Assembly (NCBI GenBank): GCA_050187625.1
Contig: JBFWXH010000027.1
Location: 4,828-68,827, forward strand
Direction: 5' to 3'
DNA length: 64,000 bases
From: Candidatus Binatia bacterium
GTDB lineage: Bacteria; Desulfobacterota; Binatia; Bin18
Shown: piece by piece, positions 1 through 64,000 of the stretch
How positions within the stretch are numbered: the first letter of the stretch is position 1
Layout of the letters: every line of letters starts with the position of its first letter
The notes under the pieces: model-generated
Databases searched by the model: none
The model's input: only the letters and a program-made list of their open reading frames with translations
What the model was told of the DNA's origin: nothing
Program-made: the position numbers and the translations under genes

Positions 1-1
1 G

Positions 2-634
2 CTGACGCTCGATGTTGATGACCCCACATGGTGCTATGGCTGGGACGAAGTGACAAACACCTGCCAGTTATACTTTGGCTCGAAACAGAGTTGTGAAAGT
101 CTCACTCAGTGTCAACCAAGCTTTTACGAACTCGCATCACGTGAGAACGATCCGCGGGCAACACAATCCCTCGCGCTTGAGACTGATGACCCTACCTGGT
201 GCTATGGTTGGGACGAGGACACGAACAGCTGCCAGTTGTACCTCGGATCGAAACAGAGCTGTGAGCATCTTGATCCGTGCAGACCAAACTTCTACGAACT
301 CGCGCCACGCGAAAAAGAAGTGCGAGAGCGACAAGCTGAAGAGCAGGCAACCTTTGCACGGTTAGCGCTCGAGATTGATGACCCCACATGGTGTTATGGC
401 TGGGACGAAGACGTGAACAGCTGCCAGTTGTATTTTGGTTCGAAAAGCAGTTGTGAAACTCTCGATCCCTGCCCGCAAACGTTAGCGTATCTCGCGCCGG
501 CGAAAGACTTGACTCAGTTCGTTGATAGGGGTCCCGAGGCTGCTGGTGATGTCTGCGATGGATGTGACAACTGTGTGTATGGGTGTTGCTGGGATAGCTG
601 GCCGGTTCCCTGTAATACGCTGACCGCAGAATAA
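2..634 (+). CDS. Cys-rich tandem-repeat protein of unknown function (5'-partial, runs off the window edge)
   Basis: The frame is open from nt 2 to the stop at 634. It holds three copies of DDPTWCYGWDExxNxCQLYxGSKxSCExLxxC, starting at nt 17, 185 and 377, plus a C-terminal CDGCDNCVYGCC..PC tail. Synonymous differences between copies support coding in this frame. Confidence 0.8.
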   Translation: MTLDVDDPTWCYGWDEVTNTCQLYFGSKQSCESLTQCQPSFYELASRENDPRATQSLALETDDPTWCYGWDEDTNSCQLYLGSKQSCEHLDPCRPNFYELAPREKEVRERQAEEQATFARLALEIDDPTWCYGWDEDVNSCQLYFGSKSSCETLDPCPQTLAYLAPAKDLTQFVDRGPEAAGDVCDGCDNCVYGCCWDSWPVPCNTLTAE

Positions 635-720
635 CGAACAACAAGGCAAAGAAAGGTGCGATGCGGCAGTCTCTTCTTACGTTGAACCTTTCGTAAGCAC
701 GAGGCGAAACGTCTCTCAAG

Positions 721-746
721 AACGCCCCAGTTCTCGCTGGGGTGTT
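721..746. terminator. Hairpin between convergent genes, possible terminator
   Basis: AACGCCCCAG-ttctcg-CTGGGGTGTT lies between the stop at 634 (+) and the nuoN stop at 781 (-). Confidence 0.45.
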
Positions 747-780
747 TCTCGATTCCCTTGAGGCAAAGATGGAAGGAAGG

Positions 781-2328
781 TTACGGACGACGCGAAAGAT
801 CGGGCGCTGGCTGACTGATACCAGTAAGCATATTGCTCGAACCATTGATAGAATGCAGAGCTACACGATGTGATTTTTCAGTTGAGGCAAAACCATCGCG
901 TGCACGCCACATTGAGGTCGAAGGGAATACCCCCATCAGGATCGTCGCCAGCGCAGTAATCGTAATTGCCGAGGCTAACGCAGGGCGTGAAGACAAAGGT
1001 TCAATCTCTTTTTCGCCATCATACATGTACATCGTCACGATCACGCGAATGTAGTAGTACGCCGAGACTGCACTATTGAGCACCCCAATCACTGCTAGCC
1101 AAATGAAACCGGACTCGACTGCCGCACTAAAGAGATAAAACTTTCCCGTAAATCCAACTAGCGGAGGAATGCCGGTAAGAGACAACATGAAGATTGTCAT
1201 GGCAAGCGCGAGACCAGGATAGCGAAACCCGATTCCAGCATAATCATCGAATTCTTCGTTGGCTTCGCCACGACGACTGACGGCAACAATCACGGCAAAT
1301 GCCCCAAGATTCATCACCCCATACGCAATCAGATAATAAAGGAGAGCTGAGCCGCCTAACTCACCACCTGCAACCATCGCTACCAGCAAATACCCGGCGT
1401 GGGCAATACTTGAATACGCAAGCATACGTTTGACATTGTTCTGGACGATGGCAGTGACATTCCCAACGGTCATCGTCACTACAGCCAGAATCCAGAGGAT
1501 CCACTGCCATTGCGCCTGTACTGGATCAAGTGTGACCATAAAAATCCGTGCGAATGCCGCAAAGGCAGCCGCTTTTACTCCCACGGCCATAAAGGCAGTT
1601 ATCGTTGTTGGCGCGCCTTCGTACACATCCGGAGTCCAGACATGAAACGGTGCTGCAGCGATTTTGAAGCCGAACCCAACGATGAGTAAAGCAATCCCCA
1701 TAAAGAGCAGCGGGGAAAAACTTCCCTCACCCATGTGTTCTTGCAGGTACAAGGCAACATCATCAAGTTTAACGCTTCCTGTCGCCCCATAGATCAACGC
1801 AATGCCATACAAGAGAAAGCCGCTCGCAAAGGCCCCGAGGAGAAAGTACTTAAGAGCCGCTTCGTTCGACTTTATTTGTTGCCTCAGGATGCCAGCAAGC
1901 ACGTAGATCGCCATCGACATGGTTTCGAGGCCAAGGAATATGACAATCAGGTCAGTCCCGGCAGCCATTAACATCAGACCAACAGTAGCAAACAGGATCA
2001 ACGCATAATATTCACCGGGAGGAATATCGTTCTCCTTGACATAATGCATCGACATTGCACATGTCACCCCTGCTGCCAAACAGAGCACCAGATTAAAAAA
2101 CAAGGCATAGGAGTCGAGTGCCAACATGCCGCCGAACGCGCTCTCGTTGCGCCCCCAAAGAAAAAACGATACTTCTGCCGCATAAATAATGCTAAAAATC
2201 GATACCACTGCGAGATACGGTTTGTCGCGCTCTTTCATCCACAGATCCCAACACAGGACGATCATTCCCGCGACGGTAAGGATCAACATCGGGAGCAACG
2301 ACGACCAGTTCACCTCAGGCAATATCAT
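781..2328 (-). CDS. nuoN: NADH-quinone oxidoreductase subunit N
   Basis: Highly hydrophobic; motifs EAALKYFLLG, FKIAAAPFHVWTPDVYEGAP and KRMLAYSSIAHAGY; last gene of the nuo operon. Confidence 0.96.
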   Translation of the reverse strand: MILPEVNWSSLLPMLILTVAGMIVLCWDLWMKERDKPYLAVVSIFSIIYAAEVSFFLWGRNESAFGGMLALDSYALFFNLVLCLAAGVTCAMSMHYVKENDIPPGEYYALILFATVGLMLMAAGTDLIVIFLGLETMSMAIYVLAGILRQQIKSNEAALKYFLLGAFASGFLLYGIALIYGATGSVKLDDVALYLQEHMGEGSFSPLLFMGIALLIVGFGFKIAAAPFHVWTPDVYEGAPTTITAFMAVGVKAAAFAAFARIFMVTLDPVQAQWQWILWILAVVTMTVGNVTAIVQNNVKRMLAYSSIAHAGYLLVAMVAGGELGGSALLYYLIAYGVMNLGAFAVIVAVSRRGEANEEFDDYAGIGFRYPGLALAMTIFMLSLTGIPPLVGFTGKFYLFSAAVESGFIWLAVIGVLNSAVSAYYYIRVIVTMYMYDGEKEIEPLSSRPALASAITITALATILMGVFPSTSMWRARDGFASTEKSHRVALHSINGSSNMLTGISQPAPDLSRRP

Positions 2329-2352
2329 GGTTGTAACCCACCGTATGAAAAA

Positions 2353-3960
2353 TTAGGGGCGCATGTTTCGTGGTAAAACGTTCTCAAGAAGAGCGGTCTG
2401 CGCCCCAAGTTGCTCGTCACCAGTTTCTTCGCGCAGGGCTTGCTCGTAACGCGCGATGTTCGCTCTCGCCAGAATTTCCTCAACCGATTTTTCCATGCGA
2501 TGCAAGAACGGCGTCGGGAAAAGTCCCATGACAAACATCATGGCAACGAGCGGAGCAAAAACGAGGACTTCGCGGCGAGAGAGGTCAGTCAACTTTTTGT
2601 TTTCTTCGTTTTCAAGGGGGCCAAAAATTACCCGCTGATACATCCACAGCATATAAACAGCCCCAAGCACAACCCCTGAAACCACAAAGATCATCAGCAC
2701 CCACCCCCATCCGGAAGAACTGCTAGCAATTCCACGGAAAATGAGTGAGTTGAAGGCACCTAACATAATGAGAAACTCACCAATGAAGCCGTTGAGGCCA
2801 GGCAAGCCAATAGAAGAAAACATCGCAATCAGGAAAATCGAAGCGTAGATAGGCACCTGCTTCCAGAGTCCTCCGTACTCACTGATGAGACGCGTGTGGC
2901 GGCGCTCATAGATCACACCGACGAGAAGAAACAGAGCACCAGTCGAAAGGCCATGATTGAGCATCTGGAAAATCGCGCCTTGCGCCCCTTGCTGATTAAA
3001 AGCAAAGAGCCCCAGGACAACAAATCCCATATGACTCACAGACGAATAGGCAACCAGTTTTTTGAGGTCCGGCTGCACCATCGCCACCAGCGCGCCATAG
3101 AAAATGCCGAAGATAGCAAGAAGGATCAGGATCGGAGCATAGACATACGCTGCGTAGGGAAAGAGCGGAATAGCAAACCGCAAGAGTCCATAAGTTCCCA
3201 TTTTCAGTAATACCCCGGCCAAGATTACCGATCCCCCTGTGGGAGCCTCGACATGTGCATCTGGTAACCAGGTATGGAAAGGAAAGAGCGGAACCTTAAT
3301 GGCAAAAGAGAAAACGAACGCCCAGAAGAGCCAACGTTGGGCACTGGAGTCAATGTTGAGATTGTAGAGTTGTAGCAGGTTAAACGACAAGGCTCCTTCC
3401 TGTACGTTATGGAGGTAGGCAAGATATAAGATTGCTACCAACATCAGAAGGCTGCCAACCATCGTGTAGATAAGAAACTTAATAGCCGCGTAGATCCGTC
3501 GCTCCCCACCCCATACTCCTACCAGGAAATACATAGGAATCAGCATGACTTCCCAGAACACGTAGAACAAAAACAGATCGATAGCGACAAATGCGCCCAA
3601 CATGCCAGTCTCAAGGAGAAGAAATAGACTGAGGTACTCCTTCACACGCTTGTGAACGTCTCCCCACGACGCGATAATCACTAAAGGCACGAGGAACGTA
3701 GTCAACAGAATAAGAAAGAGACTAATGCCATCGACCCCAACATGATAGTCGATACCAAAATCTGGAATCCATGCTGATTTCTCAACGAACTGGAATCCGG
3801 CAACGGAGCTATCAAACCCCCTTAGGAGTTCAAGAGAAAAGACGAACGTCAAAAGTGAGGCAATCAGCGCAAACCAACGGAGACCATTCTCGCGTTCTTT
3901 ATTAATAAAGAGCAGCAGAAGGGCTGCAACTAGCGGAGTAAACAATACCAGGCTTACCAT
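2353..3960 (-). CDS. nuoM: NADH-quinone oxidoreductase subunit M
   Basis: Motifs FYVFWEVMLIPMY, FAIKVPLFPFHTWLPDAHVEAP and KKLVAYSSVSHMG. Confidence 0.96.
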   Translation of the reverse strand: MVSLVLFTPLVAALLLLFINKERENGLRWFALIASLLTFVFSLELLRGFDSSVAGFQFVEKSAWIPDFGIDYHVGVDGISLFLILLTTFLVPLVIIASWGDVHKRVKEYLSLFLLLETGMLGAFVAIDLFLFYVFWEVMLIPMYFLVGVWGGERRIYAAIKFLIYTMVGSLLMLVAILYLAYLHNVQEGALSFNLLQLYNLNIDSSAQRWLFWAFVFSFAIKVPLFPFHTWLPDAHVEAPTGGSVILAGVLLKMGTYGLLRFAIPLFPYAAYVYAPILILLAIFGIFYGALVAMVQPDLKKLVAYSSVSHMGFVVLGLFAFNQQGAQGAIFQMLNHGLSTGALFLLVGVIYERRHTRLISEYGGLWKQVPIYASIFLIAMFSSIGLPGLNGFIGEFLIMLGAFNSLIFRGIASSSSGWGWVLMIFVVSGVVLGAVYMLWMYQRVIFGPLENEENKKLTDLSRREVLVFAPLVAMMFVMGLFPTPFLHRMEKSVEEILARANIARYEQALREETGDEQLGAQTALLENVLPRNMRP

Positions 3961-5867
3961 AGGTAAACCCCCAGAAAGAGAATAACAGTCGCCCCGATCA
4001 AGAATGACATCGCATAGCTTTGTACGTTACCGGTTTGCCATAGCCGTGTAATCGATCCCCATCGTTCCATAAGATGCGCCGTCCCGTTCACCGTTCCGTC
4101 GATTACTACAACATCAATAAACCTCCAGAACCAATTGGCTAAGGCAGTGGTAGGTTGGACAATAAAGATGTCGTAGATTTCATCGACATACCATTTATTC
4201 CATAGTAGTTTCCGCGCTCCGACCGGCTCCTCATTGAGTTTCTCGACAATCCGTGGTGACAGCACATACATAAAAAACGCCAGCACGAGACCAATAGCCC
4301 CAGCCGCAGTGGGCAACCAGCGAATAAACTCAGGAACCTCCGCCGGATGGCTATGGTGAAAGATCGGTTCCAGCCAATGGAGGGGAGAAAGATAATAGCC
4401 TCCCACAATCGACAACCCAGCAAGAATGATCAGTGGCAGAGTCATTGACAGCGGTGACTCGTGAATATGGTGCACCACCTCATGGTCAGCTCGTGTTTCA
4501 TAACCAGTAAAGGTCACAAAAAAGAGGCGGAACATATAGAAAGCGGTCATACCTGCCCCGATAGTCCCGATCCAATACAGAAGGGTGTGGGTATGATACG
4601 CCTCTTCAAGGATGAGATCTTTACTGTAATAGCCAGAGAAAAATGGTGCCCCAGCAATGGCTAAACAAGCAAGAAAAAATGTGATTGACGTGATTGGCAT
4701 TTTCCACAGGAGAGCACCCATCTTACGAATATCCTGTTCGTCACTCATCCCGTGGATGACGCTTCCCGCCCCCAAGAAGAGGAGCGCTTTGAAAAAGGCG
4801 TGCGTCATGAGGTGAAAAACCCCTGCTGAATAGGCGCCAACACCAACACCGAGAAACATGTATCCCAATTGACTGACTGTGGAATACGCCAGAACTTTCT
4901 TAATATCGGTTTGCACTAAAGCAATTGTCGCGGCCAGAATCGCGGTAAATGCGGCGACATAGGCAACTACAGTCAGGGCCACAGGCGATAGAGTGTAGAG
5001 AAAATGGAGGCGAGCGATCATATAAATACCAGCGGTCACCATCGTCGCCGCATGAATTAAGGCACTCACCGGAGTCGGGCCAGCCATCGCATCCGGCAAC
5101 CAGACGTAGAGCGGGATCTGTGCGGATTTTCCCGTCGCTCCGATAAAGAAGAGGAGACATACTGCCGTCACAATGCCCGGAGAATCAGCCAAAACCGCAA
5201 CGTTTGCTTGGATCTCACTAAAGGACAGTGTCCAGACCCCCTTCTGTGCGAGCACCCAAAAGAGAAAAAAGATGCCGAGTAAGAATCCAGCATCGCCGAT
5301 GCGATTGACAATAAAAGCCTTATTGCCAGCCCGGGCTTTCTCGGTGTCGGTGTACCAAAACCCAATAAGGAGATAGGAACAGAGTCCAACCCCTTCCCAA
5401 CCAACAAATAAAAGCAATAAGTTGTCTCCCAATACCAGGAGCAGCATCGAGGCGGTAAACAGGTTGAGATAGGTGAAATAGCGCGCAACGTCTTCGTCAT
5501 GCGCCATATATCCAGTCGAATACACGTGAATGAGGAACCCGACCCCGGTAACAATCAAAATCATCACCGCAGTCAGGGCATCAACCCGTAGCGCAAAATC
5601 GACGTGAAATTGTCCCGCAGTAATCCACGGATAAATGGAATCGACTAACGCACTTCCTGGGGGGAGCCCAGAGAGTTGCTCAAACGCTGTCCAGGAGAAA
5701 GCCAAAGCCGCAAGAATTACCCCAGGAGCAACAATATTGACAGCAGTTCGCCCCAACCGTGGTGCGGCAAAAATATTAAAAAGGACACCGAAGAGCGGGA
5801 GAAAAACTATCCAACGAATATACGAGACGGCGACGATCGTTGCCTGAGCGGTGTGTGCGTGTTCCAT
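3954..5867 (-). CDS. nuoL: NADH-quinone oxidoreductase subunit L
   Basis: Motifs GWEGVGLCSYLLIGFW, GKSAQIPLYVWLPDAMAGPTPVSALIHAATMV and HLMTHAFFKALLFL. Confidence 0.97.
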   Translation of the reverse strand: MEHAHTAQATIVAVSYIRWIVFLPLFGVLFNIFAAPRLGRTAVNIVAPGVILAALAFSWTAFEQLSGLPPGSALVDSIYPWITAGQFHVDFALRVDALTAVMILIVTGVGFLIHVYSTGYMAHDEDVARYFTYLNLFTASMLLLVLGDNLLLLFVGWEGVGLCSYLLIGFWYTDTEKARAGNKAFIVNRIGDAGFLLGIFFLFWVLAQKGVWTLSFSEIQANVAVLADSPGIVTAVCLLFFIGATGKSAQIPLYVWLPDAMAGPTPVSALIHAATMVTAGIYMIARLHFLYTLSPVALTVVAYVAAFTAILAATIALVQTDIKKVLAYSTVSQLGYMFLGVGVGAYSAGVFHLMTHAFFKALLFLGAGSVIHGMSDEQDIRKMGALLWKMPITSITFFLACLAIAGAPFFSGYYSKDLILEEAYHTHTLLYWIGTIGAGMTAFYMFRLFFVTFTGYETRADHEVVHHIHESPLSMTLPLIILAGLSIVGGYYLSPLHWLEPIFHHSHPAEVPEFIRWLPTAAGAIGLVLAFFMYVLSPRIVEKLNEEPVGARKLLWNKWYVDEIYDIFIVQPTTALANWFWRFIDVVVIDGTVNGTAHLMERWGSITRLWQTGNVQSYAMSFLIGATVILFLGVYLW

Positions 5868-5880
5868 GAGTATTCAATCA

Positions 5881-6189
5881 TTACCAGCGCATAGAGTTCA
5901 ACTCATCAGCGTTAACCGTTTCTTTGGCACGAAAGACCATGAGGATGATGGCCAACCCCACAGCCGCCTCAGCTGCGGCTACAGCGATAACAAAGAAAAC
6001 GATTAACTGTCCATCCATAGACCCCCAATGCCGGGCAAGAGCAACAAAAGAGAGATTCACTGCATTTAACATGAGTTCGACGGACATAAAGATGATGATG
6101 GTATTCCGCCGTAGCAATACTCCCATGGTTCCAATCGTGAAGAGTATAGCACTCAGAATAAGGTGATAATGAGTTGGCACCATAGACAC
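5881..6189 (-). CDS. nuoK: NADH-quinone oxidoreductase subunit K
   Basis: 102 aa; motifs [12 protein letters not shown] and [11 protein letters not shown]. Confidence 0.96.
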
Positions 6190-6233
6190 TAACTCTCAGT
6201 TACAAATTCTTGATTGACAAGAGCAAAGACTTG

Positions 6234-6740
6234 TTATCCTTGCCGGCGGGCTAAGACGACCGCCCCCACTGCCGCCACCAGTAACAGTACCGAAGTAATT
6301 TCAAACGGAAGGACAAAATCAGTAAACAGTCGTTCACTCAGGGCACGGACGGTGCCATACCCTTCAGGCAGCTGCTGGTGACTGGCCGAAAGTTCAAGCC
6401 GTCCCCCTCCTTTGCCAAGAAAAAAAGCAAGTCCTCCCACAAAAAGAAGACTCAACGTCCCTGCGGCAATCCACATTTCACGCCGCTGAAAATCTCGTGC
6501 TTCAGATTGCATATTGAGCAACATGATGACAAAAAGAAAAAGCACCATGACCGCTCCGGCGTACACAATAATTTGCAGTGCCCCGATCATATGTGCATCG
6601 AGAAACAGGAAATATACCGCTAAAAAAACCATCAGGACAACGAGAGCCAGAGCGCTGTAGACTGGGTTAGGGTGCAATACAACGGCCATTGCCGTCCCAA
6701 TCAACAAAAATGCGAGAATCAGAAAGGTGAAAATATCCAT
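6234..6740 (-). CDS. nuoJ: NADH-quinone oxidoreductase subunit J
   Basis: Motifs NPVYSAL, QIIVYAGAVMVLFLFVIMLL and PFEITSVLLLVA. Confidence 0.95.
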   Translation of the reverse strand: MDIFTFLILAFLLIGTAMAVVLHPNPVYSALALVVLMVFLAVYFLFLDAHMIGALQIIVYAGAVMVLFLFVIMLLNMQSEARDFQRREMWIAAGTLSLLFVGGLAFFLGKGGGRLELSASHQQLPEGYGTVRALSERLFTDFVLPFEITSVLLLVAAVGAVVLARRQG

Positions 6741-6742
6741 TA

Positions 6743-7879
6743 TTAGGACCCACTCGCAATTAAAACGACTAGCGCCGTGAGCATGACATTGGCGAGCGCT
6801 AGCGGCAAAAGAATTTTCCAGCCAAGAGCCATCAACTGATCATAACGAAAGCGTGGCAGTGTCCAGCGGATCATGATTTGTAGCCAGCAAAAAAATCCGA
6901 CTTTGATCGTGAAAGACCCAACTTGCAGTAAGGTAACAAGAAGCGAGGGAAGCGGATAAAAACCACCCCAAGGAAAATGCAATCCGTCACGCTCTAAGAG
7001 AGGGACCTGCCAGCCACCAAAGAAAAGGGTGGTGATGAGTCCAGCAACAATGATGGACTCCAGAAAGTCAACCAACATAAAAGTTGCTTGTTTTGCACCT
7101 GAATACTCAGTGAAATAGCCTGAGATCAGTTCAGGTTCTGCTTCAGGTAAATCGAACGGTGCGCGCTTGCTTTCGGCAATCCCAGCCGTAAGGAAAATGA
7201 TAAATGCTAGCGGTTGATAAAAAATCCCCCAATTGGGTAATACCCCCGCAATCATCCCTCCTTGCGCACGATTGATTTCCTGCAAATCAATCGTCCCGTA
7301 CGTCAGTACCACGCCAATAAGCGACAACCCCATCGCAATTTCGTAAGAAATCATTTGGGCAGACGCGCGAATCCCGCCGAGTAAGGCCCAACGATTGTTT
7401 GAAGACCACCCCGCAAGCACGACACCGTACACACCTAGCGAAACCATCGCAAGAACATACAGGATACCAACATTCAACTTTGCCGCTTGCAGTTCAATAA
7501 CTCGATCCCTGATAACGATAATGTCTCCAAAGGGAACGACGAGCATCGTAACGATGGCCGGGATTACCGCAATCATCGGGGCAAGGGTATGAAGCAGCTT
7601 ATCTGCACCAGGCGGGACAAAATCTTCTTTGGTAAATAGCTTGATCGGATCGGCAATGAGCGTATTGACGATGCCGACGTTGAAGGGAAGTTTCCCTAAC
7701 TTCGACCCAATCCCAAACGGAAGTGCGTCAGACAATCGCACCCGGTTTGCCCCGATACGATCTTGGAGGACGGCACTCCCTTTACGCTCAACCCACAAGA
7801 GAAGTCCCCCTAGGTTCATGACCATACCGATGACCATGAGCACGAGGATAACATCGATCAGAAGAACAATCGGTTCCAT
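6743..7879 (-). CDS. nuoH: NADH-quinone oxidoreductase subunit H
   Basis: Motifs ERKGSAVLQDRIG, AQMISYE, RAPFDLPEAEPEL and RWTLPRFRYDQLM. Confidence 0.96.
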   Translation of the reverse strand: MEPIVLLIDVILVLMVIGMVMNLGGLLLWVERKGSAVLQDRIGANRVRLSDALPFGIGSKLGKLPFNVGIVNTLIADPIKLFTKEDFVPPGADKLLHTLAPMIAVIPAIVTMLVVPFGDIIVIRDRVIELQAAKLNVGILYVLAMVSLGVYGVVLAGWSSNNRWALLGGIRASAQMISYEIAMGLSLIGVVLTYGTIDLQEINRAQGGMIAGVLPNWGIFYQPLAFIIFLTAGIAESKRAPFDLPEAEPELISGYFTEYSGAKQATFMLVDFLESIIVAGLITTLFFGGWQVPLLERDGLHFPWGGFYPLPSLLVTLLQVGSFTIKVGFFCWLQIMIRWTLPRFRYDQLMALGWKILLPLALANVMLTALVVLIASGS

Positions 7880-7918
7880 AGATATGTAATTTTTCTGTGA
7901 AAGAAGACGACGTTACTT

Positions 7919-8395
7919 CTATTTCGCTAATTGTTCGATAAGCTGCACCACGCTCTCTGAAGTCAAATTTTCATGGTAATCGTCGTTAATCTGAGCAACT
8001 GGAGCGGTCCCACACGAACCTAAGCATTCAACTTCACTTAACGTGAACTTTTTATCCGCGGTCGTCTGTCCTATTTCTATGCCAAGTTTTTTTTCTAAAC
8101 ACGCAACGATAGCTTCTGCTCCCATGAGCGTACAGGACAGGTTGGTGCAAACTTGTACATGGTACTTTCCAACCGGTTCTTTATTGAACATGGTATAGAA
8201 AGAAGCCACTGCGCCAACATACGCAGGTGAAAGTTCAAGAAGCTTTGCAACATATTCCATTGCTTCAGTGCTCAGATACCCAAACTCTTTCTGAGCCAAC
8301 CAAAAAGTGGGTAAAATCGCCGCCCGCTTATTCGGATATCGCGTGAGTATGTTTTCAAACTCCGCTTTGGTCGTTTCGGAAAACTGTATAGCCAT
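7919..8395 (-). CDS. nuoE: NADH-quinone oxidoreductase subunit E ([2Fe-2S] N1a)
   Basis: Motifs VASFYTMF, CTNLSC and ECLGSCGTAP. Confidence 0.95.
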   Translation of the reverse strand: MAIQFSETTKAEFENILTRYPNKRAAILPTFWLAQKEFGYLSTEAMEYVAKLLELSPAYVGAVASFYTMFNKEPVGKYHVQVCTNLSCTLMGAEAIVACLEKKLGIEIGQTTADKKFTLSEVECLGSCGTAPVAQINDDYHENLTSESVVQLIEQLAK

Positions 8396-8478
8396 AGTTA
8401 GCCGATGAAGAGTTAGAAATTAAAAATGCCTAATGATGGGGAAACTGCTTTTATAAATTTTTTTCACTTTTCCTTCTT

Positions 8479-9690
8479 TTATCGATCGCATTCCCCGCCA
8501 ATCATATTAATCATGCCGAAGGTCGTAATAATGTCAGAAATCAAATATCCACGCAGCATTTGTCCAAGAGCCGCCATACCGAAAAAGCACGGAGGTCGGA
8601 CCCGGACTCGATACGGACGCCCACTGCCATCGCTCACTAGATAAAATCCCAACTCTCCATTAGCCCCTTCAACGGCCGAATAGACCTCCCCTCGCGGGAT
8701 ACGCACCCCTTCAATGACCAACTTGAAGTGGTTCATCAACCCTTCGATGTTCCCATACACGTCTTTTTTCTGCGGAAGGGTAACTCTCGGATCATCAACA
8801 CGCACGGGCCCTTGCGGGAGTTGGTCAAGAGCTTGGTCAATAATTCGCATGCTTTGTTTTATTTCTTCGAAACGCACCCGAAAACGATCGTAATTGTCTC
8901 CCTGAGTCCCGGTCGGAACCTCAAATTCCACGCGACCATAGAAAAGATACGGGTCAGACTTACGGACGTCATACTTTACGCCACACGCCCGTAACAGCGG
9001 GCCAGTCACACCGTACGACACCGCGTCTTCACCTGACATTACTCCGACACCAGACATGCGTTCGATGAATATCCGGTTTTTCGACAGCAGCTTATCGCAG
9101 TCAGCCATGACTTGGCGAATATCGACAAAGGCACGACGAACTCTGTCGGTAAAACCTTCAGGCAGATCTTGCGTAATCCCTCCGACCCGCGCATAGCTCA
9201 CAGTCAACCGGGCACCGGTGACCTCAGTGACAATGTCAAAGAGTGTCTCACGTGCTTCCAACGCATAGAAAGCAACGGAGAGTGCTCCAGCCTCAGCCGC
9301 TGCCATACCAAGGCATGTGAAGTGATCAGTCATCCGCGAAATTTCACTCATAATCATGCGGATATACTGGCACCGTTCCGGCACTTGCAGATCCAGGAGC
9401 TTTTCTGCCGCAAGGGCAAAGCCAACATTATTGATCAGTGGAGAAATGTAGTTTAACCGATCAGCGTATGGCACCACATGGTTCCATGTGCGTTGCTCGC
9501 ACATCTTCTCGAAACCACGGTGGAGATAACCAATCTCAACATCACAATCGAGAATCTTCTCGCCATCAAGCTTGAGATTAAACTTGATCGTGCCATGAGT
9601 GGCAGGATGAGAAGGTCCCATCTGCAGAGACATAATCTCCGAAGTCGGGTCCAGCTCCATTTCAACAAGTTCGTGAGCAACTTCTGCCAT
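8479..9690 (-). CDS. nuoD: NADH-quinone oxidoreductase subunit D
   Basis: Motifs MGPSHPATHG, GYLHRGFEK and C-terminal GECDR. Confidence 0.96.
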   Translation of the reverse strand: MAEVAHELVEMELDPTSEIMSLQMGPSHPATHGTIKFNLKLDGEKILDCDVEIGYLHRGFEKMCEQRTWNHVVPYADRLNYISPLINNVGFALAAEKLLDLQVPERCQYIRMIMSEISRMTDHFTCLGMAAAEAGALSVAFYALEARETLFDIVTEVTGARLTVSYARVGGITQDLPEGFTDRVRRAFVDIRQVMADCDKLLSKNRIFIERMSGVGVMSGEDAVSYGVTGPLLRACGVKYDVRKSDPYLFYGRVEFEVPTGTQGDNYDRFRVRFEEIKQSMRIIDQALDQLPQGPVRVDDPRVTLPQKKDVYGNIEGLMNHFKLVIEGVRIPRGEVYSAVEGANGELGFYLVSDGSGRPYRVRVRPPCFFGMAALGQMLRGYLISDIITTFGMINMIGGECDR

Positions 9691-9695
9691 GCTTT

Positions 9696-10205
9696 CTACC
9701 TTTTTGGCCAGGGGTTCTTTATAGGGTCACGTTCCTCAACTAAAGGCTGCCGTTTATCGACAGGATAATCTTTTCGCAAAGGGTGCCCTTTGAACTCCTC
9801 ATACATGAGGATACGTCTGAGATCAGGATGTTCGGCAAACTTGATTCCGAACATATCCCAAACTTCGCGCTCTAACCAATTGCCGCTTTTCCACAACAGA
9901 GAGACCGTCGGTGCCCAGGCATCATCTTCAGGAAGGCGAATTTTCACCTGCAAGCGATGATTCAAAGGGATCGAGCAAAGTTGGTAGACAAGCTCAAAAC
10001 GTGGTTCTCGACCAAAAAAGTCGACTGCGGTAAGATCGGAGAGCAGGTTAAACGCGAGCTCTGGGTGATCCCGCAACGTCGCAAAAACGAGCAAGGCATC
10101 GTCTCGGGCAATAACAATGGTGTCATTACCATGAGTCGAATAGCTGTCTGAAATTTTACTGGGCAATAATGAGGAGATTTTAGCAAGGAGTCCCGTATCA
10201 GCCAT
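9696..10205 (-). CDS. nuoC: NADH-quinone oxidoreductase subunit C
   Basis: Motif WLEREVWDMFGI.F..HPDLRRILM..GHPLRKDYP. Confidence 0.95.
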   Translation of the reverse strand: MADTGLLAKISSLLPSKISDSYSTHGNDTIVIARDDALLVFATLRDHPELAFNLLSDLTAVDFFGREPRFELVYQLCSIPLNHRLQVKIRLPEDDAWAPTVSLLWKSGNWLEREVWDMFGIKFAEHPDLRRILMYEEFKGHPLRKDYPVDKRQPLVEERDPIKNPWPKR

Positions 10206-10228
10206 ATCTTCTGTAGAGTGGCGTCAGG

Positions 10229-10582
10229 CTACGCAGCCTCAAGCGCCCCTTTCTTGATGATATAGATAAGTCCGACAGAAAGAATGAGCACAAATACGAG
10301 CATCTCAATAAATCCGAAGACTCCAAGCTCTTTGAAGACGATTGCCCACGGATACATGAAAACAACTTCAACATCGAACACAATGAACAAAATCGCAGCC
10401 AAGTAAAATTTCACCGAGAATCTTCCCCAAGCTGACCCGCTGGGAGGATTTCCGCATTCGAAAGGTTCATCCTTTACTGCGGTATGCTTCGACGGACCGA
10501 GGATTCTACTAGCAAACGTCATCAGCGTTGCAATGGCACCGCTCAGCAATAAAGCAATCACAACTGGGATATATTGTTCCAT
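10229..10582 (-). CDS. nuoA: NADH-quinone oxidoreductase subunit A
   Basis: Motifs KDEPFECG and FYLAAILFIVFDVEVVFMYPWA. Confidence 0.95.
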   Translation of the reverse strand: MEQYIPVVIALLLSGAIATLMTFASRILGPSKHTAVKDEPFECGNPPSGSAWGRFSVKFYLAAILFIVFDVEVVFMYPWAIVFKELGVFGFIEMLVFVLILSVGLIYIIKKGALEAA

Positions 10583-10896
10583 AGAGAAAAAGACCGGCCC
10601 CTTTATGCCAGATGTGCAGGTAAAATCAAGGTTCCCGGCATCGCTAACAGAGTGTAGGGAGTACTGTCAACGACCCTACGTTTTCACACGAACCAATCCA
10701 GGCCCTTTTACCAAAGAAGAACCGCAAAGAAATGAAGAGAATTTGACCGCAGTTTCTTTCCTTACGGCTCAGGATTTCCTCCTTACAATCGAATCTCCAG
10801 CCTTGCGAGAGTGGGGTGGAGGTGTTACAACCTCACTCCTATTCTTTGAAAAATGCGATTGAGTCTGGCGGTCTCTCAATTCGATAAACCGTCCAA

Positions 10897-10986
<90 letters not shown>

Positions 10987-10987
10987 G

Positions 10988-11096
10988 TGGTGATAGCTAG
11001 GTCCTGCGCAAGGGAGGTCGGGAACCCCGCCAGGTCCGGAAGGAAGCAACGGTACCGCTCCTAACCCTGTGCCGCAGGGTAGCCTAGCTATCACCA
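10988..11096 (+). ncRNA. ffs: Signal recognition particle RNA (small bacterial 4.5S type)
   Basis: Terminal helix TGGTGATAGCTAGG/CCTAGCTATCACCA; conserved domain IV CAGGTCCGGAAGGAAGCA; canonical position upstream of dnaX. Confidence 0.93.
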
Positions 11097-11192
11097 GTGG
11101 CAACAAATTCGATGGACATAAAGTGTAAAAAGTAAAACGTAATAAAAAATTTCACGGATTACGCATTCCGTTTTTCGTGTGACGTTCTGGCC

Positions 11193-13001
11193 ATGAGCTA
11201 CCTTGTTTTAGCACGAAAGTGGCGACCTCAGACTTTTGATACGGTCGTGGGTCAAGAGCATGTTACTCGTACCCTTCGTAATGCGATCAGCAGCAATCGT
11301 GTTGCTCACGCTTTTCTCTTTACAGGTCCGCGCGGTGTCGGCAAAACCACAACCGCCCGATTACTCGCAAAAGCACTGAACTGCGAACAAGGGCCAACGG
11401 CTGACCCCTGTAACACGTGTAGTAACTGTATTGAAATCACAGCTGGCACCGCTCTCGATGTGTTGGAAATCGACGGCGCTTCTCATACTGGTGTCGACAA
11501 TATCCGGGATCTCACTGAGGGGACGCAGTATCGCCCAGTCAAGAGTCGATTTCGCGTCATTATCATCGATGAAGTGCATATGCTGTCGAATGCGGCTTTT
11601 AATGCCCTCCTGAAAACGCTGGAAGAGCCACCGCCTCATGTAAAGTTCATTTTTGCCACAACAGAATCCCACAAGATTCTTCCGACGATATTGTCGCGAT
11701 GTCAGCGGTACGACTTTAAGCGGATTCCTTTACGTGAGCTTCTGAAAAAATTACGCGACATTGCAGAAAACGAGGGGCTGACAACTGATGATGTTGGACT
11801 TGCCCTGCTTGCCCGCGAAGCAGATGGCAGTCTCCGTGATGCTGAGTCACTGCTCGACCAAGTCGTAGCGTGGGGAGATGGGATTATCAATGAGCAGTCA
11901 GTCCGAGAGGCGCTAGGAGTCGCGGATCGACAGGCCCTTTTTCGTCTCGTCGACGCCGTGCTTACGCAAGATCCGGCTTCCGCTTTGCGTCTGGCTGGAG
12001 ACTTATACCAATACGGATATGATCCCCGCCGGCTGTGTCATGACTTACTGGAACACTTTCGCAATCTTGTCCTTCTCAAAGTGAATCCCGAACTCGCAGC
12101 TGTTGCAGACTTGCCCGACCATGAGATTGCCACCATCCAACAACAAGCCTCTCCACTGTCATTAGAAGACCTTCAACGACTATTTACCCTCATGTTACGT
12201 ACAGAGGAGGAAGTAAATAAAACGGCGTATGCCCAGCTGGTCATCGAGATGACTCTCGTCAAGCTCGCGCGCCAACCAGCAATTTTGCCGATCGACGAAG
12301 CCCTTGCGCGGTTAGAAACGATAACCCAGGCACTATCAGGTGCCTCTTCGCCATCTTTTGCTGAGCGTGTTCAAGAAAAACCCGCTCCACCGCTCACTCC
12401 GGTCGCGAAATCATCTCCTCGGGCCCCTGCGCAAGAATCACCACCCTCTTCTCTTCGCCCATCACCGCCGTTGTCCAGAGAAGCCTCTCAAAAGCTGCTA
12501 GACAGACCTACTGCTCCCCAAAAGGAAGAAGCAAGTTCTCCCCGGTCAATCAGGGAAGCGACGCCACCCGTAGACGCACTTCCGTCAGGAGATTGGGAAC
12601 GATTTCTCACGTCGGTGCAAAAGGAAAAAATCTCAGTATTTTTTGCTCTGAAGTCCGGGCGGCTCCTCGAATTGACACAGACAAGCTTGCAAATTGTGCT
12701 TGAGAAAGATCCCTATTTCAAAGAGCTTACACGGAAAGAAAACCTGACACTGCTTGAATCGATAGCGAACCGAGTCTTTGGTCGTCCTCTCGCTGTAGAA
12801 ATCCACAAGAGTGGAAGCGCTCGGGCAGTTACGAGCCCGGCCTCTCCTGGGTCGGTCGCTTCACCTGCTGCCCCTGTTCAGATACAAAAACAACAAGAAA
12901 GTCATACTGACGATCCCCTCGTCCAAACTGTCCTCGACGTTCTCGGTGGTGAAGTGCAAAAAACACGCTCGCATCGGTTATCGGGCGAGCCCTCACAATA
13001 A
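11193..13001 (+). CDS. dnaX: DNA polymerase III subunit gamma/tau
   Basis: Motifs LARKWRPQTF, GPRGVGKTT, IIDEVHML and SRC; Pro/Ser-rich linker; dnaX-ybaB-recR synteny. Confidence 0.97.
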   Translation: MSYLVLARKWRPQTFDTVVGQEHVTRTLRNAISSNRVAHAFLFTGPRGVGKTTTARLLAKALNCEQGPTADPCNTCSNCIEITAGTALDVLEIDGASHTGVDNIRDLTEGTQYRPVKSRFRVIIIDEVHMLSNAAFNALLKTLEEPPPHVKFIFATTESHKILPTILSRCQRYDFKRIPLRELLKKLRDIAENEGLTTDDVGLALLAREADGSLRDAESLLDQVVAWGDGIINEQSVREALGVADRQALFRLVDAVLTQDPASALRLAGDLYQYGYDPRRLCHDLLEHFRNLVLLKVNPELAAVADLPDHEIATIQQQASPLSLEDLQRLFTLMLRTEEEVNKTAYAQLVIEMTLVKLARQPAILPIDEALARLETITQALSGASSPSFAERVQEKPAPPLTPVAKSSPRAPAQESPPSSLRPSPPLSREASQKLLDRPTAPQKEEASSPRSIREATPPVDALPSGDWERFLTSVQKEKISVFFALKSGRLLELTQTSLQIVLEKDPYFKELTRKENLTLLESIANRVFGRPLAVEIHKSGSARAVTSPASPGSVASPAAPVQIQKQQESHTDDPLVQTVLDVLGGEVQKTRSHRLSGEPSQ

Positions 13002-13015
13002 ACGAAGGAGCACTC

Positions 13016-13318
13016 ATGGCAAACCTCGGAGACCCGATGAAGATACTGTCCAAACTGACACGGCTACAAGAGGAAGTGGCAAAGAAAACGGTCGAGTCGT
13101 CCGCAGGTGGCAATATGGTCACAGCGGTTGTCAACGGACGGTTAGAAGTTCTTTCCCTGCAGATTGACCCAGCAGTTGTCACCTCTGGCGATGTGGAGAT
13201 GCTCCAAGACCTTGTCATTGCTGCGGTCAACGAAGGGATTCGCAAAGCCCAAAAAATGATGGCGGACGAAATGGGTAAAGTGACAGGGGGATTAAAAATC
13301 CCTGGGCTCACAGCCTAA
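13016..13318 (+). CDS. ybaB: YbaB/EbfC nucleoid-associated protein
   Basis: Motifs AGGNMV and DVEMLQDLVIAAVNE; lies between dnaX and recR; AGGAG RBS. Confidence 0.93.
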   Translation: MANLGDPMKILSKLTRLQEEVAKKTVESSAGGNMVTAVVNGRLEVLSLQIDPAVVTSGDVEMLQDLVIAAVNEGIRKAQKMMADEMGKVTGGLKIPGLTA

Positions 13319-13354
13319 TGTATGCCCGGCAATACAGCATACATTGAATCACGT

Positions 13355-13951
13355 ATGCAGCTCACACCGGCCCTCTCACGTCTTGTACAAGAACTAGGGA
13401 AACTCCCAGGAGTTGGCGAGAAAACCGCGATGCGTCTCGCGTTATTCATCCTTGGAGCGGGCCGAGAATATGTAGAGAATCTGGCTGAAGCAATTTGGGC
13501 AGTGAAGGCCGAAACTACCCACTGCCAACGCTGCTTCGGCCTCGCCGAAGGGGAGCTCTGTCCTGTATGCAGCGATCCAAAACGCAGTAATGAGTCCATT
13601 TGTGTGGTTGAAGAACCAGCTGATCTCTTAGCCGTCGAACGTGCCCAGGAATATCACGGACGCTACCATGTGTTACACGGGGTCCTAGCACCACTCGACG
13701 GGATTGGTCCAGAAGAACTAAAGATTGCTCCTCTGATGGAACGCCTCCGAGAAGGCCAGACGCAAGAGGTCATTATCGCAACCAACCCGACAGTTGAGGG
13801 AGAAGCGACGGCCTTATATCTGGCAAAGCTGATCAAGCCGCTAGGCATACGTGTCAGCCGGATCGCACATGGCATCCCAATGGGAGGTGACGTTGAGTAC
13901 GTTGATGCGGTCACGCTTGGCCGGGCGATTGAAGGACGACGAGAAATGTAA
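13355..13951 (+). CDS. recR: Recombination mediator RecR
   Basis: HhH motif LPGVGEKTAMRL, C4 Zn finger, TOPRIM motif EVIIATNPTVEGEATA. The start could alternatively be 13322. Confidence 0.96.
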   Translation: MQLTPALSRLVQELGKLPGVGEKTAMRLALFILGAGREYVENLAEAIWAVKAETTHCQRCFGLAEGELCPVCSDPKRSNESICVVEEPADLLAVERAQEYHGRYHVLHGVLAPLDGIGPEELKIAPLMERLREGQTQEVIIATNPTVEGEATALYLAKLIKPLGIRVSRIAHGIPMGGDVEYVDAVTLGRAIEGRREM

Positions 13952-13977
13952 TCGGTGTTGATAACCTGATGATGTGC

Positions 13978-14006
13978 TTTACACGTTCTTGTCCCTTTGC
14001 TACAAC
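13978..14006 (+). promoter_or_regulatory. Putative sigma70 promoter of the tRNA-Asn gene
   Basis: TTTACA-17 nt-TACAAC with a TG extended -10, ending 12 nt before the tRNA 5' end. Confidence 0.5.
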
Positions 14007-14018
14007 ACTGGCCGACAA

Positions 14019-14340
14019 TCCTCGGTAGCTCAACCGGCAGAGCAATCGGCTGTAATTGTTGCAGCTTCAACGGGAAACCGTCGTTGAAAAACCGGGTGAA
14101 TTCAGGGAAGCCTAAACCAAACACGTTTGGCAAGGTAATCCTGAGCGAAGCCTGCTGAAGGGTAGACAGTAAGCAGGAACGTGCAGAGACTAGAGGCTGA
14201 GGAACCCGTCCAATAACGCCTCACAAGCGCCCGGCGCCCCCCCTTAGCATGCTAGGCGGGCGATGAGATAGTCCGAACCTAAGAGAAATCTTAGGGGTTT
14301 CGTAACCGATGGGTTGTAGGTTCGAGTCCTACCCGAGGAG
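14019..14340 (+). tRNA. tRNA-Asn(GUU), intron-containing (exons 14019-14053 and 14303-14340)
   Basis: The joined exons form a perfect 73-nt cloverleaf: TCCTCGG/CCGAGGA acceptor, GCTC/GAGC D-stem, ATCGG-CT-GT^T-AA-CCGAT anticodon arm, GTAGG-TTCGAGT-CCTAC T-arm, discriminator G. CCA is not encoded. Confidence 0.93.
14054..14302 (+). ncRNA. Group I self-splicing intron (249 nt, no ORF, probably subgroup IA)
   Basis: P1 GCTGT/GCAGC with U-G at the 5' splice site; P3 CCGGGTG(14092)/CGCCCGG(14228); P AATTCAGGGAA; Q AATCCTGAGC; R GCAGAGACTA; S GAGATAGTCC (P7 GACTA/TAGTC); P9 CCTAAGA-GAAA-TCTTAGG; terminal omega-G at 14302. Confidence 0.92.
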
Positions 14341-14350
14341 CTTTCACCCT

Positions 14351-14390
14351 AACAGCCGCATGGAGCATACACCATGCGGCTGTTCCTTTT
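14351..14390 (+). terminator. Intrinsic terminator after tRNA-Asn
   Basis: 13-bp stem AACAGCCGCATGG/CCATGCGGCTGTT followed by CCTTTT. Confidence 0.65.
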
Positions 14391-14451
14391 CCGTTCTCAG
14401 AACGTGCCGCGCGGCCGTCGCCGTACGAATGTGCGGGGCGACTTGAACAAC

Positions 14452-16536
14452 TCACAAATGGGACGTTTGGGTACGCACGATGAGCAGTGACGACGGGCAT
14501 TGGGTCGCGATCCGTTCCGACCGCAACCCGAAGACGTGGGGTTCAAGTTGCCATTCTTCTCCTACTCCAAGTATCGTGAGGTCATACCCTACTGCCGCTT
14601 GTAACACGGCTGCCACTGGGTCGTCGCCCTCTACTACTATAAACCGAGTCGTTGCCCCATGCGGTTCCGGAAATTCCTGCGCGAGTTGGCTCTGGACTTC
14701 TTGCTCCAGGTGAGGGTGTAGACGGCCCGGACGGACAATGTGCAAAAGCGTTACCTGTGCCCGATAGCGACAGCCGATACGAGCCGCGATGCCAAGTGCC
14801 GCTCGATCATGTGCCGTCCCGGTGTACGGCAGAAGGATATGACGGGGAGGGAAGGGGCAGTCCTTATCTACGAAGACTGCCACGTCTGCTCGACTCCCGT
14901 GCATCACTTGCTGCACGGTTCCACCGAGTATTGCCTGGCTGAAGACGGGCTTATGCCATCCCATAACAATCAAGCCCACACCTTTGGCTTGCGCCACGTC
15001 ACAGATATCAGCCCCTGGGGTGCGGCTCAGAAATGCTAAGGGATGGACATCCACCCCCCGTGCTTGTGCATGGGTCATTAACAGTGCGAGAGCGTCATGC
15101 TTGACAGAGGGCGACTCCAGGGCTCGTGCCCCCAGTGTCCCCCGTTCAAGGGGACGACTGAGGTGGAGGGCATAGATCAGTGGCCTCTCTCCTTCCGCAA
15201 TGGCGACTGCCACCTCGAGCAGGGCGGGCCCAGAATGGGCAAGCGCAACCGGCACTAATACTGGAACTCCTTGTGCGGGCGTTGCAAACGTACGGACCTC
15301 TGTGCCCCAGCGGTCTCTCGGATAGATCAAAGTAAGGGCAGGAGTGGTCATGAACGTGGTAACGAGAGCCATCATGACCATCATGGCAAAGAGTGTCGGC
15401 GAGATGACCCCAAGATCAAGTCCAATGTTGAGAATGATCAGTTCCATGAGACCTCGCGTGTTCATCAAGACGCCGACTGCGCTCGCTTCTCGCACCTTCA
15501 TTCCAGTAGCAACAGCGGCAAGCGTGCATCCCCCAAACTTCCCGACGGTCGCCGCCCCAATAACCACGAGGCAGATGAGCCAGGATTCGACGCCTTCAAG
15601 TAACCCTAGATGAGTCCGCAACCCCGTGTAAGCAAAATACAGCGGGAGTAGAAAGACGACGGCAAAGTCTTCGACTTTTTCCGTGAGTTCTCGCACAAAG
15701 GTACTCTGCTTGGGCATCACCGTACCAAGCATAAACGCACCAAAAACAGCGTGAATACCGATAAGGTCGGTCACTGCGGCACTACTTAACACAAGGAGAA
15801 ATACGCTAGCCACGACATTCTGAGAGAGTCGACCAGTTGTATCGTACAGAAGCCTGACGCGAGCGAGCAACGGGCGGATGAGCAACAGCATGGCGCTGAT
15901 GTATAAAACAGCAAGTCCGATCGTGACCCCTGTCTCCTGCACGCCCGCCGCGCGGACCAAGGCCACGACCACAGCGAGGAGACACCATGCGGTGATGTCA
16001 TCGATCGCCGCACAAGTTACCGCGACAGCGCCGACTTTCGTTTTTAGCAGATCTCGCTCAATGAGAATTCGAGCAAGCACGGGAAAAGCGGTGACTGACA
16101 TGGCAGCTCCCAAGAACAACGCAAAACTCAGCAACGGGACAGCGTCCGGGGCAAGTCGAGCGTGAAGGGAGAACGCAAGCAGGACTCCGAGGAGAAAGGG
16201 AACAATGATGCCTGCTTGTGAGATAATCAACGCTGCCCGTCCGCGACCGTGGAGGAGTGCGGGATCCAACTCGAGCCCCACGAGAAACATAAAAAACAAC
16301 ACGCCGTACTCACTCAAAACCTTGAGAAACGGCAAGACAGGCGGTGGAAAGAGTGTAGCAGCGGTATCGGGAGCAATCCAGCCGAGAAATGATGGCCCCA
16401 GGAGAACTCCTGCGGCAATCTCACCAATGACCTGTGGTTGTTGAAGCCGTCTAACCCCGATCCCGAGAAGTCGTGACACCGCAATAATGACAACGATACC
16501 TACGGTAAGATGCAATAGCGTGCTCTCTAAGGTCAT
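14452..16536 (-). CDS. CPA2-family cation/H+ antiporter with C-terminal universal-stress-protein-like domains
   Basis: Motifs QPQVIGEIAAGVLLGPS, MSVTAFPVLARIL and LMNTRGLMELIIL; USP-like LIVMGWH..LGGTV. Start placed at MTLEST. Confidence 0.9.
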   Translation of the reverse strand: MTLESTLLHLTVGIVVIIAVSRLLGIGVRRLQQPQVIGEIAAGVLLGPSFLGWIAPDTAATLFPPPVLPFLKVLSEYGVLFFMFLVGLELDPALLHGRGRAALIISQAGIIVPFLLGVLLAFSLHARLAPDAVPLLSFALFLGAAMSVTAFPVLARILIERDLLKTKVGAVAVTCAAIDDITAWCLLAVVVALVRAAGVQETGVTIGLAVLYISAMLLLIRPLLARVRLLYDTTGRLSQNVVASVFLLVLSSAAVTDLIGIHAVFGAFMLGTVMPKQSTFVRELTEKVEDFAVVFLLPLYFAYTGLRTHLGLLEGVESWLICLVVIGAATVGKFGGCTLAAVATGMKVREASAVGVLMNTRGLMELIILNIGLDLGVISPTLFAMMVMMALVTTFMTTPALTLIYPRDRWGTEVRTFATPAQGVPVLVPVALAHSGPALLEVAVAIAEGERPLIYALHLSRPLERGTLGARALESPSVKHDALALLMTHAQARGVDVHPLAFLSRTPGADICDVAQAKGVGLIVMGWHKPVFSQAILGGTVQQVMHGSRADVAVFVDKDCPFPPRHILLPYTGTAHDRAALGIAARIGCRYRAQVTLLHIVRPGRLHPHLEQEVQSQLAQEFPEPHGATTRFIVVEGDDPVAAVLQAAVGYDLTILGVGEEWQLEPHVFGLRSERIATQCPSSLLIVRTQTSHL

Positions 16537-16739
16537 GTGGAGTGCGACGTTGTTTAGAGAGGCATCTGGAGGAGCGGAGAAGAGGTATAACCCGGCCAAT
16601 CGCGACAAATTTTTATCAACAAGTCGGAAGCTCCTCTCTGCATCACAAGACACCGAAGTTCCAACACCTATCACCTAATCCAGGTATAGACAGTGCGCAG
16701 CGTACTGAATCAAGTCGTTCATGTCTAACGCGTCCGCCT

Positions 16740-19487
16740 TTAGTGGGTATAACTCGGCGAGACAGCGATAGGTCTCGCAGCTACAATACGTCTGATCCAC
16801 TTCTCCAAACCAACGACAACATATATGCCGACTCCCGCCGCGACAATACGAAGCCAAGCGTCAAACCCAATCGGGGCGCTGTGAAAAAGATGGTTCATGA
16901 GTTCGGTGTAAGTGAAGAGCATCTGTAGCCCAATCATTGACCCGGCCCCAAGGAGCAACCACGGATTAGAAAACAGACCGAGCGCGAACATCGAGCGGGT
17001 CAATGAACGGCAATTAAAGAGATAAAACAATTCACCCATCACTAACATATTGACCGCGACGGTTCTGGCTTCGGCCTCCTCAGCACCTTGCTGGACTTCC
17101 CACACAAACAAACCAAACGCCCCTGCGAGGAGAAGGATACTGACTATCAAGATACGTATCACAAGTGTCATCGAGAGGATTGGCGCGTGCGGGTCGCGCG
17201 GCGGTCGTTGCATGACGTCGGTTTCCTTTGGCTCGAAAGCTAGCATAAGCCCGAGGAGGAGCGCCGTCGTCATATTGACCCAGAGAATCTGCACCGGCAG
17301 GATGGGAAGCGTTATCCCTGCAGCGATAGCCGTCATGATCACTAACGCTTCACCTCCGTTCGTTGGCAGCGTCCAGGTGATAAATTTCGTCAGATTATCA
17401 AACACACAGCGCCCTTCTTCTACCGCCGCTTCAATCGAGGCAAAGTTGTCGTCCGTAAGCAACATATCCGCCGCTTCTCTAGCGACCTCCGTACCTGCCA
17501 TACCCATGGCGATGCCAATATCCGCCTGCTTGAGTGCCGGGGCATCGTTCACACCGTCACCGGTCATTGCGACCACATGACCGCAGGACTGCAAAGCCTC
17601 TACGAGGCGTAGTTTTTGTTCTGGGGTGACACGAGCGAACACGGCGACGTTTTCCGCCGCTTCCGCCAATTGGTGACCTTCGAGCTCCGCTAGCTCTACC
17701 CCACTCAGTCCTGGCGTCTGTCCAGCCGGGTTGAGTCCAATAGTTTGTGCGATCGCGGTGGCGGTCAGCACATGATCACCGGTGATCATCTTGACAGCGA
17801 TTCCTGCCGCTTGGCAGTCTTCGACCGCCACAATGGCCTCCGGACGTGGGGGATCAATCATGCCCTGAAGTCCAAGAAACATGAGCCCTTCTTTTAGATC
17901 CGTATGGTGTACCGTGTGCTTATGGGTGTCGACGATCCGCTTTGCAAAAGCCAGGACTCGCAATCCCTTGGCTGCCATGGTGCTGGCCGCCTGTTCAAGG
18001 GGCCGACGGACTAACGGTATGGCATTGCCTTGTGCGTCCAGCATCATCGTGCACCGCGCCAAGATCACTTCCACAGCGCCTTTGCTATAGAGGATTCCCT
18101 CTGCTCCGTTGGCACTTCTGTGCAAAGTCACCATATATTGGTGCTGCGATTCAAAGGGAAGAACGTCGATGCGCGGCAGGTCGTGTTCCACTCTCTGCTG
18201 CGACAATCCAGCTTTCTGGGCCACGGAAAGCAACGCCCCTTCCGTCGGGTCACCCTCCACAATCCACCGGCCGTCTTTTTCCGTCAACGCAGAGTCGTTG
18301 CAAAGCAGTCCTGCCAACACACACTCGTGCAGTGCGGGCGCGTTCGCAATCGTCACTGGCTGTTCCGCACGGAAAATCTGCCCGCTCGGCGTATACCCAG
18401 TCCCGCTGACGGCGTACAGGTGCTCCCCTGCATAGATCTCCTGCACGGTCATCTGATTTTCCGTCAACGTGCCAGTTTTATCGGAGCAGATCACAGTTGT
18501 ACTGCCAAGGGTCTCCACTGCCGGCAACTTACGGATAATGGCGCGACGACGAGCCATCCGCGACACGCCAATCGCCAGCGTAATCGTGATCGCCGCTGGG
18601 AGCCCCTCCGGAATCGCACCCACTGCCAGCGCCACCGCCGCCATAAACATGGCGAAGGGCGATTCTCCACGCCACAGGCCAAGCGCAAAAGTCGCCGCCG
18701 CCAGCACCAGAATGACATGGAGTAAGAGATGGCTGAATTCTTTGATCTTACGAGTCAGCGGAGTCGAGAGCTCAACCGCCTGGGCGACAAGCTGTGAGAT
18801 ACGGCCGGTTTCGGTCGCGTCACCAATAGCAACAACGACGCCGGTTCCTTGTCCGTACGTCACCAGGCTGCCGGCATAGGCCATATTGACCCGATCCGCG
18901 AGCGGCGTCTCTGCTGGTAGCGATTTACTTCCTTTGGTCACGGGGACGGATTCTCCCGTCAGCGCGGATTCGTCCACTTGGAGATCACGGACTTTGAGCA
19001 GTCGCACATCCGCTGGAACTTTATCGCCTGACGCCAAGAGGACCACGTCACCCCGTGTCAATTCCCGAGAAGGAAGGCGTCGTTTTCTTCTATCGCGGAC
19101 CACAGTTGCCTCTGTAGTAACAACTCGTGCGAGAGCCGCGATAGCATTTTCAGCCCTCGCTTCCTGAATGAACCCGACCACAGCGTTGACCAAGACCACC
19201 CCAAAAATCACACCAGCGTCCACCCACTCTTGTAACAGTGCGGTTACGGCAGTTGCTGCCAAGAGGAGGTAGATTAACGGTTGATGGAATTGCAACAAGA
19301 AGCGCACCCACGCGCTCCGTTGTTTTTGCGCGGTAATTTCGTTGGGGCCAAAACGCGCCTGACGTGCCACTGCCTCTTCCGTCGTCAAGCCGGTCTCCGG
19401 TTGACTGCCAAGCAACTCAGAGACCTCATGCTCCGGCAAATGGTGCCACTGTTTCTCAAGCAAGGTTTCCATTGCGGTGTTGGACAT
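16740..19487 (-). CDS. P-type cation-transporting ATPase (P2A, Ca2+-type)
   Basis: Motifs TGES, IPEGLP, DKTGTLT, KGAVE, TGD and GDGVNDAP. Confidence 0.95.
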   Translation of the reverse strand: MSNTAMETLLEKQWHHLPEHEVSELLGSQPETGLTTEEAVARQARFGPNEITAQKQRSAWVRFLLQFHQPLIYLLLAATAVTALLQEWVDAGVIFGVVLVNAVVGFIQEARAENAIAALARVVTTEATVVRDRRKRRLPSRELTRGDVVLLASGDKVPADVRLLKVRDLQVDESALTGESVPVTKGSKSLPAETPLADRVNMAYAGSLVTYGQGTGVVVAIGDATETGRISQLVAQAVELSTPLTRKIKEFSHLLLHVILVLAAATFALGLWRGESPFAMFMAAVALAVGAIPEGLPAAITITLAIGVSRMARRRAIIRKLPAVETLGSTTVICSDKTGTLTENQMTVQEIYAGEHLYAVSGTGYTPSGQIFRAEQPVTIANAPALHECVLAGLLCNDSALTEKDGRWIVEGDPTEGALLSVAQKAGLSQQRVEHDLPRIDVLPFESQHQYMVTLHRSANGAEGILYSKGAVEVILARCTMMLDAQGNAIPLVRRPLEQAASTMAAKGLRVLAFAKRIVDTHKHTVHHTDLKEGLMFLGLQGMIDPPRPEAIVAVEDCQAAGIAVKMITGDHVLTATAIAQTIGLNPAGQTPGLSGVELAELEGHQLAEAAENVAVFARVTPEQKLRLVEALQSCGHVVAMTGDGVNDAPALKQADIGIAMGMAGTEVAREAADMLLTDDNFASIEAAVEEGRCVFDNLTKFITWTLPTNGGEALVIMTAIAAGITLPILPVQILWVNMTTALLLGLMLAFEPKETDVMQRPPRDPHAPILSMTLVIRILIVSILLLAGAFGLFVWEVQQGAEEAEARTVAVNMLVMGELFYLFNCRSLTRSMFALGLFSNPWLLLGAGSMIGLQMLFTYTELMNHLFHSAPIGFDAWLRIVAAGVGIYVVVGLEKWIRRIVAARPIAVSPSYTH

Positions 19488-20111
19488 TACCCCTCTCCTT
19501 CCATCTCTGTGAGTCTCCTGAGGTCACAACTCGCACTTCACCCGCGCAGCATTACGAGTGAGGATGGCTACCGAATAACTCACATCAGGCTATTATTTTG
19601 TATAGCGCATTTTCTATAGGTGCCCGTGCTTGCTCTGTCTGGGGACAGTGACCACTCGATTCGGCCACACCCGTGTACAGTCACGACTGCACCTCCCTTT
19701 TGTCGTGCTCGTCAGACCGGAGGAAACTTTTTTTGTTCCAGCAATCTGTGTCGTCTGTGTCCGCCCACTCAGAAACATGAATCTGCGCCATAGGGTATGG
19801 GCGAGCTTTTCCGCGATCTGTCAGCCGTTAGTACCGTAGCAAAAGCCGGGCCGATCTCACACCACTCCAGCAGGGTCTTGCTATCTGTGGAGTTTTACCC
19901 CACTGAGGCGTGAGCCGACATCTGTTTCCCTTCTGTCGCGCTACCAAGAGACATTCCATTGTCTGGTTCCTGCACAACTCCTGTTCGTCAAGAAACAACA
20001 GAGAAGATTTCTCAGCTCGTGTCGAATAGTGTAGAAAAACCCGTGAACTCAACACTGGCACCACGGAAACAAAAGGCATCGACGCCATCATTCCGCGGGG
20101 AAAGGCAACAT

Positions 20112-20753
20112 GTGCAAGACTGGCACGAATACACGAAACTGCTGACCACACTGCTCGTTATTGTCGACCCACTCGCAGCAATTCCACTTTTCCTCAGCTT
20201 GACCAGTGAGCAATCGGCGGCGGAAAGAAATCAGAGTGCCCAGGTGACCGCGAGTACTGTAGCGGTAGTCCTGGTCGTCGCCATCATGGTGGGCGAACCG
20301 CTGCTGAGGTTCTTGGGGATCAGTCTGGCCTCGTTTCGGGTTGGCGGTGGCATTCTTCTTCTGCTTATGGCGATCGCGATGCTCCAGGCGCAGCACAGCC
20401 GCATTCAGCAGGCTCCCGAAGAAACACGAGAAGCCGAAGAGAAAGAAAGTGTGGCGGTCGTTCCGTTAGCCATTCCGTTGCTGGCTGGCCCCGGTGCTAT
20501 TAGTACGGTCATCATTTACTCACACAGAGCAACAACCTGGTTTGATACTGTCTTGCTTATGCTGGCAAGCCTGGTTGTAGCGGGAACTGTGTGGATTGCG
20601 TTGCGGTTGGCCAGCGTGATTGGTGCGGCGTTGGGCAAAACCGGTATCAACATTATCACTCGGCTCATGGGGCTGATGCTGGCCGCCGTCGCTGTAGAAT
20701 TCATTGCCGCAGGGGCGAGTCAATTGCTCCCGGGGCTGGCTGCCGGAAAATAA
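20112..20753 (+). CDS. MarC-family integral membrane protein
   Basis: Motifs FRVGGGILL, VPLAIPLLAGPGAISTVI and RLMGLMLAAVAVEFI. GTG start inferred. Confidence 0.9.
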   Translation: MQDWHEYTKLLTTLLVIVDPLAAIPLFLSLTSEQSAAERNQSAQVTASTVAVVLVVAIMVGEPLLRFLGISLASFRVGGGILLLLMAIAMLQAQHSRIQQAPEETREAEEKESVAVVPLAIPLLAGPGAISTVIIYSHRATTWFDTVLLMLASLVVAGTVWIALRLASVIGAALGKTGINIITRLMGLMLAAVAVEFIAAGASQLLPGLAAGK

Positions 20754-21167
20754 CCCCCGAGTGGCTTGCCAGTTCTCCATCCAGGCGATCCGTACGGCGC
20801 ACCGCTCGCCTTCGAGGGGGAGCATTGCAAGAATAACGGCCACGCCAGGAATGCAGGGAACTTTTTCGCGCGCGGGCCTCCGACACGTGAGACGATGAAC
20901 TCCACCGCTGCTTCGCGGAGTCGGTTTCCTTGGCGAAGCTGAGTTCATCGACATTGACCGCGCCACTGCCGATGCGAGCCACACCACTAACATTGCTCAT
21001 CTTTTCCCAAAATTCTCCTCTCATCATGACCCAGAGGAACTGCGGCAACCTCTCCATCTGGATGCGCGTCACCACCTCGAACGGCCCGTCGAGAGTGCCA
21101 AGACCTCCCAGCGTACGCACAAAAAAACGCCGAGAGCGCCGTGGCAATCAGTGGACTTTCGCGGCGC

Positions 21168-22667
21168 TCATCCGGGTGCCCTCTTTTCTGTCCTTGCAGA
21201 GTCCCGCCCAACCTTTTCTCGCTGATCTTTCCGGCGACGCAGAATGTAGCCCTTGTAAAGAAGCGCGACGGCAATCCACGTAGAAACCAGGGAGAATGGA
21301 TACGCGAGCAGATACGGGAAGAATGCGGAGAGCATCGCGAATGTCAGGAGGAATGCACCGACCGTTGTCATCAGACGTGCTTCAACGGGCTCGAGCACAC
21401 GCCGGTTCGTGAACGCCGCGCCGACGGCGTTGCCGATGCGCATCGCCCCGGCCGCCGCACGCCCGACGCTTCCTCCACCGCTTGTGAATACCAGGTGCGG
21501 ATGACGCGGCCGATTCGGCGCATATACTTTGTGCCGTACATCTAAGACAATCTCCGTCGCATTCTCCAAGTCTTGGACATACATCTCTTCCATCAGACGC
21601 GCAAACGGTTCGTCTTCAACCACGACGTCCAACTCGCAGTTCCCCAGCCAACTCGCAATGTTGAGATTTGTCGACCCAACGCGCGCCCAATGAGAGTCGG
21701 CGACGGCGGTCTTCGCGTGCAGCATTGTTCCATTCCATTCGAACACGCGCACCCCAGCTTCCAATAAAGGACGATAGCCCGATCGCGACAACGGGGTAAG
21801 GATGGGAATATCCGTGCCATTAGGGACTAGCAATCGCACATCAACCCCATCCTTCGCCGCCGCACACAAGCCTTGCACGTAGGTGGTCGTCCCTGCATAG
21901 TACGCATCCGTTAACCACAAGCGGTGCCGCGCCAGGGCGGCGACGAGTTGATCTAAACGGAAGATCCCTGCCGTTGCGGGAACGCTCGCCACGACGCGCA
22001 AGCTCATCACGCCAGCCGGCGCGAGTGCGTTCCTGTTGAGGAGTTCCTGTTCGGGAAGTGGCTCGCCTATCATCGCCCAGACTTGCGCGAATGCGTGTTC
22101 AATATCTGCCACGGCGGGTCCGCGGACTTCGACGCCGGTATCGCGCCACGCATCGACCTGCTTTTCCGGCATGCCCACCCACATCCGCCCGATGCACAAG
22201 CCCGTGACAAAACCGACCTGACCATCCACTGCCAGCATTTTGCGATGGTCGCGCGAGAGCCACCCAAACGGAGAATCGAGACGCGGCGGGTTATAGCATC
22301 GCACTTCAACGCCACCCGTACGCAAATAATTCCAGAACGTGCGCGACGTTTTGCCGAAGCCGCCCATCCAGTCGTAGATCAGACGCACGCGTACACCCTC
22401 CCGCGCTTTGGCGACAAGCGCATCCGCAAACATCCATCCAGTATCATCTTCGTGAATAATGTAGCTCTCGAAGTGAATGTGGCGTTTCGCCGCACCGATA
22501 GCGTCAAGCCAGGCCGGGTAATTTTCCTGTGCGTCTTTGAGCGGACGGACATTGTTGCCGTCGATCAACGGCGCCCCAGCAGCGCGCGAAAATGCTTGGT
22601 GAGCAAGAGCACGCATAGGCGCCATGGCGTCGCGCTCCCGGTCGGAAAATTGTACAGCGGCGCTCAT
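21168..22667 (-). CDS. cls: Cardiolipin synthase / phospholipase D family
   Basis: Two HKD motifs: [11 protein letters not shown] and [15 protein letters not shown]. Confidence 0.88.
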
Positions 22668-22961
22668 TGTTTCGGTCTCCCTTCGGTGAAGAGGCACAAA
22701 AGCCACTCCTCAGTGTACCCGACCCTTCGCCGTCTCGTAACACCACGCCTACTCACTTCTCGACTCCTCGCTCCTGGCAAAAGTGCACAGTGTCCAAATG
22801 AAAACAGCACTCCCCGTCACGCAGCCTGGATTGTCAGGCTGTTTTCCGTCTACTATTGATTGCATAACGAGACGAAAACTCTCATAGTGACGACAGCGAT
22901 TTCCTTATGCTGTTTCATCACTATGAAGGCGCTGTGGGGGAAACGGAGAGAGAAAACGACG

Positions 22962-23213
22962 ATGATACGGATCATGTATCGGTGGAAAGTGAACCCAGGA
23001 CAGGAGGAGGTGTTTACGGCGGCCTGGACCCACGGCACAAAAATTATTCGCGCCACCGTGAAAGGAGCGCGGGGCAGTTTGTTGCTCCAGAGCCACACAG
23101 ATCCCTGTATATTTGTGGCCACCGCGCGCTGGGCCAGTATCGAAGACTGGCGAACGTTTTTACAGAGGCGCCACTGTACAAGGACAGAAGAGAGATCATT
23201 CGTCCGTCGCTGA
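22962..23213 (+). CDS. ABM (antibiotic-biosynthesis-monooxygenase-like) domain protein, possibly C-terminally truncated
   Basis: IMYRWKVNPGQEEVF..AW...GARGSLL...ARWASIEDW fits the ABM pattern; GGAG RBS; only 83 aa. Confidence 0.6.
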   Translation: MIRIMYRWKVNPGQEEVFTAAWTHGTKIIRATVKGARGSLLLQSHTDPCIFVATARWASIEDWRTFLQRRHCTRTEERSFVRR

Positions 23214-23763
23214 TCTTTGCAGTCGAGCATGCTTCTGCGGCAAAATGCAACACTTTCTATGACCAGCTGCCACAAGTGTTTTGTCAACACCTGTGGAAAA
23301 TTTCTACAGTCGAATTTCATTTTGTGGCAAAATGCAACATTTTCTCCAACCCTTCCAATAACAACAACTGTTGTATCAAAGCACGAAGGAAGCAAGCGAA
23401 TTCTTGTCGCTCACGTCCACTGGATTAAGAATCTTGTGAAATGGGTGGACCATGGCCATTCCCGTCTTTTTGGCAAACCGTGGCCGCCCGGCATGGAGGA
23501 CGCATCTGATTCAGCAAGGAGTATCGGGGACATCGCCAGCAACCAGGCAGCTGCAACGATCTTCAGAACACCGCTTCTTGTGGGGCAACGTCAGATTCAT
23601 CCACACTGAGTACACCCCACGTCCCCTGCCTAATGCGCTGGTGCGCCTTATACGCCAACTCGGGCTCTGACGGGATACCTTGCCGGGCATGCAAAATCAA
23701 GCCACGATCCGTTTGCACTCACCCCGGCCGTAAGCGGAGTCTTCGCAGGGAGCAGTGATTAAC

Positions 23764-24456
23764 TTACAGCTCTGGTGTGAGAGATGGAGACTGGGACGGA
23801 GCCGAGGTCGTCTGGCGAGCAGGCACGAAGTCTTTGCCAACGATGCCCGAGGACATGATGAACGTAAAAGCTTCTTCAACACTATAGTCCACATCGACGA
23901 CATCTTCAGGCGAGACCAGGACCAAAAACCCTGACGTAGGATTGGGGGTAGTCGGAATGAAAACCGCCAAGACTGTGTCTGTGGCGGCAAGGTGCAAGGT
24001 ATCGCTCCGTTCCGCCGCTACAAAGCCAATCATCCAGAGGCCTTTGCTGGGATACTGCACGAGCACAACCCGCTGAAAGCTGCCACCTGGAGTCTGGAAG
24101 GTGTCCACCATCCGCTTCACTGAACCGTAAATCGTTTTTACCAGCGGCAGCCGCAGCAGGAGGGTCTCGAAGGCGCCGATGAGTCGACGACCAAGAATGT
24201 TGGTACCGACGAGACCAAGCACGAAAATGACTGTGAACGAGAGAACCAAGTTGACGACCGGACCTAAGGATTCAATCCAAATCGAATGATTGGGGCCGAT
24301 CAGCCGAGCCAGTCCACTCACGAGCGGAGCCCCAGCACTGGCGAAGAGATTAAACAGGAAGGCCACCAGGAGATACGTAACGAACAGCGGGAGCAGGATA
24401 AGTAACCCGGTCAGGAAAGTCCGACGGACAAAATGAGGGTTGGCCGTAGCCGACAT
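23764..24456 (-). CDS. DUF502-family membrane protein
   Basis: Motifs FLTGLLILLP, RLPLVKTIY and VFIPTTPNPTSGFL. Confidence 0.88.
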   Translation of the reverse strand: MSATANPHFVRRTFLTGLLILLPLFVTYLLVAFLFNLFASAGAPLVSGLARLIGPNHSIWIESLGPVVNLVLSFTVIFVLGLVGTNILGRRLIGAFETLLLRLPLVKTIYGSVKRMVDTFQTPGGSFQRVVLVQYPSKGLWMIGFVAAERSDTLHLAATDTVLAVFIPTTPNPTSGFLVLVSPEDVVDVDYSVEEAFTFIMSSGIVGKDFVPARQTTSAPSQSPSLTPEL

Positions 24457-24684
24457 AGAGCACACCTCCAGGTGATGACAGCAGGGTTGAGCGGGTAACA
24501 AATTTACAAGCCATTGGCGAGGGTGGTACGGATGACACGTTGCTCGTGCACATCATATCTCTACGAGTCCCATTCTTGCCCTTCCTTGTCAAAGCTCGGG
24601 GTGATGAGAGAAAGTGCAGGTGTATCCATGGCCCCATACCGTCGGGAAGTATTTGTTTCTTGACCGCTGCCACAGAGGCCGCAG

Positions 24685-26055
24685 TTATTCTTCAGCTGCT
24701 TCATTCAAGCCGAGTTTCCGATACAGTGTCTTCCGGTCGATCCCGAGAATCCGGGCCGCTCGCGTCTTGTTTCCCTGGGTAACAGCAAGCACCTGCTGAA
24801 TATAGGACCGTTCCACCTCCGTAAGGGGCAACTCCTGGAGGGCAACAGCAGCTAACAGATCTTCGTTCGCTGGAAGACGGGGCGCGAGAGAGAAGTCTTC
24901 GAGTAGCAGCGTATCGTGATCGGTCAGGGCCACCGCGCGTTCGATCCGATTGGCCAATTCACGGACATTACCAGGCCAGGCAAAAGACAAGAGCCATCGT
25001 CGCGCCTCGGCAGTGATACCGACAACTGACTGCCCAAGTTTAGCACTAGCCCGTTGCACGAAAAGATCCACCAAGGGCTCGATGTCATCCAATCGTTCCC
25101 TGAGTGGAGGGATCTCTAGGGTAATCACATTCAAGCGGTGATACAGATCGGAGCGAAAGCGGCGATCACGCAACGCTTCTTCGAGCGAATGATTCGTCGC
25201 GGCAATCACGCGCACGTTGACTTTGACTTCACTACTGGCCCCAACCGCACGGACCGCACCCGTTTCTAGCACGTGAAGCAGCTTCGGCTGGGTTTCTATC
25301 GGCATTTCTGCAATCTCATCGAGAAAAAGTGTCCCGCCACTCGCTTGCACAAAGAGCCCCGCCCGGTCGCTCCGCGCATCAGTGTACGCACCTCTGCGCA
25401 CCCCAAAGAGTTCACTCTCCACGAGTGCGGCCGGTAGTGCGGCACAGTTCACCTGGACGAAGGAGTTTTTCGCCCGTGGACTTTGATCGTGAATAAAACG
25501 GGCCACCGCGCCTTTGCCCACACCGCTTTCCCCTGTCAACAGGACGGTTGAATCCGTCAGCGCCGCGCGTCGTGCAATATCCACGACTTGTCGCATGCTC
25601 GGGCTCCGGGCAATCAGCCCATTTGCTTCGCCACTCATCGTGCTGCCGCGCAAGCGGACAATTTCCCGACGCATCTGCCGTTCGCGAAAGGCACGTTCAA
25701 CCGCAAGAAACAAGGCCTCAATCGGAAAGGGTTTCGTGACGAAATCACACGCCCCTGCGCGAACAGCTTGCACGGCTGACTCAATGCTCCCAAAAGCGGT
25801 AATCAGTAAAACGAGTTGGGGAGGTTTCCTCGCATGAATCTCCTTCATCAAATCGATCCCGCGCATGCCAGGCATCTCAACATCCGCAATGACAAGGTCG
25901 TAGTCGCTTGACTCCAGATACGTAAGCGCTTCCTCAGGGGAGGTCACACCACGTGTTACAAACCCTTCCTCATTCAACATTTCCACAAGATAGTCCACAA
26001 CACTTGCATCATCGTCCACAACCAAAATGTATTTGGACGCGGGTGTAGACATCAT
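24685..26055 (-). CDS. Sigma54-dependent (NtrC/AtoC-family) response regulator
   Basis: Receiver domain; GESGVGK; ESELFG..GAYTDA; LFLDEI; WPGNVREL; Fis-type HTH GNKTRAARILGI. Confidence 0.93.
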   Translation of the reverse strand: MMSTPASKYILVVDDDASVVDYLVEMLNEEGFVTRGVTSPEEALTYLESSDYDLVIADVEMPGMRGIDLMKEIHARKPPQLVLLITAFGSIESAVQAVRAGACDFVTKPFPIEALFLAVERAFRERQMRREIVRLRGSTMSGEANGLIARSPSMRQVVDIARRAALTDSTVLLTGESGVGKGAVARFIHDQSPRAKNSFVQVNCAALPAALVESELFGVRRGAYTDARSDRAGLFVQASGGTLFLDEIAEMPIETQPKLLHVLETGAVRAVGASSEVKVNVRVIAATNHSLEEALRDRRFRSDLYHRLNVITLEIPPLRERLDDIEPLVDLFVQRASAKLGQSVVGITAEARRWLLSFAWPGNVRELANRIERAVALTDHDTLLLEDFSLAPRLPANEDLLAAVALQELPLTEVERSYIQQVLAVTQGNKTRAARILGIDRKTLYRKLGLNEAAEE

Positions 26056-27584
26056 GAAGCCTCCTGTTGAGCAGTGGGTTTGTACACCGGTAGCTCCACA
26101 CAAAATCGGCTGCCGAGCCCAGGCTCTGATTCCACGGTAATCACGCCACCATGATCTGTGACCAAAGATTTGACGACAGCCAATCCTAAGCCGGTCCCTC
26201 CTTCTGTTGCTCGGGTGGTAAAGAACGGTTCAAAGACCCGCTCCCGTACGTCGGCGGCAATACCAGAACCCGTATCCTCCACCACTAACCGCACAGCGGG
26301 CGTTTCGCATCCGCCATTACGAGGAGTCAATTGACTGTTTTCAATACTTACCAACACCTTCCCACCCTTTGGGGTAGCAGCAAGGGCATTAGCAATCAAG
26401 TTGAGGAGAATCTGTTGAATTTCGTCCGTATCAACCCACATAGGCGGTAAGTGCGCTGTGCCGGAGAAGGCTAAAGTCACACCGCACCGGTGGGCTTCGT
26501 ATTGCATTAACTCCAACACATTATCGATCGCTGAACGCACATCACTTCTAGCGATCTGCGCTGGCCGGCGACGGGTCAGGCGTAAGAGTTTTTCCACGAT
26601 TCGCGTGATCCGGTCAGTTTGCGCTACGAGAATCTCTGCAATACGTTGCACCTCGCCTGCGGCGTGCGCACGGGTCAGCAGTGTCCGCGCGCGCCCTCTG
26701 AGCACCTGGAGCGGCGACCCGATTTCGTGCGCTAGCCCGGCGGACAATTGTCCAATGGTAATTAATTTGTCCGCATCTTGGAGTGCTCGTTGTAAACGCC
26801 GTCGTGATTCAGCTTCTTCTTCGAGACGACGCCGCGCGTCGCGGAGATCCGCCACCATAGCGTTAAATTCAGCGGCAACAGCACTGATCTCATCCCGACG
26901 GTCATCAGGAAGTGCGGACATCAGATTTCCTGCGCGCACCTCTTTCATAGCTTCAGCCATCCTCCCCAAGGGAAGATTGATATAGGTGATACCTGCAATA
27001 AGCCCGAGTACGGTGGTCGTCACAACGAACACCATCACCGTAATAAGGATGGTCCGCTGCAGGTCACGTTGAGCACGCTGCAGGTCATGCAACGGACGGA
27101 CAAGGAGCATCCCCCCCAGAAGAGCACGATGATCATCACTGAGCGGCAACGCCAGAATAGCCTGTTCGACATCTCCTATCGAATGGAAAGTAAACACTTC
27201 TTGGCCCAATTGCATGGCGGTTTCTCGGGCACGCTGCAAGCGAGGATCAAGCGGCTGGCTCCCGCGGACGGCATTAATCGACCGACCGGCCTGGTCGTAG
27301 ATCAAAATTGTAATCGACGGGTCAGCCCGCTCCAGATACCTGATCGTCTCTTCGATATCGGCCACTTGTCGATCGCGGAGGGCATTTTCCACCGCTGCCT
27401 GAAGGCTACGCCCCAAAAGCATGGTTTCTTGCTCAACCTTCCTTAATAAAGCATTCCGTTCAATGTGCAGCTCATAGACCCCATACGCACCAAAGATAAA
27501 GAATCCCCCAGCGACCAAGACCATACTGAGTTTAAGCGAAATACGGGAGAAGCGGATCTGTTGTTTTCGCTGCCTCGTACTCAT
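26052..27584 (-). CDS. Membrane sensor histidine kinase (HAMP), cognate to the sigma54 regulator
   Basis: Two TM segments, HAMP, H-box LAHEIGSPL, N/G1/F/G2 boxes; ATGA overlap with the regulator. Confidence 0.93.
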   Translation of the reverse strand: MSTRQRKQQIRFSRISLKLSMVLVAGGFFIFGAYGVYELHIERNALLRKVEQETMLLGRSLQAAVENALRDRQVADIEETIRYLERADPSITILIYDQAGRSINAVRGSQPLDPRLQRARETAMQLGQEVFTFHSIGDVEQAILALPLSDDHRALLGGMLLVRPLHDLQRAQRDLQRTILITVMVFVVTTTVLGLIAGITYINLPLGRMAEAMKEVRAGNLMSALPDDRRDEISAVAAEFNAMVADLRDARRRLEEEAESRRRLQRALQDADKLITIGQLSAGLAHEIGSPLQVLRGRARTLLTRAHAAGEVQRIAEILVAQTDRITRIVEKLLRLTRRRPAQIARSDVRSAIDNVLELMQYEAHRCGVTLAFSGTAHLPPMWVDTDEIQQILLNLIANALAATPKGGKVLVSIENSQLTPRNGGCETPAVRLVVEDTGSGIAADVRERVFEPFFTTRATEGGTGLGLAVVKSLVTDHGGVITVESEPGLGSRFCVELPVYKPTAQQEAS

Positions 27585-27701
27585 GCCACAATGTCCCTCT
27601 TTGTTCCGGCCCTACGACGATGTACAACCGACATCAAAAATTAAGACTGCCATAAGGAGAAACGATTATCGTCAAAGAAAGTGTGGCAGAGTTCCCCACC
27701 A

Positions 27702-28271
27702 TTAACCACGTCGGAGTTTCTGATGTTTACGCATTGGGGGTGTTTTTTCTCCCATATACCCTAGCTGAGAGGGCAGGGGGGCAGAGAGAATTTGACGACA
27801 TACCTTAGCCGCAAAGGCGTCGCAATTTGGTACTGTCTTTAGGTGGACGAGAAGCCCACTGCGAATATAGTCTGGATCAAGGTCAAGCAGTTCGCAAATG
27901 CGTGCAAAGGCAAATAACCAGCTTCGTTCCTCCGAATAAAACCAGGCACATGTCTCTGCAAAAATGCGTCGTTCACGACGCGTACGCCCCTCACAGCAAC
28001 GAAACCAGCAGACCACCGCGTCTTGCAGGACAGCAAATAAGAGTCGTTGTTCCCCACGCCAGAACGCATGCGAGTCGCGCGGCGGTGTAAAAAATTGCGA
28101 CGGCAGAAGGACAGCAGAACCATACTCATCGTCCTCATATGCTGCGGGCCAGTACAGGCGTCGCCCCCGTTGAGGAGGGTCACGTCGCCTTGTGAGAAGA
28201 GTGAGGAGTTGCGTGCGTGGAATCCGTACCTGTTTTTGATAACGAAGAGTTGTCGGATCGTGCGTAGCCAT
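27702..28271 (-). CDS. Hypothetical protein (LLPSQFF..GEQRLLFAVLQDA..ICELLDLDPDYIR family)
   Basis: The core motifs resemble an uncharacterised family I recall from Binatia-like genomes. The start is uncertain. Confidence 0.65.
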   Translation of the reverse strand: MATHDPTTLRYQKQVRIPRTQLLTLLTRRRDPPQRGRRLYWPAAYEDDEYGSAVLLPSQFFTPPRDSHAFWRGEQRLLFAVLQDAVVCWFRCCEGRTRRERRIFAETCAWFYSEERSWLFAFARICELLDLDPDYIRSGLLVHLKTVPNCDAFAAKVCRQILSAPLPSQLGYMGEKTPPMRKHQKLRRG

Positions 28272-28364
28272 GACCAGTGAAGATGTGCAATTCGTAGGCC
28301 AAAGGCGCGGAAAAGATGCTCTCCAAAGAAGATAGGGAATAGAGAAATAGCAGCACGCTCTGCG

Positions 28365-29675
28365 CTATCCCTTCGTATTCCGCACAGGTGCAACGAGAAC
28401 TTTGTCCACACGTTGGAGATCCATATCAACCACTTCGAAGCGAAATCCTCCCCACTCAAAATATTGACCGGCAGCAGGAATATGCTCCATATACATCATC
28501 AGGAAGCCGCCCAAGGTCTGATAGTAGCCACGCTCTTCGCCCGGTAATTTTTCCAGGTGAAAAATCTCTTTCAGTTTTTCCACGGGTAACATACCGTCGA
28601 GCAACCACGAGCCATCCTCACGTTGCCAGGCTTGAGGGTCAGAAAACTCACCGATCTCGGGCAGGTTCCCAACCAACGCGGCAAGCACGTCATTCAAAGT
28701 CACAACCCCGGTAATGATGCCATATTCGTCCACCACCAACGCCATCGGCAGATGTGTCCGCTTGAAAAGTTCCAACACCTTTGACGCCGGTATACTTTCT
28801 GGGATAAAGGGCGCGGGGCGAAGCGAGGCCTTGAGGTCCAATGGCTGACCAGCCAGACTGGCGATTAATAAATCTTTGGCTTGAATAATGCCAAGCGTAT
28901 TATCAAGACTGTCATCGCCAACCGGGAAGCGAGCATATGGATGTTCGGCCGTTTTGCGCCGTATTTCTTCAAGAGAATCGTTGATCTCTAACCAGATGAT
29001 ATCCTTCCGCGGCGTCATCAACATATTCACCCGCTGATCGTGCAGTCGAAACACGCGAGCGACCATATCTCGCTCAGTCTCCTCAAACGTCCCCGCCTGG
29101 GTGCCTTGTGTAAGCAAGGTGTTAATCTCTTCTTCCGTGATAGACGGCTCGGTGGAAGGACGAGCACGTAGCAGAGTCAACACAAGGTCCGTAAAAAAAC
29201 TCAAAAACCTCACTGCCAGTGAAAAAATAGCAGATAAAACCCGCGCTGGCCCAGCAACAAACAAGACGAGCCGTTCGGCATTGAGCAATGCCAATTGCTT
29301 AGGCACCAGCTCACCAACAACCAGCGTCAGAAAGGTAATACCAACTACAACGAGGCCGAGACTCAGGGGTTCTCGATATGGAGCAATGACGGAAATCTGC
29401 CCTAGCCAGGCAGCGAACTCCTGAGCGACGGTTACCCCACCAAAGGCTCCAGCCAAGATACCGACGAGAGTAATCCCAATTTGCATGGTTAAAAGGAAAC
29501 GCGTGGGGGTCGTAGCTAATTCTAAGGCTTTTCGAGCTCTTGTATTGCCGTTGCTTGCCCATTGTTGCAATCGCGTTTTCCGCGCCGAAACAATCGCAAT
29601 CTCCGACAGGACAAAAAGCGCATGACAGACAATCAGAAGAATAATAACGAGAATGTCAACTGTCATTGCGGCCAT
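28365..29675 (-). CDS. HlyC/CorC (CNNM-CBS-CorC) family Mg2+/Co2+ transporter-associated protein
   Basis: Motifs SEIAIVSARK, QIGITLVG, GELVPKQLAL, MTPR, VVDEYG and TLGGF. Confidence 0.92.
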   Translation of the reverse strand: MAAMTVDILVIILLIVCHALFVLSEIAIVSARKTRLQQWASNGNTRARKALELATTPTRFLLTMQIGITLVGILAGAFGGVTVAQEFAAWLGQISVIAPYREPLSLGLVVVGITFLTLVVGELVPKQLALLNAERLVLFVAGPARVLSAIFSLAVRFLSFFTDLVLTLLRARPSTEPSITEEEINTLLTQGTQAGTFEETERDMVARVFRLHDQRVNMLMTPRKDIIWLEINDSLEEIRRKTAEHPYARFPVGDDSLDNTLGIIQAKDLLIASLAGQPLDLKASLRPAPFIPESIPASKVLELFKRTHLPMALVVDEYGIITGVVTLNDVLAALVGNLPEIGEFSDPQAWQREDGSWLLDGMLPVEKLKEIFHLEKLPGEERGYYQTLGGFLMMYMEHIPAAGQYFEWGGFRFEVVDMDLQRVDKVLVAPVRNTKG

Positions 29676-29989
29676 GTAAGAAGGCTCGCCGCACATTGAG
29701 GAAGAACGAATACACAGCAAGGAGATGGAATGTGATCGATCATCACTAACAAGGCAGCGTCCACTTCTTCTTCAGTTAAATTATCATGTGTTACATAAAG
29801 AGACGCCGGACAACCCGGGTACACCGTAACGATAACACGACTATCAGAAGAGTGTAGTATATATGGTGTCTTCCTGTCCCGGTCCGTGACGGGCGTGTTT
29901 CTCAGCTGAAGCGGTGACATGGCAATCTCCCTTTCTGTATGGTTCGTCGCTCATTGTTTCGCAAGACCCGTACCACCTCAGCGTCCGCT

Positions 29990-31276
29990 TTAATGAGCCG
30001 TTTTTACCATAACCTCAGGAGATTCTATCGTGTCTAACTTGAAAGGCCGAATCGGCACGGTGAACAATATCGCCGCGCATACTGCGCCAACCCCTGCCGC
30101 CACCACAAAGGGCAGCGTCCAATCGCCACTCTGGGCCAGAAGGAAGCCTGCAGTCATGGGTCCAAAAATCCCGGCAAAACTTCCCAGTGTGTTAATCAGT
30201 CCAAAGATCGATCCAGCCACATGCGGATTGAACTCCAAGGCAATCGTCGTGTACCCGGCTATTGCGCTCGCAAAGAAGAAGTAAAAGAGAAGTAACAGAA
30301 AAACGCACGCGAACGCCGAAGGCACCAGCACAGCACCTAAGAGGAATGGCAGAGACAACGCAACGCCAATCCCAGAAAAACGAGCGCGAGCGAATTGTGG
30401 ACTCCAGCCGGTGCGTAAGAGATAGTCTGAGAGTGCACCTCCGCCGATCAAACCGACAAAGCCAGCACCGTGTACGGCAACACCGATAGCCCCCATCGCC
30501 CCAAGAGAGAATCTTCTCCCTTCAACTAAATAATCTGGGAACCAAAACAGGAACATCCAGCCTACATACGCGAAACACATATAGCTGACAGAAAGAATCA
30601 AGAGAGAAGGGTTGGTAAAGACTACACGGAGAGGGAGAGAAGCCGCAGGTTTAGGAGGCAGATTTTCAACTATATACTGGCTCTCTTGCGGAGTGATACG
30701 GGAATGGGACTCAGGAGTATCGGTCGCATACCAGAGCCAGATTGCAACCCACACGAAACCGAACACCGCGTTGACATAAAAAACCATCGGCCATGAAGAC
30801 TGCAGGATAATCCACGTCGTTAAGGGGTAGGCAATCATCTGTCCTACCGTGATACCCGAGAGACTCAAGGTTTGGGCACGACCGAACTCTGCTCGTGGGA
30901 TCCAGTGGGAGTTCAATGAGGTTAGCGCAGGAATCGTAACCGACTCAAACGCACCGACGAAAAAGCGCATCATGAGCAGCAAGGCGAAACTGGATTGGCC
31001 CAGCGGCGTCAGCGCAGTGAAGAGAGAAAAGCCGCAAAAGGCTAACGCCAGGACTTTGCACGCGCTCCACCGATCCGCAACGACACCCCCAACAATTTGC
31101 AAGAGCGAATAGCCGATAAGAAAAGCAGAAAAGACAAGACCGAACTGCCCCTTATCCCATCCAGTCTCCTGCATCATGACTGGAGCGGCCACGGAAATAT
31201 TCACGCGATCGACATAGTTGATGACCGTACTGCAAAAGAGCAATCCGATCATGTGGTAACGGACTGGCCAGATCAT
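29990..31276 (-). CDS. MFS transporter (anion:cation symporter / ACS-like)
   Basis: Motifs INYVDRVNISVA and GGVVADRW; about 12 TM segments. Confidence 0.9.
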   Translation of the reverse strand: MIWPVRYHMIGLLFCSTVINYVDRVNISVAAPVMMQETGWDKGQFGLVFSAFLIGYSLLQIVGGVVADRWSACKVLALAFCGFSLFTALTPLGQSSFALLLMMRFFVGAFESVTIPALTSLNSHWIPRAEFGRAQTLSLSGITVGQMIAYPLTTWIILQSSWPMVFYVNAVFGFVWVAIWLWYATDTPESHSRITPQESQYIVENLPPKPAASLPLRVVFTNPSLLILSVSYMCFAYVGWMFLFWFPDYLVEGRRFSLGAMGAIGVAVHGAGFVGLIGGGALSDYLLRTGWSPQFARARFSGIGVALSLPFLLGAVLVPSAFACVFLLLLFYFFFASAIAGYTTIALEFNPHVAGSIFGLINTLGSFAGIFGPMTAGFLLAQSGDWTLPFVVAAGVGAVCAAILFTVPIRPFKLDTIESPEVMVKTAH

Positions 31277-31365
31277 AGGGCCTCCCTGAATTTGTCTAAC
31301 CTCTCACCGACCGAGATGAGAAAGACGGGCCGGACCGAGTGTTGGCAGGGAATGCAGCGTTCGGC

Positions 31366-31770
31366 TTAACAGCGATAGACGTGGAGAATCTGATATCGCG
31401 AAACGACAGGATCATTACTGACAGCCAAGGAGGGAAAAAGAAAAGGAGAGCGCCGGTCATAGCTGTAGGGACTAAACACAGATGCCAAGAGAGAGAGCCC
31501 GGACACGTCGGGCCTGCGCTTTGTCAGCCCCTGAACAAGACGCCCCCGCTCAGAAGACGCTGGATTCCTCTCTTGGGCGCTTGCAGTCCTTTCAACCTGG
31601 AGAGCCTCTACAGGACCGATAAGCGTCACCTTTTGTCGAGACTCAGCCGCACCTCCGAGGAGAAATACCACCACAAACAACGCCAGGTAGAATAAGTGCA
31701 TCTGAAACATAAAATAAGCGTAAATTACGATATGCCATTTCTCTTTCATGTCAAGAGCAAAGAGGGGCAA
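31366..31770 (-). CDS. Small hypothetical protein with a signal-peptide-like N-terminus, upstream of the MFS gene
   Basis: Hydrophobic LFYLALFVVVFLLGGAAES, polar linker, C-terminal YQILHVYRC. The start is uncertain. Confidence 0.4.
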   Translation of the reverse strand: MPLFALDMKEKWHIVIYAYFMFQMHLFYLALFVVVFLLGGAAESRQKVTLIGPVEALQVERTASAQERNPASSERGRLVQGLTKRRPDVSGLSLLASVFSPYSYDRRSPFLFPSLAVSNDPVVSRYQILHVYRC

Positions 31771-32030
31771 GGAGAAGCGGGGGTTCCTCCGTCTTTCTTT
31801 GAGCCACCCCCATCATGGGCAATCGCAAATGTTTTTGCATTTGAGAAAAGGGAACCTGGCAGAAAAAACTGCTATCGGGGATTTCTGGGACAATGCGCAA
31901 AAAACCGTAGCATTTCTCCACAACAATCAACCTGCACCCAAATCACGCATTCGTCAGTTTTTCCCAATCATGTGCCAGTCCAGTGAGTCTTGGTATTGCT
32001 GAAGGCGCGACTGCCTTGACCTGATTGTCA

Positions 32031-32342
32031 TTAATTCATCTTGCTAATTTCCTTGACTCGTTCCTCTACTACCTCTGGGGGACACAAGGAAATGAACCAG
32101 CGCGCTGCTATCAGGAGAACCGCAATATCATCAACCACCCCAAAGATGGGTGTGAGTAATTCCGGAATGAAATCGAATGGAGATAAGAGATACACAACTG
32201 CCGCAATGAGGATCGCTTTTGCCCGTAACGGCACTCGTTGATCGTTAAATAGCTGCCAGTATAGTTTCGCAAAACTGGGGAGGTGCCACAGTAAGCGTAG
32301 AAACTGCAACGTCGAGAGACTATTTGAAGAGGTGCTCGGCAT
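32031..32342 (-). CDS. YkvA/DUF1232-family membrane protein
   Basis: Motif RVPLRAK..YLLSPFDFIPE...GVVDD; AGGAG RBS. Confidence 0.88.
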   Translation of the reverse strand: MPSTSSNSLSTLQFLRLLWHLPSFAKLYWQLFNDQRVPLRAKAILIAAVVYLLSPFDFIPELLTPIFGVVDDIAVLLIAARWFISLCPPEVVEERVKEISKMN

Positions 32343-32585
32343 AGGATCTCTCCTTTAGTCATTTTTGGAACTTCCTCTGCCTATCATGCGTGCCAGCCTC
32401 CAGGATAGCAAGGGAAAAATAACCAAAGCTCCACATCCTTATCAGTGTTGCACCTATTCGTTGCGCTTCTTTGTTCCTTGTTATTTTTTTCCAACCCCTT
32501 GCGAAGGTGCAGGAACATATGTCATCTACTGCTGCGGTGGGAATAAAGTGCAGGCAGTCCAGATTTTCCTGGTTAGGAGGGATGT

Positions 32586-32633
32586 ATGAGGAAGGAAACC
32601 AGTGCTAGTCGGGCGCCCCCGTATTCCACATAA
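32586..32633 (+). CDS. Candidate 15-aa leader peptide MRKETSASRAPPYST
   Basis: AGGAGG at 32575-32580 lies 5 nt before the ATG; an in-frame stop lies just upstream; contains RAPP; ends 73 nt before the next gene. Confidence 0.35.
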   Translation: MRKETSASRAPPYST

Positions 32634-32706
32634 AAACGAGCAAAAATTTCAGTGACAGTGGTTTCGTGGCGGACAGCAATTCCACAAAAAAGGAGAGACC
32701 AATTCT

Positions 32707-34071
32707 ATGCGTTTGAACAATTGGGGGCTCGTAGCATTCGCCGCTGCAAGCCTGGCATTAGTGGCAAACCCTGTGTTGGCTGAACTGAAACCCGGTGACA
32801 AACTCGACAAATCGAACTGCCAAGAAGCGAAAGCGTTCCTTCCTGAACATGTGACCGAAAAATTCTGCTCCGGACAATACTCAGCAGAAATCGTCGAAGT
32901 TAAAGACGAAGATTTTCAGTACAGTGCAAAATTCAAAGCGGGTTCTGAAGCCAACGCTGGCAAGTACTTCATCACTGATCAGGGGTACATGTACGAAAAC
33001 GCAACTAAGAGCTGGCCACACTGGTGGTACGGCTATCCTTTTCCTGATGTTGATGAAAAAGACCCGCAAGCGGCGAACAAAGTGATGTACAATCACCAAG
33101 TTGCCCGTTTCCAGATTGACGATGTGTACTGGTTCCTCGCTATCAAATGGGCGCGACCCAGCGGTTTCGACCGTTCAGTAGAATTTGGTGCTTACGCGCG
33201 CTGGAACATCGGTCGCCATTCTGGTCCTCCAGCTGACAATCCGGATGATTGTTATCTCAAGGACTTACTCTTCGGTGTAGCGCCATACGACGTCGTTGGC
33301 GTGTCGACGATGAACTGGTGGCATACCGATCCCGACAAATGGCAGTCAACCTGGGCGTTCGTGCCGACCATTCGCCGCGTGCGTCGTCTCAATGCCTCAA
33401 ACTCCTCTGAAGGGATGTTCGGTTCGACTCTGGCGCGCGACGATGCATACGGTTGGGGAGGGAAGATCCAGTACATGAACTGGAAGCTGGTTGGTGTACA
33501 AGACATGCTTGTTCCCATTGCCCCGAGCGGAATTGAGAAACCCATGGTTGCGGGCGAGCCAGCCCCAAAGAAGTTGCCAACCGATCCGAACTTGATCAAG
33601 GCCAAAGGGCAAATTCCGGCTGGCCAGGTTGCCCGTATTACCTGGTCGCCCGAGGAAAAAGTCATAGCTGGCTACGAGCAAGAAGGCTGGACCGGCGCCG
33701 CTTTTGCGCCGGCGAACTTGAAGCTCGCAAAACGGAAATGTTGGGTCGTCGAGGCGACGCCCAAGGATCCGTACTACGCATATGGGCGGCGAGTCTTGTA
33801 TATCGACAAGACTGCATACTGGGCATACTGGGCTACCCTGTATGACCGCGCTGGCGAATACTGGAAAACCGTCTTGTGGCAAGACAAGATGGCCTATACC
33901 CCAGGTCGTGACATGACCGTGCGTCATCCGTTCTTTGGCTCAGCTGAAGACGTCCGTCAGAACCTGGCGACATTCTTTGACGTCCAGTCGAAGGGCTACT
34001 TCACCGAGTATGAACTGGGCTTCCCAGATTCCACGTTCACCTCTTCGAACCTCTCGTCCATGGGGAAATAA
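32707..34071 (+). CDS. DUF1329-family secreted protein (LolA-like fold)
   Basis: Signal peptide; motifs GYPFP, W.FVPTIRRVRRL, WVVEATPKDPYYAYGRRVLYIDK and YDRAGEYWK. Confidence 0.85.
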   Translation: MRLNNWGLVAFAAASLALVANPVLAELKPGDKLDKSNCQEAKAFLPEHVTEKFCSGQYSAEIVEVKDEDFQYSAKFKAGSEANAGKYFITDQGYMYENATKSWPHWWYGYPFPDVDEKDPQAANKVMYNHQVARFQIDDVYWFLAIKWARPSGFDRSVEFGAYARWNIGRHSGPPADNPDDCYLKDLLFGVAPYDVVGVSTMNWWHTDPDKWQSTWAFVPTIRRVRRLNASNSSEGMFGSTLARDDAYGWGGKIQYMNWKLVGVQDMLVPIAPSGIEKPMVAGEPAPKKLPTDPNLIKAKGQIPAGQVARITWSPEEKVIAGYEQEGWTGAAFAPANLKLAKRKCWVVEATPKDPYYAYGRRVLYIDKTAYWAYWATLYDRAGEYWKTVLWQDKMAYTPGRDMTVRHPFFGSAEDVRQNLATFFDVQSKGYFTEYELGFPDSTFTSSNLSSMGK

Positions 34072-34258
34072 GTTGAACGCGAGACGCGAGACGAGTAGCT
34101 AATCCCAAAGAAGAACGGGGAAGGAGTTAATGAAGGTTTGCTTCATCGCTCGTCTCCGTTCTCTTCCTCCTATTTTTTCTCCCCCTATTCCTCCTTTCCT
34201 TTTCTTGCGCTTGTCGTCTTTGCCTTGCGGATGGGCTTGCTACAATGCGCACTAGGAA

Positions 34259-34636
34259 ATGGTCACCACAGTCAACTTGTTCGTGTACGGCACCTTGCTG
34301 AGTGAAGAGATTCGCTATGCAGTGTTGCAAAAGCATTTTTCTACCTGTGAAGCTGAGCTGAGCGGATTCAAACGTATTATCCCGGCTCAGGGATATCCGT
34401 ACATCATTCCTCATCCTCATGCGTGTGTTCGTGGGTTACTGATTCGCAACCTCGATGCGCTCGCTGTGGCCCAACTTGATGAATACGAGGAAGAAGGGAT
34501 TTTGTACTATCGCCGCTCGGTCACGGTCATGGTTGACGTTAACAGCGTGCCGAGCGAAGTCTACGTCGGCAATGTATCTGCCCTCACACAGCAATTCGGT
34601 CTTGCTATAATGGCCCCAGGAGTAAAGGATTCCTGA
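34259..34636 (+). CDS. Gamma-glutamylcyclotransferase (AIG2-like) family protein
   Basis: Motifs LFVYGTL and LDEYEEEG..YYR. Confidence 0.85.
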   Translation: MVTTVNLFVYGTLLSEEIRYAVLQKHFSTCEAELSGFKRIIPAQGYPYIIPHPHACVRGLLIRNLDALAVAQLDEYEEEGILYYRRSVTVMVDVNSVPSEVYVGNVSALTQQFGLAIMAPGVKDS

Positions 34637-34669
34637 CTTCCCGCTCTGTCCTCATAGAGCATCTTGAGT

Positions 34670-35347
34670 ATGCATATCTTAATCGTCGAAGACGAGAAAA
34701 AAGTCGCCAGCTTCATTAAACGAGGGCTCGAAGCAGAGCACTACAGTGTCGCGGTCGAGTACGACGGTGAGGCGGGGATCTCTCGTTTTTTCGACGGCAA
34801 ATACGATCTGGTGATTCTCGATGTTATGCTGCCCAAACGTGATGGACTCTCTGTCCTGCGCGAACTCCGGTCTCGTCGGATCGCCGTTCCCATACTCCTC
34901 CTCACCGCACGCGACACGACTGAGGATAAAGTCGCTGGGTTAGATCAAGGCGCTGACGACTATCTGACAAAACCTTTCGCCTTTGAAGAGTTGCTTGCTC
35001 GCGTCCGGGCGTTACTGCGCCGGAACGCGCCAACACCGGCAGTTATTCTGTCGTACACCGATTTGCGACTTGATCCGGTGACACGTCAAGTCACCCGGGC
35101 AGGGAAGTCTCTTGACCTCACTGCGAAAGAGTTCGCCTTGCTCGAATTTTTCCTGCGACAACCCGGACGGGTACTCAGCCGTGCGTTGATCGCGCAACAT
35201 GTGTGGGGCGTCGACTTCGATACCTTCACCAATGTCATCGATGTCTATGTCAATTATCTGCGTAAAAAGATTGACGCCGATTTCGAACCGAAACTGCTGC
35301 ATACGGTACGTGGGGCAGGATACGTGCTGAAGACAATTGACTCCTAA
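34670..35347 (+). CDS. OmpR/CusR-family response regulator
   Basis: Motifs ILIVEDE, LDVMLP and GADDYLTKPF; winged helix NVIDVYVNYLRKK..TVRGAGY. Confidence 0.95.
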   Translation: MHILIVEDEKKVASFIKRGLEAEHYSVAVEYDGEAGISRFFDGKYDLVILDVMLPKRDGLSVLRELRSRRIAVPILLLTARDTTEDKVAGLDQGADDYLTKPFAFEELLARVRALLRRNAPTPAVILSYTDLRLDPVTRQVTRAGKSLDLTAKEFALLEFFLRQPGRVLSRALIAQHVWGVDFDTFTNVIDVYVNYLRKKIDADFEPKLLHTVRGAGYVLKTIDS

Positions 35348-35349
35348 CT

Positions 35350-36783
35350 ATGCGTTTCTTGCCCTCCACAATCCGTGCCCGTTTGACGCTGTGGTATACG
35401 GCTTTACTGCTCGGCATGCTTGTGGGGTTAGGGACAGCCGCGGTCGTATTGCTTGATCGAGGGTTACGAGACAATATCGACACCTCGCTTTTGTCAGTCG
35501 CCCGCTCGATTGCCGAGTCGACCCGGACCGCCGCACAACCAGGGCCAGGGTTTGATGAATTTTTAGAATCCGTACTTCCACCAGGTTTTGCCAATCGCTT
35601 TTTTCGTTTGCTCGACCCTTTTGGTCGCCCAGATCCACGGTTAGTTCCACGTCATCGCTTCCAGCTTCCACTCAGTCCCGAAGCCCTGCGAAACGCTGAG
35701 CAAGGCCGGGAAACCTATCAAACTCTGGCGCTACCGGATGTCTCTTCTTCTCGTCTTCGGGTCCTTACACTCCCGGTCATTGAACGTGGGCGGATTATTC
35801 ATCTCGTTCAAGTGGCGATGCCGCTCGAAAGCGCCGAAGCCGCACGCGCGCGCTTTCTTCTGATTCTTCTTGGGCTTACCCCTATCGCCTTAGGCGGAGC
35901 TGCCCTTGGTGGTTGGTTTCTTGCTGGCCGTGCATTAACCCCAGTCGATACAATGGTTGAAGCTGCGCGAAAAATTGAAGCCGAAGACCTGTCCCAACGT
36001 ATCGTTACCCGCACCAATAACGACGAGTTAGGTCGTCTGGCCGCCGTTCTCAATGACATGTTGAGCCGCTTAGAACGCTCCTTTACCGCAGTGCGGCACT
36101 TTAGCGCTGACGCCGCGCATGAGTTGCGCACGCCACTCACAATTCTCAAGGGAGAGATCGAAGTCGCCCTGCTTTCTCCTCAACCGGAAGAGGAATACCG
36201 CCGGGTCTTACGCAGCTGTCTTGAGGAAGTGGATCGGCTCAGTGCCCTCGTGCAGGACCTCTTGTTCCTTGCACGTTCGGACAGTGGCAATGTGGTGATG
36301 ACCAAAACCCCTGTCAATTTGGCCGAGGTCCTTACCGAGGTCACGCCGCCGCTGCGCGCGCTTGCCGACGCTGCTGAAGTACAGCTCCAGATCCCGCCGG
36401 TTCCCCCGCTCTGGCTTCACGGCAATGTGTCCATGTTATTTCGCCTTCTGTTCAACCTGGGGGAAAACGCGATCAAATATACGCCAGCCGGGGGTCACGT
36501 CGAGATTCGCCTATGCCAGCAGGAACAGGAAGCTTCACTTGCAGTAAAAGATACGGGCCCAGGGATTCCTGCAGAAGAACAAGAGCGAATTTTTGACCGT
36601 TTTTACCGTAGTGACCTGGCGCGTACTCGCAGTGGTGCAGGGTTGGGCTTAGCGATCGCACGTTCGATTGTCTTGCTGCATGATGGCCGTATCAGCGTCG
36701 AAAGCACCCTGGGCACAGGAAGCATATTTCATGTCGTCCTCCCAGTTATTGATGCGCCCCATCCAAAAGCAGAGAAAACCTAG
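35350..36783 (+). CDS. Sensor histidine kinase (CusS/BaeS-like)
   Basis: Two TM segments, HAMP, motifs AAHELRTPL, NAIKYT, DTGPGI and GAGLGL. Confidence 0.94.
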   Translation: MRFLPSTIRARLTLWYTALLLGMLVGLGTAAVVLLDRGLRDNIDTSLLSVARSIAESTRTAAQPGPGFDEFLESVLPPGFANRFFRLLDPFGRPDPRLVPRHRFQLPLSPEALRNAEQGRETYQTLALPDVSSSRLRVLTLPVIERGRIIHLVQVAMPLESAEAARARFLLILLGLTPIALGGAALGGWFLAGRALTPVDTMVEAARKIEAEDLSQRIVTRTNNDELGRLAAVLNDMLSRLERSFTAVRHFSADAAHELRTPLTILKGEIEVALLSPQPEEEYRRVLRSCLEEVDRLSALVQDLLFLARSDSGNVVMTKTPVNLAEVLTEVTPPLRALADAAEVQLQIPPVPPLWLHGNVSMLFRLLFNLGENAIKYTPAGGHVEIRLCQQEQEASLAVKDTGPGIPAEEQERIFDRFYRSDLARTRSGAGLGLAIARSIVLLHDGRISVESTLGTGSIFHVVLPVIDAPHPKAEKT

Positions 36784-36853
36784 TTTTAATCAGTCTATGG
36801 CATTCCGCAGGGCTCTTCCTCCGCTTGGGGTGCCTCCGGCTAAAAATTGGCGA

Positions 36854-37060
36854 TCAACTGGAGGGAGCAAGCACGTGGCAGGTCAAGCCATCAAACACGG
36901 CTGGGATGTTGAGTAACCGGAGAAGGCCAGTTTGTGTGACTCGGCAGATCACGGCTCCTCCTACTAACACACCATCAAACCAACGTTCCGCCATGACGTG
37001 AAACGCGTGACGATCAGTGGTCAAGGCTAAGAGCACGTTCACGTCACACAGCGCCGGCAC
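36854..37060 (-). pseudogene. vapC: VapC PIN-domain toxin with an internal deletion
   Basis: The N-terminus LCDVNVLLAL...H....RWF...TQTGLLRLL is typical of VapC, but the protein is only 68 aa. It overlaps the antitoxin stop. Confidence 0.7.
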
Positions 37061-37304
37061 GGCTGGCGTCCTCGTCGCATTGCATCTGCTCCTCTGCGCG
37101 GCGCACCTCTTCCGCCGAGAGCGCCCCCGGCCGCCGACTATGGTGAAGTGGAAATTCTACCCGTTGGGGCTGAGACGGAGCTGGCTGTGCGAGCGCAAGT
37201 CGCAGTCCCCGCTCAATTACATCACGCAGCCGCACTCCCTCCAGAGCTGCTTGAGCTTTAGCTTTGCGGAACAGGTCGTCAGGAATTTCAATCGTCGTGC
37301 GCAT
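37044..37304 (-). CDS. vapB: VapB-type (RHH) antitoxin
   Basis: MRTTIEIPDDLFRKAKAQAALEG..LRDVIERGLR; directly upstream of the PIN gene. Confidence 0.8.
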   Translation of the reverse strand: MRTTIEIPDDLFRKAKAQAALEGVRLRDVIERGLRLALAQPAPSQPQRVEFPLHHSRRPGALSAEEVRRAEEQMQCDEDASRAGAV

Positions 37305-37577
37305 AAAAGCAGCTTTACATAAAGGATGTATGGCAGACAACATGCTCTTGTTTTCCGAAAGCTTGGGAAAGAAAAAGTCCTCAAAGAATTATCCACTTTC
37401 TCGGCAAAGCGAGAGCTGCCAATTGGAGCTGACGTGCCTGCAGAGTTTTTTCCCTGATCACTATACTTCACAGCAGAATACTACGAATTTTCATGACGCC
37501 CCCCTACTGCCATTCTCGCGACACGTCTGCAAATAAGCTCCCTAATCGTACCTTCTTCGTTTTCGTCCATGAGAATC

Positions 37578-37608
37578 TTCTAATCTTTCTTTCATCTTCC
37601 TCTCATTT
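37578..37608 (+). promoter_or_regulatory. Three 11-bp-phased direct repeats, putative OmpR-family binding site upstream of degQ
   Basis: TTCTAATCT (37578), CTTTCATCT (37589) and CTCTCATTT (37600), followed by a -10-like TACATT at 37617. Confidence 0.5.
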
Positions 37609-37662
37609 CATATCCTTACATTGATCGTCAGAGAGTATTGAGGACATTTTAGGAGAGAGGAG

Positions 37663-39150
37663 ATGATCATGCAGACGAAGAAGATGCTTATTGGCTCGTT
37701 AGCCGGATCGCTGGCGATCGGAGGGTTTGCCCTTGGTCGCTTCACCCAGCCAGCCCCTGTCCAGGCTCAGGCAAACACCGTAGAAAAGAAGCCACCCCTC
37801 GTTTCGACACCATCAGGACGAGCGCTGCCGTCTTTCGCTAGTCTGGCGACACACGCATCCCCGGCAGTCGTGTATGTGCAGGTTGTGGCAGTAGAAAAAG
37901 CCGCACAAGGCGGGCCGGGATTCGGTGGCCCTCCAGGGTCGTTCGGAAACGAGCCGCCTTTTCCTTTCCGGTTTCCATTTCCTATGCCTCCACAAGGCGA
38001 ATTTCGCCGTCGTGGGTCGGGCTCGGGATTTATCATCCGCAAAGACGGTATCGTACTGACCAATAATCATGTTGTAGAAAATGCCAAGGATATTACCGTG
38101 ACCCTCACCGACAAACGTGAATACAAAGCGAAGGTGCTGGGTCGTGATCCCAAAACTGATCTTGCTGTTCTCAAAATTGATCCCCCAGCAGACCTCCCCG
38201 TCGCACCCCTCGGTGACTCCGACGCTCTCCAGGTGGGAGACTGGGTCATGGCCATCGGCAATCCGTTCGGTTTAAGTAATTCAGTTACCGCTGGCATCGT
38301 CAGTGCAAAGGGACGGTCAATTGGTGCTGGACCGTACGATGATTTCATTCAGACTGACGCCTCGATCAACCCAGGCAACTCCGGTGGCCCGCTCTTTAAC
38401 GAGCGCGGCGAGGTGGTCGGCATCAACAGTGCGATCTTCAGTCAAAGCGGTGGCAATATCGGCATTGGCTTTGCCATTCCCATTAATCTCGCAAAAAAAC
38501 TTGTTCCAGAATTAGAGCAGCATGGCAGTGTCACTCGTGGTTGGCTCGGTGTCGCCATTCAACAACTTACCCCTGACCTCGCAACCTCACTCGGTCTCTC
38601 TGAGCCTCGTGGGGCACTCATTGCCGACGTGACCTCCAGTAGCCCAGCAGCAAAGGGCGGCCTGGAACGTGGTGATGTCATCGTTGCCTACAATGGCAAG
38701 CCAGTTGAGGGGTCTTCAGCCTTGCCACTCCTCGTCGCAGAAACTCCTGTCGGTCAGACTGTCCCAGTCAAGGTGATACGTGATGGCAAGACAAAGACGG
38801 TAGAAGTCACAATCGCACGCCTCGCCGACGAAAGGGCAACCGCTGATCCTTCTGACCCAACCCAGAAAAGCCAGTGGGGACTCGCGCTACGCGATCTACG
38901 ACCGGAAGAACGGGAACAGCTCGGCCTCAAAGCCAATGAAGGGGTATTGGTCGCTGGCGTAATGCCAGACAGCCCCGCTGCCGCAGCCAACGTTCAAGAA
39001 GCTGATGTCATCATCGAGGTGAACAAAGTTCCTGTTGGCTCGGTAGCCGATCTCAAAAAGGAAGCAGCAAAAGTGAAGGAAGATAGTCCGCTCTTGTTAC
39101 TCCTACGCCGAGAGAATACGAATCGTTACACCTCACTCACCATGGAGTAG
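37663..39150 (+). CDS. degQ: DegP/DegQ (HtrA) periplasmic serine protease with two PDZ domains
   Basis: Motifs GSGFII, TNNHVV, DLAVLKI and [15 protein letters not shown]. Confidence 0.93.
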
Positions 39151-39209
39151 GATTCTGTTCGTGAAACACGCACGGACTTCGGCGATCACCCTTGGCCACC
39201 CAACTTCCG

Positions 39210-39237
39210 GGAGAGACGCGCCGCAGCGCGTCTCTCC
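39210..39237. repeat. REP-like palindrome between convergent genes
   Basis: GGAGAGACGCG-ccgcag-CGCGTCTCTCC. Confidence 0.55.
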
Positions 39238-39257
39238 ACATAAAGCCGTGCCACAAC

Positions 39258-40487
39258 CTACGGTTGCGTTGTAGGCTGCGCGCTCTCACCCAGGAGGCGT
39301 GTGATCTGCAAACCGCCAATTGTCTGACTCAGCGAGTAGCGCCCCGGGAAAAATGGGTTGCGATCTGCACTCACACGACGAGTCTCCACATACGAATAGC
39401 CCAGCATAATGCCAATGCGCCAGGCTCCGCGACGGATCGTCACCCCTCCAGCCGGTGCAAAGTACTCGGTCAGATCAGGTAAATTGGGCGACAAGGAATT
39501 CGCTTTGATCGCCCATTGTTCCCAGGAAAACCCCAACTGGCCGGTCACTCCAGGGAAAAGCACATACTGGATTCCAGCCCCGAGACGCAAACGATCCCGT
39601 GCGTCATTCGCCGCTGGACGATTGAGAAACCGCCGTTCATCAAATTCAAGACGGGTATCCTCAAACACCGAGAACTCTGCCCACCGCCCTTGAACGGTAA
39701 ACGTTAAACGAGAGGTGGCCTTATAGGCCATCCCCAAAGTAATAGTCTGAGGGAGTTGAAACTTGACGTAGGCATCATCCCCACGCCCAGCCACACGGGC
39801 ATTCCCAAACATAAAGATCGATCCGGGGGTTTTATATGCAACGCCGATGTTTAATTTTGAGGTTGGCGAGTACAGCACCCCTAGGGTGCCAAACACGCCA
39901 GGCCCACGGACATCAACGTCGATCTTGCCAACGGGAGACGGGGTCTTAAACTTGAGGCGTCCGTACGAAGGGTTGATCTCAAATCCGAAGTGGAGGTTTG
40001 GCTTCAGCGAATACGCGATGGCTGGAGCGAGTGAAATAATGGCCAGTTCCGTAAAGAATTTGTCCGGCACTCCCCGCGCGGGATCAGCGTCATGATTGTA
40101 GGTGAACCCGAGTGCACCATACATACCAACACCGACGTGCCACGGAGCCCAACGATCAGTTTTGTAGCCGAAACTCGGCGATACTGGGAGTTCACGGCTA
40201 GTGCTATCATAACCAAGTGGATTAGCGTAGCGCGGGTGATATCGAACAGCTAGAGTCCCCATCGACACCGCGTTTGGCAGCAAGGTCAATTGCGCTGGAT
40301 TATGGAAGAGCGCCGAGACCGGATTCAGCGGGAGCGCGACAACATTCGCGCCAAGAGCAGCCCCCTCCGCCTCTGCGGCGGGAAGAAGCAGTTGGCCGCA
40401 TTGCCCGTGAGAAGGCCACAGCAGAAACCACATGCTTATGAGCACCGATAACCACAACTTCCACCTGTCTCCTTGGCTCTGTCGCAT
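39258..40487 (-). CDS. OmpP1/FadL-family outer-membrane transporter
   Basis: Signal peptide; plug motif ALGANVVA...SALFHNPAQL; amphipathic beta strands; LPQTITLG. Confidence 0.8.
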   Translation of the reverse strand: MRQSQGDRWKLWLSVLISMWFLLWPSHGQCGQLLLPAAEAEGAALGANVVALPLNPVSALFHNPAQLTLLPNAVSMGTLAVRYHPRYANPLGYDSTSRELPVSPSFGYKTDRWAPWHVGVGMYGALGFTYNHDADPARGVPDKFFTELAIISLAPAIAYSLKPNLHFGFEINPSYGRLKFKTPSPVGKIDVDVRGPGVFGTLGVLYSPTSKLNIGVAYKTPGSIFMFGNARVAGRGDDAYVKFQLPQTITLGMAYKATSRLTFTVQGRWAEFSVFEDTRLEFDERRFLNRPAANDARDRLRLGAGIQYVLFPGVTGQLGFSWEQWAIKANSLSPNLPDLTEYFAPAGGVTIRRGAWRIGIMLGYSYVETRRVSADRNPFFPGRYSLSQTIGGLQITRLLGESAQPTTQP

Positions 40488-40702
40488 CGATTCCTGCTCT
40501 CCTCTCTCATAGGATATGGGGAAAAATTCCAGGCACCATAACTGATCTGCTTCTGAGGAGAAAGTAAGGGGAAGCGAACCTTCCCTTCCTTGTAGGATTT
40601 CCTTCGGCATTCACCGCGCAGCACCCCCCTCCTCCGTCACGCTTCACTCTTCTTTGCATTGTGGTACAGTGCCGCGCAGCACGCACGAAGGAGGACCGTA
40701 CA

Positions 40703-41209
40703 ATGGCAGTCAAATCAGGTTGGGAAGGTCGTTTTTATGAAGATTTTGCGGTCGGTGACATCTACCGGTGCCGCCTCGGTCGAACCGTCACAGAGAACGA
40801 TAATATTTGGTTTACCCTGTTGACCTGCAATACCAACCAGATCCACTTCAATAACGAATACGGCAAGCAGACAGAATTTGGCCAGTGCCTCATTAATAGC
40901 GCACTTACCCTTTCGATCATTGCCGGTCTAGGGGTCGCCGATGTCAGCGAAAATGGGTTCAATTTGGGGTGGGATAACGTCACCTTACCCAACCCCGTAT
41001 TCGCTGGCGACACTCTCTACTCAGAATCGGAAGTGTTAGAGTTACGCGAATCAAAGTCGAGACCGCAGTGGGGAATCGTAAAAATCCAAACACGAGGGTA
41101 CAAACAAGACGGGACACTGGTGTGTCAGTACCTGCGCAACGTCATGGTGTGGAAGAAAGCCCACGCCCCGAATCGTAATTTATTTCCGGAACCAAAGACC
41201 ACAAAATAA
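40703..41209 (+). CDS. MaoC-family dehydratase
   Basis: Motifs GRFYEDF.VG, GRTVTENDN, NQIHFN and PVFAGDTL; AGGAGG RBS. Confidence 0.9.
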   Translation: MAVKSGWEGRFYEDFAVGDIYRCRLGRTVTENDNIWFTLLTCNTNQIHFNNEYGKQTEFGQCLINSALTLSIIAGLGVADVSENGFNLGWDNVTLPNPVFAGDTLYSESEVLELRESKSRPQWGIVKIQTRGYKQDGTLVCQYLRNVMVWKKAHAPNRNLFPEPKTTK

Positions 41210-41358
41210 TAGCGCTCTTCGATTGCACCGCTCATAATGTGACGCTCAGCATGCAGCGAGCATGTGGCAAGTGTCCCTGCCGGCTGAGCGTCGCGCAGAT
41301 GTACTCAACGCATAGAGATTAGCAGAAGCGGACAGAAGGAGTGGGGTCCGCAATATCT

Positions 41359-42063
41359 CTACTCTACAGGCCGTTCATTCTTCCCCACCGGCGCCGGGGC
41401 AATATATCCGGCTGGTCGTCGAAACGGCGTTCCGTGACGATTCTTCCACGTTACTTGCTCCACCGGTTCTCGTGAAACGGGACCAAATTTCCCCATTGGG
41501 TATCCAATAGTAATGAGACCATATGTCGTGATCGAATCTGGTAAGTCGAGAATCTTCCGGACCTCGTCTTCATACTGACAGGTCACACCGGTCAACGTCG
41601 CACCGAGCCCCAACGCACGACAGGCGAGCAAGATATTCTGCATGGCGGGAAACACACTCCCCCCAAGCAGGCGGGCAAAATCGATTGCATTGGGACCAGC
41701 AAGGCGCTGCGCGTGAAGCCTCCGCTTACGCAGGCAAGCAAAGAGCATGACGGGCACCTCGGCCATGTGATCGGCAAGGTACCGAGCCGCCCGCATATTG
41801 CCATCCATTTTGGCACCGGCATCAAGATAGTTCTTCTCTGCGATATTCCATCCACGTTGATAAATCTTCGCAATCTGACTCCGGATCTCCGGGTCCGTTA
41901 CCACGATAAACCGCCAGGCTTGCACTCCGCCACCACTCGGGGCCCGAATGGCAGCATCAAGAATTTGATAGATCAGCTCCTCAGGAACCGGATCAGGTTT
42001 GAGTCGCCGCATGCTGCGGCAGGTATACATAATGTGAAAGAGATCGGTGTTGTTATCCGTCAT
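41359..42063 (-). CDS. Nitroreductase-family protein
   Basis: Motifs RSMRRLKPDPVP, AIRAPSGG..QAWRFIVV and QNILLACRALGLG. Confidence 0.92.
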   Translation of the reverse strand: MTDNNTDLFHIMYTCRSMRRLKPDPVPEELIYQILDAAIRAPSGGGVQAWRFIVVTDPEIRSQIAKIYQRGWNIAEKNYLDAGAKMDGNMRAARYLADHMAEVPVMLFACLRKRRLHAQRLAGPNAIDFARLLGGSVFPAMQNILLACRALGLGATLTGVTCQYEDEVRKILDLPDSITTYGLITIGYPMGKFGPVSREPVEQVTWKNRHGTPFRRPAGYIAPAPVGKNERPVE

Positions 42064-42072
42064 AGAAAACAG

Positions 42073-42456
42073 CTACTCCTTTGAGGGATCAATAGTTTTT
42101 CCTGCTTCGGCATCCCTTAATATGCTGTCCAAAACGTCATCAGCAGCGCGTGCCGACGCTCGTGCCGCAGTATAGAGATCCGAGAGGAACGAATAGGAAA
42201 CCTGGGGCTCTGGATAGGTCACCATATTGAGGCTGGCCGTTACAGTTTCAATCGTTCGACCTTGTCGGTTTAACAAAGAAACAACGAAGAAAGTTGTCTC
42301 GTCTACCGGATCAAGTCGACTTTCGATGCGTACTAGTCCTGCCCCAAAAACGACACGGAACGCATCTTCATCCACTGTTTCATGCCATTTGATTTTCCCT
42401 GCGCGTGTTCCCTCTAGAAGAACATTGAGAAGCTGAAGAAATTTTTCATTTATCAT
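42073..42456 (-). CDS. Hypothetical protein
   Basis: 127-aa globular-looking ORF; its ATG overlaps the end of the upstream gene; GGAG RBS. Confidence 0.6.
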   Translation of the reverse strand: MINEKFLQLLNVLLEGTRAGKIKWHETVDEDAFRVVFGAGLVRIESRLDPVDETTFFVVSLLNRQGRTIETVTASLNMVTYPEPQVSYSFLSDLYTAARASARAADDVLDSILRDAEAGKTIDPSKE

Positions 42457-42985
42457 GAGGAATCTCCAGAGCTGCACCTTTCAAGCGACCATCCAGACGG
42501 CCAAGAAAAGCAGCCAGGTCATCTAGCGCATTTCTCATCTTAATTGAAAGAGGAGAAGACTTTTCTCCTTTCTCTTTTTCTTCGAGTCGGCGAAGAATAG
42601 ATTTTAGATCATCCAGCGTGGCAGTTATAGAATTGCTTTCTTCTAGTCTAAGAGCTGGACTCTCCGCAATTGATGCGACAAGAATCCGTAATTGCCCGCA
42701 CCGATCAATCGCTCTTCCCCATTGCTCTGACCTACAAGCCTCGGCCAAATCTGTTGCTAATCGAAGCCCGTCAGAAACTTGCCCCACGAGCAGACCCGAG
42801 GTTACGCGGTCTAGGGCTGCCTTTGCAAGTTGGCGTGCTTGTTCAGCCGCTTTCCGTGTCCGTATTACTTGCCAGAGGGTCAGCACGAAACCGAACAGAG
42901 TCAGCACTGTCCCAAGAACGCTCGCCCGATCTCCATACTGGGTCGCAAAAGCCGAAAACCATGAAAACAGATCCGACCAAGACAC
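42446..42985 (-). CDS. Hypothetical membrane-anchored helical protein
   Basis: One N-terminal TM segment (ASVLGTVLTLFGFVLTLWQV) followed by a coiled/helical domain. Confidence 0.65.
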   Translation of the reverse strand: MSWSDLFSWFSAFATQYGDRASVLGTVLTLFGFVLTLWQVIRTRKAAEQARQLAKAALDRVTSGLLVGQVSDGLRLATDLAEACRSEQWGRAIDRCGQLRILVASIAESPALRLEESNSITATLDDLKSILRRLEEKEKGEKSSPLSIKMRNALDDLAAFLGRLDGRLKGAALEIPHDK

Positions 42986-43041
42986 AGAAGGCCGCCTTAC
43001 GCCACTCTACTTCACTACACAAACTCTCGAAGATTGTCGCG

Positions 43042-43761
43042 CTACTTCACCTTGTACTGTACCAATTCCGTCACACTTTTGATCGGGGTCCCCTCACCCT
43101 CGTCGCTGATCGCTTTGACCAAGCCAACACCTTTTGCATACCACTCGATGTGACGTAGGTTGTAGCTCTTCTCCCTTTTATAGACATCAACAAAGTCATT
43201 CTTCGTCGAGGTCTCGACCCGTAAACAGTCAGCAAAAATCCCTGCTGGGACTCGGACCTCGTCAGGCTCAATCGTTGCCTTAGCAAAAGCGGACATGTGC
43301 TGCTTTCCATCTGACGACCAGGCGTTCGTATGAAACCCTAACTTCCAGGTAGCATTGCCATTGTACGGACTCGGCAGCACCTGTTCAGTCCCCTGACCAA
43401 TCTGGGTATCCCAGATCTTCCGACCGTCCGAGTCAAGCCACGGATAGCGATGCCAAAAACCATCTTTACGGAAATACGCGACGGTACTTTTTGCTTCCGG
43501 AGCGGTGGTCGTGAGCGGTTCGTACTCTTCTGCCACGACATACGACTTTCCTCCAGATAGCTGATGATCGTCCGCAATCACCGTCTCGGTCATGTAATAG
43601 ATATAGTCTCCGCCGGAGAACACAACCAAATGTTTCCAGCTGTTCTCTTTGGCTAACGGGAAAAACTCCGTCCCCGCCATCGGCTCCCGCAACATCAGAA
43701 CCAGGGCAACCACTCCCCCCACGAGAAGGCTAAGACAGGAAGCAACGAGAGTTTTCGACAT
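43042..43761 (-). CDS. Hypothetical exported beta-rich protein (DUF3108/TapB-like)
   Basis: N-terminal TM/signal; motifs FFPLAKENSW, VRVPAGIF.DCLRV and WYAKGVGLVK. Confidence 0.75.
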   Translation of the reverse strand: MSKTLVASCLSLLVGGVVALVLMLREPMAGTEFFPLAKENSWKHLVVFSGGDYIYYMTETVIADDHQLSGGKSYVVAEEYEPLTTTAPEAKSTVAYFRKDGFWHRYPWLDSDGRKIWDTQIGQGTEQVLPSPYNGNATWKLGFHTNAWSSDGKQHMSAFAKATIEPDEVRVPAGIFADCLRVETSTKNDFVDVYKREKSYNLRHIEWYAKGVGLVKAISDEGEGTPIKSVTELVQYKVK

Positions 43762-43897
43762 AGGGAAAGACTATACGTCTCCCTTGCCCTGAGCGCAATC
43801 GTAAAATTTCTTGCTACGGTTCGCGCTTTCCTGCTAGGAAAAGAACACTGCTGCCACCAGGAAACAGACAACCGGAGCTGCTAAAAACCAGCAATGT

Positions 43898-43926
43898 TTT
43901 CACAGATCTCCCTTTCTAGTGTCTTA
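43898..43926 (+). promoter_or_regulatory. Putative ECF-type autoregulatory promoter (leaderless)
   Basis: TCACA(43900)-16 nt-GTCTTA(43921), then an ATG 7 nt later at 43934 with no SD sequence. Confidence 0.35.
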
Positions 43927-43933
43927 TTCGATA

Positions 43934-44512
43934 ATGAACATGAGTGCACCACAACCTTTGCCGCAACGAGTGCCTTTTGCTGAAGTCGTGACGCTCCATC
44001 AACGTGTGATCTACGGCTATCTGCTGCGTTTCACTCGTCAGGTTCCTGACGCCCAAGATTTATTTCAGGAGACCTTTCTTCGTGCACATCGCGCATATGC
44101 TGCGTTGCCGCTCGACGCCGATGTCCGCGCGTGGCTCATGCGTATTGCCAGTAACCTGGCAAAAAACTACGTCCGTGACCGACAGCGACGACAACGTGTA
44201 TTGGTCGAAGAGAAACAAGACGAGACTGGACGAGAATCCTCTGGGGAGAAAAATATGGATACGGAGCATGTCATTATGTCCCGCGAAACCGCGCAGACTT
44301 TGCTCGCCGTCATCGATGCCCTTCCCCGTCATCAACGTACCGCGGTTATTCAACGACAATTTGAAGGGCTCGACTACACCACGATTGCCAGCAATCTCCA
44401 ATGTTCACCGGAGAGCGCACGAGCCCATGTCTATCAAGCATTACGGAAATTACGGCGGGCCCTGAGTGCTGATAGCACTTCGTCGATTCACAATTCCCGC
44501 CAATCGGAGTAA
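43934..44512 (+). CDS. ECF RNA polymerase sigma factor
   Basis: Region 2 DAQDLFQETFLRA and AWLMRIASNLAKN; region 4 LPRHQRTAV..GLDYTTIA...ARAHVYQALRKLR. Confidence 0.92.
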   Translation: MNMSAPQPLPQRVPFAEVVTLHQRVIYGYLLRFTRQVPDAQDLFQETFLRAHRAYAALPLDADVRAWLMRIASNLAKNYVRDRQRRQRVLVEEKQDETGRESSGEKNMDTEHVIMSRETAQTLLAVIDALPRHQRTAVIQRQFEGLDYTTIASNLQCSPESARAHVYQALRKLRRALSADSTSSIHNSRQSE

Positions 44513-44516
44513 CATT

Positions 44517-45485
44517 ATGCACATCACCCGTTCAGATCGGCTTCCGTGTGGATTTTCAGAAAACGCCTTAATCGCTGCCGCACTTGGTGAAGCACCAACC
44601 CACGTGAACCTCCAAGTCCGTACCCATGTCGCCGCTTGTCAGCCATGCACCCTTCTTCTCGAACAATACCGGACCTTACGCGAGCGCCTTGCCTCACTTG
44701 CGGCTCATGACGATCCTGCTCAAGGGTTGCGCGAGGCAAGGCAGAAACTCGACCAACGTTTGCTCGGCGCTTCTCGTCCACGCCTCAACCTCACCGTCTG
44801 GCAGTCTCCCGTGGGCACGATTCGTCTCGGAATGACAGAGAAAGGCGTCGCGCTGGTTGAGTTCGTCAGACCCGCAACCCCTCAATCTTTCCCTCAACAA
44901 CTGGCGCATACTTTTGCGGTTGAAGAAAGCCAGCAGGACCCGTCCGCTCTCATTCCTGCCTTGGAAGCGTATTTCAGCGGACAACGGAACGCCCTGGGAT
45001 GGGTTGTTGACGACTCGCTCATGCGGAGTGATTTCCAGCGTGAGGTATTGCGAGCAACAGCCGCCGTTCCCTACGGCATCGTCGTCACTTACCAGAGCAT
45101 TGCGGAAACAATCGGCCAACCAAAAGCGGTGCGGGCGGTAGCGCAAGCCCTCCGCTATAATCCAATTCCTATCCATATTCCTTGTCATCGGGTGATCGGC
45201 AGCGATGGAACATTAACCGGCTACGCTGGAAACCTTGTTGACATAAAGCAGCAAATTCTTGCCATCGAAGGTATTCCGGTCGTGGAGGTCAGCAAGGGGC
45301 TCGCAATTGCGAAGGAACGCATGTATGTCGGCTGGCGGCGCGAGCGCTCTTTCTGTCTTCCTCGCTGCCCTTCCCTCAAAGAGCAAACGGCTGGGAATAG
45401 AGCTTTTATTCCCTCCGGCACCCGTGCCGAAGAAATGGGCTATACACCATGTGATATTTGCCAACCCACAATGCACAGTTCGTGA
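44517..45485 (+). CDS. Fusion of a zf-HC2 anti-sigma-like domain, an O6-methylguanine-DNA methyltransferase and a C-terminal Ada-type Zn finger
   Basis: C-x25-HVAACQPC; Ogt core FQREV..VPYG..TY..IA..GQPKAVRAV..NP....IPCHRVI; C-terminal CLPRC-x27-CDICQP. GGAG RBS; starts 4 nt after the sigma stop. Confidence 0.88.
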   Translation: MHITRSDRLPCGFSENALIAAALGEAPTHVNLQVRTHVAACQPCTLLLEQYRTLRERLASLAAHDDPAQGLREARQKLDQRLLGASRPRLNLTVWQSPVGTIRLGMTEKGVALVEFVRPATPQSFPQQLAHTFAVEESQQDPSALIPALEAYFSGQRNALGWVVDDSLMRSDFQREVLRATAAVPYGIVVTYQSIAETIGQPKAVRAVAQALRYNPIPIHIPCHRVIGSDGTLTGYAGNLVDIKQQILAIEGIPVVEVSKGLAIAKERMYVGWRRERSFCLPRCPSLKEQTAGNRAFIPSGTRAEEMGYTPCDICQPTMHSS

Positions 45486-45504
45486 AGAACAGAAAGGAGT
45501 CGGT

Positions 45505-45900
45505 ATGGCGGCAGGCATCGACCACACCATCATTACGGTGAATAACTATGCGACAGCGAGTCGTTTCTACGGCTGGCTGCTGCCAAAAATCGGATATACG
45601 GGAGGCGAACACGACTACGGCACCATGAAAGGCTGGATGGGAAACGGCATGAGTTTCTGGATCAAGCAAGCCGATACTCGTTTTGCTGGCGACACCTTTC
45701 ACAAGGATCGGGTCGGACTCTGCGAAATTGCCTTCAAAGGGGAGAGCCGTGCCCAAATCGATGCTCTCGCGACGGAGGTGGAAGCACACGGAGGGCAGAT
45801 TCTTGATCCTCCAAAAGAGTATGACTATGCCCCTGGCTACTATGCGGTGTTTTTTACTGATCCCGATGGGATCAAATTAGAAGTTGTCCACCTCCCCTAA
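45505..45900 (+). CDS. VOC/glyoxalase-family protein
   Basis: Motifs IDHTIITV, GLCEIAF and YYAVFFTDPDGIKLEVV; AGGAG RBS. Confidence 0.9.
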   Translation: MAAGIDHTIITVNNYATASRFYGWLLPKIGYTGGEHDYGTMKGWMGNGMSFWIKQADTRFAGDTFHKDRVGLCEIAFKGESRAQIDALATEVEAHGGQILDPPKEYDYAPGYYAVFFTDPDGIKLEVVHLP

Positions 45901-46019
45901 CCAACGACAAGGCGCACAGCCGTGCGCCCCGGCATTACCGTCAACAGCGGGCCGAGAGCGAGTCTTGTCGTTCTCTGACACCTTGTGAAATTCCGTCTTT
46001 TCAGATACACAGCCCAACC

Positions 46020-46880
46020 ATGAAACTGACGATGAGCACGCCCTCCGTAGTGTTTCTTTTCGGGCTTTTGCTGTTGCCAACCAGCTGCGACCGTTCACAG
46101 CCTCCGGCCTCGCAAACCCCTTCCGAGCAATCTGTACCCGCGATCTCTGCCCCCAAAGATTTGCAAGCTGCGATCGACACCTTAACGCAGGCAGTCGAAA
46201 CCTTAGACACGCCAACGGTCCTCGACGGTTATACCGAAGACTTCCGTAGCGGAACCGGGCGCTCGAAAGAGGACTTACGCGAAGTCCTCGCAAGTTTGCA
46301 AGAAAATAACGTTGCGGTAAAAGTCGAGAGAATTACGCTCGAAGATGTCCAAACCGACAAAGCCACGATGCGGACCCAACTGCGCCTGCGCTACACGGAC
46401 ACCTTTCATGACCTTGGCGAAGGAGAGGTCATTGTCACCGACGTTCTCCGCCATTCCTGGCGGAAAGAAGATAGCAAGTGGAGAATTTATGCAGACGAGC
46501 GGGTATCGACCTATCGCGAAGGCCGCTTCGGAGATGAGTCACCAAACGTGCAACTCGACGTCCCGACAAAAATTCCAGCAGAGACGAACTACGGGGTGAA
46601 AGTCGCGGTCCAGCAAGAAGTGGAGAAGTCCTACCAGGTTATGCTCGGTAACTATCCGGAGGACCCGGAAATCCTCCCTCCACCGGAGATTACGACAGAC
46701 CTTCCTGAAGACGGCATTCTCAACGTCACGCTTGCCCGTAACCTGAAGGGTCTCAGTGAAATGGTCAAAATTACCGTAATCGCTATAGACCCCGATGGCA
46801 GCTGGGTTGGCGCAACGACAATGTCCAAGTTTGTTCCCGGTATCGAGTCAGACGAGCAAGCAGACGAAGCGCAGATCTAA
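46020..46880 (+). CDS. Hypothetical lipoprotein with an NTF2/SnoaL-like domain
   Basis: Lipobox-like LLPTSC; segments YTEDF and WRKEDSKWRI; acidic C-terminal beta domain. Confidence 0.7.
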   Translation: MKLTMSTPSVVFLFGLLLLPTSCDRSQPPASQTPSEQSVPAISAPKDLQAAIDTLTQAVETLDTPTVLDGYTEDFRSGTGRSKEDLREVLASLQENNVAVKVERITLEDVQTDKATMRTQLRLRYTDTFHDLGEGEVIVTDVLRHSWRKEDSKWRIYADERVSTYREGRFGDESPNVQLDVPTKIPAETNYGVKVAVQQEVEKSYQVMLGNYPEDPEILPPPEITTDLPEDGILNVTLARNLKGLSEMVKITVIAIDPDGSWVGATTMSKFVPGIESDEQADEAQI

Positions 46881-46897
46881 CGGTCTCGGGGTGATCC

Positions 46898-47263
46898 ATG
46901 TCCGACCCGCGCCCTCGTTTTTTCAGTCAGGTGTACCGCCTGGTCGCACAGGTGCCAAAAGGGAAGGTCGTCACCTACAGTCAGGTTGCAGCTATGCTCG
47001 GTGCTCCACGAGCTGCTCGCGCGGTTGGTATGGCGCTCCGGTATCTGCCGCAATCGCTCTCACACACAGTCCCGTGGCAACGCGTTATCAATGCTTCTGG
47101 TGCCATTAGTATTCGTGGCGATGTCTTTCGCGTTGAGGAACAGCGCTGGCTGTTGGAAAGTGAAGGCATCGAATTCAACCGCTCGGGGAAAGTCGATCTG
47201 AAAAAATATCGCTGGCAGGGGCCGAAGCGGGTGAAGACGGTACAATGGAAAGCGCAATTATAG
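46898..47263 (+). CDS. atl: Alkyltransferase-like (ATL/YbaZ-type) DNA-binding protein
   Basis: MGMT fold GKVVTYSQVA..ARAVG with PWQRV replacing the catalytic PCHR. Confidence 0.85.
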   Translation: MSDPRPRFFSQVYRLVAQVPKGKVVTYSQVAAMLGAPRAARAVGMALRYLPQSLSHTVPWQRVINASGAISIRGDVFRVEEQRWLLESEGIEFNRSGKVDLKKYRWQGPKRVKTVQWKAQL

Positions 47264-47354
47264 CGATAAAGGAAAAACAGGATAAAGGAAAATGGATAAT
47301 GGATAACGGCGGAAAAACGTGAACATACTCGCTCTTCTTGTTCTCTCTCATCCT

Positions 47355-48431
47355 TTATCCTTTCTCCCTCCACTCCCCCGTCGTGAAAAAGCGCTCGATC
47401 TGTTCATAGTAGGGCTGGATATTGTACCCCCCGGCTTTTAACCATTCATCGTTATAGTAGGTATGAAGATACCGCTCCCCAGGATCGCAAATCAACGTCA
47501 CCACCGAGCCTTTCCGATCTTGGACCTTCATTTCCGCTATCAGCTGAAGGGCACCGAAAAAATTCGTACCGGTGGAGCCACCGCACTTGCGGCCAATCAC
47601 TCGATGCAAGAAACGGATCGCCGCGAAACTCGCAGCATCAGGCACTTTAATCATACGGTCAACAACATCAGGAACGAAGGACGCCTCAACCCGTGGTCGA
47701 CCGATGCCTTCTATCCTCGACCCGGTCTGGCACACGACACTCCGATCCCGTGTCTGGTAAAAGTCGAAATACACAGACTGTTCAGGGTCAACAACACAAA
47801 TGCGCGTCTCAGTCCGACGATAACGAACATAGCGTCCGAGCGTCGCTGAGGTTCCACCAGTACCGGCGCCGCACACGACCCACTCGGGGATCGGATATTC
47901 CTCGGCAGCAAGTTGGCTAAAGATCGACTCAGCAATGTTGTTATTTCCACGCCAGTCCGTAGCACGTTCAGCGTAGGTGAACTGATCCATAAAATGGCCA
48001 CCAGTCTCCTGAGCCAAGCGGTAAGACTCAGCATACATTTGGGCTGGAGTTTCAACCAAGTGACACCGCCCACCGTAAAACTCGATCAAGGCAATCTTTT
48101 CTGGTGACGTCGAGCGTGGCATGACAGCAATAAAAGGCAATCCGAGCAGTTGCGCGAAGTACGCTTCCGATACTGCGGTCGAACCAGAAGAGGCTTCAAC
48201 CACAACGGTGTCGTCACGAATCCAACCGTTACACAGTGCATACAGGAACAATGAACGGGCAAGGCGATGCTTCAAACTGCCGGTCGGGTGGATAGACTCG
48301 TCCTTGAAGTACAGCGTGATGCCGGATGCCGTCGGAATATCAAGGCGTAGTAAATGTGTGTCCGCAGACCGATTGAAATCTGCTTCAATCTTGCGTATTG
48401 CGTCCCCCACCCATGCACGTGTACGTCCCAT
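47355..48431 (-). CDS. PLP-dependent cysteine synthase family protein, Cds1-type (cysteine desulfhydrase-like)
   Basis: Motifs [33 protein letters not shown] and [12 protein letters not shown]. Confidence 0.85.
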
Positions 48432-48507
48432 CTCGTGTATGATCTTCTTCACGAAGAATGTATAAGAATTGACCACTCCCGGGGGGCGACTGATCGCCCC
48501 CCGCAGA

Positions 48508-49476
48508 TTAGGGAATCAGTACAAGTTTCCCCACCGATCCACGCGACTCCATGTGCCGATGCGCCTCGGCTGCTTCCGCAAGGGGAAAGGATTTGCCAAT
48601 AAGCATTTTCAGCTTGCCTTGCCGCATCAGTTCAAAAGATTTCTCAATCCCTTCTTTATGTTTGTCCGGCATTGCGGACACTGTATACAACACAAAGCCA
48701 CTCACTTTTAGCGAATTTTGAAAGAGACTCATCAGATTCAATGGATCAGGAGGACCACCCGCGCGTCCGTAGAGAATCAGATGTCCAAATGGGCTCAAAC
48801 ACTGAATGCCTTTCTCTAACGTCGGCTTGCCTACTGCGTCAAGAATCAGGTCAACACCTTTCCCATCCGTCAGTTTCTTCGCTTCTTCGGCGAAGTCCTG
48901 CGTGGCGTAATTAATGACCGCATCAGCCCCGTATTGTTTCACGAAGTCCATCTTGCTGTCGCTCGACACGGTGCCGATCACACGAGCACCGGCAGCTTTG
49001 GCGATCTGTACAGCGACGATACCCACACCACCAGCAGCAGAGTGCACCAGCACGGTTTGGCCTGGTGTTGTCTGATGCGAGGTATGCAGCATGTGGTATG
49101 CGGTGAGCGTCTGAATCGGAAATGCGACCCCATCTTCATAGCTGACAAAATCTGGTAACGGGATCACCTGTGCAGCCGAGACGGTGCAGTACTCAGCGTA
49201 CGTTTTGACACCGATCGAGGTCACACGCATTCCTGGTGTGAGGTGGGTAACCTCAGGACCAACTGCATCAATGATTCCTGACGCTTCCATGCCTGGGATA
49301 TCCGGTAGCTTCGGCTTTATCAGATACTGTCCTTGGCGAAAAAAAGTGTCGGCAAAGTTAATGCCGATCGCGTGCGTCTTGATCCGCACCCAGCCTTTGC
49401 GCGGTTCAGGAACATCGATATCTTCGTACTTCAAGACTTCCGGACCACCAAGTTCATGAAATTGAATCGCCTTCAT
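48508..49476 (-). CDS. qor: NADPH:quinone oxidoreductase (zeta-crystallin/MDR family)
   Basis: Motifs [21 protein letters not shown] and GKLVL. Confidence 0.88.
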
Positions 49477-49641
49477 GGCATTCGCCCTCCTCGTGCGAAA
49501 GGTTTGTTGTCCTCGTACTAGCGGAAGGCTCCGAGTGAAGATAGATGGGGCGGGAAAGGGTAGGAAGCTTCTTTTGCAAGTCACAAAGGAAGTCTTATAA
49601 AGAACGCTCATTGCGATAAGAGGAACCGCAGGGAATCCCAG

Positions 49642-50028
49642 CTACCAATTGAGTGTCCGCTCCCGTGAGCCATAGAGTTGCCAGTAGCTAACAGTACTGG
49701 GGCGAACACGTACAATTTTACCGAGACGTTGTGAACGAAAACGAAAGTCGGGATGGCGTAAGAAGCGATGGATACTTTCAGCAGCCTCGTCGAATTCTAC
49801 GTCCAGAAATACAAGACAGTAGCCAGAATGACGAAGGTCTGGCTTGTAAAAGTCGTGATCGCGAGTGAAAAAGGTTGGTTGACGTAGCGTATGCAGTAAA
49901 GGGACAATCTCTTCGCGGTCTTTCATTCCTAGTCGTCCGACCTCACCACCGATACGTCGGAAATGGATTTTCCAAGAACGCAACAATTCTCGTTGCGACG
50001 TGACGATGTTCTCATCAAGAACATTCAT
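49642..50028 (-). CDS. DUF5615/PIN-like putative toxin
   Basis: Motifs MNVLDENI and FFTRDHDF; ATGA-coupled to a DUF433 gene. Confidence 0.7.
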   Translation of the reverse strand: MNVLDENIVTSQRELLRSWKIHFRRIGGEVGRLGMKDREEIVPLLHTLRQPTFFTRDHDFYKPDLRHSGYCLVFLDVEFDEAAESIHRFLRHPDFRFRSQRLGKIVRVRPSTVSYWQLYGSRERTLNW

Positions 50029-50279
50029 GCAGCGCGATGTCGCTTTTCCGTTTTTTCAATTAACGCTTCGGTAGCCAAAGCAATTGCTTCAGCAATCGCC
50101 TCGGCACTGACTTGTCCGTCGAATTCATAGGAAATACGTTCCCAATCGTATCCTTTCGCCAACATCGCAAGGACATCTTTCACGAAGATACGAGTTCCCT
50201 TAAACGTCAACTGACCATGACATATCTCTGGGTCCGCGACGATAAACTGTCCGAGTTCTTTGCGTTTCGCTGTATTCAT
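50025..50279 (-). CDS. DUF433-family putative antitoxin
   Basis: Motif IVADPEICHGQLTFKGTRIFVKDVL. Confidence 0.85.
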   Translation of the reverse strand: MNTAKRKELGQFIVADPEICHGQLTFKGTRIFVKDVLAMLAKGYDWERISYEFDGQVSAEAIAEAIALATEALIEKTEKRHRAA

Positions 50280-50451
50280 TATTCCATCCTCAACTAAGTT
50301 GAGGATTTTCACTTTGGCATACCTGCTGAATCTGAACAACTCAGTTCAGCGAAGGGACCTTACGTTGACGCTCTCTTGACTTTCTTCCATGCTCCAGGGT
50401 CTATAGTGATTGCACTAAGTAAAGAGACAATCTCAAGGGAGGAACAGAGCG

Positions 50452-52110
50452 ATGACGATTCTTCGCGGTGAAGAAATCATTGGGCAGTGTTTCAAGAACG
50501 AAGGGGTCGATACCATCTTTTTTATGATGGGTGGGCCCACGAGTGGTACAGCAGGGGCCTGCCTCCGACTCGGTATGCAGGGGATTTATGTCCGCCATGA
50601 GCAAGCCGCGGCGATGATGGCTCATGCCTACGCGCGGGTAACCGGCAAGCCAGGCATCTGTATTACTCCTTCCGGCCCCGGCACCGCCAATGCGGTCACT
50701 GGACTTGCTAACGCCTGGGCGGATGCCGCACCGATTATCGCCATCGGTGGCTCGGCACCGATGCGGGCTACCACGCTCGACTCCTTCCAAGAGATGGATC
50801 AAGTCGCAATGATGAAACCGGTAGTGAAAGCCGCCTATCGGGTCGATATCGTCTCGCGTATTCCCGAGTACATCAGCCTGGCGTTCCGCGAGGCTATGGA
50901 CGGGAAGAAAGGTCCGGTCTACCTCGACCTTCCCGGAGACATCCTCTCGGCAAAAGTTGAAGATGACAAACTCTACTGGCCAACCAATTATCGAGTCGAT
51001 AGCCGCCCAGCTGGTGACCCCGCGCTCGTCCGACAAGCTGTCGAGCTACTGCGCAAAGCTCAACGTCCGCTCCTCGTCACCGGCAGTGGGGTGCTTTGGT
51101 CTGGAGCTGCGGAAGAAATGCGGCAGTTTATCGAAGCAACCGGGATTCCATTCTTCACGACGCCACAAGGACGTGGTGTGGTACCGGAAGATCACCCCCG
51201 CGCATTCCCGGCCGCTCGCTCGATGGCATTCCGTGAAGCCGATGTCGTCCTCGTTGTCGGTGCTCGCGCCAACTCAATGTTATCCTTTCTCCGAGCCCCA
51301 CGTTTTTCACCGGATGCCAAGTTCATCAACATCAATCTCGATGGCAAAGAGATCGGCCATAACCGCGATGTCGCCGTCGGCATCATTGGCGATGCCAAAC
51401 TCGTGTTTCAACAACTGACTGCCGAGGCAGCAGGAAAGATCGACGGCAAAACAGAGACAGCCTGGGTCGCGCAACTCGCGGCTAAGCAACGCACGAATGA
51501 GGAACGCAACGCAGAATTATTGAATTCGACCAAGGTGCCCATTCACCCCCTACGTCTGTGCAAAGAGGTTCGCGATATCATCAGTCGTGACACCATCCTC
51601 GTCGTGGACGGCCACGAAATCCTCAACTTTGGTCGTCAATCGATTCCCATCTTTGAAGTCGGTGGCAGTCTGAACGCTGGTCCACACGGATGTATGGGCG
51701 TTGGCGTCCCGTTCGGTATCGGCGCCAAAGCCGCCCGCCCAGACAAACCAGTCGTGGTTCTCAGCGGCGACGGCGCGTTTGGTTGGAACGGCATGGAAAT
51801 GGACACGGCGATCCGCCATAAATTGAACATTGTTGTCGTAGTCTCAAATAACGCCGGCTTCACTTCACGTCAGACTGGACGCATGACTGCCAGCAACATG
51901 GGCCTCGATAACGTGGGGCGTGAGCTTGGCTATCAGCGGTATGACAAAATGGTCGAGGCTCTTGGGGGCTATGGAGAATTTGTCGAAAAACCAGAGGATA
52001 TTCGTGCCGCGATTGAACGTGCCATGGCCAGCGGTAAGCCGGCACTCGTCAACGTGTGTACCGATCCTGATGCACAAGCGACCACAGACATGGGGTTTGG
52101 CGGGTATTAA
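50452..52110 (+). CDS. Thiamine-diphosphate enzyme (2-hydroxyacyl-CoA lyase / acetolactate synthase-like)
   Basis: Motifs VRHEQAA, GPGTANA, GPVYLDLP and GDGAFG..NN. Confidence 0.88.
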   Translation: MTILRGEEIIGQCFKNEGVDTIFFMMGGPTSGTAGACLRLGMQGIYVRHEQAAAMMAHAYARVTGKPGICITPSGPGTANAVTGLANAWADAAPIIAIGGSAPMRATTLDSFQEMDQVAMMKPVVKAAYRVDIVSRIPEYISLAFREAMDGKKGPVYLDLPGDILSAKVEDDKLYWPTNYRVDSRPAGDPALVRQAVELLRKAQRPLLVTGSGVLWSGAAEEMRQFIEATGIPFFTTPQGRGVVPEDHPRAFPAARSMAFREADVVLVVGARANSMLSFLRAPRFSPDAKFININLDGKEIGHNRDVAVGIIGDAKLVFQQLTAEAAGKIDGKTETAWVAQLAAKQRTNEERNAELLNSTKVPIHPLRLCKEVRDIISRDTILVVDGHEILNFGRQSIPIFEVGGSLNAGPHGCMGVGVPFGIGAKAARPDKPVVVLSGDGAFGWNGMEMDTAIRHKLNIVVVVSNNAGFTSRQTGRMTASNMGLDNVGRELGYQRYDKMVEALGGYGEFVEKPEDIRAAIERAMASGKPALVNVCTDPDAQATTDMGFGGY

Positions 52111-52213
52111 CAGGGGCACAGTCCGGAGAAGCGACCGAGAAAAAATAGACTCCGGATAAAATGAGCCGAACAAAATCACTAACCAAGCTCTGACTGAAGA
52201 GTAGCGCATTATC

Positions 52214-52241
52214 GTAGGGGCACGGCGCGCCGTGCCCCTAC
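52214..52241. repeat. Perfect 28-bp GTAG-type REP palindrome
   Basis: GTAGGGGCACGGCGCGCCGTGCCCCTAC equals its own reverse complement. Confidence 0.75.
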
Positions 52242-52315
52242 AACGTTCGGTCATATTAGCGAACGTGTTTATCAAAAACATAAACAAGAACGCACCTATC
52301 ACGGCTCCGAACGTC

Positions 52316-54433
52316 ATGCCAACAAAACGATCCCCTCGCGAACACAAACCTCGTATCGCCGACCGCCTCAAAGTCGCGAGAACGGGCCGCTTTGTGGGAC
52401 GGGCGGCAGAACTCGCGATGTTTCGTTCGGCCCTCCTGGCCGCAGAGCCATCCTTCCTGGTGCTCTATCTCTATGGTCCAGGAGGTGTGGGCAAGACAAC
52501 GTTACTACGAGAGTTTGCTGGTATCGCCACAGAGCACACCCGTCCGATCATCCAGATCGACAGTCGTAACCTAGAGTTATCACCGTCAGGCTTTCTTGCT
52601 GCTGTCCGTCACGCCTTGGAACTGCAAGAAGATGGGTTCGCTGCCATCGCCGCGCAGTGGCCTGAGCGTGCCGTATTACTCTTGGATACCTACGAAATTC
52701 TTGCTCCGCTCGACACCTGGCTGCGAGAGACGTTTCTCCCCCAGCTTCCGGCTCACAGTCTTGTCGTCATTGCTGGGCGGACTCCGCCAACCATAGGCTG
52801 GTACACAGATATTGACTGGGCGGAGTTGACTCACGTTATTTCGCTGAGCAATCTGCAGCGCGAAGAAAGCCAGTCCTACCTGACAGCCCGTGGCATACCT
52901 GAGCACCATCATACGACGGTGCAAGCGTTTACTCACGGACACCCGTTGGCACTGTCCCTGGTCGCAGATGTGTTGGCCCAAGGAGACGACCAGGTGGCCT
53001 TTCAGCCACATAAAGAACCGCATATCATCCGTGGGCTGTTAGATCGTTTTCTTCATGACGTACCCAGTCCTACTCATCGTCGTGCACTCGAAATCTGCGC
53101 TCTAGCGAAAACCACCACCGAAGCACTCCTCGCGAAAATTCTTCCAGAAGAAGATTCGTTTGCCCTCTTTGGCTGGCTCTGTGGTCTATCTTTTATCGAG
53201 CAAGGACCGCACGGGTTGTTTCCGCATGATGTCGTGCGCGAGGTAGTGGACGCTGATTTACGCTGGCGCAACCCGGAACGGTACCGTCAACTGACCATGC
53301 AGATCTTCACCGAACTGAGTTCTCGATTTGTCCATGCCAGTCATCGCGAGCAACGCGCAATCCGTCGAGACATCCTCTACATGAGGAGGAATGCGCCGAC
53401 CAATAAACCGTATCTGGACTGGAAAGACATTGATGACGCCTATACGGAAGCAGCCTCGCCACAGGACCATGAGCTGATTCTGCAAATGGTCCATGCTCAT
53501 GAAGGAGCACAAGCAGTTCGGATTGCGCAGCATTGGTTACGTCGCCAACCGCAGGGATTTCTCGTGTTCCGCAACTCTCGTAACGAACTGTTCGGCTTTA
53601 TGGCCACCCTCACGGGGGTGGAGCACGCGACCCCTGAGGATCTCGCGGCCGACCCTGCCATTGCTGCTACCCTGCAGTTCGTGGAACGGCGGGGACCACT
53701 ACGGGCAGGAGAACAGCTTGTTCACCTGCGCTTCTGGATGAACCGGGAGACCTACCAGACCGTATCACCGACTCTGACCCTGACCGCAATCAATACAACT
53801 GTGTATTGGCTTACCACTCCGCGGCTGTCCTGGAGCTTCACGACGATGGCACACCCAGATTTTATGGAGCCCCACTTTCACGGCTTGGGTTTCCAACGCG
53901 CACGTGAAGCGGATTTTGTTATCGGCGAACGGCGCTACGGGGTCTTTGCTCATGACTGGCGTGTCGAATCGCCTGCCGCGTGGCAAGATCGGATGACACA
54001 ACAAGCTTTGACCATCGACGCACCACTAGAACCAGAAGCGCGATCATCTCGCCTTCATCCTTCTGCCCTCGTCCTCTCGCAGGCCACGTTTACTGAGGCG
54101 GTCCGGCAGGCACTACGCCACTACACCCGTCCCGACGCCCTTGCCGAGAACCCACTTCTCCACACCCGCCTCCTGATCGAGACGGCGGAAACGATACCAA
54201 CCCCTGTTCACCTACAAGCGCTTCTCCAGGAGGCAGCAGCAACCCTACGCACGACCCCCAAAGATGACAAGCTGTATCGCGTGCTCAAGCGAACCTACCT
54301 GGAACCAGCTCCAACCCAGGAACAAGCAGCGGACCTTCTGGGCTTGCCCTTTAGCACCTATCGGTATCGCTTAACCAATGGCATTGCGCGCGTCGCCGCG
54401 TGGCTCTGGCAGAAAGAACTCAACACGACGTAA
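52316..54433 (+). CDS. Large P-loop NTPase (AAA_16/STAND-like) regulator with a C-terminal HTH
   Basis: FVGRAAEL; Walker A GPGGVGKT; Walker B LLLDTYE; GHPLAL; C-terminal TQEQAADLLGLPFSTYRYRL. Confidence 0.8.
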   Translation: MPTKRSPREHKPRIADRLKVARTGRFVGRAAELAMFRSALLAAEPSFLVLYLYGPGGVGKTTLLREFAGIATEHTRPIIQIDSRNLELSPSGFLAAVRHALELQEDGFAAIAAQWPERAVLLLDTYEILAPLDTWLRETFLPQLPAHSLVVIAGRTPPTIGWYTDIDWAELTHVISLSNLQREESQSYLTARGIPEHHHTTVQAFTHGHPLALSLVADVLAQGDDQVAFQPHKEPHIIRGLLDRFLHDVPSPTHRRALEICALAKTTTEALLAKILPEEDSFALFGWLCGLSFIEQGPHGLFPHDVVREVVDADLRWRNPERYRQLTMQIFTELSSRFVHASHREQRAIRRDILYMRRNAPTNKPYLDWKDIDDAYTEAASPQDHELILQMVHAHEGAQAVRIAQHWLRRQPQGFLVFRNSRNELFGFMATLTGVEHATPEDLAADPAIAATLQFVERRGPLRAGEQLVHLRFWMNRETYQTVSPTLTLTAINTTVYWLTTPRLSWSFTTMAHPDFMEPHFHGLGFQRAREADFVIGERRYGVFAHDWRVESPAAWQDRMTQQALTIDAPLEPEARSSRLHPSALVLSQATFTEAVRQALRHYTRPDALAENPLLHTRLLIETAETIPTPVHLQALLQEAAATLRTTPKDDKLYRVLKRTYLEPAPTQEQAADLLGLPFSTYRYRLTNGIARVAAWLWQKELNTT

Positions 54434-54614
54434 CAGGAATCATCCGTCCCATCTTCAGCCGTTTACGGAGCAGCAATTCCCTCTCCCATCAGGGAGAAGG
54501 AACCCAAGCTGGCCGCGTCACGGCTAAAAGTCAGGACCCACCAATTGTGACGAACGAGCGGGAATACGCCCTGTTCGGCCCAGATCTAGCAAAAAATACC
54601 CATTACTACTGCGG

Positions 54615-54636
54615 TTTTAGCAGTTTTTTAGCAGTT
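54615..54636 (+). promoter_or_regulatory. Exact 11-bp tandem repeat upstream of the monooxygenase operon
   Basis: TTTTAGCAGTT x2, ending about 105 nt before the ATG at 54742. Confidence 0.45.
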
Positions 54637-54741
54637 TTTCGTCTGGAAAGTTGACATCTCCTGGGATCATCCTCTGGAGAAAAAATTCACTTCAGGGTGC
54701 TGGGTTCCGGTAATCCACACACTGAAGCCTAGGAGGATGGT

Positions 54742-56193
54742 ATGGTCGTGCCACAATCTCAGGCTAGCACTGCAGTCGTCATCGGCAGTGGCCTGGCAGG
54801 CTTACTTGCAGCTCGGGTACTCGCAGATTTTTTCTCTGCAGTAACAATCGTTGAACGCGATCCTTTACCAACAACGGTGGGACCACGGAAGGGAGTTCCA
54901 CAAGGACACCACGCCCACGCTTTACTCGGGCGCGGGCAAGAAATCCTCGAAGAGTTCTTTCCTGGGTTGACGCAGCACCTGCTGAGCCTCGGAGCTGCGC
55001 AAGGCCACGGGCGCTTCTTTTCCGGGGGTGGGTATCACTATCCAATCGCCTTTGGCTCCCACAGTCTACGAGTTAGCCGCCCGTGCCTCGAAACCGTAGC
55101 GCGCGCGTATCTACTGCGTACCGCTAAGGTTCACAGTGTCGAGAATTGTCGCGTTCTTGGGCTAACAGCTACCGAGGATCGGCAGCGCATTACCGGTATA
55201 CGCTTTACTCGTCACCAAGCCGATGCCCAAGAAGAACACCTGGCGGCGGCTTTTGTTATTGATGCGAGTGGGCGCGGCTCGCGTGCATCAGCCTGGCTGG
55301 AAGACCTGGGCTATCCACAGCCCGAGACAGAACTGGTGAAGGTCGATATGGGATATACCTCTCGCTTTTATCGCCGTCTTCCCTATCATCTCGATGGCGA
55401 CGTGGTCGCAAATATCGCGGCGTCGCCGGCGAACAAACGTGCCTGCGGAATGATGGCTCAAGAAGGTGAACGTTGGATAGTCACCCTAGCCGGCTACTTT
55501 GGTGACTATCCCCCCACAGATGAGCAGGGCTTCGTGGAATTTTCCCGGAGCTTACCGGTTTCTGACGTACACGACGTTATTCGCACCACCACCCCACTCA
55601 GTGATCCCGTCGCCTATCGCTTCCCGAGCAACCAATGGCGACATTATGAAAAGCTAACACGATTCCCTGACGGATTCCTGCCCATCGGCGATGCCATTTG
55701 CAGTTTTACGCCAATTTACGGTCAAGGCATCACCGTTGCCGCGCTCGAAGCCTTGACCCTCCGACAGTGTCTTATGGCAGAAACCAACAACCTTGCGCAG
55801 CGCTTCTTCACTAAAACTAAGCGAGTCATTGATACTCCCTGGAGTATCACGGTTGGCAACGACAAACGGCTCGCGGGTGGACAAGCAGTGCCATCGCTCA
55901 AAAGCCGATTTCTCCATTGGTACATGGCGCAACTTCATGTCGTCGCCCGCCACGATCCATCGGTGTCGCTCGCGTTTCGCAAAGTTGCTAACCTCTACAC
56001 AGCTCCGACAAGCTTGCTGCATCCACGTATCGTCCGCCGCGTGTTATGGGGTAGCCTGCGATCAGAGCGGATGCGGAAAACTACAAGCCCGTCAGCAGTC
56101 TATTCGCAATCGACACCAGGACTCTGGGACACAGCGGCTTTACTGCAACAGCGGAGAGCGATAGAAGGGCGAGAAACAAAAAGGAGGGAGTAA
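54742..56193 (+). CDS. FAD-dependent monooxygenase/oxidoreductase
   Basis: Motifs VIGSGLAGL, RKGVPQGHHAH, DASGRGS and GDAICSFTPIYGQG; AGGAGG RBS. Confidence 0.88.
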   Translation: MVVPQSQASTAVVIGSGLAGLLAARVLADFFSAVTIVERDPLPTTVGPRKGVPQGHHAHALLGRGQEILEEFFPGLTQHLLSLGAAQGHGRFFSGGGYHYPIAFGSHSLRVSRPCLETVARAYLLRTAKVHSVENCRVLGLTATEDRQRITGIRFTRHQADAQEEHLAAAFVIDASGRGSRASAWLEDLGYPQPETELVKVDMGYTSRFYRRLPYHLDGDVVANIAASPANKRACGMMAQEGERWIVTLAGYFGDYPPTDEQGFVEFSRSLPVSDVHDVIRTTTPLSDPVAYRFPSNQWRHYEKLTRFPDGFLPIGDAICSFTPIYGQGITVAALEALTLRQCLMAETNNLAQRFFTKTKRVIDTPWSITVGNDKRLAGGQAVPSLKSRFLHWYMAQLHVVARHDPSVSLAFRKVANLYTAPTSLLHPRIVRRVLWGSLRSERMRKTTSPSAVYSQSTPGLWDTAALLQQRRAIEGRETKRRE

Positions 56194-57383
56194 TGACAGA
56201 ATCCCACGCGGTGCAGGGACACACAACCTCGACACCTGGACCGGAATTAATCGCCCGTGCACGCGCGCTTGCTCCGCTCCTCGCCTCCTACGCCGCTGAG
56301 GCGGAACGCTTACGTAAACCCGTCGATGCGGTCATCCAGGCTTTAGCGGAGGCGGAGATTTTCAAGCTGATGGTACCCCGCTGCTACGGTGGTTTGGAAC
56401 TCGACCTCGACACCTTCTTTGAGGTCGGGGTTGCGCTCGGGGAAGGCGACACGTCAATGGCGTGGGTCACCAATTTCTACATCGAACACAACTGGATTCT
56501 CTGTCAATTTCCCGCCGCCTTTCAGCACGAACTTTTCGCTACGCGCTCATATATTCTTGCGCCGGCCATGATCGCACCGGCTGGAGTAGCGGTTCGCGAA
56601 GGCAATGGCTATCGCTTACGCGGGCGCTGGCAATGGGCGAGCGGCATCATGCACGGCGATTGGGTCATCCCTGGTGCCCTGGAGCAAACCCCGGAAGGGA
56701 AACCCAATCCCCTGTGGTTTGCCGTGCCACGCTCGGAAGTGAAGGTCGAGGATACCTGGTACGTCGACGGCATGGCCGGGACCGGGAGTCATGATGTCGT
56801 CATTGAGGATGTGTACATTCCTGCCGAACGCAGCGTATCGATGTTGGAGATGGGGAGTGGGCAGGGACCCGGTTCACAACTGCACAGGGGGCCATTGTAC
56901 CGCACTCCGATGCTTCCGATCTTGACCCTGGCCGCGGCCATGCCGGCCCTGGGGCAAGCGCGAATGGCGGTGCGCAATTTTCACGAGCGGTTGGCCACTC
57001 GCACGCTCCTGACCGGCGCAAAACAGGGAGAAAAACCAGCGGCGCAGATGCGTCTGGCCCGGGCAGAGATCGAGGTCCTGCAAGCAGAGTTGCTAATGCG
57101 CCGCACCATAGAAGACGTGTGCGCCCGGCGGAATACGGCCACAATGGCAGATCGGGGCCGGTGGGCTGTCCAACTGGCGGTCGCCGTAGACCATTGCAAG
57201 CGAGCGATTCAAACGGTCATCGAGGCCAGCGGCGCCCACGTTCATTTTCTCGACCATCCGGTACAGCGGGCGCTGCGCGATGTGAATACGATCTCCTGCC
57301 ATATTGTCTTTGACCTCGACGGCAGACTGGAAGCGTACGGGCGGCTGCTCCTGGGGCTTCCCTCGGGTGGCGCACTGCTATGA
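56193..57383 (+). CDS. Acyl-CoA-dehydrogenase-fold flavin-dependent hydroxylase (HsaA-like)
   Basis: Motifs VPRCYGG, GRWQWASG, W...GMAGTGSHD and QRALRD; TAATG coupling to the upstream gene. Confidence 0.85.
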   Translation: MTESHAVQGHTTSTPGPELIARARALAPLLASYAAEAERLRKPVDAVIQALAEAEIFKLMVPRCYGGLELDLDTFFEVGVALGEGDTSMAWVTNFYIEHNWILCQFPAAFQHELFATRSYILAPAMIAPAGVAVREGNGYRLRGRWQWASGIMHGDWVIPGALEQTPEGKPNPLWFAVPRSEVKVEDTWYVDGMAGTGSHDVVIEDVYIPAERSVSMLEMGSGQGPGSQLHRGPLYRTPMLPILTLAAAMPALGQARMAVRNFHERLATRTLLTGAKQGEKPAAQMRLARAEIEVLQAELLMRRTIEDVCARRNTATMADRGRWAVQLAVAVDHCKRAIQTVIEASGAHVHFLDHPVQRALRDVNTISCHIVFDLDGRLEAYGRLLLGLPSGGALL

Positions 57384-57544
57384 AGAACCTCAACTTGACG
57401 AATCAGTTTTGACAAACACATTCGGTCATAGTTAACCCTGAGACTTGGGTCCCCTCGCCCGCCGGGAAAGGGTCAGGGTGAGGGAGCCAGATAGCATGTT
57501 TACCGATTTTGATCGTCACAACTCATGAAAAGAAAGGAAATCTC

Positions 57545-58588
57545 ATGAAATTCGGCGTGCTCTATGCCTTTCGTAATCCACCCCAATGGCAGCAACCATA
57601 CCCTGATTTCTACCGTGCCCAATTCGACCAGATGCAAGCCGTCGAGCAACTTGGCTATGACGTCGTGTGGGTGACTGAGCATCATTTTATCGACGATGGC
57701 TATCTGCCGTCGTTGTTACCCGTTGCCGCCGTGATTGCCGACCGAACAAAGCGGGTACAGATCGGCACCTACGTGCTTCTGCTGCCGTTACACAGTCCAC
57801 TCCGAGTCGCTGAGGATGCGGCGGTTGTCGATATCATTTCGAACGGACGTCTGATTCTTGGCCTTGGCCAGGGCTACCGTCTGGAAGAGTTTGAAGGATT
57901 CAACATCAATCGCGATGATCGGCCGCGCATGACGGAAGAAGGGATCGAAGTGCTCATCGGGGCCTGGTCGCAAGACAACTTCACCTACGATGGCCAGCAT
58001 TATCAATACAAAAATATCACCCTCACCCCCAAGCCGGTGCAGAAACCCTACCCACAACTCGGCATCGGCGCCCGTGGGCTCAAACCGACACGCCGCGCCG
58101 CGAAGTATGGTTGTCATCTCATGGGTGGCGCCTTTGGGCAGTACGACATCTATGTCAAAGCACTGCAAGAATATGGCCGCGACCCCAAGGACTACGACGT
58201 GATGAACCTGCGCCCAATCTATGTGCATCGTGACCCCGAGCAAGCATGGAAGGACGCTGGGGAACACATTTTCTATCTTTTCCAAAACTACGGCAAATGG
58301 TTCGGCGCAGCCGGGGATCTCAGAAGCGATACGCAAATGGGAGCGATGAATGTTCCCAGTTTCGAGCAAATCAAGGACACCGACTTTTGGCGGAACACGG
58401 TGATTGCCGGATCACCGGAACAGGTGACCGAACGGCTCGTCAAAGAACACGAGAGCGCTCCCTGTGACCACCTTCTTTTCTTCGTGCTTCCCGGACTGGC
58501 CTATGAAAAGATGGTGCAGTCCATCCGGCTGTTTGCCGAAGAGGTGATGCCTCATCTCCGCCCACTGAAGACGCCGGTGAAGCAGTAA
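57545..58588 (+). CDS. LLM-class flavin-dependent oxidoreductase
   Basis: Motifs WVTEHHF, RVAEDAAVVDIISNGRLILGLG, PKPVQKP and LFAEEVMP. Confidence 0.92.
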   Translation: MKFGVLYAFRNPPQWQQPYPDFYRAQFDQMQAVEQLGYDVVWVTEHHFIDDGYLPSLLPVAAVIADRTKRVQIGTYVLLLPLHSPLRVAEDAAVVDIISNGRLILGLGQGYRLEEFEGFNINRDDRPRMTEEGIEVLIGAWSQDNFTYDGQHYQYKNITLTPKPVQKPYPQLGIGARGLKPTRRAAKYGCHLMGGAFGQYDIYVKALQEYGRDPKDYDVMNLRPIYVHRDPEQAWKDAGEHIFYLFQNYGKWFGAAGDLRSDTQMGAMNVPSFEQIKDTDFWRNTVIAGSPEQVTERLVKEHESAPCDHLLFFVLPGLAYEKMVQSIRLFAEEVMPHLRPLKTPVKQ

Positions 58589-58599
58589 GGACAAGGGGA

Positions 58600-58627
58600 C
58601 AGGCTATAGGCTGCAGGCTTCAGGCAG
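58600..58627 (+). repeat. Heptamer tandem repeat (4 x YAGGCWN)
   Basis: CAGGCTA TAGGCTG CAGGCTT CAGGCAG just after the LLM stop. Confidence 0.55.
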
Positions 58628-58744
58628 TAGGGAAAACTCGAAAGAAGAAGAACGCGACTCCCGACTTCTCGCTCCAGAAGCCGTGAGAGGCGCATTTGTG
58701 GCTCGTGTGGACGGTACCGGCTGTTCTCGTGCCGCTCTAGTGCT

Positions 58745-59383
58745 TCATGGATGCGCCGCTCCTTGCCGTGCGAGGTCGGTAATCGTTGCCGTAATATCAC
58801 GACTGAGAGCGGCGACCGTGCGACTCATCGCCGCCGCCAGTGCAGCATAATCTGCCGACCCTGTCGATTCTGTAATGCGCGATTCTCGACTCACCAAGGA
58901 TTGCTTCCCGTCTTTGCCTAATACCCGCCACAAAGCGACCAACGACACCGTCCCATTGGGGACACCCAGAAAATGGGTCACTTCGACAACGACTTGGTAG
59001 TCGAGGGGTACCGCGCCTTTCCATGGAAACACGGCGACGCGCTCTGTAGCCAGCATTTGCGACAGGTTTTGCGCTAATACCCGAGTAAAATTTGTGTCCA
59101 ACGGCTCTGCCCACTGGTCGAAAGGAGCCTGTTGGAGTTCGTTACCACTTTCGCCTGTCACAATCTGTGGCCGGCTTAAGTATCGTGGGAGTTCCACTGG
59201 CCCCACGCCCACTGCTACGCCCGTGGGGCTTTTCCCACCGGAACCGCCAGTTAGTGGAGGGAGCGCCGTCAGCACATACAAGCGGGTCGGCGGCGGCGGT
59301 TTTCCCAGACTACACGCACTCAGAACAACAGCGCATAAGAACAGCGGAAGAAGACTGTTTACCTGCAGACGAACCGGATTCAT
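58745..59383 (-). CDS. pqiC: PqiC-family ABC auxiliary lipoprotein
   Basis: Lipobox LSAC; motifs VGPVELPRYLSRPQIV and WAEPL. Confidence 0.85.
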   Translation of the reverse strand: MNPVRLQVNSLLPLFLCAVVLSACSLGKPPPPTRLYVLTALPPLTGGSGGKSPTGVAVGVGPVELPRYLSRPQIVTGESGNELQQAPFDQWAEPLDTNFTRVLAQNLSQMLATERVAVFPWKGAVPLDYQVVVEVTHFLGVPNGTVSLVALWRVLGKDGKQSLVSRESRITESTGSADYAALAAAMSRTVAALSRDITATITDLARQGAAHP

Positions 59384-60405
59384 TGCGCCCCCGCTTCGCT
59401 TTTGCCAAAGAGGATGGCGTTTGGATTACGTTCTAGATAATCTGCCAGCACACGTAATGCCCGCGCGGCCTCCGATAGCTCGCGCAGCGTCTTCACCAGC
59501 TCGTACCCCACCGGTGAGGTCGGCGTCATCACGCCATTCACGCCTTTCAGGGTCTCTTGCGCATTCTCAAGCGCGATCCGCGCCGCCCCCATCGTCTCCG
59601 TCAGACTTCCTGTGAGTGTCGCCACTTGCCCATCCATGCTCCGCGCCAAATGCCCGACGTTGCCCATGGCATTGGTCACACTGCCCAGGGCTTCTGTTGC
59701 ACCGGTCGTTACAGGAACGAGCTGTGTGTTAAGATGGCGTACGAAGTCTTGAACCTCTGTCATCGTCACACTGAGACTCCGGACTGCGTCCTTTATTTCA
59801 GGGGCAGTCATCAATTGCTCGACGCTTTGTAGAGTCGTATTAATACGCGTAATAATTTGTTCGAGCGGTATATCTCCGAGCTTTTCCAACGCCTTGCGTA
59901 TGATTTGCTCCGCTTGTTGCATGGTAGTGGGAATAGTTGGAATCTCCGGTAATTGAGTCAAGGGGTCCACGACCAGCGTCTGTGCAGGCGCCTCGGGGTG
60001 AAAGTCAAATTGGATGAACAATTGCCCGGTCACCATGCTTTCTAATTGCAACTGCGCTCGCACCCCTTCTTCCACCAGTTTCTGCATCATCACCTCGGGG
60101 TCCGGTTCTTCCCCAACCCACTGTAACTTGTCGCCCACAATTTCCACAATGACGGGGATACGCACCTGCACGTTGTGGGTATCCAGCACTGCCCGAATCT
60201 CTGACACCGTGCCAATTTGTACGCCTCGAAAGTCCACAGATGCACCCGTCCGGAGGCCTTTAATATCGCCAGTAAAATACAGGACTGCTTGCCGGGTTTC
60301 AGTAAAGAATTTTCCTGAGCCAAAGACCAGAACACCCGCTACCAATAACACCAGGGCGCCCACGACGAAACCGCCAATCAGTGTCGGACTCGCTTGTTTG
60401 CTCAT
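59380..60405 (-). CDS. mlaD: MlaD/MCE-domain protein
   Basis: N-terminal TM; GLRTGASVDFRGVQIGTV; helical tail ending LERNPNAILFGK. Confidence 0.88.
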   Translation of the reverse strand: MSKQASPTLIGGFVVGALVLLVAGVLVFGSGKFFTETRQAVLYFTGDIKGLRTGASVDFRGVQIGTVSEIRAVLDTHNVQVRIPVIVEIVGDKLQWVGEEPDPEVMMQKLVEEGVRAQLQLESMVTGQLFIQFDFHPEAPAQTLVVDPLTQLPEIPTIPTTMQQAEQIIRKALEKLGDIPLEQIITRINTTLQSVEQLMTAPEIKDAVRSLSVTMTEVQDFVRHLNTQLVPVTTGATEALGSVTNAMGNVGHLARSMDGQVATLTGSLTETMGAARIALENAQETLKGVNGVMTPTSPVGYELVKTLRELSEAARALRVLADYLERNPNAILFGKSEAGAQ

Positions 60406-61184
60406 GCCTGCTCCTTTCCCCGGGTTAAAAACTGTCGCACTTTTATCTCTGGACACTCTGTAACAAGCATCTTCGGGTCCCCCTGGGCAATCATGGTCTT
60501 CGTGTCAGGATCCAGAAACACCGAGTTGGTCCCGATGGCAAAAATACTCGCCAGCTCATGCGTGACAATCACTACAGTCGCGCCCAAACTATCCCGCAGT
60601 TCCAAAATTAAGTCGTCCAACAGTTTCGAGCTGATGGGATCTAATCCCGCTGAGGGCTCATCAAAAAACAAGATTTCCGGATCCAACGCCATCGCCCGGG
60701 CTAACCCAGCCCGCTTCTGCATCCCGCCGCTAATCTCCGAGGGGTAATAGTCTTCAAACCCTGCCAGGCCTACCAACGCCAGCTTGAGGGAAGCGAGTTC
60801 ACGAATCTCGTGGGCGCTCAAGTCTGAATATTGTTCCAAGGGCAGCGCCACGTTTTCCGCCAGGGTGAGCGAGGTCCACAGGGCCCCCTTCTGATAGAGA
60901 ATGCCAAACCGTCGCATCAGCTGCTCACGCTCGTCAGGTTCAATCTGCCACAAGCTCTGGCCCTCAAACAGCACCTCGCCCGCGGCTGGCGCTTTCAACC
61001 CAATCAAGTGCTTCAACAGCGTACTTTTTCCGCACCCGCTACCTCCCATAATGATGAAAATATCCCCGCGGTGAATCGTGAACGTGAGGTCGCGCTGGAT
61101 GACAAAGCTGCCATAGGCCATGGTGAGATCCTGAATCAGCATATGGGCACTAGCCTGCCCGACCGGTTTCCGTGAGTCAGTCAT
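60402..61184 (-). CDS. mlaF: MlaF-type ABC ATPase
   Basis: Motifs GGSGCGKS, ISGGMQKRAGLARA and DEPSAGLDP. Confidence 0.92.
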   Translation of the reverse strand: MTDSRKPVGQASAHMLIQDLTMAYGSFVIQRDLTFTIHRGDIFIIMGGSGCGKSTLLKHLIGLKAPAAGEVLFEGQSLWQIEPDEREQLMRRFGILYQKGALWTSLTLAENVALPLEQYSDLSAHEIRELASLKLALVGLAGFEDYYPSEISGGMQKRAGLARAMALDPEILFFDEPSAGLDPISSKLLDDLILELRDSLGATVVIVTHELASIFAIGTNSVFLDPDTKTMIAQGDPKMLVTECPEIKVRQFLTRGKEQA

Positions 61185-61185
61185 G

Positions 61186-62340
61186 CTACACTCCCAGCAC
61201 TTCATAGATCACTGTCAACAATGCGTCCGTGACAATAATCCACACAATCGCCGTGACCACCGCCGAGGTCGCGGCCTCTCCCACTGCCGCCGCACTACGT
61301 CCGCTCTGCATGCCGCGCAGACACCCCGCCAGTGCCACGACAACCCCGAACACCGAGGCTTTAATCAATCCCAACCCAAACGTCGTCAGCGAGAGTGCAA
61401 CTTGGGTCTCCTGAAAGTACGGCACGATCCCCAAATCTAGCATACTCACGCCAATCAGCGCGCCACCTAGAATTCCCAGGAGATCCGCGTACAGGCAGAG
61501 CAACGGCACCATGATCATCAGTGCCAGCATGCGCGGGAGCACCAGAAACTCCATCGGCGGTAAGCCGGTGGTAGACAAAGCGTCAATCTCTTCATTGACC
61601 ATCATTGTGCCCAGCTGCGCGGCAAAGGCCGCTCCGGTGCGGCCAGCCATGACAATCCCGGTCATCATTGCGCCCATCTCTCGCGCCATGGCAATTCCCA
61701 CAAGATCAGCCACATAAATCTGGGCGCCAAACTGCCGCAATTGCACCGCTCCGACAAACGCGAGAATGAGTCCCACCAAAAAGCTGATAAGCGAGACAAT
61801 GGGTAGTGCTTGCGCGCCACATTCCTGCACGATCAAGAAAAAATCGGCGCGGCGAAACCGCGCCTGTCCACGCAGGAGCCGCCCAAAGGCGACCACTGCC
61901 TCTCCCAAAAACCTGAGCAATTCAGGCACGGCGGCCACATACGCCTGGGTTGCCTTCCCGACCCGTACCAGCCACGCTTCCTTCACAGTGGCGCGGCGCG
62001 CGCCTTGGCGTTCTGGCACAGCGGTCGTGAGACGCAATAAGCTTTGCACTCCCTGAGGCAAATTGGCGTATTCACAGGAAATGTTTGTCCGTGCTGCGAC
62101 TGTGCTCACCTGGGAGAGAAACATGAGTAACGTACTATCCCACGCCGTCAGCTCGCCGGCCTCAAAGGTCAGCCGTTTGACTGCCGCATGCGTCTGTAAC
62201 TCTCGCTCAAGGTCGCTCGTGGAGGCCCGTCTCGCCTGTAGAGTCCAACTCCCTGTGAGGTGGAGGCAGAGGGTCTCGGGCTGCGGAGAACTATAATGAA
62301 CTTCACCCCGTGGTCGTTGGGTTTCAGCTACGCTTGCCAC
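61186..62340 (-). CDS. mlaE: MlaE permease with an N-terminal STAS domain
   Basis: STAS motif WDS; permease motif REMGAMMTGIVMAGRTGAAFAAQLGTM..NEEIDAL. Confidence 0.9.
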   Translation of the reverse strand: MASVAETQRPRGEVHYSSPQPETLCLHLTGSWTLQARRASTSDLERELQTHAAVKRLTFEAGELTAWDSTLLMFLSQVSTVAARTNISCEYANLPQGVQSLLRLTTAVPERQGARRATVKEAWLVRVGKATQAYVAAVPELLRFLGEAVVAFGRLLRGQARFRRADFFLIVQECGAQALPIVSLISFLVGLILAFVGAVQLRQFGAQIYVADLVGIAMAREMGAMMTGIVMAGRTGAAFAAQLGTMMVNEEIDALSTTGLPPMEFLVLPRMLALMIMVPLLCLYADLLGILGGALIGVSMLDLGIVPYFQETQVALSLTTFGLGLIKASVFGVVVALAGCLRGMQSGRSAAAVGEAATSAVVTAIVWIIVTDALLTVIYEVLGV

Positions 62341-62419
62341 GTTCTCTCCCTTCTCTCCTGGGTGTCCAGCTGTCGGGGCAGTCGAGTAGAGTTCCTAAAA
62401 CCAGCATTCGTTAACGCCA

Positions 62420-62552
62420 TGTTTTGAATGGGAGTGGACCGCGACCCCACTGTCCAATTGATGAAGTACTCTTTCTGTAGTGTCGCCAATACGATACGCA
62501 ATCCAAGTGCTTTGTGTTCATCATCAAAGCCAATGACTGCCGCGTCGCTCCT
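62420..62552 (-). pseudogene. Possible remnant of a DUF1269-family gene 5' end
   Basis: SDAAVIGFDDEHKA....LATLQKEYFI resembles DUF1269 N-termini as I recall them. AGG stands where ATG is expected, and there is an apparent frameshift near 62457. Confidence 0.35.
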
Positions 62553-62947
62553 GTTGTTTTTCTTATAGAGAACCGCCGCAAGAGGAAGCCCTCCCCTACA
62601 ATAGAGAAAAAAGGGGAAGCGTGGGAGTGAAGGAAGGCAAAGCGGTTTGTGACGGGAACAGCCGCGTTGACAATCTACAAATTGAAACCACACAATGTCA
62701 AGCTTAGAATGCCAAACACGGTGAGCCCAAATAACTGTGCCCGATCACCTTATTCTGTAGCCGCTGCGCCAGTAGGGGCAGAATCTCTTCACTTCTCGCA
62801 CCGTACGTTGCCCAAGGGTTCTATGCGAGGTAGAAAACTTTCACCATAGACTGTGCTTGGGCACGGACGGGGATATCAGAGAGAAAAGAGCGAAGCAGGA
62901 AGTGAGAGCCCGCGCGCTCAGCGCCAGTGGCTCGGGTGTAACCAGCA

Positions 62948-63811
62948 ATGAGATGCTTTCTTGTCGTGCTCCTGACAACTGTACTGACAACATCATGTCG
63001 CATCGCGGGCATCCAACCCGTATCGCCGCTCGCGGTCGAGCAACGTTCGCTCCCGCACCGCTTCACCATCGTCAGTTGGAACGTGCAAAAGGAAAACGAC
63101 GAGCGGATGCAGGCGGACCTTTACGCCCTTCTTCGCCGACAGCGTCCTGAGTTGGTGTTTCTTCAGGAAGCCACGGCGGAGCTGTTAGACTTAACGCCCC
63201 TGCCAGGCCGCTTTGCTCCCAGTTGGCAATATCCGTTGCTCAGTGGGTCGGCGACTGGGGTAATGACCTTATCGCAGGTAGACCCTGTTCAGAGTGAGGC
63301 TGTACAGACGAGATGGAGAGAATTTTTTCTTGCTACCCCCAAGGTGGCTTTGGCCACGGTGTATCCCCTGCCCACTGGTGCCCGGTTGCTGGCCATCAAT
63401 GTCCATTGTCTGAATTTCGAACGCTGGGGAACATTTAAGCTCCGCGCTCAGCTCACCGCGCTCAAGAGGATAATGGAGAGACATACGGGACCGATCCTTC
63501 TGGGTGGTGATTTCAACACCTGGAATCAACGACGGCTCCGACTCGTAACAGCCTTGGCGCGAGAACTCAACCTCACAGAGGTCCGGGATTTTTCCGGCAC
63601 CCCAAAAACTGGGGATCGACAGTCAACAATTTTGAACTGGCTTCTGGGTATTGATCGAGATCTCCCGCTTGATCGCGTCTACTATCGTGGCTTATCTCCT
63701 CTCTCTGCTGCAGTATTCCCCGCCTCGTCTTCTGATCATAGCGCACTGCAGGTGACGTTTTCCGTGAACGGTGCGAGTGCGACAGATGTAGGAAGTATCC
63801 CAACCCCGTAG
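62948..63811 (+). CDS. Endonuclease/exonuclease/phosphatase-family protein (YafD-like), probable lipoprotein
   Basis: Motifs SWNVQK, LQEA, NVH, GDFNTW, LDRVYY and SDH; LTTSC lipobox-like. Confidence 0.88.
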   Translation: MRCFLVVLLTTVLTTSCRIAGIQPVSPLAVEQRSLPHRFTIVSWNVQKENDERMQADLYALLRRQRPELVFLQEATAELLDLTPLPGRFAPSWQYPLLSGSATGVMTLSQVDPVQSEAVQTRWREFFLATPKVALATVYPLPTGARLLAINVHCLNFERWGTFKLRAQLTALKRIMERHTGPILLGGDFNTWNQRRLRLVTALARELNLTEVRDFSGTPKTGDRQSTILNWLLGIDRDLPLDRVYYRGLSPLSAAVFPASSSDHSALQVTFSVNGASATDVGSIPTP

Positions 63812-63926
63812 GCTCTTCGTCTTGGTCTCCTTTCTGCACCCCTTTTGCATCTTTTGGGATCATGTTTGAGGTGAAAATGCGTCCTATGTTGATCGTCGTT
63901 AAAACCAACTCGGGAAGGAGGTTATT

Positions 63927-64000
63927 ATGAAAGGCATATTTACGTTTGTGAAAACAACCATCGTGGGAGGACTCGTGTTCCTGGTTCCTGTCGTCGTCCT
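63927..64000 (+). CDS. 5' end of a membrane protein, probably DUF502-like (3'-partial)
   Basis: AAGGAGG RBS, then MKGIFTFVKTTIVGGLVFLVPVVV running off the window edge. Confidence 0.55.
   Translation, partial: MKGIFTFVKTTIVGGLVFLVPVVV

What the first reader, a model, noticed from the sequence alone, without database searches (positions are those of the whole stretch)
14019..14340. Group I intron inside the anticodon (35/36) of tRNA-Asn(GUU)
Seen: two tRNA halves are separated by 249 nt containing all group I core elements (P1 with U-G at the splice site, P3, P/Q/R/S, P7, GNRA-capped P2 and P9, omega-G). Removing 14054-14302 restores GT^T = Asn. An extra hairpin between P7 and P3' (GAGGC...GCCTC, about 14193-14222) points to subgroup IA. 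Known: the classic bacterial tRNA introns are mostly IC3 introns in Leu(UAA), fMet/Ile(CAU) and Arg(CCU) tRNAs. I recall Asn 35/36 introns being reported from Patescibacteria (not verified here), whereas this host has respiratory complex I and outer-membrane genes. Inference: the intron has a wider host range or moved between phyla. It has no homing-endonuclease ORF. Standard tRNA finders may miss the gene, and if it is the only tRNA-Asn then splicing is essential.
Basis: partly seen in the sequence, partly recalled or inferred. Interest (0 to 1): 0.8.

Follow-up and report, generated by a model that had tools for sequence, protein, structure and literature searches.

The report
Self-splicing intron in tRNA-Asn gene
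The only asparagine tRNA gene found in this genome is split inside its anticodon by a 249-base group I ribozyme intron, which is real but belongs to an intron family that is common across many bacterial groups.

Summary
Confirmed. Window 14019-14340 is a tRNA-Asn(GUU) gene split between anticodon positions 35 and 36 by a 249-nt group I intron (14054-14302). Rfam RF00028 scores it 89 bits (cut-off 50). It has a U·G pair at the 5' splice site and a terminal omega-G.

- It is the only tRNA-Asn gene and the only RF00028 hit in the 7.9-Mb assembly, so splicing should be essential.
- Default ARAGORN and the Rfam tRNA model both miss the gene.
- The intron is not rare. At least 94 of them carry the same intron at the same tRNA-Asn site, under about 20 phylum labels.
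- In the host's own family 10 of 24 genomes have it and 12 have an uninterrupted gene.
- Longer relatives (about 550 nt) carry an HNH-like homing-endonuclease ORF in the P1 loop. The window copy is the ORF-less form.
- The extra hairpin between P7 and P3' is real and covaries. However, the core sequence matches the classical IC3-type tRNA-Leu intron, so the "subgroup IA" call is not established.
- A 2020 preprint already lists 21 tRNA/site settings for such introns, but its table is an image I could not read.

Verdict: new member of a known kind, modest interest.

The parts
14019..14053 (+). tRNA-Asn 5' exon (positions 1-35, ending in G34 U35). Its last six bases, GGCUGU (14048-14053), form the 5' strand of P1.
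   Evidence: ARAGORN with introns; P1 pairing counted (U·G at the splice site in 73 of 73)
14054..14302 (+). Group I intron, 249 nt, with no ORF of its own; omega-G at 14302
   Evidence: RF00028 89 bits; ARAGORN intron length 249
14061..14066 (+). Internal guide sequence GCAGCU (3' strand of P1)
14068..14083 (+). P2 hairpin with a GAAA loop (one A·C mismatch in this copy)
   Evidence: 6 of 6 pairs change on both sides across relatives
14092..14098 (+). P3 5' strand (CCGGGUG); pairs with 14228-14234
   Evidence: 100% paired; 3 of 7 pairs with double changes
14102..14144 (+). P4-P5-P5a domain (P4 14102-14106 / 14140-14144; P5 14110-14113 / 14133-14136)
14145..14182 (+). P6/P6a (P6a 14151-14156 / 14172-14177)
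   Evidence: P6a: 6 of 6 pairs with double changes
14186..14192 (+). P7 5' strand (G-A-GACUA with a bulged A); pairs with 14269-14274
   Evidence: invariant, partly by construction of the search pattern
14193..14222 (+). Extra hairpin between P7 and P3' (the position of P7.1): stem GAGGC/GCCUC, conserved loop UGAGGA...CCAAUAA
   Evidence: 46 sequences; 4 of 4 predicted pairs with compensatory changes
14228..14234 (+). P3 3' strand (CGCCCGG)
14236..14261 (+). P8 hairpin
14269..14274 (+). P7 3' strand (UAGUCC)
14278..14295 (+). P9 hairpin with a GAAA loop
   Evidence: 7 of 7 pairs with double changes
14303..14340 (+). tRNA-Asn 3' exon (U36 to discriminator G); no CCA is encoded
14351..14394 (+). 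Terminator-like hairpin with a T-rich tail just after the tRNA
   Evidence: 1 site found; 0.9 expected in shuffles, so weak on its own
14056..14115 (+). Short open frame LLQLQRETVVEKPGEFREA*. It matches the C-terminal tail of the endonuclease ORF of long-form relatives, which reads through P1'-P2-P3-P4.

Best explanation
This is a working group I self-splicing intron inside the single tRNA-Asn(GUU) gene of the genome.

Inferred mechanism, from the established group I pathway:
1. The gene is transcribed as a roughly 320-nt precursor.
2. The intron folds into the P3-P9 core and pairs its guide sequence GCAGCU with the exon end GGCUGU (P1).
3. A free guanosine attacks after U35.
4. The terminal G (14302) then enters the same site, and the freed U35 3'-OH attacks before U36. 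This joins the anticodon G-U|U.

The copy is the ORF-less form of a mobile intron family. That family sits at this same site in many bacterial lineages, and its longer members carry an HNH-type homing endonuclease in the P1 loop.

Shown: the sequence, the structure, covariation, distribution and uniqueness of the gene. Inferred: catalytic activity, essentiality, and endonuclease-driven homing as the way the family spread.
For: - Identity: RF00028 scores 89 bits, E 2e-21. Removing 14054-14302 gives a canonical tRNA-Asn(GUU).
- Structure: 96.7% of cells pair. P2, outer P3, P6a, P8 and P9 show compensatory changes. The U·G at the 5' splice site is present in 73 of 73 sequences. 0 of 500 shuffles reach these values.
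- Only tRNA-Asn in G000: default ARAGORN finds 47 tRNAs and no Asn. There is one RF00028 hit in the genome. The exons match only contig C27. The one other 'Asn' split call, on C22, is a poor cloverleaf with coding sequence as its 'intron'. The assembly is 98.3% complete.
- Same intron at the same site elsewhere: 10 of 24 family genomes; 24 of 151 class genomes; at least 94 of the first 119 pattern hits in species-representative genomes.
- Endonuclease in long forms: 24 of those 119 loci have introns of 400 nt or more. 17 hold an intact ORF with CxxC...HH...CxxCH...H by a motif filter. Pfam HNH matches 10 of 18 aligned members at E<=0.01, best 8.6e-5. The best PDB profile hit is the HNH enzyme McrA, E 0.012. 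The top Foldseek hits are all HNH nucleases, best E 0.024.
- In the host family: L007 and L011 have the ORF intact, and in L006 it is frame-broken.
Against: - There is no direct evidence of splicing. The RNA runs held only contigs of relatives and showed no joints.
- The assembly has 192 contigs and 9% contamination, so a second tRNA-Asn in unassembled DNA cannot be excluded.
- P2 has one A·C mismatch in this copy.
- The HNH assignment rests on sub-threshold scores: Pfam 18.6 bits against a cut-off of 21.4, and no Foldseek hit at E<=0.001.
- The proportion of Asn among the scan hits is biased, because the pattern was derived from Asn introns.
Confidence: 0.9

Rival explanations
1. The intron is a decaying, non-splicing remnant and this tRNA-Asn is a pseudogene. 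The functional tRNA-Asn would lie in unassembled DNA.
For: The assembly is fragmented (192 contigs) and tRNA-Ile(GAU) and tRNA-Ala(UGC) are also missing. P2 has one A·C mismatch.
Against: All core helices and the U·G and omega-G are intact and match the family consensus. No other Asn gene was found by three methods. Relatives with the intron at the same syntenic locus show the same pattern.
Confidence: 0.04
2. The contig is a binning contaminant, so the intron belongs to another organism than the bulk of the genome.
For: Contamination is estimated at 9%.
Against: The locus (tRNA-Ser, SRP RNA, dnaX, ybaB, recR, tRNA-Asn) is syntenic with that of relatives. Same-family genomes carry 82-86% identical introns. 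The rest of the assembly has no tRNA-Asn.
Confidence: 0.04
3. The intron is a subgroup IA intron and is unrelated to the classical IC3 tRNA introns.
For: A covarying hairpin sits between P7 and P3', where IA introns carry P7.1/P7.2 (placement of these elements recalled from Michel and Westhof 1990). 25 of 73 relatives have two hairpins there joined by a conserved GUAC linker.
Against: A profile of the family matches the classical cyanobacterial tRNA-Leu(UAA) 34/35 intron at E 7e-11 over P3-P6. GISSD marks that class as IC3 according to the 2020 preprint. That Leu intron has only four bases (CGAC) where the hairpin sits, so the hairpin looks like an insertion into an IC3-like core. No similar intron was found in 50,697 phage records.
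Confidence: 0.15
4. The intron splices in vivo only with the help of a host protein or chaperone and is not self-sufficient.
For: No direct evidence. Many group I introns need such factors (Hausner 2014 review, passages seen).
Against: It is compact, with two GNRA loops and the full core, as in bacterial tRNA introns that self-splice in vitro (reference titles seen; activity recalled).
Confidence: 0.15

Closest known systems
Classical bacterial tRNA group I introns: tRNA-Leu(UAA) 34/35 of cyanobacteria and plastids, tRNA-Ile2(CAU), tRNA-Arg(CCU) and tRNA-fMet. All are filed as IC3 in GISSD according to Williams 2020.
   Same: Location in the anticodon loop; about 250 nt; U-1/omega-G; GAAA-capped P2 and P9. 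The P3-P6 sequence is recognisably homologous (nhmmer E 7e-11 to a Hormoscilla tRNA-Leu intron).
   Different: The host tRNA and site (Asn, 35/36). An extra covarying hairpin, or two hairpins in some relatives, lies between P7 and P3', where the Leu intron has four bases.
tFind catalogue of split bacterial tRNA genes (Williams 2020, bioRxiv 10.1101/2020.01.27.920355; whole text read)
   Same: The detection logic (RF00028 plus ARAGORN plus the U-1/omega-G rule). It reports 5292 split tRNAs in 21 tRNA/site settings across phyla, many from metagenomic assemblies.
   Different: The text never names Asn. Table 1 and Fig. 3 are images and the supplements are closed, so I could not see whether 'Asn.4Ug' is one of the 17 new settings. 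The text describes neither the P7.1-like elements nor the endonuclease.
Same-core introns in other tRNAs, found by the same pattern
   Same: Identical conserved blocks (GUGAAUUCAGGGAA, CAGAGACUA, AGAUAGUC). The family profile hits them at E 1e-26 to 1e-45.
   Different: They sit in tRNA-CAU at 36/37 (9 loci), tRNA-Leu(UAA) at 33/34 (4), tRNA-Thr(UGU) at 36/37 (2) and tRNA-Tyr(GUA) at 35/36 (1).
Subgroup IA introns with P7.1/P7.2, such as the phage T4 td and Twort introns (recalled, not fetched)
   Same: Extra helices placed between P7 and P3'.
   Different: The core resembles IC3 tRNA introns, and no phage record matches the intron.
Intron-encoded homing endonucleases of tRNA introns, such as the tRNA-fMet intron enzyme of Synechocystis (title seen in the reference list) and HNH enzymes of phage introns (recalled)
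   Same: Long-form relatives carry an ORF in a peripheral loop, as expected for homing.
   Different: The ORF is HNH-like and small (106-173 aa). It sits in the P1 loop and its last ~20 codons are the ribozyme's P1'-P2-P3-P4 sequence. The window copy has no ORF.

Membership tests
Group I intron (Rfam RF00028) | Covariance-model score above the curated cut-off | tested here: met
   89 bits against 50, full-length match
Group I intron (Rfam RF00028) | P1 with a U·G wobble at the 5' splice site, and a terminal G (omega-G) at the 3' end | tested here: met
   U14053·G14061; G14302. U·G is present in 73 of 73 homologues
Group I intron (Rfam RF00028) | P3-P7 pseudoknotted core with P4-P6 and P8, supported by covariation | tested here: met
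   96.7% paired; 28 of 53 pairs with double changes; 0 of 500 shuffles
Group I intron (Rfam RF00028) | Guanosine-dependent self-splicing | not testable with these tools
   The RNA runs gave no verdict
tRNA-Asn(GUU) | Canonical cloverleaf and a 7-nt anticodon loop CU-GUU-AA after intron removal | tested here: met
   ARAGORN on the spliced and unspliced sequence. Exons are 95-100% identical to uninterrupted tRNA-Asn genes of relatives
Subgroup IC3 (classical bacterial tRNA introns) | Core sequence homology to a classical tRNA-Leu(UAA) intron | tested here: met
   nhmmer E 7e-11 over P3-P6
Subgroup IC3 (classical bacterial tRNA introns) | Short J7/3 with no helix between P7 and P3' (feature list recalled) | tested here: not met
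   A 30-nt covarying hairpin at 14193-14222. The Leu reference has CGAC there
Subgroup IA | P7.1/P7.2 (or P7.1/P7.1a) between P7 and P3' (recalled from Michel and Westhof 1990) | tested here: inconclusive
   One hairpin in the window type (46 of 73) and two hairpins in 25 of 73. The position fits, but homology to IA elements was not tested
Subgroup IA | Best score with an IA-specific model or IA reference introns | not tested
   No subgroup models or IA references were held. No phage intron resembles it
HNH homing endonuclease (relatives only) | An ORF inside this intron | tested here: not met
   The window intron has only a 19-codon remnant frame
HNH homing endonuclease (relatives only) | HNH motif and fold in the ORF of long-form relatives | tested here: inconclusive
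   Pfam HNH matches 10 of 18 members at E<=0.01, all seen scores below the cut-off. McrA E 0.012. The model has pLDDT 74.8 and the top Foldseek hits are HNH nucleases, best E 0.024. Invariant Cys/His pattern

The most novel reading that the evidence does not exclude
The tRNA-Asn 35/36 intron family may be an undescribed structural class of bacterial tRNA intron. It would combine three features:
- an IC3-like core that has gained IA-style helices between P7 and P3', in two alternative architectures (one composite hairpin, or two hairpins with a GUAC linker);
- spread by a small HNH endonuclease whose C-terminal codons double as the ribozyme's P1'-P2-P3-P4 strands;
- abundance outside cyanobacteria that may rival or exceed that of the classical tRNA introns.
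Probability: 0.3. Interest if true: 0.55.

Novelty: new member of a known kind. Interest (0 to 1): 0.3.

Why it matters
- For annotation: default tRNA finders report this genome, and many others, as lacking tRNA-Asn. That can be misread as incompleteness or as an odd decoding system.
- For biology: in this organism a ribozyme stands between transcription and every asparagine codon.
- The family offers a large natural data set. It has about 100 or more diverged copies, with and without an endonuclease, and presence/absence varies within genera. This suits the study of the invasion, degeneration and loss cycle of homing introns, and of an ORF that overlaps a ribozyme core.
- None of this overturns current understanding. 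[quoted passage not shown]

Tried and rejected
- RNA evidence. One search for runs found three metatranscriptome runs holding 5-6% of the words. Laying them gave only contigs of relatives (88-99% alike), some bridging exon-intron borders, and no joints. A loose end continues from 14053 into 'TAACCG...', but it has a different T-arm and also occurs in the DNA run, so it comes from other organisms' uninterrupted genes. No verdict on splicing.
- Literature searches for tRNA-Asn with group I intron, for the Candidate Phyla Radiation and for HNH with tRNA introns found no text naming an Asn intron. A 2017 paper on cyanobacterial tRNAs (PMC5733544, passages seen)-49-nt inserts 'group I introns', which is not relevant.
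- The phage collection holds no similar intron. It gave only 39-nt tRNA-Asn exon matches in 4 Streptomyces phage records.
- ARAGORN with introns on the whole genome gave 14 split calls. Only the C27 call overlaps the genome's single RF00028 hit. I inspected one of the other 13, the C22 'tRNA-Asn', and rejected it. The remaining 12 were not looked at.
- ARAGORN named some homologues Thr(tgt), Gln(ctg) and others. I re-read these by the U-1/omega-G and P1 rule.
- My first pair count nested P3 and P7 wrongly. I repeated it with pseudoknot brackets. Script 43 had two wrong offsets, corrected in 44 and 46.
- No sigma-70-like promoter was found upstream.
- The MFE z-score of the intron alone is only -1.84.
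- Host taxonomy stays unsettled. The nearest named contigs sharing flank synteny are labelled Ca. Methylomirabilota, Ca. Binatia, 'Deltaproteobacteria' and, implausibly, Klebsiella pneumoniae.

Full report
**1. What is there**

Reading 13800-14560 shows two tRNA halves, 14019-14053 and 14303-14340, separated by 249 nt.
- cmscan places Rfam RF00028 (Intron_gpI) at 14043-14295: 89 bits against a gathering score of 50, E 2.1e-21, over the whole model.
- Default ARAGORN reports only tRNA-Ser(GGA) in the window. The Rfam tRNA model also reports only that gene.
- With introns allowed, ARAGORN calls tRNA-Asn(gtt) with a 249-nt intron at 35-36. The sequence spliced in silico folds into a normal 74-nt cloverleaf.
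- The junction CTGT|AATTG...TTTCG|TAACC allows no alternative register.

**2. Anatomy**

| Element | Window coordinates / sequence |
|---|---|
| P1 | exon GGCUGU (14048-14053) with intron GCAGCU (14061-14066); U14053·G14061 at the splice site |
| P2 | 14068-14083, GAAA loop |
| P3 | 14092-14098 with 14228-14234 |
| P4-P5 | 14102-14144 |
| P6/P6a | 14145-14182 |
| P7 | 14186-14192 with 14269-14274 |
| Extra hairpin | 14193-14222 |
| P8 | 14236-14261 |
| P9 | 14278-14295, GAAA loop |
| omega-G | 14302 |

The MFE fold of the intron alone recovers P2, P3, P4, P5, P5a, P6a, the extra hairpin, P8 and P9. A terminator-like hairpin follows the tRNA at 14351-14384. Upstream lie tRNA-Ser, SRP RNA, dnaX, ybaB and recR.

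**3. Structure test**

I aligned 73 distinct pre-tRNA-Asn sequences (alignment A2). They are the window, 9 relatives from the genome search, and 63 short-form Asn hits of the collection scan. I left out long forms over 300 nt, non-Asn hosts and duplicates.
- With P7 written as a pseudoknot, 96.7% of 3867 cells form standard pairs.
- 28 of 53 pairs change on both sides.
- 0 of 500 shuffles reach the observed values, and slid controls pair at 33-44%.
- P2, P6a and P9 covary at every pair. The U·G at the splice site is present in 73 of 73.
- P4 and P7 never vary. This is partly by construction, because the scan pattern contained those blocks.

**4. Is it the only tRNA-Asn?**

- The assembly (7.89 Mb, 192 contigs, 98.3% complete, 9% contamination) has one RF00028 hit.
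- Default ARAGORN finds 47 tRNAs and none for Asn.
- The exons match only C27.
- ARAGORN with introns gives 14 split calls. Apart from C27, the only 'Asn' call (C22) has a 3-bp D stem, mismatches and coding sequence as its 'intron'.
- tRNA-Ile(GAU) and tRNA-Ala(UGC) are also missing. I assume, without checking, that they lie in unassembled rRNA operons.
- Within the limits of a draft assembly, splicing is needed for every Asn codon.

**5. Distribution**

In the host's relatives (41 genomes; junctions), the family splits as follows:

| State of tRNA-Asn in the host family (24 genomes besides G000) | Genomes |
|---|---|
| Intron present (10) | G003, G005, G006, G007, G011, G012, G015, G017, G018, G020 |
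| Uninterrupted gene (12) | G002, G004, G008, G009, G010, G013, G014, G016, G019, G021, G022, G023 |
| No match (2) | G001, G024 |

- Genera g5, g6 and g10 contain both states, so gain or loss is recent.
- One genome of the same order (G025) and two of the same class (G033, G037) also have the intron.
- In an even draw of the class, 24 of 151 genomes (G000 included) match the intron at E<=1e-8. The matches are concentrated in families f10 (7 of 17) and f11 (13 of 17).

A pattern of three invariant blocks was scanned over one genome per species.

| ARAGORN result for the 119 contigs | Loci |
|---|---|
| Split tRNA called | 110 |
| - Asn(GUU) 35/36 | 94 |
| - CAU 36/37 | 9 |
| - Leu(UAA) 33/34 | 4 (one by eye) |
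| - Thr(UGU) 36/37 | 2 (by eye) |
| - Tyr(GUA) 35/36 | 1 |
| No call | 9 |

- Ambiguous junctions were re-read by the U-1/omega-G and P1 rule.
- The share of Asn is biased, because the pattern came from Asn introns.
- The record titles name Nitrospirota, Binatia, Aminicenantes/Acidobacteriota, Planctomycetota, Bacteroidota, Ignavibacteriota, Elusimicrobiota, Omnitrophota, Myxococcota, Bdellovibrionota, Cyanobacteriota, Gammaproteobacteria, several Patescibacteria lineages and others. That is 20 phylum labels among the labelled rows of the tree. Some labels are plainly wrong.

On a quick ML tree of the intron, labels cluster more than chance: 26 changes against a shuffled mean of 39, with 0 of 200 shuffles as low. 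The host family's introns fall in two places (G018 lies with Nitrospirota). The same-order and same-class copies sit in two further clades. Support for these placements is mostly weak, so this only hints at transfer on top of vertical descent.

**6. How it moves**

- Three family relatives (L006, L007, L011) have introns of 551-558 nt, and 24 of the 119 scan loci have introns of 400 nt or more.
- The extra ~300 nt lie in the P1 loop and encode a 106-173-aa protein.
- 17 of the 24 pass a motif filter as intact. L028 and L126 have full-length ORFs that the filter missed. L040, L042, L083 and L131 have the ORF broken into frames. L096 has none.
- In the family, L007 and L011 are intact and L006 is frame-broken.
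- The alignment of 18 proteins has invariant C..C, HH and C..CH..H positions.
- Pfam HNH matches 10 of 18 members at E<=0.01 (best 8.6e-5); the scores shown were below the cut-off.
- The best PDB sequence hit is the HNH enzyme McrA, E 0.012.
- An AlphaFold model (pLDDT 74.8) has only weak Foldseek hits, but the top ones are HNH nucleases: Gme HNH at E 0.024, then Cap5, Cas9 HNH, McrA and T4 endonuclease VII.
- The last ~20 codons of the ORF (...VVEKSGEFREA) are the ribozyme's P1'-P2-P3-P4 sequence. The window keeps that frame as LLQLQRETVVEKPGEFREA*.

I read the window copy as the ORF-less stage of the usual homing cycle. That is inference.

**7. Subgroup**

The segment between P7 and P3' comes in two forms:
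- One hairpin with a conserved UGAGGA...CCAAUAA loop. This form is found in 46 of 73 sequences, the window included, and 4 of 4 predicted pairs are compensatory.
- Two hairpins joined by GUAC. This form is found in 25 of 73, and 10 of 11 pairs are compensatory.
- Two copies have a short stem.

By position these match P7.1/P7.2 of subgroup IA (definition recalled).

Against an IA origin, a sequence-only profile of the family hits the classical tRNA-Leu(UAA) 34/35 intron of a Hormoscilla genome at E 7e-11 over P3-P6. That intron has only CGAC where the hairpin sits. GISSD files the classical tRNA introns as IC3 (Williams 2020). I could not run subgroup models or fetch IA references, so the subgroup stays open. 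An IC3-like core with inserted helices is my preferred reading.

**8. Literature**

- Williams 2020 (whole text read) reports 5292 split tRNA genes in 21 tRNA/site settings. The text never names Asn, and the table, figure and supplements were not readable.
- The 2014 review of bacterial group I introns does not contain 'Asn' (passages).
- The tRNAscan-SE 2.0 paper says the program was not designed to detect such introns (passages).
- Lui et al. 2021 note that some tRNAs in their complete metagenomic genomes had group I introns (passage).
- Searches found no text describing a tRNA-Asn group I intron, its P7.1-like helices or its HNH ORF.

**9. Verdict**

The intron is almost certainly functional and, in this assembly, indispensable. 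It is not an oddity of this host but one copy of a very widespread, partly mobile family. I rate it a new member of a known kind, with modest interest. The family-level features (the inserted helices, and an endonuclease that overlaps the ribozyme core) are the part that might be new.

Noticed in passing
L012:4-507 (relative G015): The same tRNA-Asn intron carries a different ~178-nt insertion near the P6 region (428-nt intron). Its best ORF is arginine-rich and looks like a translated repeat element rather than a gene.
   Followed up: no
L145:970-1804: A Cyclobacteriaceae-labelled genome has a 750-nt intron in tRNA-Leu(UAA). By eye it contains an ORF with a C..C...HH...CPNCH motif, seemingly a second HNH-like endonuclease in a tRNA intron. 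RF00028 scores it 41.9 bits, below the cut-off.
   Followed up: no
L146:1426-1746: The Hormoscilla genome has a third RF00028-like element (40.9 bits, below cut-off) inside a tRNA that ARAGORN calls Leu(CAA), with the intron at 37/38. The junction was not checked by the U-1/omega-G rule.
   Followed up: no
L039, L038, L068, L045, L052, L066, L082: The same intron core sits in tRNA-Tyr(GUA) at 35/36 (Omnitrophota label), tRNA-Thr(UGU) at 36/37 (two Proteobacteria labels) and tRNA-Leu(UAA) at 33/34 rather than the classical 34/35. L045 and L052 carry Myxococcales/Myxococcota labels, L082 a Deltaproteobacteria label and L066 a Proteobacteria label.
   Followed up: partly
L064 (named record): A contig labelled as a Klebsiella pneumoniae MAG carries this locus, with flank synteny and 72-77% identity to the window's dnaX-recR region. 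The label is probably wrong.
   Followed up: no
window 10897-13951: A conserved cluster of tRNA-Ser(GGA), small SRP RNA, dnaX, ybaB and recR lies directly upstream of the split tRNA-Asn. The order is shared with relatives.
   Followed up: partly
window 14455-19487 (- strand): Downstream on the opposite strand are a Na+/H+ exchanger fused to a universal stress protein domain (740 aa) and a P-type cation ATPase (915 aa).
   Followed up: no
G000 whole genome: The genome encodes tRNA-SeC(TCA). tRNA-Ile(GAU) and tRNA-Ala(UGC) were not found, and I did not look for rRNA operons.
   Followed up: no
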